In this document: piece after piece, positions 1 through 25,846 of the stretch
How positions within the stretch are numbered: the stretch's first letter is position 1
Layout: each line of letters opens with the position of its first letter
Virus record (IMG/VR): IMGVR_UViG_3300018073_000025
Location: 1-25,846 of that record
Direction: 5' to 3' (one strand)
DNA length: 25,846 nucleotides
Source of the DNA: a virus
Lineage: Duplodnaviria > Caudoviricetes
Made by a program: the position numbers and the translations under genes
The notes under the pieces: model-generated
The model's input: only the letters and a program-made list of their open reading frames with translations
Databases searched by the model: none
Told to the model about the DNA's origin: nothing

Positions 1-1
1 T

Positions 2-970
2 GATATGAAGGGTATTGTAGCAGACGCGGCAAAGAGTGGTTCTCTTAAGCACGCGGTTGAGGCATATGCTCTCGCTCACGGTATCACCAATATCGATCTT
101 CTGTTCCCAGAGGCTCGTGCTGTTACGACGACTCCTGACTGGGACAAGCGTCGGACCGAGTGGGTTTCTAGTGTGCTGGGTGGCACTCGGAAGAGTCCAT
201 TCTCCAGGATCAAGAGCTGGTCTGCAGATCTGACAATGGAAGAGGCTCGCGCCAAGGGTTATGTTACCGGTGCTCTGAAGACCGAAGAGTTCTTTAGTGT
301 TGCTAGGCGAATCACCACTCCCACTACCATCTACAAGAAGCAGAAGCTCGACCGCGATGACATCGTGGATATTGTAGACTTTGATGTTGTGGCTTGGATG
401 CGTGGTGAGATGCGCATGATGCTCGATGAGGAGCTCGCGCGCGCGGTACTTATTGGTGATGGTCGTACCATGCCAGACCCAGACAAGATCGACGAGGGAT
501 CTATTCGTCCGGTTGCCAAGGACGACCCTCTGTATACGACTCAGGTCGTTTCTCCTGCATGGGTTACTGGCACCACCAAGCCTCACACTCTCACCGATTT
601 GATTGTTTCGTCTCGTGTCAGCTACAAGGGTACCGGTGCTCCTACATTCTACACGACCGAGGTCTGGTTGACCCGATTCTTGCTCGAGCGCGATGCTGAT
701 GGTCGCCGTCTGTACCGAACGGTTGACGAGCTCGCCCAAGAGATGCGTGTCGCTGCCATCATCCCGGTTGAGGTCCTCGAAGAGGATGCGAAGCTGATCG
801 GGATCATGGTAAACCTGAGTGACTACACTCTTGGTGCGGACAAGGGTGGAGAGGTCAATATGTTTGATGACTTCGACATCGACTACAACCAGTACAAGTA
901 TCTGATTGAGACTCGAGTTTCTGGAGCCCTCACGAAGCTCAAGTCTGCTGTGGTCTTCAAGACTCCTTAG
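2..970 (+). CDS. Major capsid protein (HK97-like fold), probably 5'-truncated by the window edge
   Basis: Open frame from the window start (ATG at 5, in-frame codon before it). Contains capsid-type segments 'DDIVDIVDFDVVAWMRGEMRMMLDEELARAVLIGDG' and 'FDDFDIDYNQYKYLIETRVSGAL'. Lies upstream of the connector and tail genes. Confidence 0.85.
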   Translation, partial: DMKGIVADAAKSGSLKHAVEAYALAHGITNIDLLFPEARAVTTTPDWDKRRTEWVSSVLGGTRKSPFSRIKSWSADLTMEEARAKGYVTGALKTEEFFSVARRITTPTTIYKKQKLDRDDIVDIVDFDVVAWMRGEMRMMLDEELARAVLIGDGRTMPDPDKIDEGSIRPVAKDDPLYTTQVVSPAWVTGTTKPHTLTDLIVSSRVSYKGTGAPTFYTTEVWLTRFLLERDADGRRLYRTVDELAQEMRVAAIIPVEVLEEDAKLIGIMVNLSDYTLGADKGGEVNMFDDFDIDYNQYKYLIETRVSGALTKLKSAVVFKTP

Positions 971-980
971 GATTAGTCAA

Positions 981-1310
981 ATGGCAAAGTTCTTCAGTGA
1001 AATTGGCTATGGCATTAGTGTCGAAACGGATAATGGAGTTTGGGTGGATAGCATTATCGAACGTAAATATTATGGTGATGTTATTCGTAATACTCGGAAA
1101 TTAGCAGAAGGTGAAAATCTTAACAGCGATATTTCCCTTCAAAACTCTGTCAGTATCGTGGCTGATGCATATGCTAATGAACACTTCTTTGCCATTCGCT
1201 TTGTGCGGTGGGCGGGTACACTCTGGACAGTTGAAACAGTAGAAGTTCAGAGTCCTCGCCTTATATTGCGGCTGGGAGGTGTTTATAATGGTCCAACAGC
1301 GACGACTTGA
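981..1310 (+). CDS. Head-to-tail stopper/adaptor protein
   Basis: ATG at 981 (MAKFFSEIGYG...), 109 aa, beta-rich with 'W.V..VEV..PRLIL.LGGVYNG'. Directly after the capsid gene. Confidence 0.65.
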   Translation: MAKFFSEIGYGISVETDNGVWVDSIIERKYYGDVIRNTRKLAEGENLNSDISLQNSVSIVADAYANEHFFAIRFVRWAGTLWTVETVEVQSPRLILRLGGVYNGPTATT

Positions 1311-1599
1311 GCTTCAATCTCTGCTTGAAGAACTGTTGGGTTCAGATCAAGTATATTTTCAGCCACCGACAAACATTATTATGACTTACCCTTGTATTGT
1401 GTATCATAGAGATACTGCAAACACTGAATTCTCAGACAATAATCCTTATCGGCACACTAAGCGATATCAGGTTACCGTTATTGATCGGAATCCTGATAGT
1501 GAGATTCCAGATAAGGTCGCCAATTTGCCGATGTGTTTGTTCAACCGGTTTTTTACGGCAGGTAACCTTAATCATGATGTCTTCAATCTTTATTACTAA
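1288..1599 (+). CDS. Tail terminator / tail completion protein
   Basis: GGAGGT RBS then ATG 1288. 'VYFQPP...YPCIVY...YQVTVID' pattern typical of tail terminators. Immediately before the major tail gene. Confidence 0.7.
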   Translation: MVQQRRLELQSLLEELLGSDQVYFQPPTNIIMTYPCIVYHRDTANTEFSDNNPYRHTKRYQVTVIDRNPDSEIPDKVANLPMCLFNRFFTAGNLNHDVFNLYY

Positions 1600-1608
1600 G
1601 GAGTGGAA

Positions 1609-2286
1609 ATGGCTAAACTTGTCTGGGATGCAGTTGGCGAACGAGTTTACGAAACTGGTGTCGACCACGGTGTCCTTTATCTCCCTGATGTTGCGGGAGC
1701 ATACACATGGGGCGTTGCTTGGAACGGTTTGATTTCAGTTACCGAGTCTCCTTCCGGAGCAGAGGCCAATCCACAATACGCCGACAACATCAAGTACTTG
1801 AACCTGGTTTCAGCTGAAGAGTTCGGTGCCACTATCGAGGCATTCACTTATCCAGAAGAGTTCTCTCAGTGTGATGGTACCGCTATTCCTGAAGTGGGTG
1901 TAGTGTTTGGGCAGCAAGCACGCAAGATGTTCGGTCTGTGCTACCGCACCAAGGTGGGTAATGATGTCGAGGGTCAAGACTTCGGTTATAAGCTGCACTT
2001 GGTTTATGGCTGTATGGCTGCTCCTTCTGAGAAGGCCTATAGCACGATCAATGACTCACCTGAAGCTCTTACATTTAGTTGGGAGCTTACCACTTCTCCA
2101 GTTGCGGTAACGGGGTACAGGCCTGTGGCCAGTATTACAATCGACTCTACCCTTGTCGATTCAGCAGCTCTGCTCCTTCTTGAAGATGAGCTGTTTGGTA
2201 CTGGTACTGGTCCTGGTCCAGGTCCTGGTCCCGGTCAACCTCATCTTCCAACCCCAGATGAGGTTCTGGAACTCCTTGCAAGTTAA
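1609..2286 (+). CDS. Major tail (tube) protein
   Basis: AAGGAG RBS, ATG 1609. Motifs '[18 protein letters not shown]', '[14 protein letters not shown]', '[23 protein letters not shown]', 'GYKLHLVY'. Position in the module. Confidence 0.85.
2197..2238 (+). repeat. In-frame 6-bp degenerate tandem repeat encoding [14 protein letters not shown]
   Basis: GGTACT GGTACT GGTCCT GGTCCA GGTCCT GGTCCC GGTCAA seen directly. Confidence 0.8.
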
Positions 2287-2299
2287 GAGGAATTTAAAG

Positions 2300-2842
2300 A
2301 TGCTCAGAATTGAGGTTCCTCTTTCTGAATCTTTCAATGATGAAAGTCAAGAGTTCATAGTCTCTGAAAGTTTTCCAATAGAGTTAGAGCACTCTTTGAT
2401 TTCACTGTCAAAATGGGAAGCACATTTTGAAAAACCATTCTTAGATTCTAAAGAGAAAACTGCAGAAGAAACTTTGTGGTACATCAAAGCAATGACTTTG
2501 ACTTTAGATGTGCCTGATGACGTATATTCAAGTCTATCAAGCGATAACTATGATGGCATCAATCGATATATCAATGCTAAGATGACTGCTACTTGGTTTT
2601 CTAATATAGAAACTACTCCTCGTTCTCGAGAGGTAGTTACTTCGGAGATCATTTATTATTGGATGATTGCTTTGACTATTCCATTTGAGACTGAGAAATG
2701 GCATTTGAATAGATTACTTACTTTGATTAAAGTTTGTAATCAAAAGAATGCTCCAAAGAAACGTATGGATCGTCGCGAAGCAGCGGCTAGACAACGCGAA
2801 CTAAATGCTCAACGTCGAGCTCGTTTGGGAACTAGTGGATGA
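2300..2842 (+). CDS. Tail assembly chaperone-like protein
   Basis: AGAGGA RBS, ATG 2300 (MLRIEVP...), 180 aa, directly after the major tail gene. '[12 protein letters not shown]' and '[12 protein letters not shown]' segments. Function inferred from synteny. Confidence 0.6.
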
Positions 2843-2854
2843 GAGGAGGGCTGC

Positions 2855-3520
2855 GTGTCAAAACTAGTTTGGGACGTTGCAGGTACTAGATTTTATGAAT
2901 CTGGTGTGGATCGAGGCGTATTATATGCGCCCTTCTTTGATGGCGTTGCTTGGAATGGACTTATCTCAGTTTCAGAAGCTCCTACTGGTGGAGAAGCTAA
3001 ACCTTACTACATTGATGGGATCAAATTCCTAAATTTATCAGCTGCTGAAGAGTTTGAGGCTACACTTGTTGCTTTTTCTAAGCCTCAAGAGTTCAACGTT
3101 TGTGATGGAACGACTAAACTAAATGCTGGATTGTTCGTTACCCAACAAAAGCGACAATTTTTTGGTTTGTCGTATCGTACAAAGATTGGGAACGATACTT
3201 CAGGTCTTGATTACGGTTATAAAATTCATTTAGTTTATAATATATTAGCTACTCCATCTCAAATTAATAACAACACTTTAAGCGACGAGGCTGAGCCGAT
3301 AAATTATAGTTGGAATTTAACCACCACACCTCCAGAATTAATAAGCGAAGGTCCTGGTATAAGAACGTTTAATTTTAAACCAAGTGCTCATTTCGTGATT
3401 GACTCTAAACTTTCTTCAACTGCAAACTTGACTGAGATAGAGAACATTCTCTATGGATCAAATGTTGCAGCATCTCGTCTACCGTCGGTATACGAGTTGA
3501 TTACGATATTTGCATCATGA
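2855..3520 (+). CDS. Major-tail-like protein, paralogue 2
   Basis: GAGGAGG RBS, GTG start. Collinear similarity to 1609..2286 ([54 protein letters not shown]). Confidence 0.8.
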   Translation: MSKLVWDVAGTRFYESGVDRGVLYAPFFDGVAWNGLISVSEAPTGGEAKPYYIDGIKFLNLSAAEEFEATLVAFSKPQEFNVCDGTTKLNAGLFVTQQKRQFFGLSYRTKIGNDTSGLDYGYKIHLVYNILATPSQINNNTLSDEAEPINYSWNLTTTPPELISEGPGIRTFNFKPSAHFVIDSKLSSTANLTEIENILYGSNVAASRLPSVYELITIFAS

Positions 3521-4257
3521 CCAGGTTGCAGTGGGCCCAAATGTCTCACGGGTATGAACAGGGTTTAGATCGCGGTGTTTTTTATTCAGGGAGTGGTTGG
3601 GGAGAGTCGTGGAACGGTTTGATATCAATTGTAGAGGAAACTAACGTCTCAGATAGTATACGTTATCTTGATGGGGTGAAGATTCCAGCATCTAGTAATT
3701 ATGGATATTTTTCTGGAACGATCGAAGCTTTTACTTATCCAGATTCTTTTGCTGAATACGACGGCACCTCTCAAAATTTTATTCATCAACAAAAACGAAA
3801 GAGTTTCAGTCTTTGTTATCGCATTAAAACTAAAGATTCTTATAAAATTCATCTTATTTATAATGCAAAAGTAACACCAACCAAACGAGCACATGAACAA
3901 CTTGATGCTTCAGTATTTAGTTGGGCTTTTACAACTCAAGCTGTTCAAATTCCAGATGGATATATTGGTTCTCATTTGATCATCGAAGTTGATGATGCAT
4001 ATCCAAACGCAATAAAAGATCTTGAAGATGTACTTTATGGCAGTGATATTAATAATTCACGTATTCCTTCCCCTACAGAATTGATGGAAATATTTGAAAC
4101 ATATGCTCTTCTTAAAGTTACTAAAAATAGTGATGGAACCTTTACTGTTAAAGGTCCTAATGAAGCAATTACGATGTTGGATTCTACAACTTTTGAAATT
4201 ACATGGCACTCAGCCATTTATATTAATGATGTAACTTATAGAATTAGTTCTGGATAG
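3517..4257 (+). CDS. Major-tail-like protein, paralogue 3, with C-terminal extension
   Basis: ATGA overlap with the previous gene. [39 protein letters not shown] match the other two. About 50 extra C-terminal residues. Confidence 0.75.
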   Translation: MTRLQWAQMSHGYEQGLDRGVFYSGSGWGESWNGLISIVEETNVSDSIRYLDGVKIPASSNYGYFSGTIEAFTYPDSFAEYDGTSQNFIHQQKRKSFSLCYRIKTKDSYKIHLIYNAKVTPTKRAHEQLDASVFSWAFTTQAVQIPDGYIGSHLIIEVDDAYPNAIKDLEDVLYGSDINNSRIPSPTELMEIFETYALLKVTKNSDGTFTVKGPNEAITMLDSTTFEITWHSAIYINDVTYRISSG

Positions 4258-4268
4258 AAGGAGGTTTT

Positions 4269-6278
4269 ATGGCTACTGTTACTGGATTAACTGCAGCTCG
4301 AATGCTTGAGATTGAAGCAGCTTCGGTTGTAGATGGTGAAGTTATCGGCGATAATCTTTTCTTAACAACTCACGGACATGAACAAATTAATGCTGGAAAC
4401 GTTAGAGGCAGTCCTGGACCTGGAGTACCTCCTGGTGGTGTTAAAGATGAATGTTTGGTCAAGATTAATGATGTTGATTACAATACTAAGTGGGATACTA
4501 GATTAACTCAGAGTGCAGCCGATTCTCGATATATTAAATTAACAGGTAGTTTGATTGAGCGTGGAGATCATCCTCCAAACATAGCTGCCGTTCCAGGAAC
4601 AATTTATCTACAAACAGCAACAGGAATGGATTCAGATCTTGGAGCTCTTTGGGTAAAAGAGACGGGAACTGATAAACAAGGTTGGCATGCTTTTTCAACT
4701 TTTAGTATTCATGATTTGGAATCGGGACAGGATCTAAATTCAATCACCGCTCAAGGATATTATCGAGTAGATTCTTCAAATATTGCTAATAGTTTAATTA
4801 ATTGGCCAGTTGAAGCTATCCCACGAACCGATTCAGCCAATTTTAATAATCCTGTTGGTTCATTCAGACCTGCATTATTTGGATTGTTAACAGTTACGAA
4901 TACATTTTTACTAGTTATTCAAACAGTTGAACTTTTGTGGCATAGACTTTCTGATGGTCCTTTGGTTTTCACTTATAAACGAATACGATCAAAAGATGGA
5001 ACTATTTGGGGTTCATGGGAATACATTTCCCCTCAAACTTTGCATGTTCTATCTTCGGGTGAAAAGCGTATTGTTGCTAAAGAAGTTTTCTATGGAGCTA
5101 TATTTAATAAAAGTCGAACTCCAGCGAGATTGATAATAGATTCAGGTAATTCGCAGCCATTGTCTATTATAGAGGATATTACTCCAGATGGAGTTCAGTG
5201 GTTTAGATCTAATACTGGTGCTCGACAATCTAGTTCTGGGTGGATAAATTTAACTCTTGAACATAATTTTGAGCATTATACTTCTGGATCCTGGCCTGAA
5301 CTTTCAGCTATTCGAACAAGTGCAGGCATTATTTGTACAAGAGGTTTGCTTAAACGAACAGGGGTTCCTCCTAGTGGCACGGTTATAGCAAATTTGCCTG
5401 AGGGAATGCGACCTGCAGACAAACTACAATTTGTTGGTTGTGCTGATAACAATACAATGGGAACGACAATTAATGTTGAAACAAATGGTGATATCATATT
5501 TGATGGAACGGGTTCTAATTCTGTAGACTTTGTTGATATGAACATGATTATATTTCCAGCAGCAGATGTAGCACCAAACAGCGCATGGACAACAATTACA
5601 CCTGTAGGAAATTGGAAGGATGTAGGATTAACCAACGCATCATGGCCAAGGTTGGGTTATTGGGAAGATCAACTTGGCCGGGTTTGGTTGAGAGGATTGA
5701 TTCAATACAACGGCAGTGTTCCGGCAGGTCAATTGGAGATGTTCAGACTTCCAGCTCCATATTCTCCTGCTTACAGTACCCATCAAGTTATGCCTATGTC
5801 AAATACTGTTAAGAGAATAGCAACTATGCGTTTTGCTGCAGTAAATGATAAAAATCCAGAAACTTCTGCGTGTACATTCTTCTATGATAGGAATCCAACT
5901 GGATCGGCATTTTCTCCTGCGATTAGTCAGATTCATATTTTACCAGTTGCAGCAATTCCAGAATCTAATTGGCGCAGTCCGAATCTTTTGAATGATTGGT
6001 ATAACTTTAATCCAGAAGTGTTTCCTTCTATAGGTGTATGGTCTGCACCGGATGGAATTCAACATATTCGTGGATTGGTTAGAGGTGGTACTGTTCCTCC
6101 TGTTGTTTTAAACAACTGGGGATCAGGAGACAAATGTGATGTTGATAGTTTGCTTGCTCCGGTTGCAACCTCAGAAGTGTACGGTCGTGTAGAAATATCT
6201 CAACCTAATCTGCTTGTTCACGTAGGTTCAATCGGTTGGGTCAGTTTGGATGGACTTCATTATATGTTGGAGGCATAG
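4269..6278 (+). CDS. Minor tail / receptor-binding fibre protein (pyocin-knob-like domain plus three repeated C-terminal beta domains)
   Basis: AAGGAGG RBS, 669 aa. Short Gly/Pro linker; knob-like 'DLNSI...GYYRV...GLLTV...IQT...YKRIR...WGSW'; three repeats of 'W.....N(F/W)...(W/F)P......G....RGL'. Confidence 0.7.
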   Translation: MATVTGLTAARMLEIEAASVVDGEVIGDNLFLTTHGHEQINAGNVRGSPGPGVPPGGVKDECLVKINDVDYNTKWDTRLTQSAADSRYIKLTGSLIERGDHPPNIAAVPGTIYLQTATGMDSDLGALWVKETGTDKQGWHAFSTFSIHDLESGQDLNSITAQGYYRVDSSNIANSLINWPVEAIPRTDSANFNNPVGSFRPALFGLLTVTNTFLLVIQTVELLWHRLSDGPLVFTYKRIRSKDGTIWGSWEYISPQTLHVLSSGEKRIVAKEVFYGAIFNKSRTPARLIIDSGNSQPLSIIEDITPDGVQWFRSNTGARQSSSGWINLTLEHNFEHYTSGSWPELSAIRTSAGIICTRGLLKRTGVPPSGTVIANLPEGMRPADKLQFVGCADNNTMGTTINVETNGDIIFDGTGSNSVDFVDMNMIIFPAADVAPNSAWTTITPVGNWKDVGLTNASWPRLGYWEDQLGRVWLRGLIQYNGSVPAGQLEMFRLPAPYSPAYSTHQVMPMSNTVKRIATMRFAAVNDKNPETSACTFFYDRNPTGSAFSPAISQIHILPVAAIPESNWRSPNLLNDWYNFNPEVFPSIGVWSAPDGIQHIRGLVRGGTVPPVVLNNWGSGDKCDVDSLLAPVATSEVYGRVEISQPNLLVHVGSIGWVSLDGLHYMLEA

Positions 6279-6283
6279 TTGAC

Positions 6284-6664
6284 GTGGTATTTTCTGTCGA
6301 ATCTCATGGCTCCTTCAATAAGACTCAATCTTTTTTAACCAATCTAGGAAAGATTGATATTACTAGAATTCTTAACAGCAAAGGTCAAGAAGGAGTGACT
6401 GCTTTAGAATCTGTTACTCCCCAAGAGACTGGTCTAGCTGCTGGTTCTTGGTATTATGAAGTAAGTAGTAGTTCAAACAGTTTTCAAATTGCTTGGTATA
6501 ATTCAGATGTTGAGAACGGTTTTCCTGTAGTCATAATGCTTCAATACGGTTATGGTACAGGAACAGGAGGCTATGTTCAAGGACGGGATTTTATAAATCC
6601 AGCAATTCAACCCATATTTGATCAGATCTCTGAAGATGTATGGAAGGCGGTGACCTCAGCATGA
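6284..6664 (+). CDS. HK97 gp10-like neck/tail completion protein
   Basis: GGAGG then GTG 6284 (start uncertain). 'TP.ETG..A.SW', 'LQYGYGT..GGYVQGRDFINPAI' is the gp10-like pattern. Confidence 0.6.
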   Translation: MVFSVESHGSFNKTQSFLTNLGKIDITRILNSKGQEGVTALESVTPQETGLAAGSWYYEVSSSSNSFQIAWYNSDVENGFPVVIMLQYGYGTGTGGYVQGRDFINPAIQPIFDQISEDVWKAVTSA

Positions 6665-9600
6665 GTAAGGTTGAAGAACGCGTAGTCGTAATGAAGTTTG
6701 ACAATGCGCAATTCGAACGTGGAATTAAAGCTACGATGGATTCTCTCGCGGCTCTCAACAAAGGACTTCAGCTGCAGGGAGCCACCAAAGGTATAGATGA
6801 TGTTAGTCAAGCAGCAAGTAAATTATCATTGCAACATATATCCGATAGTATTGATAGTGTTGCCTCTAGATTTACGGCTATGACAGCTATCGCCATTACA
6901 GCATTTGCAACTATTGTTAATAAGGCTGTAGATGCTGGTATTAGGATGGCAAAATCTTTTAGCGTAGATCCTGTCGCTGCCGGTTTGAAGGAGTACGAAA
7001 CAAATCTAAACTCAATTCAAACTATTCTGTCAAACACACAGTGGGAAAACAAAGGTTTAGATGATGTCAATGCGGCTCTTGGTGAACTGAACACGTATTC
7101 AGACCAAACCATCTATAACTTCAGTGAGATGGCTCGAAACATCGGTACGTTCACAGCTGCTGGTGTTGGTTTGGAAGCTTCGACTTCGGCAATCAAGGGT
7201 ATTGCAAATCTCGCTGCAGTTTCAGGTTCAAATGCACAACAAGCCTCTACTGCGATGTACCAGCTTTCTCAAGCTCTTGCTACGGGTAAAGTCAGTCTTA
7301 TGGACTGGAACTCTGTCGTAAATGCTGGTATGGGTGGTAAGGTTTTCCAGGATGCTATAAAGGAGACTGCTCGGGTTCATGGCGTAGCAATCGATGATAT
7401 AATCGCTGACTCCGGTTCCTTTCGAGACTCCCTTCAAGAAGGATGGCTTACTTCAGACATCCTTACTGAGACCCTTAGCAAGTTTACTGGTGACCTTAAT
7501 GAACAACAGCTCAAGACCATGGGCTACAATGACGAGCAAATCGCCGGCATCCTCAAGATGGGTCAGACGGCTAAGGATGCGGCCACCAAGGTAAAGACTT
7601 TTGGTCAGTTGGTAGGTACCCTCCAAGAGGCAGCAGGGTCCGGATGGGCTAAGACCTGGGAACTCCTTATAGGCGACTTTGACGAGGCCAAAGAACTTTG
7701 GACCAACGTCAACAATGTCGTCGGTGGTTTCATCACCCGTTCTGCTGAAGCACGCAACAAGGTTTTGGGTGACTGGAAAGAGCTGGGGGGACGCACCGTC
7801 CTCATCGAAGGCATCGGTAATGTTTTCAAAGCTCTTGGTCAAGTCATCGCTCCAATCAAGGAAGCATTTAGAGACATCTTTCCAGCGCAGACCGGTCAGA
7901 GTCTTTATGACTTGACGGTTAAGTTCCGAGACTTCACAGAAAAGCTCAAAATAGGAAGTGAAACGGCCGAGAAAATTGGCCGCACTTTCAAAGGTGTGTT
8001 CGCTATCTTTGGTATCGGTTGGATGGTCATCAAAGAATTGGCTGGAACACTCTTTGGTTTGTTCGGAACTGTAACTGAAGGTAGTGGAAGTTTCCTAGAT
8101 ATCACTGCGAAAGTTGGAGACTTCCTTGTTAGGGTTCATGATGCAATTAAGAGTGGTGAAGGACTTCATAGCTTCTTTGAAGGTCTTGGAAAAGTCGTTG
8201 CTATACCGATTCAAGCTATAAAAGAGCTTTGGCAGTGGATAAAGGCACTCTTTGACGGTATCGAGGGTGCTAAGACCGGCGGGCTTGATCGAATTTCTGA
8301 TCGATTTGGCCAATTAACTGAAGTCGGATCGGCTCTAGGCAAGGTTTGGGACAAGGTTTCTGGATTCTTTAAGAGTGCCTATCAGGCAATTTCTCCCTTG
8401 GTTGATATTATCGGAGAATTCTTCTCCCAATTCGGAAGTAGTCTTGCTGATGCATTCAGTGGAGATAACTTCAGTCTTGCTCTAGATGCTTTGAATACAG
8501 GTCTTTTAGCTGGAGCATTGCTTCTGCTTAAGAAATTCGTCACAAATGGATTCAAATTTGATGTTGGTGGCGGTTTCTTTGGGTCAATTAAGAAGTCTTT
8601 TGAAGGCCTTACTGGTGTCTTTTCAGCGATGCAGATGCAACTTAAAGCTGATGCCCTGCTCAAAATCGGCGGCGCTATAGCTTTGATTACTTTGTCGGTC
8701 GTAGCTCTATCTCTGATTGATTCGGATAAGCTGACAAAAGCTATTACTGCTCTGTCTGTACTCTTTGTGCAGTTGTTGGCAGCAATGACGATAATGGAGA
8801 AGGTCTCTTCATCTAAAGGCTTTGCCAAGATGCCTGTCGTTGCGGCTGCTCTTATTCTGTTTGCAATTGCTATTGATTTGCTTACTATCGCCGTAGGCAA
8901 ATTGGCTAAACTTGACTGGGATGAACTAGCCAAGGGTTTGATTGGTGTTACTATTCTAATCGGACTTCTTATTGTTGCTACTAAGGAAATGGATAAGAAC
9001 GCTAGCGGAATGATTCGTTCTTCTGTTGCTCTTATCCTTCTTGCAGTAGCAATCAATATTCTTGTGATGGCGGTTGATAAACTGGGCGATATGGACTGGG
9101 ACAAGCTCGTCAAGGGCCTCGTCGGGGTCGGTGCTCTTCTTCTTGAGCTTGGGTTATTTACTCGATTCTCACAAGCCGATAAAGGTGGAATTTCTTCCGG
9201 AGCAGGATTGCTCCTATTGGCTGCAGGTATTTATATTCTGGCTATGGCTATGGAGAAGATTGCTGATCTTTCTTGGGAAGATATAGCAAAGGGTTTGGTT
9301 GTTACAGCTATTGGTCTTGGTGCTATGGCTGGAGCACTCAAACTGATACCTCCAGGATCTGTTCTATCTGCTGCTGCTATATTAATAACCGCTGCAGCTC
9401 TTGAAATCATTGCAGATGTAATGGATAAGATGGGTGATTATGACTGGGAGAAGATTGCTAGAGGACTAGTTGCCATGGCCGGTTCTTTGACGGCTATAAG
9501 TATAGCTTTGGGTCTTCTTCCACCGGGCTCTGTTCTGTCTGCTGCCGCCATATTTATCGCAGCTGCAGCTCTTGAAATCGTTGCAGATGTAATGGATAAG

Positions 9601-11082
9601 TTGGGCGATATGGATTGGGATGAGATCTCACGAGGTCTTGTTGCCATGGCCGGTGCTCTTGGTATTATTGCTATTAGTTTGATGTTGATGACGGGTACTT
9701 TGTCCGGTTCTGCGGCTCTTTTGGTTGCCGCTGCAGCTTTGGCTGTTTTGACCCCAGTTCTTACTACTCTGGGCGATATGAAGTGGACTGAGATTCTACT
9801 GGGCCTTGGCGCTTTGGCTGGTCTATTCATAGTATTGGGCGTTGCTGGTGCTCTTCTTACTCCGGTTATTCCTACTCTGATAGGTCTTGGAATTGCCATT
9901 GCGCTTTTGGGTGTCGGTATGGTGCTTGCCGGTGCTGGTATATTGATGTTCTCGATTGGATTCAGCGCACTTGCAGCGGCACTTGATGCCGGAGTAGATA
10001 CCATTATTGATGCCGTCAAGGCACTTCTTGAACTAATTCCTTTCGCTATGGAGCAATTGGGACTAGGCATTATAGCATTTGCTGAGGTTATATCTACTGG
10101 TGGTCCGGCACTAACCAAGGCATTTGTGACTGTGTTGGAATCATTGTTGGATGCTGTCGTCAAGATAACGCCGCAGATCCTTAGTACCTTGCAGACATTG
10201 CTTGATCAATTCTTAGCATTCCTTGTTGAGAATGTGCCCAAGCTTGTCGCTGCTGGTGCAAATTTGATTACCAAGCTTCTGGAGGGTATGGCTGAGAAAT
10301 TACCAGGAATCATCACTGCAGCTACGGATCTCATTGTGGCATTCCTTAAGGGTATTGGCGATAACCTTCCACGAATCATCCAATCTGGTGTTGATCTTAT
10401 TCTTAAGTTTATTGAAGGCTTGTCTACTGCAATTGATAATAATTCGGATGAGTTGGGTGAAGCCGGTGCAGATCTAGCTCTTTCTATGATTAGTGGTTTG
10501 GCTAGTGGTCTTTGGGCTGGAGCCAGTAGGGTTAGAGATGCTGCCATAGGAGTGGCTAAAGATGCATTCAATGCTGCTATGGATTGGTTGCTTCCTGGTT
10601 CTCCTTCACGGAGATTTGCGCAAATTGGTGAATGTGCCAGTGCAGGTTTCGCTGTTGGGCTCGAGTCATTGACTCCTAAAGTAGCTGAATCCGCAGAGAA
10701 TGTCGGTAAAGAGGCTATATTTGCTTTGCAGAAATCTATATCAGGAATTGATGAACTTATAAAGAGCAGTAATATGGATTTGCAGCCTGTTATTACTCCT
10801 GTTCTAGATTTGTCAAATGTACGTAAGGGAGCAATACAAGCCAATTCAATCTTGGCTGCAAAACCTATGATTGTAGATACGACATATGCCGTGGCTAGAA
10901 GTGTCTCTGCGGGAGCGAAAGCACCAACCACTCTGCAAGCTACTTTGCAGGCTTCTGTTGCACCTACTGAAGTATTTTCGTTCAAACAATATAACACATC
11001 GCCTAAAGCCCTTTCTCCTGCAGAGATTTATCGCCAAACTAAGAATCAGTTGTCTGTCGCGAGAGGAGCTCTGAAGACTTAA
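6661..11082 (+). CDS. Tape measure protein
   Basis: ATG 6661 overlapping the previous stop. About 1470 aa, Ala/Gly/Leu-rich. N-terminal tape-measure domain (YNFSEMARNIGTFTAAG...AMYQLSQAL..G), hydrophobic repeats and C-terminal 'SPSRRF..IG'. Followed by Dit and hub genes. Confidence 0.92.
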   Translation: MSKVEERVVVMKFDNAQFERGIKATMDSLAALNKGLQLQGATKGIDDVSQAASKLSLQHISDSIDSVASRFTAMTAIAITAFATIVNKAVDAGIRMAKSFSVDPVAAGLKEYETNLNSIQTILSNTQWENKGLDDVNAALGELNTYSDQTIYNFSEMARNIGTFTAAGVGLEASTSAIKGIANLAAVSGSNAQQASTAMYQLSQALATGKVSLMDWNSVVNAGMGGKVFQDAIKETARVHGVAIDDIIADSGSFRDSLQEGWLTSDILTETLSKFTGDLNEQQLKTMGYNDEQIAGILKMGQTAKDAATKVKTFGQLVGTLQEAAGSGWAKTWELLIGDFDEAKELWTNVNNVVGGFITRSAEARNKVLGDWKELGGRTVLIEGIGNVFKALGQVIAPIKEAFRDIFPAQTGQSLYDLTVKFRDFTEKLKIGSETAEKIGRTFKGVFAIFGIGWMVIKELAGTLFGLFGTVTEGSGSFLDITAKVGDFLVRVHDAIKSGEGLHSFFEGLGKVVAIPIQAIKELWQWIKALFDGIEGAKTGGLDRISDRFGQLTEVGSALGKVWDKVSGFFKSAYQAISPLVDIIGEFFSQFGSSLADAFSGDNFSLALDALNTGLLAGALLLLKKFVTNGFKFDVGGGFFGSIKKSFEGLTGVFSAMQMQLKADALLKIGGAIALITLSVVALSLIDSDKLTKAITALSVLFVQLLAAMTIMEKVSSSKGFAKMPVVAAALILFAIAIDLLTIAVGKLAKLDWDELAKGLIGVTILIGLLIVATKEMDKNASGMIRSSVALILLAVAINILVMAVDKLGDMDWDKLVKGLVGVGALLLELGLFTRFSQADKGGISSGAGLLLLAAGIYILAMAMEKIADLSWEDIAKGLVVTAIGLGAMAGALKLIPPGSVLSAAAILITAAALEIIADVMDKMGDYDWEKIARGLVAMAGSLTAISIALGLLPPGSVLSAAAIFIAAAALEIVADVMDKLGDMDWDEISRGLVAMAGALGIIAISLMLMTGTLSGSAALLVAAAALAVLTPVLTTLGDMKWTEILLGLGALAGLFIVLGVAGALLTPVIPTLIGLGIAIALLGVGMVLAGAGILMFSIGFSALAAALDAGVDTIIDAVKALLELIPFAMEQLGLGIIAFAEVISTGGPALTKAFVTVLESLLDAVVKITPQILSTLQTLLDQFLAFLVENVPKLVAAGANLITKLLEGMAEKLPGIITAATDLIVAFLKGIGDNLPRIIQSGVDLILKFIEGLSTAIDNNSDELGEAGADLALSMISGLASGLWAGASRVRDAAIGVAKDAFNAAMDWLLPGSPSRRFAQIGECASAGFAVGLESLTPKVAESAENVGKEAIFALQKSISGIDELIKSSNMDLQPVITPVLDLSNVRKGAIQANSILAAKPMIVDTTYAVARSVSAGAKAPTTLQATLQASVAPTEVFSFKQYNTSPKALSPAEIYRQTKNQLSVARGALKT
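9349..9660 (+). repeat. 171-bp (57-aa) period tandem duplication within the tape measure gene
   Basis: PPGSVLSAAAI...ALEI.ADVMDK.GD.DW..I.RGLVAMAG occurs twice, starting at 9349 and 9520. 9391-9429 and 9562-9600 differ at one of 39 nt. Confidence 0.85.
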
Positions 11083-11921
11083 TGTTGACAAGAGTTGAAG
11101 TTTATACTCTTCAGGGTTCTCAACTCAATTTAGAACTCCGATATCCTACGGACGGGATTGCCCTGGCTGAGATCGAAGGACTTGATCCGGTCAAGGCAAT
11201 TCTTGTATCTTCTAGTTTCGCTCAAATGGATGGACAACAGTACCATACAAGCAGACGAGACTTTCGTAACATCAAACTGAAATTTGTTCTCGATCCGGAT
11301 TATATTAACACCTCGGTTCGAGACGTTCGTACAAGATTGTATGAATATTTTATGCCGAAACAATCCGTTCGTCTACGTTTTTTTATGAGTGACGGTCTAA
11401 CCGTAGATATTAACGGAAGAGTAGAAACGTTTGAAACTCTATTTTTTAGTAAAGAACCCGAAGTCTATGTATCGATCGTTTGCTTTGATCCCGACTTCTT
11501 CATCCCAACCCCGATCGTTTTGAATGATTCAACTGTACATACAACCAATGAGATACCTATAACATATTCAGGAACGGTTGAAACTGGTTTTGTGTTTGAA
11601 CTATACATCGATCGTACTGTTCATGAGCTTTCGCTATATTTACGTTCTCCTGACGGATTAGTCAATTCTATGGATATTTCGGGCGACAAGGGTGGCAATA
11701 ACGGATTTTTGGCTGGAGACACGTTGACGATTAGTACCATTGTGGGAGCTAAATCTATAACGCTCCTCAGATCTAATGCGACGTCTTCGTTTCTGTATGG
11801 TTTAAGTGCACAGTCAGCTTGGTTAGAACTTGTTCCGGGTACAAATTATTTCAGAGCTCATATTTCAGGAGCATCAATCCCATACGCAATAACATACACT
11901 ACAAAGTATGGGGGTTTGTGA
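11082..11921 (+). CDS. Distal tail protein (Dit-like minor tail protein)
   Basis: First gene after the tape measure (TAATG overlap), 279 aa. 'IEGLDPVKA', 'DG..Y...RR..RNI', 'C.DP.F', 'WLEL.PG.N.F' are Dit-like. Confidence 0.75.
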   Translation: MLTRVEVYTLQGSQLNLELRYPTDGIALAEIEGLDPVKAILVSSSFAQMDGQQYHTSRRDFRNIKLKFVLDPDYINTSVRDVRTRLYEYFMPKQSVRLRFFMSDGLTVDINGRVETFETLFFSKEPEVYVSIVCFDPDFFIPTPIVLNDSTVHTTNEIPITYSGTVETGFVFELYIDRTVHELSLYLRSPDGLVNSMDISGDKGGNNGFLAGDTLTISTIVGAKSITLLRSNATSSFLYGLSAQSAWLELVPGTNYFRAHISGASIPYAITYTTKYGGL

Positions 11922-13087
11922 TGGAAGTTTATGTCTTGGATGATCGGTTTCGAAGAGAAACTGTTGTTGATAAGTTTGAATCACTCATCTGGACAGAACG
12001 TCTATCTGCTTGGGGAGATTTCCAATTAATTTTGTATTCTAACTCCTCGAATCGTAAACTGTTCCAAATAGGTAAACGATTGGCTATGAACGAATCATAT
12101 CGTGTGATGGTTATTGAGACGGTTGAAGATAAAACCGATTCTGAAGGTAAATCCAATCTTATCGTCAAAGGTCGTTCCCTCGAGGCAATTCTTGATGATC
12201 GATTGGCTGCTGCTGATATTTCAGTTACGCCTGAACCTGGCCGATGGATTTTAATTGGCACAGCAACAGAGATTGCTAGAAAAGTCTTTCATGATATTTG
12301 TATTGAAGGAATTCTTTCTACAGATGATATCCTTCCCATCATTGAAGGAAGCATATTCCCACAAAGTACCGTTTCAGAGCCTACTGAGATTCTTACAATA
12401 TTTGCTGAACCGAGAAGTGTTTACTTAGGAATAAAAGATCTGTGTGAAATTTATAATATGGGTTTCCGTATTCTTAGAGATTTAGATACATCGAACCTAT
12501 ATTTTGATGTGTACATGGGAAATGATAGAACAAGCCGACAGAGTGTCCATCCTGCTGTTATATTTAGTCCAGATCTCGAAAATTTGAAAAATACGACCGA
12601 ATTTAAAACAATTGAGAATTACAAAAATGTAGCTTATGTCTATGGTCCTACAGCAACAGCAATATACATCCCAGTTAATGTCGATCCTGATATTTCTGGA
12701 TTTGATAGAAAGATTCTCTATGTTCGAGCAGATGATATCGATGATCCAGATCCTGAGGTTGCCGAACTTCTGCTTCTTTTTCGTGGACGAGGTCAATTAG
12801 GTAATTTTCAAGTATTTGCCGGATATGACGGGGAATTGAATCGTAACATCGAGTATAAGTACGATATTGATTATTTTTTGGGTGATCTCGTTGAGATGCA
12901 GAGCTTGGATGGTTCCATATCTATCCTACAAGTTACTGAACAAATATTTGTATCTGATGCAGAAGGAGAACGGACATATCCAACTCTAAGTCTCAATCAA
13001 TTCATCATGCAAGGTACCTGGTTGGCTTGGGATTATGATGAAGAATGGTCCGACATGACCGATGAAGAATGGGAAGATGTGCCTTAG
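11921..13087 (+). CDS. Minor tail / baseplate hub protein (ReqiPepy6 Gp37-like)
   Basis: TGATG overlap. 'VDKFESLIWTER...GDFQL', 'GRSLEAILD.R', 'Y..DYFLGDLV' recalled as Gp37-like family motifs. Follows Dit. Confidence 0.75.
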   Translation: MEVYVLDDRFRRETVVDKFESLIWTERLSAWGDFQLILYSNSSNRKLFQIGKRLAMNESYRVMVIETVEDKTDSEGKSNLIVKGRSLEAILDDRLAAADISVTPEPGRWILIGTATEIARKVFHDICIEGILSTDDILPIIEGSIFPQSTVSEPTEILTIFAEPRSVYLGIKDLCEIYNMGFRILRDLDTSNLYFDVYMGNDRTSRQSVHPAVIFSPDLENLKNTTEFKTIENYKNVAYVYGPTATAIYIPVNVDPDISGFDRKILYVRADDIDDPDPEVAELLLLFRGRGQLGNFQVFAGYDGELNRNIEYKYDIDYFLGDLVEMQSLDGSISILQVTEQIFVSDAEGERTYPTLSLNQFIMQGTWLAWDYDEEWSDMTDEEWEDVP

Positions 13088-13102
13088 CGAAGGAGGTGTG
13101 AA

Positions 13103-13336
13103 ATGGCCGTTGGTGATGATGCAGTAGAAGCTGGATATCCCATTGTCCCTGATTCGGGAGAAGAGGGGCGAGTTCGCTGGGGAGCACGTGAAATTAATCG
13201 TACTCGAGATTTTATTGCTCAGTTACTTATTCCAAAAGGAAAAGCAGGATATCGATCAGCATCTGGAATTAGTTCAGGGAGTACTGATCCCACTGGTGGT
13301 AGTAATGGCGATATCTACTTCAAAATTGTGGAGTAG
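13103..13336 (+). CDS. Small minor tail protein
   Basis: AAGGAGGT RBS, 77 aa. Ends in 'SG...PTGGSNGDIYFK', a motif common in tail fibre proteins. Confidence 0.6.
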   Translation: MAVGDDAVEAGYPIVPDSGEEGRVRWGAREINRTRDFIAQLLIPKGKAGYRSASGISSGSTDPTGGSNGDIYFKIVE

Positions 13337-13338
13337 AT

Positions 13339-14337
13339 ATGGTTGATTATACAAAAACCCTTGGTGAGTGGGGCACTTCAGTAATGATGCTTCGAGATAC
13401 TGGTACAATTGCTGAATTCTGGCTTAAATCTGGGCCTTTAACCAGATGTTATAACATTCCGTGGGGATATACTGCTAATGGCACGACGAATCATAATTTA
13501 AGGTTTGATTATCCTGTACCTGAGGTTTGGCGTCGTATAGGAATGCTTAACATTGTTGGTTCTCAAAATGTTAATTTCTGGATAGGTGAAACATACACCA
13601 GAGGATTTGATGGACCAGCAAGTCTTAGCGGTTATTTTCAAAGATCAACAGTACCACCAAAACCAATAAATCTGAGAGTTATCAATATAACGAATACTAC
13701 CTGTAGCACTCAATTCTCGAGTGGAGGTAGTGGTGGGGCTACAGTTGATCAATGGCAGATGACCTATAACACCAACTCAGTTGGTGGACGACCTGAATGG
13801 ACCTACTTCTCGAATGGTACAAACAATCTAACAGGATTGACACCAGGACAAGCATATTGGTTCTGGGCTCGAGGACATAATGTTCACGGGTGGGGTCCTT
13901 GGGCTGGACCTTTCGGTTGGACACAACTGAGGGTACCTTTTCCTCCATCAGCAGCTATTATATCTGACGTCACACAAGATACTGCAACAGCATCTTGGAC
14001 ACCCAATGGAACTGGTGGATCTCCTATTACTAATTATGAGTTGCATTATCGAACAACCTTACAGGACGAAGATAATACAACAATTCTCTCTGGTAATCCA
14101 CCTAAGAATTTGATTAGGTTAACACCAGGAGTTCCTTATCATTTCTGGACGAGAGCACAAAACATCTATGGTTGGAGTGCTTTTACGGGTCCTGTCACTG
14201 TAAAAATGATTGCTGGAGCTTTAATCAAGGAAGAAGCCGTATACAAGGCTGCAGTTCCTTATATTAAGGTTGATGATGTCTGGAAACTGGCCCGTCCGTG
14301 GATTAAATCAAACAAAGACTGGAAAGAATCACAGTAG
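13339..14337 (+). CDS. Minor tail protein with two fibronectin type III domains
   Basis: Two FN3-like units: 'P.P.NL.V..IT...GG..V..W...GLTPG..Y.FWARG.N..GWGPW' and 'P.A..IS.VT...SW....GGSPITNY...LTPG..Y.FWTRA.N..GWS.F'. Confidence 0.75.
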   Translation: MVDYTKTLGEWGTSVMMLRDTGTIAEFWLKSGPLTRCYNIPWGYTANGTTNHNLRFDYPVPEVWRRIGMLNIVGSQNVNFWIGETYTRGFDGPASLSGYFQRSTVPPKPINLRVINITNTTCSTQFSSGGSGGATVDQWQMTYNTNSVGGRPEWTYFSNGTNNLTGLTPGQAYWFWARGHNVHGWGPWAGPFGWTQLRVPFPPSAAIISDVTQDTATASWTPNGTGGSPITNYELHYRTTLQDEDNTTILSGNPPKNLIRLTPGVPYHFWTRAQNIYGWSAFTGPVTVKMIAGALIKEEAVYKAAVPYIKVDDVWKLARPWIKSNKDWKESQ

Positions 14338-14345
14338 GAGAGAAC

Positions 14346-14672
14346 ATGAGTGATAAAACGTATAATTTTCTCAAGTTTTTGGCGATCGTAGTTCTTCCTG
14401 GTCTTGGAACGTTATATTTTGTCATTGCTCAGATCTGGGATCTGTCAAATGGGCAACAGGTAATCGGTACAATTGCTGCTATAAACGTATTTTTAGGAGC
14501 AATCCTTGAGTTCTCTAGTCATTCTTATTATAAGAGTGATGATCGCTTTGATGGGAGTCTGGATGTCGTACAGAAAGACCCCCTTACACAGACATATTCG
14601 CTCAATTTGAACTCCGATCCGCAAGATCTGATTGGTAAGAACGAAGTCATATTCAAGGTAAATCCTCAATAG
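14346..14672 (+). CDS. Holin (Dp-1-like) with soluble C-terminal extension
   Basis: AGGAG RBS. Two hydrophobic helices; 'MSDKTYN.LK.LA..VLP.LGTLY......W....Q.IGTI.AI..FLG' matches the Dp-1 holin pattern. Located at the end of the tail module. Confidence 0.75.
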   Translation: MSDKTYNFLKFLAIVVLPGLGTLYFVIAQIWDLSNGQQVIGTIAAINVFLGAILEFSSHSYYKSDDRFDGSLDVVQKDPLTQTYSLNLNSDPQDLIGKNEVIFKVNPQ

Positions 14673-14676
14673 GTTT

Positions 14677-14705
14677 TCGCGGGCTATACAGGGCCTATAA
14701 TGAGA
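14677..14705 (+). promoter_or_regulatory. Conserved motif copy 1 (putative phage promoter)
   Basis: TCGC-GGGCTA-TACA-GGGCC-TATAAT-GAGA, followed by CCCTATTGAGAGGAA and ATG 14725. Confidence 0.75.
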
Positions 14706-14724
14706 CCCTATTGAGAGGAACAAC

Positions 14725-15009
14725 ATGCTTATTCGAAGAACTGAGCACGAAACAGGACTTGAGAAGGCCATTAACGACATTCTAGTTCAAATGTCCACTA
14801 CATCACCAGATAACAAAGAGTATTCTGCAATGTGTGACCAGCTGGTTAAGCTATATGAGCTGAAGAAGATTGATCTTCCTCCGCAAGTAAGCCCAGATAC
14901 GCTGGTGATCGTTGCAGGAAACCTCCTTGGAATCTTGCTGATTGTGAACTATGAGAAGATGGAGATTCTGACCTCGAAAGCCCTAAGTTTGGTGCTGAGA
15001 CTACGGTAA
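14725..15009 (+). CDS. Hypothetical protein with C-terminal hydrophobic segment (cassette gene)
   Basis: GAGAGGA RBS, 94 aa, hydrophobic 'LVIVAGNLLGILLIV'. Flanked by the motif and a terminator. Confidence 0.8.
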   Translation: MLIRRTEHETGLEKAINDILVQMSTTSPDNKEYSAMCDQLVKLYELKKIDLPPQVSPDTLVIVAGNLLGILLIVNYEKMEILTSKALSLVLRLR

Positions 15010-15033
15010 CAGTTGACCATTAACAGGCGAGAC

Positions 15034-15083
15034 GGAAGAGGCGTGTAGAAAGTAAGTAAAATCTATACGCCTTTTCTTTTTTT
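15034..15083 (+). terminator. Rho-independent terminator
   Basis: GAAGAGGCGTGTAGA / TCTATACGCCTTTTC stem (with G-U pairs) followed by T7. Confidence 0.8.
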
Positions 15084-15130
15084 CATCTCAAAAATTCCCC
15101 GGGGGTAGATCCTGAAAAACTATTTTTTAC

Positions 15131-15159
15131 TCGCGAAAATTACATAGCCTATAATGAGA
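15131..15159 (+). promoter_or_regulatory. Conserved motif copy 2
   Basis: TCGC-GAAAAT-TACA-TAGCC-TATAAT-GAGA. Confidence 0.75.
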
Positions 15160-15290
15160 AGAGCTCCGAAAGGAGATTGAGACACTAATGTCCAGGTTCG
15201 AGTCCTGGCCAATGTGCTGTCACGGAATGAACAGACAGTTAACGAGTGAATTTTAGTTGGATTCACTACCTCTTCTCTTTTTTTGTTTTT
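15156..15290 (+). ncRNA. Candidate structured small RNA, unit 1 (contains a tRNA T-arm-like hairpin)
   Basis: No + strand ORF with RBS. GAGAAGAG(15156-63)/CTCTTCTC(15270-77) closing stem then T-tract. Internal hairpins: CTCC-GAAA-GGAG, GACA-CTAA-TGTC, CCAGG-TTCGAGT-CCTGG, CTGTC..GACAG, AGTGAAT..ATTCACT. Confidence 0.55.
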
Positions 15291-15319
15291 TCGCAAAAAC
15301 TACATAGCATATAATGAGA
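15291..15319 (+). promoter_or_regulatory. Conserved motif copy 3
   Basis: TCGC-AAAAAC-TACA-TAGCA-TATAAT-GAGA, 160 bp after copy 2. Confidence 0.75.
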
Positions 15320-15450
15320 AGAGAAATCGCCATACCAAATAAGGACGATTGAAAAGCCGGTAACCCCGTAATAGATTTATGATAGCCAGTATTCGAAAGA
15401 ATACGTAGCAGAACACAAATGGATTCGGCTAAAACTCTTCTTCTATTTTT
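15316..15450 (+). ncRNA. Candidate structured small RNA, unit 2
   Basis: AGAAGAG(15317-23)/CTCTTCT(15435-41) closing stem then T-tract. Internal AATCG..CGATT, AGCCG..CGGCT and GTATTC-GAAA-GAATAC (15389-15404). Confidence 0.5.
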
Positions 15451-15479
15451 TCGCGAGAAATACATGGCCTATAATGAGA
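15451..15479 (+). promoter_or_regulatory. Conserved motif copy 4
   Basis: TCGC-GAGAAA-TACA-TGGCC-TATAAT-GAGA, 160 bp after copy 3. Confidence 0.75.
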
Positions 15480-15528
15480 AGAATGCTCCTAGAGCGACCA
15501 TCAATCCAGATGGTTCTTCTTTTTTTTT
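15476..15528 (+). ncRNA. Candidate short structured RNA or attenuator, unit 3
   Basis: AGAAGA/TCTTCT closing stem enclosing GCTC-CTA-GAGC and ACCATC-AATCCA-GATGGT, ending in T9. Confidence 0.45.
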
Positions 15529-15555
15529 GTCCATTCCAAATGTGAGGAGATCCGA

Positions 15556-15669
15556 ATGAATTCTAAAGAGTATGGATTTTTAAATTTTCTAGGTGATGTG
15601 TTTATGATCTGCCTTACCTGTGGTTTTTGGTTGGTCTGGATATTCGTCAGGGAGATGCGGCGCCGATGA
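15556..15669 (+). CDS. Small membrane protein (37 aa; absent from the ORF track)
   Basis: GAGGAG RBS. MNSKEYGFLNFLGDVFMICLTCGFWLVWIFVREMRRR*. ATGA-coupled to the next gene. Confidence 0.75.
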   Translation: MNSKEYGFLNFLGDVFMICLTCGFWLVWIFVREMRRR

Positions 15670-16442
15670 TTTCAACTGATTTTTCCTCCAGGATTCAAAA
15701 ATTTATCTCAGACAACGCACCTACAATTCTGACTACTGTGGGTGTTACAGGAACTTTGGTAACGGCATATCTTGCTGGGAAAGCGTCATTCCGTGCAGCT
15801 GAGCTCATTGCTAGAGAAGAGGAGATTCTCCAACGTTCCCCATTTGATCGACCCGTTTTTAAGCTACAGGATAAGATTAAGCTTGTTTGGACTCTTTATA
15901 TTCCGGCGGCCACAACGAGTGTTACGACGATTGTCAGTATCATTGCTGCTAACCGGGTTAGTGATAAACGCGCGGCTGCGATGGCTGCGGCATTCACTAT
16001 ATCCGATCGCGCTTTTACTGAATACAAAGAAAAGGTGTTTGATAGACTTGGCAAGGGTAAGGAACAGAACATTCGAGATGAGATTGCACAAGATCGTGTC
16101 AATAAAGACCCACCGCACGAGAGCTCAGTCATCATTACAGGGTCGGGGGAGGTTCTTTGCTACGAGTTATTTACAGGAAGATACTTCAAAAGTACCATGG
16201 AAAACATAAAGAAAGCGCAAAACGATATAAATCATCGGATTCTGACTGGTTCTTCAGCCTCTTTAAGTGAATTCTACAATTTGATGGATCTTCCAACAAC
16301 AGCACAGTCTGATGAAGTGGGATGGAACTTAGACAGATTGCTCGAATTGAGATTCTCATCGGTTCTTACTGATGATGGCAGACCCTGTCTCTCAATCGAC
16401 TACAGCGTTGTCCCAATCAGAAGTTATTGGAAGATTGGGTAG
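15666..16442 (+). CDS. DUF6353-like phage protein, paralogue A
   Basis: ATG 15666. 'NAPTILT..GV.G...TAYLA.KA', 'LYIPAA', 'AA..ISDRAF.EYKEKV', 'SLSEFY..MDL......VGW'. Similar along its length to 19104..19991. Family name from recall. Confidence 0.7.
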   Translation: MISTDFSSRIQKFISDNAPTILTTVGVTGTLVTAYLAGKASFRAAELIAREEEILQRSPFDRPVFKLQDKIKLVWTLYIPAATTSVTTIVSIIAANRVSDKRAAAMAAAFTISDRAFTEYKEKVFDRLGKGKEQNIRDEIAQDRVNKDPPHESSVIITGSGEVLCYELFTGRYFKSTMENIKKAQNDINHRILTGSSASLSEFYNLMDLPTTAQSDEVGWNLDRLLELRFSSVLTDDGRPCLSIDYSVVPIRSYWKIG

Positions 16443-16447
16443 GTTTC

Positions 16448-16696
16448 ATGATCGACTACGAGGCGATGATTGTCAGATTGGCCGAGGCGCAGATAGAACG
16501 TAAGCGAGTGCAGAGGCTGCTGGAGGAAGTAAAAGATTGGATGAAGGCGAAGGAGGATCACCAGTGGGTCGAAGACTGGTCCCGACGACAACTCCGATAT
16601 GCGAGCGAACAGACCATTCTCGGCCAAATCGAGTTGCATGTACATCGGTATCCTGACTGCCCGGACTGCACCCTTAGTGAAGGATTGGATAAGTAA
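16448..16696 (+). CDS. Hypothetical protein
   Basis: ATG 16448, 82 aa, fills the gap between neighbours. C-terminal HxHxxxxCxxC. Confidence 0.6.
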   Translation: MIDYEAMIVRLAEAQIERKRVQRLLEEVKDWMKAKEDHQWVEDWSRRQLRYASEQTILGQIELHVHRYPDCPDCTLSEGLDK

Positions 16697-16701
16697 TAAT
16701 T

Positions 16702-16968
16702 ATGAGTAAGCTTGTTGATCGTGTTAGGACGTATAAAGTTGCCAATGATGTCACTGATCATGTCGAACAGCATAAGACGCTATATTCTAGCCTTGCAACA
16801 GGCGTTGGGTTTGCAATAATTACATATGTTATAATGAGAGCCAGACCACAACTTGGCAATTTTGTCATCGGCGACACTACCAACGGTGCTATTGTATGCA
16901 TTATTGGAGAAAAGGCCGTGTTGTCAAATGTGTCTTTCGTTTCTCCGCAAGGAGTCCCGTCGGCGTAG
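16702..16968 (+). CDS. Hypothetical membrane protein overlapping motif copy 5
   Basis: 88 aa with hydrophobic 'LATGVGFAIITYVIM'. Tight spacing after the previous stop. The 3' half may be non-coding in origin. Confidence 0.55.
   Translation: MSKLVDRVRTYKVANDVTDHVEQHKTLYSSLATGVGFAIITYVIMRARPQLGNFVIGDTTNGAIVCIIGEKAVLSNVSFVSPQGVPSA
16811..16839 (+). promoter_or_regulatory. Conserved motif copy 5 (intragenic, one mismatch in the first box)
   Basis: TTGC-AATAAT-TACA-TATGT-TATAAT-GAGA, with the same spacing as the other copies. Confidence 0.6.
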
Positions 16969-16970
16969 CT

Positions 16971-16999
16971 TCGCGAAATATACAACCCTTATGATGAGA
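16971..16999 (+). promoter_or_regulatory. Conserved motif copy 6
   Basis: TCGC-GAAATA-TACA-ACCCT-TATGAT-GAGA, then CCCCTATTGAGAGGAA and ATG 17021. Confidence 0.75.
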
Positions 17000-17020
17000 C
17001 CCCTATTGAGAGGAAAAACC

Positions 17021-17227
17021 ATGTCCGAGTCCGAAACGATTCAAACCCCTGAGACCATCTACGTTATCGAGAAGAGAACCCCTCTGCTGACGCCTAGGCT
17101 CAAGAAGATTGTCATCATCACCGCAAGTGTGTTGACAGTCCTTATTGGAGCCAAGGTCATCTGCAGTCAGGTTGAACAACTTGATGGCGATCCGGCCCCA
17201 GAGATCGAATCCAAAGATAAGGCCTGA
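17021..17227 (+). CDS. Small single-pass membrane protein (cassette gene)
   Basis: GAGAGGA RBS. 68 aa MSESETIQTP...KKIVIITASVLTVLIGAKVIC.... Followed by a terminator. Confidence 0.75.
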   Translation: MSESETIQTPETIYVIEKRTPLLTPRLKKIVIITASVLTVLIGAKVICSQVEQLDGDPAPEIESKDKA

Positions 17228-17249
17228 TTTCCTAAAAAGGAATCAAAGA

Positions 17250-17288
17250 TCTAAGCCCTATGCTAACACATAGGGTTTAGGTTTTTCT
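17250..17288 (+). terminator. Rho-independent terminator
   Basis: CTAAGCCCTATG-CTAACA-CATAGGGTTTAG stem-loop followed by GTTTTTCT. Confidence 0.75.
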
Positions 17289-17309
17289 CTTCTACTGCAA
17301 AGGATTGGG

Positions 17310-17837
17310 ATGTTCAAGAAAACGATCACATATCGAGATCTTGAAGGAACGCCGATCACAGAGGATTTCTATTTTCATCTGTCAAAGGCAGAAATTGCGG
17401 AAATGGAGCTCAGTCGAAAGGGTGGGTTGTCTGAGTTCTTGAAGAAAATTGTGGCTTCGGAAGACGGAAAAGCCATTATTGAGACTTTCAAGGAAATTGT
17501 AGTCAAATCTTACGGTATTCGAAGCACGGATAATAAACGATTCATCAAGTCTAAGGAACTCTCGGACGAATTTCTACAGACTGATGCATATTCGGAGCTT
17601 TTTATCGAGTTGGTGACAGATGCGGAATCGAGTGCGGCGTTTATACGAGGAATTGTCCCCATTGATCTGGCCGCTGGTCTTGATGGCAGCTCTCTCAATA
17701 TTCCTCCTGTTCGTGCTGTAGAGGACGTCAGTCTTCCCACTTTGACTACAGATGATGAGCGTAAGCATCTTGAGACCCGTTTGGCTGAATTGAATAAGAA
17801 TTATATTTCTTCAGAAGAGAGTAAGAACGAAGTATAA
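17310..17837 (+). CDS. Conserved phage hypothetical protein
   Basis: AAGGA RBS, 175 aa. 'MFKKTITY.D..G....EDFYF.LSKAE', 'SYG.RS.D.KRF.KS', 'F.QTDAYSELF.EL'. Function not assignable. Confidence 0.8.
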   Translation: MFKKTITYRDLEGTPITEDFYFHLSKAEIAEMELSRKGGLSEFLKKIVASEDGKAIIETFKEIVVKSYGIRSTDNKRFIKSKELSDEFLQTDAYSELFIELVTDAESSAAFIRGIVPIDLAAGLDGSSLNIPPVRAVEDVSLPTLTTDDERKHLETRLAELNKNYISSEESKNEV

Positions 17838-17844
17838 ATTTGCG

Positions 17845-17950
17845 ACTGGGAGTTGGCAGGGCAGCTTAGGGTCTCGCGCCCAACGAGTTGCTAACTTTAA
17901 ACGACAACTCATTTCCTGACCGGACACAGGAAAACAAACTGCGCCCTCCA
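17845..17950 (+). ncRNA. Candidate structured intergenic RNA element (multi-hairpin junction)
   Basis: Three consecutive hairpins (17859-17881, 17885-17910, 17912-17933) with a possible imperfect closing stem TGGGAG..GCA / TGC..CTCCA. Abuts motif copy 7. Confidence 0.4.
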
Positions 17951-17979
17951 TCGCGAGTTTTACAACCCTTATGATGAGA
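17951..17979 (+). promoter_or_regulatory. Conserved motif copy 7
   Basis: TCGC-GAGTTT-TACA-ACCCT-TATGAT-GAGA, then CCCCTACCCGAAAGGAA and ATG 18002. Confidence 0.75.
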
Positions 17980-18001
17980 CCCCTACCCGAAAGGAAATGT
18001 C

Positions 18002-18256
18002 ATGTCCAAGACACTTATCGCCAAACGAATTGTATCATTCATCGTTGGTGCTGGTGCTGCCAAGATTATCTCTGGCATTGTAACTCATAACACTGATCCC
18101 GAAAATATTTACGACTCCGTAACTATCGTCGCAGGCTCAATGGTTATGGGTGCAGTGCTAGCTGAACATTGCAAGCAGTACACAGACAAATCGATTGATG
18201 AGATCATCGCTATTTGGCAAGGTGAGAAGAACATTTTTCATATCCATCACGCGTAA
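18002..18256 (+). CDS. Small hydrophobic protein (cassette gene)
   Basis: AAAGGA RBS, 84 aa with two hydrophobic stretches. Between motif copy 7 and a terminator. Confidence 0.75.
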   Translation: MSKTLIAKRIVSFIVGAGAAKIISGIVTHNTDPENIYDSVTIVAGSMVMGAVLAEHCKQYTDKSIDEIIAIWQGEKNIFHIHHA

Positions 18257-18262
18257 TTTCTC

Positions 18263-18300
18263 AGCCTATACTCCACCAGGAGTATGGGTTTTTCTTTTTT
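18263..18300 (+). terminator. Rho-independent terminator
   Basis: AGCCTATACTCC-ACCA-GGAGTATGGGTT followed by TTTCTTTTTT. Confidence 0.8.
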
Positions 18301-18311
18301 GAAGGATGATG

Positions 18312-18962
18312 ATGGAAGATTATCCCAGCAATTCTGCTCGTGCGACACGACCAGACTTGAAACAGCCCGAGACTGAACCGAAGAAAATTGATAAGGTTGT
18401 TTCCGGAGAAGTCGTACGCCGTAAGAAGCCTTTAAATAAGCGATTCCGGGAAATCTTTGTTGGACAAGATGCTAAAACAGCATGGGGCTTCGTTTTATTC
18501 GACGTTCTTATTCCGGCAGCCAAAGACACGATGGCGGATGCTGTGAGTCAAGGCGTTGAACGGATGTTATTTGGTGATGCCCGATCTAATCCTCGGAGAT
18601 CAGGAGGGTATCGGCCACCATACAGCGTAACACCGACTCAATCGACATACACTCGTTATTCGACTGGATCATCGTACGCAAAACGAGACGAAAAGGTTCT
18701 GAGTAGACGAGCTAGAGCTACTCACAACTTCGACGAGATCATTCTTCCGACTAGAGTCGAAGCCGAAGAGGTTCTAGAACGTCTCTATGATCTTCTTTCA
18801 AGATATGAACAAACAACAGTATCCGATCTTTATGATCTTCTTGGTGTGACTGGAAACTACACTGATGAGAAATGGGGTTGGACAGAACTCACGGGTTCTG
18901 GTATTGATCGAGTTAGAGAAGGATATTTGCTTGATCTACCGAAACCGGAACCCTTGCGATAA
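18312..18962 (+). CDS. Conserved phage hypothetical protein (C-terminal domain related to the DUF6353-like proteins)
   Basis: GAAGGA RBS and three tandem ATGs (18306/18309/18312). C-terminal 'TVSDLYDLLG......DEKWGW'. Confidence 0.8.
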   Translation: MEDYPSNSARATRPDLKQPETEPKKIDKVVSGEVVRRKKPLNKRFREIFVGQDAKTAWGFVLFDVLIPAAKDTMADAVSQGVERMLFGDARSNPRRSGGYRPPYSVTPTQSTYTRYSTGSSYAKRDEKVLSRRARATHNFDEIILPTRVEAEEVLERLYDLLSRYEQTTVSDLYDLLGVTGNYTDEKWGWTELTGSGIDRVREGYLLDLPKPEPLR

Positions 18963-19099
18963 TGGCTAGTGCAGTGCAGATGCGAGATGCAATTATTGTT
19001 GCATATCCAAGTAAGCGATGGGCTGAAAAAGTAAAGAGAATGCCCGACAACCAGGTCATCGCCGTATATATGCGGCTAAAACTACAAGGAAAGGTTTAG
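18962..19099 (+). CDS. Small hypothetical protein (45 aa; absent from the ORF track)
   Basis: TAATG coupling. MASAVQMRDAIIVAYPSKRWAEKVKRMPDNQVIAVYMRLKLQGKV*. Fills the gap to 19104. Confidence 0.7.
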   Translation: MASAVQMRDAIIVAYPSKRWAEKVKRMPDNQVIAVYMRLKLQGKV

Positions 19100-19103
19100 T
19101 ACT

Positions 19104-19991
19104 ATGAAATGCGTGCCAGATGGAGCAATGAGAATCATCAGTCGTTCGGTTCTGCAAGGACAGAAGCATTCTCCTAGGATCCTGTTCGTAACGGGAATTG
19201 TCGGTGTAGTTGCGACTACAGTCGTTGCTTGTCGTGCAACTCTGAAGCTGGAGGAAGTTCTTGTCTCGGCTCAGACGGATCTCGATAATGTAAGAGAGTT
19301 GCAACACAAGAAGTATTCGGAACAGGATCGAGAGCAGGACACGGCTTACGTTTATATTCGTAGTGCAGTTAAGGTTGTCAAGCTTTATCTGCCTGCTGTT
19401 TGTCTCGGTGCATTCTCCATCGGTTGTCTTGTAGGTGCTAACAATATCCTTACAAAGCGAAATGTTGCTTTGACTGCTGCATATGCTGCCATTGATCGAA
19501 GTTTCAGCGAATATAGAGATAGGGTCGTTACAGAGCTAGGCGAAGACAAAGATCGGGAATTTCGATATGGAGTTCGCGAAGAAGAGAAGACTATTGTCGA
19601 TGACAACGGAAAGAAGTCTAAGGACGTCGTCAAGAGGGTAGGCTTCGGCCCAACGTCGGGTTATGCGAGATTCTTTGATGAATATTCTCGACACTGGGAT
19701 CGGCACCCAGATTACAACTCTATGTTCATCCAATGCCAGCAGAATTATGCGAATGATCTTCTACGTTCGAGAGGACACGTGTTTTTAAATGATGTCTATG
19801 ACATGCTCGGTTTTGAAAGGACGACGCCGGGTTCTGTTGTTGGCTGGATTCGTGATGGTGACGGCGATGGTTATATTGATTTCGGAGTCTATAATCACGG
19901 AAATCCCAGGGCCAGAGATTTCGTAAATGCTCGAGAGGGGTCTGTTCTTCTCGATTTTAATGTTGACGGCGTCATCTACGATAAAATCTAG
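19104..19991 (+). CDS. DUF6353-like phage protein, paralogue B
   Basis: 295 aa. 'KHSPRILF..GIVG...TTV.AC.AT', 'KLYLPAV', 'KRN.ALTAAYAAID..F.EYR.RV', 'GHVFLNDVYD.LG', 'LDFNVDG.I'. Family name from recall. Confidence 0.75.
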   Translation: MKCVPDGAMRIISRSVLQGQKHSPRILFVTGIVGVVATTVVACRATLKLEEVLVSAQTDLDNVRELQHKKYSEQDREQDTAYVYIRSAVKVVKLYLPAVCLGAFSIGCLVGANNILTKRNVALTAAYAAIDRSFSEYRDRVVTELGEDKDREFRYGVREEEKTIVDDNGKKSKDVVKRVGFGPTSGYARFFDEYSRHWDRHPDYNSMFIQCQQNYANDLLRSRGHVFLNDVYDMLGFERTTPGSVVGWIRDGDGDGYIDFGVYNHGNPRARDFVNAREGSVLLDFNVDGVIYDKI

Positions 19992-19999
19992 GAGACCTC

Positions 20000-20632
20000 A
20001 TGGACGAGTTCTGGAAATTTATTACTCGCAAACCGATTCTCGTTGTGGGGGTTTCAACAATCGCATTTGTTGGAGGAGTTGTTATCGGCTACAAGACTGC
20101 TGATAAGCGTCTCCGACAGTATTATGCCGATGCCGCGAACGAAGAAATTATTGCTGCAAAAGAGCACTACAATTCATCATTCCACGTAGAGACGCCCTTG
20201 GAAAGAAGAATGCGCGAAGGAAAAGAAGTATGGGAGGAGCAGCAAAAGCAATGGGCTGATGCTGCTGAAGAAGGAACTCAAGTGGAGGAAGTCGTGGTCG
20301 TTGTGTTCAATTACGAGGAGGAGATGAAGACACGTAGTTCAAATCATCCTTATATTGTCTCGGAAGATGAGTATTCAGAAGACAGTGAAGATCGTGTCTG
20401 TTGGACATTTTACGAAGGCTCAGACACTCTGGCTGACGATAAAGATGAACCGATTGATCTCGAGGATTATGCTGGACGAGCAAACTTGAGATTTGGATAC
20501 GGGTCTAATGACCCAAATGTTGTCTTCATCCGTAATGAAAAGTATGATTTGTGGGCGGAGATCACCAAGATGCCCCAAACGTGGGAAGAGATGCAAGAGA
20601 ATGACAATTCATATGTCGGTGGAGACTACTAA
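20000..20632 (+). CDS. Hypothetical protein with N-terminal membrane anchor and acidic C-terminal domain
   Basis: AGGAG RBS, 210 aa. TM-like 'ILVVGVSTIAFVGGVVIGY'. Confidence 0.75.
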   Translation: MDEFWKFITRKPILVVGVSTIAFVGGVVIGYKTADKRLRQYYADAANEEIIAAKEHYNSSFHVETPLERRMREGKEVWEEQQKQWADAAEEGTQVEEVVVVVFNYEEEMKTRSSNHPYIVSEDEYSEDSEDRVCWTFYEGSDTLADDKDEPIDLEDYAGRANLRFGYGSNDPNVVFIRNEKYDLWAEITKMPQTWEEMQENDNSYVGGDY

Positions 20633-21170
20633 CAAAGTTGAGCCGCTCGATGAGCTATATCTCACATGGCTCTACTCCAAAGCGGCTTCTCCGAAGTTGA
20701 GAAATCCATCTAAAACATATTGGACTCTCTTTAATCATATGTATAAGAAAGAGTTTGTATGGTTTGTTCCTAATGATGATAATCGTGTGGGTGATGGAGT
20801 ATATCTCAGACACGAATTTCTCGAGTCTGTCAATCGAGAGTCTGAAGATTCATGGATGGGTCTCGGTTGTTCATTTCTCGAAATGGTTGTAGCGTTGTCT
20901 TATAGGTGTGCATTCGACACGAATCACGAACCAAGGTCTTGGTTCTGGAAACTGTTAGAACACCTTGATCTTGAGAAGTATAACGACAACGTTCTATATC
21001 CATATGAAGAGATTGATGCCATCCTAGACAGAGTTATTTGGAGGACATATGATCGTGATGGGAAAGGCGGTCTATTTCCACTGAATAATCCTCGACGAGA
21101 TCAGCGCAATGTTGAAATCTGGTATCAAATGAACGCTTATTTCATCGAGCATGAAGAAGAATATATTTGA
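20601..21170 (+). CDS. Conserved phage hypothetical protein
   Basis: Start uncertain (20601 or 20613). 'F.W.VPND.NR..DG..LR', 'CSFLEM.VAL', 'G.GGLFPL', 'EIWYQMNAY'. Directly precedes the polymerase gene. Confidence 0.75.
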   Translation: MTIHMSVETTNKVEPLDELYLTWLYSKAASPKLRNPSKTYWTLFNHMYKKEFVWFVPNDDNRVGDGVYLRHEFLESVNRESEDSWMGLGCSFLEMVVALSYRCAFDTNHEPRSWFWKLLEHLDLEKYNDNVLYPYEEIDAILDRVIWRTYDRDGKGGLFPLNNPRRDQRNVEIWYQMNAYFIEHEEEYI

Positions 21171-21183
21171 AAGTAGGATGCCG

Positions 21184-24100
21184 ATGGATTTTTACAAAAT
21201 CCGAATCAAAGAAGGGAAGAACCGCGTTTACGAAGTATATCCCGAGTTTAGTGTACATCGATCCACAGACCTTATGGTTCGTGGGGGCGATTTTTATGCT
21301 GTTTGGGATGAAGAAATTGGTCTTTGGTCTACGGACGAATACGATGTTGCCCGTCTTGTAGATGCGGATTTGAACCGGTTCATCCTAGAGGCTGAGCGTA
21401 AAAATCCAGGGATGTACGAAGCCAAATATCTCGAGGACAGCGATAATGGTAGATGGTCCAAGTATCGTAAAACCCTCAAGGAGATCAAAGACAACAATCA
21501 TCAGTTGGATACCACTTTAACATTTTCCAACACTGAAGTGAAGAAGACGGATTATATTAGCCGACGACTGCCATATGCTTTGGAACCAGGATCTTGTGTT
21601 GCATGGGATGAGCTTGTCGGTACTTTGTATGAACCTTCAGAACGAGAGAAGATCGAGTGGGCCATAGGGTCGATTGTTTCTGGAGACTCAACTAAGATTC
21701 AGAAATTTTTCGTATTCTATGGCCCTACCGGTAGTGGTAAGTCCACTATAATCAACATCATTGAATCGCTATTTCAAGGCTATACCTCTACTTTTGATGC
21801 GAAAGCTCTTGGTTCTTCAAATGGGTCTTTTGCCACAGAAGCATTCAGTGAAAATCCGATGGTGGCTATTCAGCACGACGGTGATCTTTCACGTCTGAGC
21901 GACAATACGAAGCTCAATTCAATCGTTGCCCACGAGGTTATGCGTTTCAATGAGAAATACAAGCGTACCTATGATGCCAAATCAAACGCTTTGGTTTTCA
22001 TGGGTACTAATCAGCCGGTTAAGATCACAGATTCCAAATCTGGATTGATTCGTAGGTTGATTGATATTCATCCTAGCGGTAGAAAAATTCCGAACAATCA
22101 CTACAACGCTTTGATGTCGAGGATTGAATTCGAGCTTGGAGCAATTGCTCAATACTGTCTTGAAGTATATCTCACATTGGGTAAAAACCATTACAATGCT
22201 TATCGCCCACTTGAGATGATGTATCAAACCGATGCATTCTTCAACTTCATCGAATCGTACTACGATATATTTAAAGCTGATGACGGGGCTGCTCTTAAAC
22301 CTGCTTTTGCTCTGTATAAGGAATTCTGCGTTGATGCCGGGGTTGAATTCAAACTCCCTATGATGAAATTCAGAGAAGAGCTCAGGAGTTATTTCGATGA
22401 ATTCCATGAGCGTATCGTGATTGACGGAGTTTCTTACCGGAGTTATTTCTCTGGATTCAATGCAAATAAATTCAAAGCCCCTCGTGGGGATGATGTATAT
22501 TCTTTGGTGATCGATGAGACAATTTCATTGTTCGACAATGAATTTATTGATCTTCCGGCACAAGAGGCTAAGGACGATGAATCTCCTCGTCATCGTTGGT
22601 CTAATGTAAAGACAACTTTGTCTGAGATTGATACTTCTCAGTTACATTATGTCAAGGTTCCAGAGCAACATATTGTCATTGATTTTGATCTTAAGGGCAG
22701 GTCTGGAATCAAATCTTTGGAGAAGAACCTCGAAGCGGCCAGTGATTGGCCTCCTACCTATGCTGAGTTGAGCAAGAGTGGTCATGGGGTTCATCTTCAC
22801 TATAATTACAGCGGTGACGTCTCAGAGTTAGCAAATGAATATTCTCCTGGAATAGAAGTAAAGGTTTTTCAGGGGAACGCCTCTTTGAGGAGAAAGCTCA
22901 CCAAGTGTAATAGTGTACCAATCGCAACTCTCCGGACCGGGCTTCCACTCAAGGAGAAAAAGAAAGTGTTGGAATCAAGGGTTATCAAGAGTGAGAAAGG
23001 CCTTAGAGATCTGATCGAAAGAAATCTGAGAAAAGAAATTCATCCAGGAACTAAACCTTCGATCGACTTCATCTATAAGATTCTTGAAGAGTCATATGAG
23101 TCAGGTATGACGTTCGACGTGACTGATATGCAACCTAAGATTGTAGCCTTCGCCAATAACTCTACGAATCAGCCCCTTTTAAGTCTCAAAGTTGTTCAAA
23201 GAATGAGATTCAAGTCAGAGAATTCTTCAAAGGAACCCAAGATGGATGGTCCTTTGGTTTTCTTCGACTGTGAAGTATATCCAAATCTGTTTGTTATTTG
23301 CTGGAAGAAATTTCAGGATGACACAGTTACAAGAATGATCAATCCTACATCTAGTGAAGTCGAGGCTTTATTTAGATTCAAGTTAGTGGGATTCAACAAT
23401 AGAAGGTATGATAACCACATCCTCTACGCGAGATTTATGGGGTATGATAATGAGACACTATTCAAACTCTCTCAGAAAATCATTAATAATAACGTCGGCG
23501 CCACTTTCGGCGAAGCTTATAATTTATCGTATGCTGACGTCTGGGATTTCAGCTCGAAGAAACAGGGTCTCAAGAAATGGGAAGTTGAACTTGGACACCC
23601 CTACATGGAGCTCGATTTCCCCTGGGAAGAGCCCGTCGATCCGAGTGAATGGATCAGAGTAGAAGAGTATTGTGTCAACGATGTTCTTGCGACTGAGGCA
23701 ACATTTATAGCGAGAGAGCAGGATTTTGTAGCTCGACAAATCCTGGCCGGTTTGAGCGGACTCTCTGTAAATGATCCTACTCAGAAGCACACAGCCAAGA
23801 TTATATTCGGCAACGAACGTCGTCCACAAGATGCTTTTGTCTACACAGATCTCCGCGAAGATTTTCCTGGATATCATTTTGATCTTGGAGTATCCACATA
23901 TCGTGGTGAAATTACAGGCGAAGGTGGTTATGTGTATGCTGAACCAGGCATTTATCATAACGTAGCTGTACTGGATGTTGCTTCCATGCACCCCACAAGT
24001 ATTGAGCAACTTAATCTTTTTGGCCGATTTACTAAGAATTTTTCGGCTTTGAAGGACGCTCGGATTGCTATCAAGCATAAAGATTTTGATGCCGCTCGAA

Positions 24101-24942
24101 AGATGTTGGATGGGAAACTCATTCCATTTTTGGAAGGTATCGACAACTCAAATCTCGATAGGGCAGAAACACTGTCTCATGCACTGAAGATTGTAATCAA
24201 TAGTGTATATGGTTACACCTCTGCTAAGTACGATACCCTTTTCCGAGATACTCGGAACAAGGACAACATTGTTGCTAAGCGTGGTGCACTATTCATGATC
24301 GATCTAAAATATGCTGTACAAGAACAAGGTTTCATCGTAGCCCATATTAAGACGGATTCGATCAAGATTCCCGATGCGTCTCCGGAGATCATCGATTTCG
24401 TGATCAAATTTGGTCAGAAATACGGTTACGATTTCGAGCATGAGACTACGTACGACAGGTTCTGCCTTGTAAATGATGCTGTCTATGTGGCTAGGGAAGA
24501 CGGCCAATGGCATGCTGTAGGAGCTCAATTCCAACATCCTTACGTATTCAAGAAGCTGTTCAGTCATGAGATAATTGGGTTCGATGATCAAATCGAGACA
24601 AAGCATGTAACTCAGGGTGCGATGTATCTCGACTTTGATGCTGTACAGAAGCCCATGTTCAACTATCAGGGCAGGCATTTTATCGGAAGCATTGGACAAT
24701 TTCTACCAGTTACCCAGGAATCTGGCGGAGGAATTCTCCTTCGAGTCAAGGATGATAAAAGCTATGCTGTGACGGGTACGAAGGGTTATTTCTGGGTAGA
24801 AGCTAAGCTTGCGAAAACACTTGGATGCGAAGGTGTCGAGATAGATCAATCATATTATGACCGTCTTGTAGATGAGGCCATCGATACGATTAATAAGTTC
24901 GGCGATCCTGAAGGATTTCTTGACGTAGAGTGGAGAAGATGA
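21184..24942 (+). CDS. Fused SF3 (D5-like) helicase / primase-like domain / 3'-5' exonuclease / family B DNA polymerase
   Basis: Walker A 'YGPTGSGKST' with SF3 motif C 'MGTN'. AEP-like 'VIDFD...SKSG.GVHLHY'. ExoI 'FFDCEVY', ExoII 'GFNNRRYD', ExoIII 'YCVNDV'. PolB motifs 'LDVASMHP', 'KIVINSVYG', 'IKTDSI'. Start at 21178 or 21184. Confidence 0.88.
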   Translation: MDFYKIRIKEGKNRVYEVYPEFSVHRSTDLMVRGGDFYAVWDEEIGLWSTDEYDVARLVDADLNRFILEAERKNPGMYEAKYLEDSDNGRWSKYRKTLKEIKDNNHQLDTTLTFSNTEVKKTDYISRRLPYALEPGSCVAWDELVGTLYEPSEREKIEWAIGSIVSGDSTKIQKFFVFYGPTGSGKSTIINIIESLFQGYTSTFDAKALGSSNGSFATEAFSENPMVAIQHDGDLSRLSDNTKLNSIVAHEVMRFNEKYKRTYDAKSNALVFMGTNQPVKITDSKSGLIRRLIDIHPSGRKIPNNHYNALMSRIEFELGAIAQYCLEVYLTLGKNHYNAYRPLEMMYQTDAFFNFIESYYDIFKADDGAALKPAFALYKEFCVDAGVEFKLPMMKFREELRSYFDEFHERIVIDGVSYRSYFSGFNANKFKAPRGDDVYSLVIDETISLFDNEFIDLPAQEAKDDESPRHRWSNVKTTLSEIDTSQLHYVKVPEQHIVIDFDLKGRSGIKSLEKNLEAASDWPPTYAELSKSGHGVHLHYNYSGDVSELANEYSPGIEVKVFQGNASLRRKLTKCNSVPIATLRTGLPLKEKKKVLESRVIKSEKGLRDLIERNLRKEIHPGTKPSIDFIYKILEESYESGMTFDVTDMQPKIVAFANNSTNQPLLSLKVVQRMRFKSENSSKEPKMDGPLVFFDCEVYPNLFVICWKKFQDDTVTRMINPTSSEVEALFRFKLVGFNNRRYDNHILYARFMGYDNETLFKLSQKIINNNVGATFGEAYNLSYADVWDFSSKKQGLKKWEVELGHPYMELDFPWEEPVDPSEWIRVEEYCVNDVLATEATFIAREQDFVARQILAGLSGLSVNDPTQKHTAKIIFGNERRPQDAFVYTDLREDFPGYHFDLGVSTYRGEITGEGGYVYAEPGIYHNVAVLDVASMHPTSIEQLNLFGRFTKNFSALKDARIAIKHKDFDAARKMLDGKLIPFLEGIDNSNLDRAETLSHALKIVINSVYGYTSAKYDTLFRDTRNKDNIVAKRGALFMIDLKYAVQEQGFIVAHIKTDSIKIPDASPEIIDFVIKFGQKYGYDFEHETTYDRFCLVNDAVYVAREDGQWHAVGAQFQHPYVFKKLFSHEIIGFDDQIETKHVTQGAMYLDFDAVQKPMFNYQGRHFIGSIGQFLPVTQESGGGILLRVKDDKSYAVTGTKGYFWVEAKLAKTLGCEGVEIDQSYYDRLVDEAIDTINKFGDPEGFLDVEWRR

Positions 24943-25415
24943 TGGCTCGTAATGACAATACCCTGGTCATTGAGAACGCTCGGATCATTTTTAGAAATTT
25001 TTCCGGTCGGGAAGGAATGTACAATCGGGAAGGAGACCGCAACTTCGGAGTTCTCTTGGATGAGCAGCTGGCAAAAGAGATGTCCGAAGACGGATGGAAT
25101 GTCAAATGGTTGAAGCCTCGCGAAGAGGGTGAACCTGAGCAGGCTTATATTCAGGTTTCAGTCAACTTCAAAGGCCGTCCTCCTCGAGTAGTTATGATTT
25201 CAAGCAGAGGACGAACAAATCTCGGTGAGCATGAAGTCGAGCTTCTTGACTGGGCAGATATTTCGACCGCAGATCTCATTATGCGTCCTTACGAGTGGGC
25301 TGTTAATGATAAGCATGGGATTAAGGCGTATCTTCAATCTATTTTCGTGACTATCGAAGAAGATGCACTTGAACTTAAATATGCTGAAATTGACGATGCC
25401 GCTGAACGGAGGTAA
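24942..25415 (+). CDS. Probable single-stranded DNA-binding protein
   Basis: Coupled to the polymerase stop. Beta-rich OB-fold-like 'IENARIIFRNFSG...RNF', 'GIKAYLQSI.V' and acidic C-terminus. Confidence 0.65.
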   Translation: MARNDNTLVIENARIIFRNFSGREGMYNREGDRNFGVLLDEQLAKEMSEDGWNVKWLKPREEGEPEQAYIQVSVNFKGRPPRVVMISSRGRTNLGEHEVELLDWADISTADLIMRPYEWAVNDKHGIKAYLQSIFVTIEEDALELKYAEIDDAAERR

Positions 25416-25728
25416 TGAGAGGAGGCGAAGTTGGCCGGTGTGGAAGAGATTGCTTGAACGATCAACCGGCGATATTCTAATTCTAATTGTGACATTGACG
25501 ATTTGTGCCAGTGTTATAGGTGCTGGCATAGCTGTTGCACTTAGATCTTTACTGGCTCCTGAAATTAATTCAGCTGGTGCCTGGGCACTGGTCTCAGACT
25601 CGATCAATACCCTCATTGGTTTGTTGGCGGGATTCATCGCGGGTCGTACCGAAAGGGGTGGCCAAAGTGCGTCTGAAATTCAGCCCCCTCCAAGGGATTT
25701 TGATGATACTCCTTCTATTGATAATTAA
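25396..25728 (+). CDS. Hypothetical membrane protein (two hydrophobic segments)
   Basis: 'ILILIVTLTICASVIGAGIAVAL' and 'INTLIGLLAGFIAG'. Start uncertain (25396 or 25438). Confidence 0.65.
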   Translation: MPLNGGNERRRSWPVWKRLLERSTGDILILIVTLTICASVIGAGIAVALRSLLAPEINSAGAWALVSDSINTLIGLLAGFIAGRTERGGQSASEIQPPPRDFDDTPSIDN

Positions 25729-25769
25729 TTGTGCGGTCTCATTGATTACTGTGTTTTAAAGGAGGGACA

Positions 25770-25846
25770 ATGTCTCAGGAGGAAATACCGGGCCAAATGG
25801 TAATACCTGGTCTTGTGTCAACGATGTCTCTTCGCGCAAAGCTAAA
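25770..25846 (+). CDS. Hypothetical protein, 3'-truncated by the window edge
   Basis: Strong AAGGAGG RBS and ATG 25770. Frame open to the window end (MSQEEIPGQMVIPGLV...). Confidence 0.55.
   Translation, partial: MSQEEIPGQMVIPGLVSTMSLRAKL

Follow-up and report, generated by a model that had tools for sequence, protein, structure and literature searches.

The window, that is, the whole stretch of 25,846 nucleotides analysed here, is a fragment of a tailed phage that carries head and tail genes, a holin (14346-14672), an accessory region and then a primase-polymerase. The phage is of the 1706/Rima/Pepy6 type and belongs to the supercluster related to Lactococcus phage 1706. The ORF preceding the array described below matched 209 cultured phage records, all at less than 60% identity and all from phages of Arthrobacter, Gordonia, Streptomyces, Rhodococcus or Microbacterium; the host is probably an actinobacterium. 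Sequencing runs containing the region came from freshwater sediment and soil. The following features lie in the accessory region:

14677-15083, + strand: upstream protein cassette, consisting of a promoter motif, ORF 14725-15009 (phrog_5818) and a terminator-like hairpin
15131-15159, + strand: promoter-like motif 1, TCGC-N6-TACA-N5-TATAAT-GAGA, predicted start at 15153-15156
15153-15284, + strand: unit 1, predicted RNA of about 130 nt, member of family A
15291-15319, + strand: promoter-like motif 2, a match to the motif
15313-15450, + strand: unit 2, predicted RNA of about 135 nt, closing stem 15316-15323/15435-15442
15451-15479, + strand: promoter-like motif 3, a match to the motif
15473-15528, + strand: unit 3, predicted RNA of about 55 nt or attenuating leader, with an inner hairpin (15496-15515) that is terminator-like by itself
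15556-15669, + strand: 37-aa hydrophobic ORF with a Shine-Dalgarno (SD) sequence at 15544, no promoter motif of its own and only a weak PHROG match
16811-16838, + strand: motif copy within ORF 16702-16968 (88 aa), the next copy lying 160 bp on
16971-16998, + strand: motif copy heading ORF 17021-17227
17951-17978, + strand: motif copy heading ORF 18002-18256

This placement fits the promoter-gene-terminator cassette of the 1706/Pepy6 clade, in which, within the central accessory region, the motif stands directly before a small cargo and a T-run terminator. Just upstream of the RNA units, at about 15090-15108, an A-tract is followed by a CCC/GGG palindrome; the same arrangement was seen in other loci (L002 at about 3370, L079 at about 3390, and L333) and is a possible origin or protein-binding site.

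The original prediction described 15131-15528 as a tandem array of ORF-free, structured RNA units, each headed by a promoter and repeated with an exact 160-bp period. Most of this layout was borne out. The three motif copies begin at 15131, 15291 and 15451 and are followed by GAGAAGA(G/A) at 15156, 15316 and 15476; the complementary arms lie at 15270-15277, 15435-15442 and 15513-15521, each with a T-rich run after it. Units 1 and 2 each have their T run directly adjoining the next motif, both contain GAAA tetraloops, and nhmmer found no match among the three bodies. Folding against shuffled controls gave z-scores of -2.5, -3.2 and -3.1 for units 1, 2 and 3 when the closing stem was included, and -2.0, -1.35 and -3.8 when it was left out. 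The description of the units as free of ORFs needed qualifying, in that unit 1 holds an SD-preceded frame of 22 codons, yet this frame is unconserved. We rejected it as coding, with an ATG in 31 of 55 homologs and lengths of 3-29 codons, 12 of them just three codons long. Leaderless peptides starting at the ATG in AATGAGA were likewise rejected (ATG in 35/47, lengths 4-38).

The exact period did not survive comparison, since it differs among strains and relatives. A 160/160 spacing was found only in this assembly and in a second one (L001). In strain X8, single-base deletions at 15286 and 15445, both in T runs, give 159/159, and among the matches listed strain X14 also has the deletion at 15286, for a spacing of 159/160. 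X7 and X21 have 73 extra bases after unit 2; this insertion, placed after window position 15447, ends in a copy of the 3' end of unit 2 and may be an extra short unit. Across loci the spacings after GAGAAG-headed units range from 78 to 393 (n=94), with 160 in this phage only, and the long loci contain just two pairs of consecutive RNA-unit spacings, 160/160 here and 124/146 in L356. The chance of two equal spacings is about 0.6-1.6%. A third 160-bp spacing in this phage runs from 16811 to 16971; in strain X8, 481 other letters replace 16789-16969. The exact spacing is coincidental, and the idea of a periodic tandem array was dropped, as neither is the period conserved nor are the units alike.

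The motif itself is well defined. Seven + strand copies occur in the window, compared with none in 100 shuffles, and it is not confined to the array: of the four other copies, at 14677, 16811, 16971 and 17951, three head ORFs with an SD sequence and an ATG. GTDB genomes gave 12 matches to the motif pattern, all but one on contigs no longer than 60 kb. When promoters were instead collected starting from a payload (47 found payload-first), TCGCA and an upstream AC were nearly invariant and the spacing was fixed. At the second position of TATAAT, which matters most in sigma-70 promoters, 35 of these 47 had A. Together with a co-occurring polymerase, described next, the few GTDB matches and this non-sigma-70 base pattern argue that the motif is a promoter for a phage polymerase.

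A second, longer assembly of this phage, with 99.85% identity over 4.8 kb, encodes an 894-aa protein of PHROG 4291 with HTH/sigma-4-like ends, in which an ADFDGD sequence is invariant in 119/119 aligned homologs. Searches of PDB by sequence and by profile detected no relation to known polymerases. An AlphaFold model (pLDDT 77) compared by VIA-align resembled RDR2 (Z 12.1, rmsd 4.7, 364 residues aligned), QDE-1 (Z 9.4, rmsd 5.0, 363 aligned) and phage P74 gp62 (Z 9.3, rmsd 5.6, 346 aligned). The protein thus has the DxDGD catalytic loop and, in the model, the double-psi barrel fold of two-barrel RNA polymerases. The gene, of the single-chain two-barrel type, was present in 20/20 near-complete motif-bearing genomes tested, and 8000 of the 8000 candidate protein clusters scored were polymerase homologs. 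On the basis of this co-occurrence it is very probable that the phage's own two-barrel RNA polymerase reads the motif. A putative YonO/RdRP-like polymerase, of the same protein family, has been predicted for this supercluster (bioRxiv 10.1101/842583); unlike the present analysis, the part of that account available to us names no promoter and no non-coding products. The literature searched gave no demonstration of activity for this predicted polymerase. In Pepy6 the annotation of the homolog (gp106, L330 37544-40258) notes similarity to a 1706 structural protein, a hint that the polymerase is packaged in the virion.

The position of the transcription start decides whether the two arms of each unit can pair within the RNA. 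The original prediction had cautioned that, with TATAAT as a -10 box, the 5' arm would largely precede the start. From at least 330 loci we extracted 248 distinct units consisting of the motif followed by GAGAAG; among the matches listed, 150 were closed, 60 headed ORFs and 38 were of other kinds. By a strict rule, 126/248 units close, compared with 31.0 +/- 4.3 (maximum 42 in 200 runs) when the heads were shuffled. Where the head is not GAGAAG, the 3' arm is mostly altered to match (24 cases listed). The base after an exact CTTCTC is A in 51/88 units, against 11% further on (p 3e-26), and this A pairs with the last T of TATAAT. In contrast, no enrichment was seen for the base that would pair with the T three positions further upstream (3/32). 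Enrichment at the first of these bases without enrichment at the next informative one points to a 5' end at -3 to -1, and positions -3 and -2 are purines in 47/47 payload-first promoters. The RNA is therefore likely to begin 1-3 nt before GAGA, inside TATAAT. With such a start the transcript would include the 5' GAGAAG, which would pair with the 3' arm that precedes the T run, so that these statistics largely resolve the earlier caveat. Two metatranscriptome contigs from one rhizosphere study (a strain about 96% identical) start with the first (14702) and the second (14703) base downstream of the TATAAT in the upstream ORF cassette; as contigs cannot show starts, these ends are a weak hint. 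In the terminators of the window's ORFs the T run is preceded by the same kind of pyrimidine-rich arm, a hint that each RNA unit supplies the 5' arm of its terminator from its own 5' end.

The picture of a constant frame around a variable payload, with each structured RNA independently promoted, was supported by these comparisons, in which the frame recurs across the clade; a stand-alone unit 3 was not, and short units mostly head ORFs. Among the matches listed, 145 closed units of less than 200 nt fall into 88 BLAST clusters, the largest of which has 35 members, including three loosely joined ones (L046, L226 and L278). Folded alone, the payloads have a median z of -1.6 (n=132), compared with -0.1 for controls (n=78). 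Among them are degenerate tRNAs behind the same promoter, their anticodon loops being abnormally short or enlarged (L046, L226, L005/L063/L087/L143/L191, L079 4712-4785 and Poco6/Pepy6). L108, L179, L356 and Qui each carry more than one RNA unit in an array. We also noted further payload clusters with several members (L002/L273/L318; L035/L056/L231; L076/L137/L238; L124/L133/L215), a payload of three tandem copies of a hairpin of about 28 nt (L007), and near-empty units of 21-29 nt in L310, L028, L073 and L058 that comprise promoter, closing stem and T run. At L076 1396-1432 there is a pistol-ribozyme-like 5' half (31 bits; gathering threshold 34.5) that is cut by the end of the locus.

Unit 1 belongs to the family that we call A, in the alignment of which the following elements were placed:

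15156-15163/15270-15277, + strand: closing stem, complementary arms
15176-15181/15209-15213, + strand: helix P1, with bulged A15180
15184-15188 with 15253-15257, + strand: kissing loop
15192-15208, + strand: T-arm-like P2, with loop 15197-15203
15251-15260, + strand: P4 loop

In general the architecture comprises the closing stem, a short helix from which an A bulges, a 5-bp arm, an optional middle hairpin, and a 6-nt loop that kisses a UUUU(C/A)GUUGG loop; P1 may stack on the 5-bp arm. Unit 1 has in addition an extra 5' hairpin with a GAAA loop and a U tail. A 7-nt loop of T-loop type on a 5-bp stem is found in unit 1 and in 20/40 members. The subfamily of the window has the added 5' hairpin and mostly canonical T loops; at 15202, a close strain carries the base that is canonical for a T-loop.

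Iterated nhmmer searches brought together 55 members of family A, of which 40 entered a curated alignment; the 15 left out include cultured-phage copies and five members with broken kissing pairs (L221, L077, L059, L259 and one of L064; 1-2 of five pairs). In the 40 sequences 93.3% of cells are paired, compared with 72.1% in shuffles and 29-40% in slid controls, and 19/23 pairs change on both sides, compared with 14.0 in shuffles, these shuffle controls ignoring kinship among members. Covariation was seen at every pair of P1, P2 and P4 and at 3/5 pairs of the kissing helix, and eight columns are invariant. An uncurated automatic parse of 48/55 members found 114/144 kissing-core pairs to be Watson-Crick, compared with 75.7 +/- 4.6; seven rows were unparsed, and misassignment of the window row and of L108 lowered the count. 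When genomes were scanned for the payload only, each of 47 distinct hits had a promoter within 75 nt (control 5%). The model scores unit 1, itself a training sequence, at 77.5 bits, and recognised unseen copies in the cultured phages Conley (Gordonia, 85.9 bits), Pepy6 (Rhodococcus, 66.8) and Qui (Arthrobacter, 64.6); there was none in the Rima stretch searched. Family A is accessory, being present in 14/37 selected records and in 6/20 near-complete genomes. Side observations concern L311 and the first unit of L108, which are family-A-like but have the P1/P2 junction or the P4 loop enlarged by long insertions, and L067, which was considered as a permuted tmRNA and turned out to be family A.

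Comparison with Rfam and with relatives, which the original prediction had put forward among its checks, found no Rfam family in the array and a unit 1 structure that is conserved and covaries in relatives. Rfam 15 gave three weak matches in window 14600-16000 (best 21.8 bits against a gathering threshold of 38) and, among the family A homologs of 20 loci, only freshwater-2 (26.1 bits, E 1.9). ARAGORN reported 0 genes, and in the array there was no Rfam tRNA match and no cloverleaf. Neither the array nor the family A homologs matched YrlA/Y RNA in Rfam, the Ro-site motif being compared by eye, or the hammerhead, twister, pistol, hatchet and HDV ribozyme models. The comparative evidence thus supports family A well as a structured RNA family, with a covarying predicted fold and without a match in Rfam.

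For the other units there is less comparative material. Unit 2 has two motif blocks in common with a single further phage unit of the same frame (L333, identical with L236), its one likely relative in IMG/VR; two sequences yielded no consensus fold and no covariation support. L332 and L334 matched the pattern and were rejected as relatives, as they lie in unrelated coding context without the promoter. For unit 3 nhmmer found no homolog among the collected units. It is followed by an ORF, not a promoter, and short units generally behave in this way: those of 50 nt or less are followed by an ORF in 19/27 cases and by a promoter in 3/27, whereas a promoter comes next in 41/118 longer units. This size class, the terminator-like hairpin and the promoter-less 37-aa ORF downstream suggest that unit 3 is, with somewhat better than even confidence, a leaky leader that also feeds the operon of this ORF, which would be the first gene read from motif 3. 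The ORF is below the usual size cut-off and by eye resembles the small membrane-protein family found after family A. A type I toxin-antitoxin arrangement with it was considered and rejected, because the units are on the same strand and their longest antisense matches lie elsewhere, at or near chance.

Taking these results as a whole, we lean slightly towards a model of RNA-bearing expression cassettes, with the RNA of unit 1 as a decoy. Cassettes of this phage would hold a folded RNA in place of a protein gene. The two-barrel polymerase would start inside the TATAAT of each motif, and the first bases of the RNA would pair with the last, so that the whole molecule closes into its own terminator stem. 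We think it probable that units 1 and 2 are released in this way as discrete RNAs of about 130 nt with protected ends. Once released, unit 1 would serve as a tRNA-shaped decoy for a host RNA-binding protein of defence or processing. That family A is a tRNA mimic or protein decoy is a guess, to which we give somewhat less than even weight. The position of P1 on a 5-bp T-loop arm, the canonical base at 15202 and the degenerate tRNAs in the same frame favour tRNA mimicry. Counter-defence cargo is usually accessory, as family A is, which favours a decoy. Against it, 20/40 members have no T-loop, and a D arm, an anticodon arm and CCA are all missing. The RNA contigs contain no discrete transcript; none covers unit 3, and none covers the array in X22-X24, although absence of a contig is no evidence. 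The only one over the array, X21 (depth 4), spans units 1 and 2 with the promoter that separates them, as would be expected from read-through or DNA carry-over.

Several other explanations have to be set against this model. The units might be cis-acting 5' leaders, in which a switch that senses a ligand or a protein, or else an antiterminator resembling put, sets read-through at the closing stem into an operon. A cis role fits the finding that family A lies before a promoter-less ORF in 34/47 loci, that ORF belonging in 11 to one small membrane-protein family, and it would also account for the short units that precede ORFs and for the contig spanning two units. However, units 1 and 2 of the window are directly followed by a promoter, as are 8/47 family A loci and 41 of the 118 units longer than 50 nt, and the ORFs downstream of family A fall into 15 unrelated groups. 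We consider this reading unlikely for the system as a whole and probably right for unit 3. Family A could also be a new self-cleaving ribozyme or a processing signal that trims phage transcripts, as its compact pseudoknotted fold with eight invariant columns in 40 sequences and the sub-threshold pistol-like hairpin in the related locus L076 (31 bits) might suggest; known ribozyme models do not match, and cleavage would gain a stand-alone promoter-terminator unit little, making this quite improbable.

If the motif were instead a host sigma-70/HrdB promoter, transcription would start about 7 nt after TATAAT and the closing stem would fall outside the RNA. TATAAT is indeed a perfect -10 consensus, unit 1 scores 10/12 with an 18-nt spacer, and a start at +7 would still leave units 1 and 3 folded. 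Yet a search for sigma-70 sites found three, compared with 2.6 expected, and the second A of the -10 varies (A in 35/47), so that the combination of a -35 hexamer and a near-invariant second A is not seen; moreover, covariation of the 5' and 3' arms extends to T(-1) and the RNA contigs begin at +1 and +2, so that we regard a sigma-70 promoter as very unlikely. Much the same weight attaches to a purely DNA-level role without RNA function, which we judge slightly less credible again, with the motif as a recombination boundary and inverted arms folding in ssDNA for cassette exchange. A 32-bp repeat bordering genes that rearrange has been proposed for cluster AU phages, in the part of that source available to us (10.1101/2020.01.10.891226), strains gain 73 bp at the array, and near-empty units exist; but the strand-specific T run, the tRNA payloads, the T-loops and the kissing pseudoknot would be unexplained, and recombination through shared promoters fits the cassette model too. 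Finally, unit 1 might be an RNA anti-CRISPR that mimics a repeat, or the units might be guides, the latter having been raised in the original prediction for a neighbouring protein. Positions 15161-15183 match part of CRISPR-DR36 (21.8 bits, E 0.053), a score far under the gathering threshold of 38; the hairpin concerned is missing in most homologs and the next 8 nt are taken up in the covarying P1. A CRISPR array has a conserved repeat with variable spacers, whereas the shared part here is the promoter and the payload is conserved as structure. Within the window, antisense matches of units 1 and 2 were not above chance, and the 12-nt match of unit 3 was equalled in 5/200 shuffles. The guide proposal thus found no backing, and we hold repeat mimics and guides alike to be extremely improbable.

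Returning to the cassette model, a wider and more doubtful extension is that this very large clade uses the promoter and self-closing stem as a socket for exchangeable RNAs, forming an undescribed class of RNA counter-defence effectors with family A as the commonest; tRNA-shaped and other decoys would then titrate host proteins that act against phages or process RNA. Should the RNAs prove to be decoys, folded RNA would be a far more widespread means of phage counter-defence than the few known cases show. Quite apart from this, family A occurs in the cultured phages Conley, Pepy6 and Qui, a simple sequence rule yields dozens more candidate RNA families from one clade, and the predicted start and terminator logic makes a compact RNA polymerase directly testable.

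Family A is a new RNA family within a known cassette system that is broader than the array alone. For cluster AU phages a 32-bp boundary repeat has been described (bioRxiv 10.1101/2020.01.10.891226), related regions appear as the 'segments of genome expansion' of Summer et al. 2011, as cited in PMC5759034, and PMC13313380, in the part available, mentions only the shared architecture. The cassettes of 1706, ReqiPepy6 and clusters AM, AU, AW, BI, CC, DJ and EL belong to the same clade and, as far as these sources could be consulted, occupy the same place after the tail and holin genes as here. The window motif matches Giantsbane 29094-29153, inside the published 28.5-30 kb region, and, judging by this position, is most likely the published 32-bp repeat. 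Whereas the published accounts, in the portions available, deal with protein genes and recombination, the present analysis adds RNA-only cassettes, a stem that closes 5' on 3' end, and a predicted start site. RNA cassettes were not described in the literature searched, most subscription papers lying outside it. Short family A motifs were absent from the searchable supplements of PMC10690425 and PMC8040213; the model archives of both lay outside the search, so family A may be among their unnamed candidates.

Known tRNA mimics include the YrlA Y RNA and the tRNA-like domain of tmRNA. Like tRNAs and these mimics, family A has a short acceptor-like helix on a 5-bp arm with a 7-nt T-loop, and degenerate tRNAs share its frame; unlike them, it has no ARAGORN or Rfam match, no D or anticodon arm and no CCA, half of its members have no T-loop, and a kissing loop replaces the elbow contacts. 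The promoters of the T7, AR9 and phiKZ phage polymerases overlap the start site. Here, too, conserved sequence continues through the predicted start into the transcript, although the consensus is another one and the enzyme is a compact single-chain two-barrel polymerase with HTH ends. A further parallel is offered by species 1 and 2 of T4, stable phage RNAs of unknown function encoded in tRNA clusters. Both these and the units described here are accessory phage RNAs of about 120-140 nt near tRNA-like genes; unlike the T4 species, each RNA here has its own promoter and a self-closing terminator frame, into which many exchangeable payloads are set.
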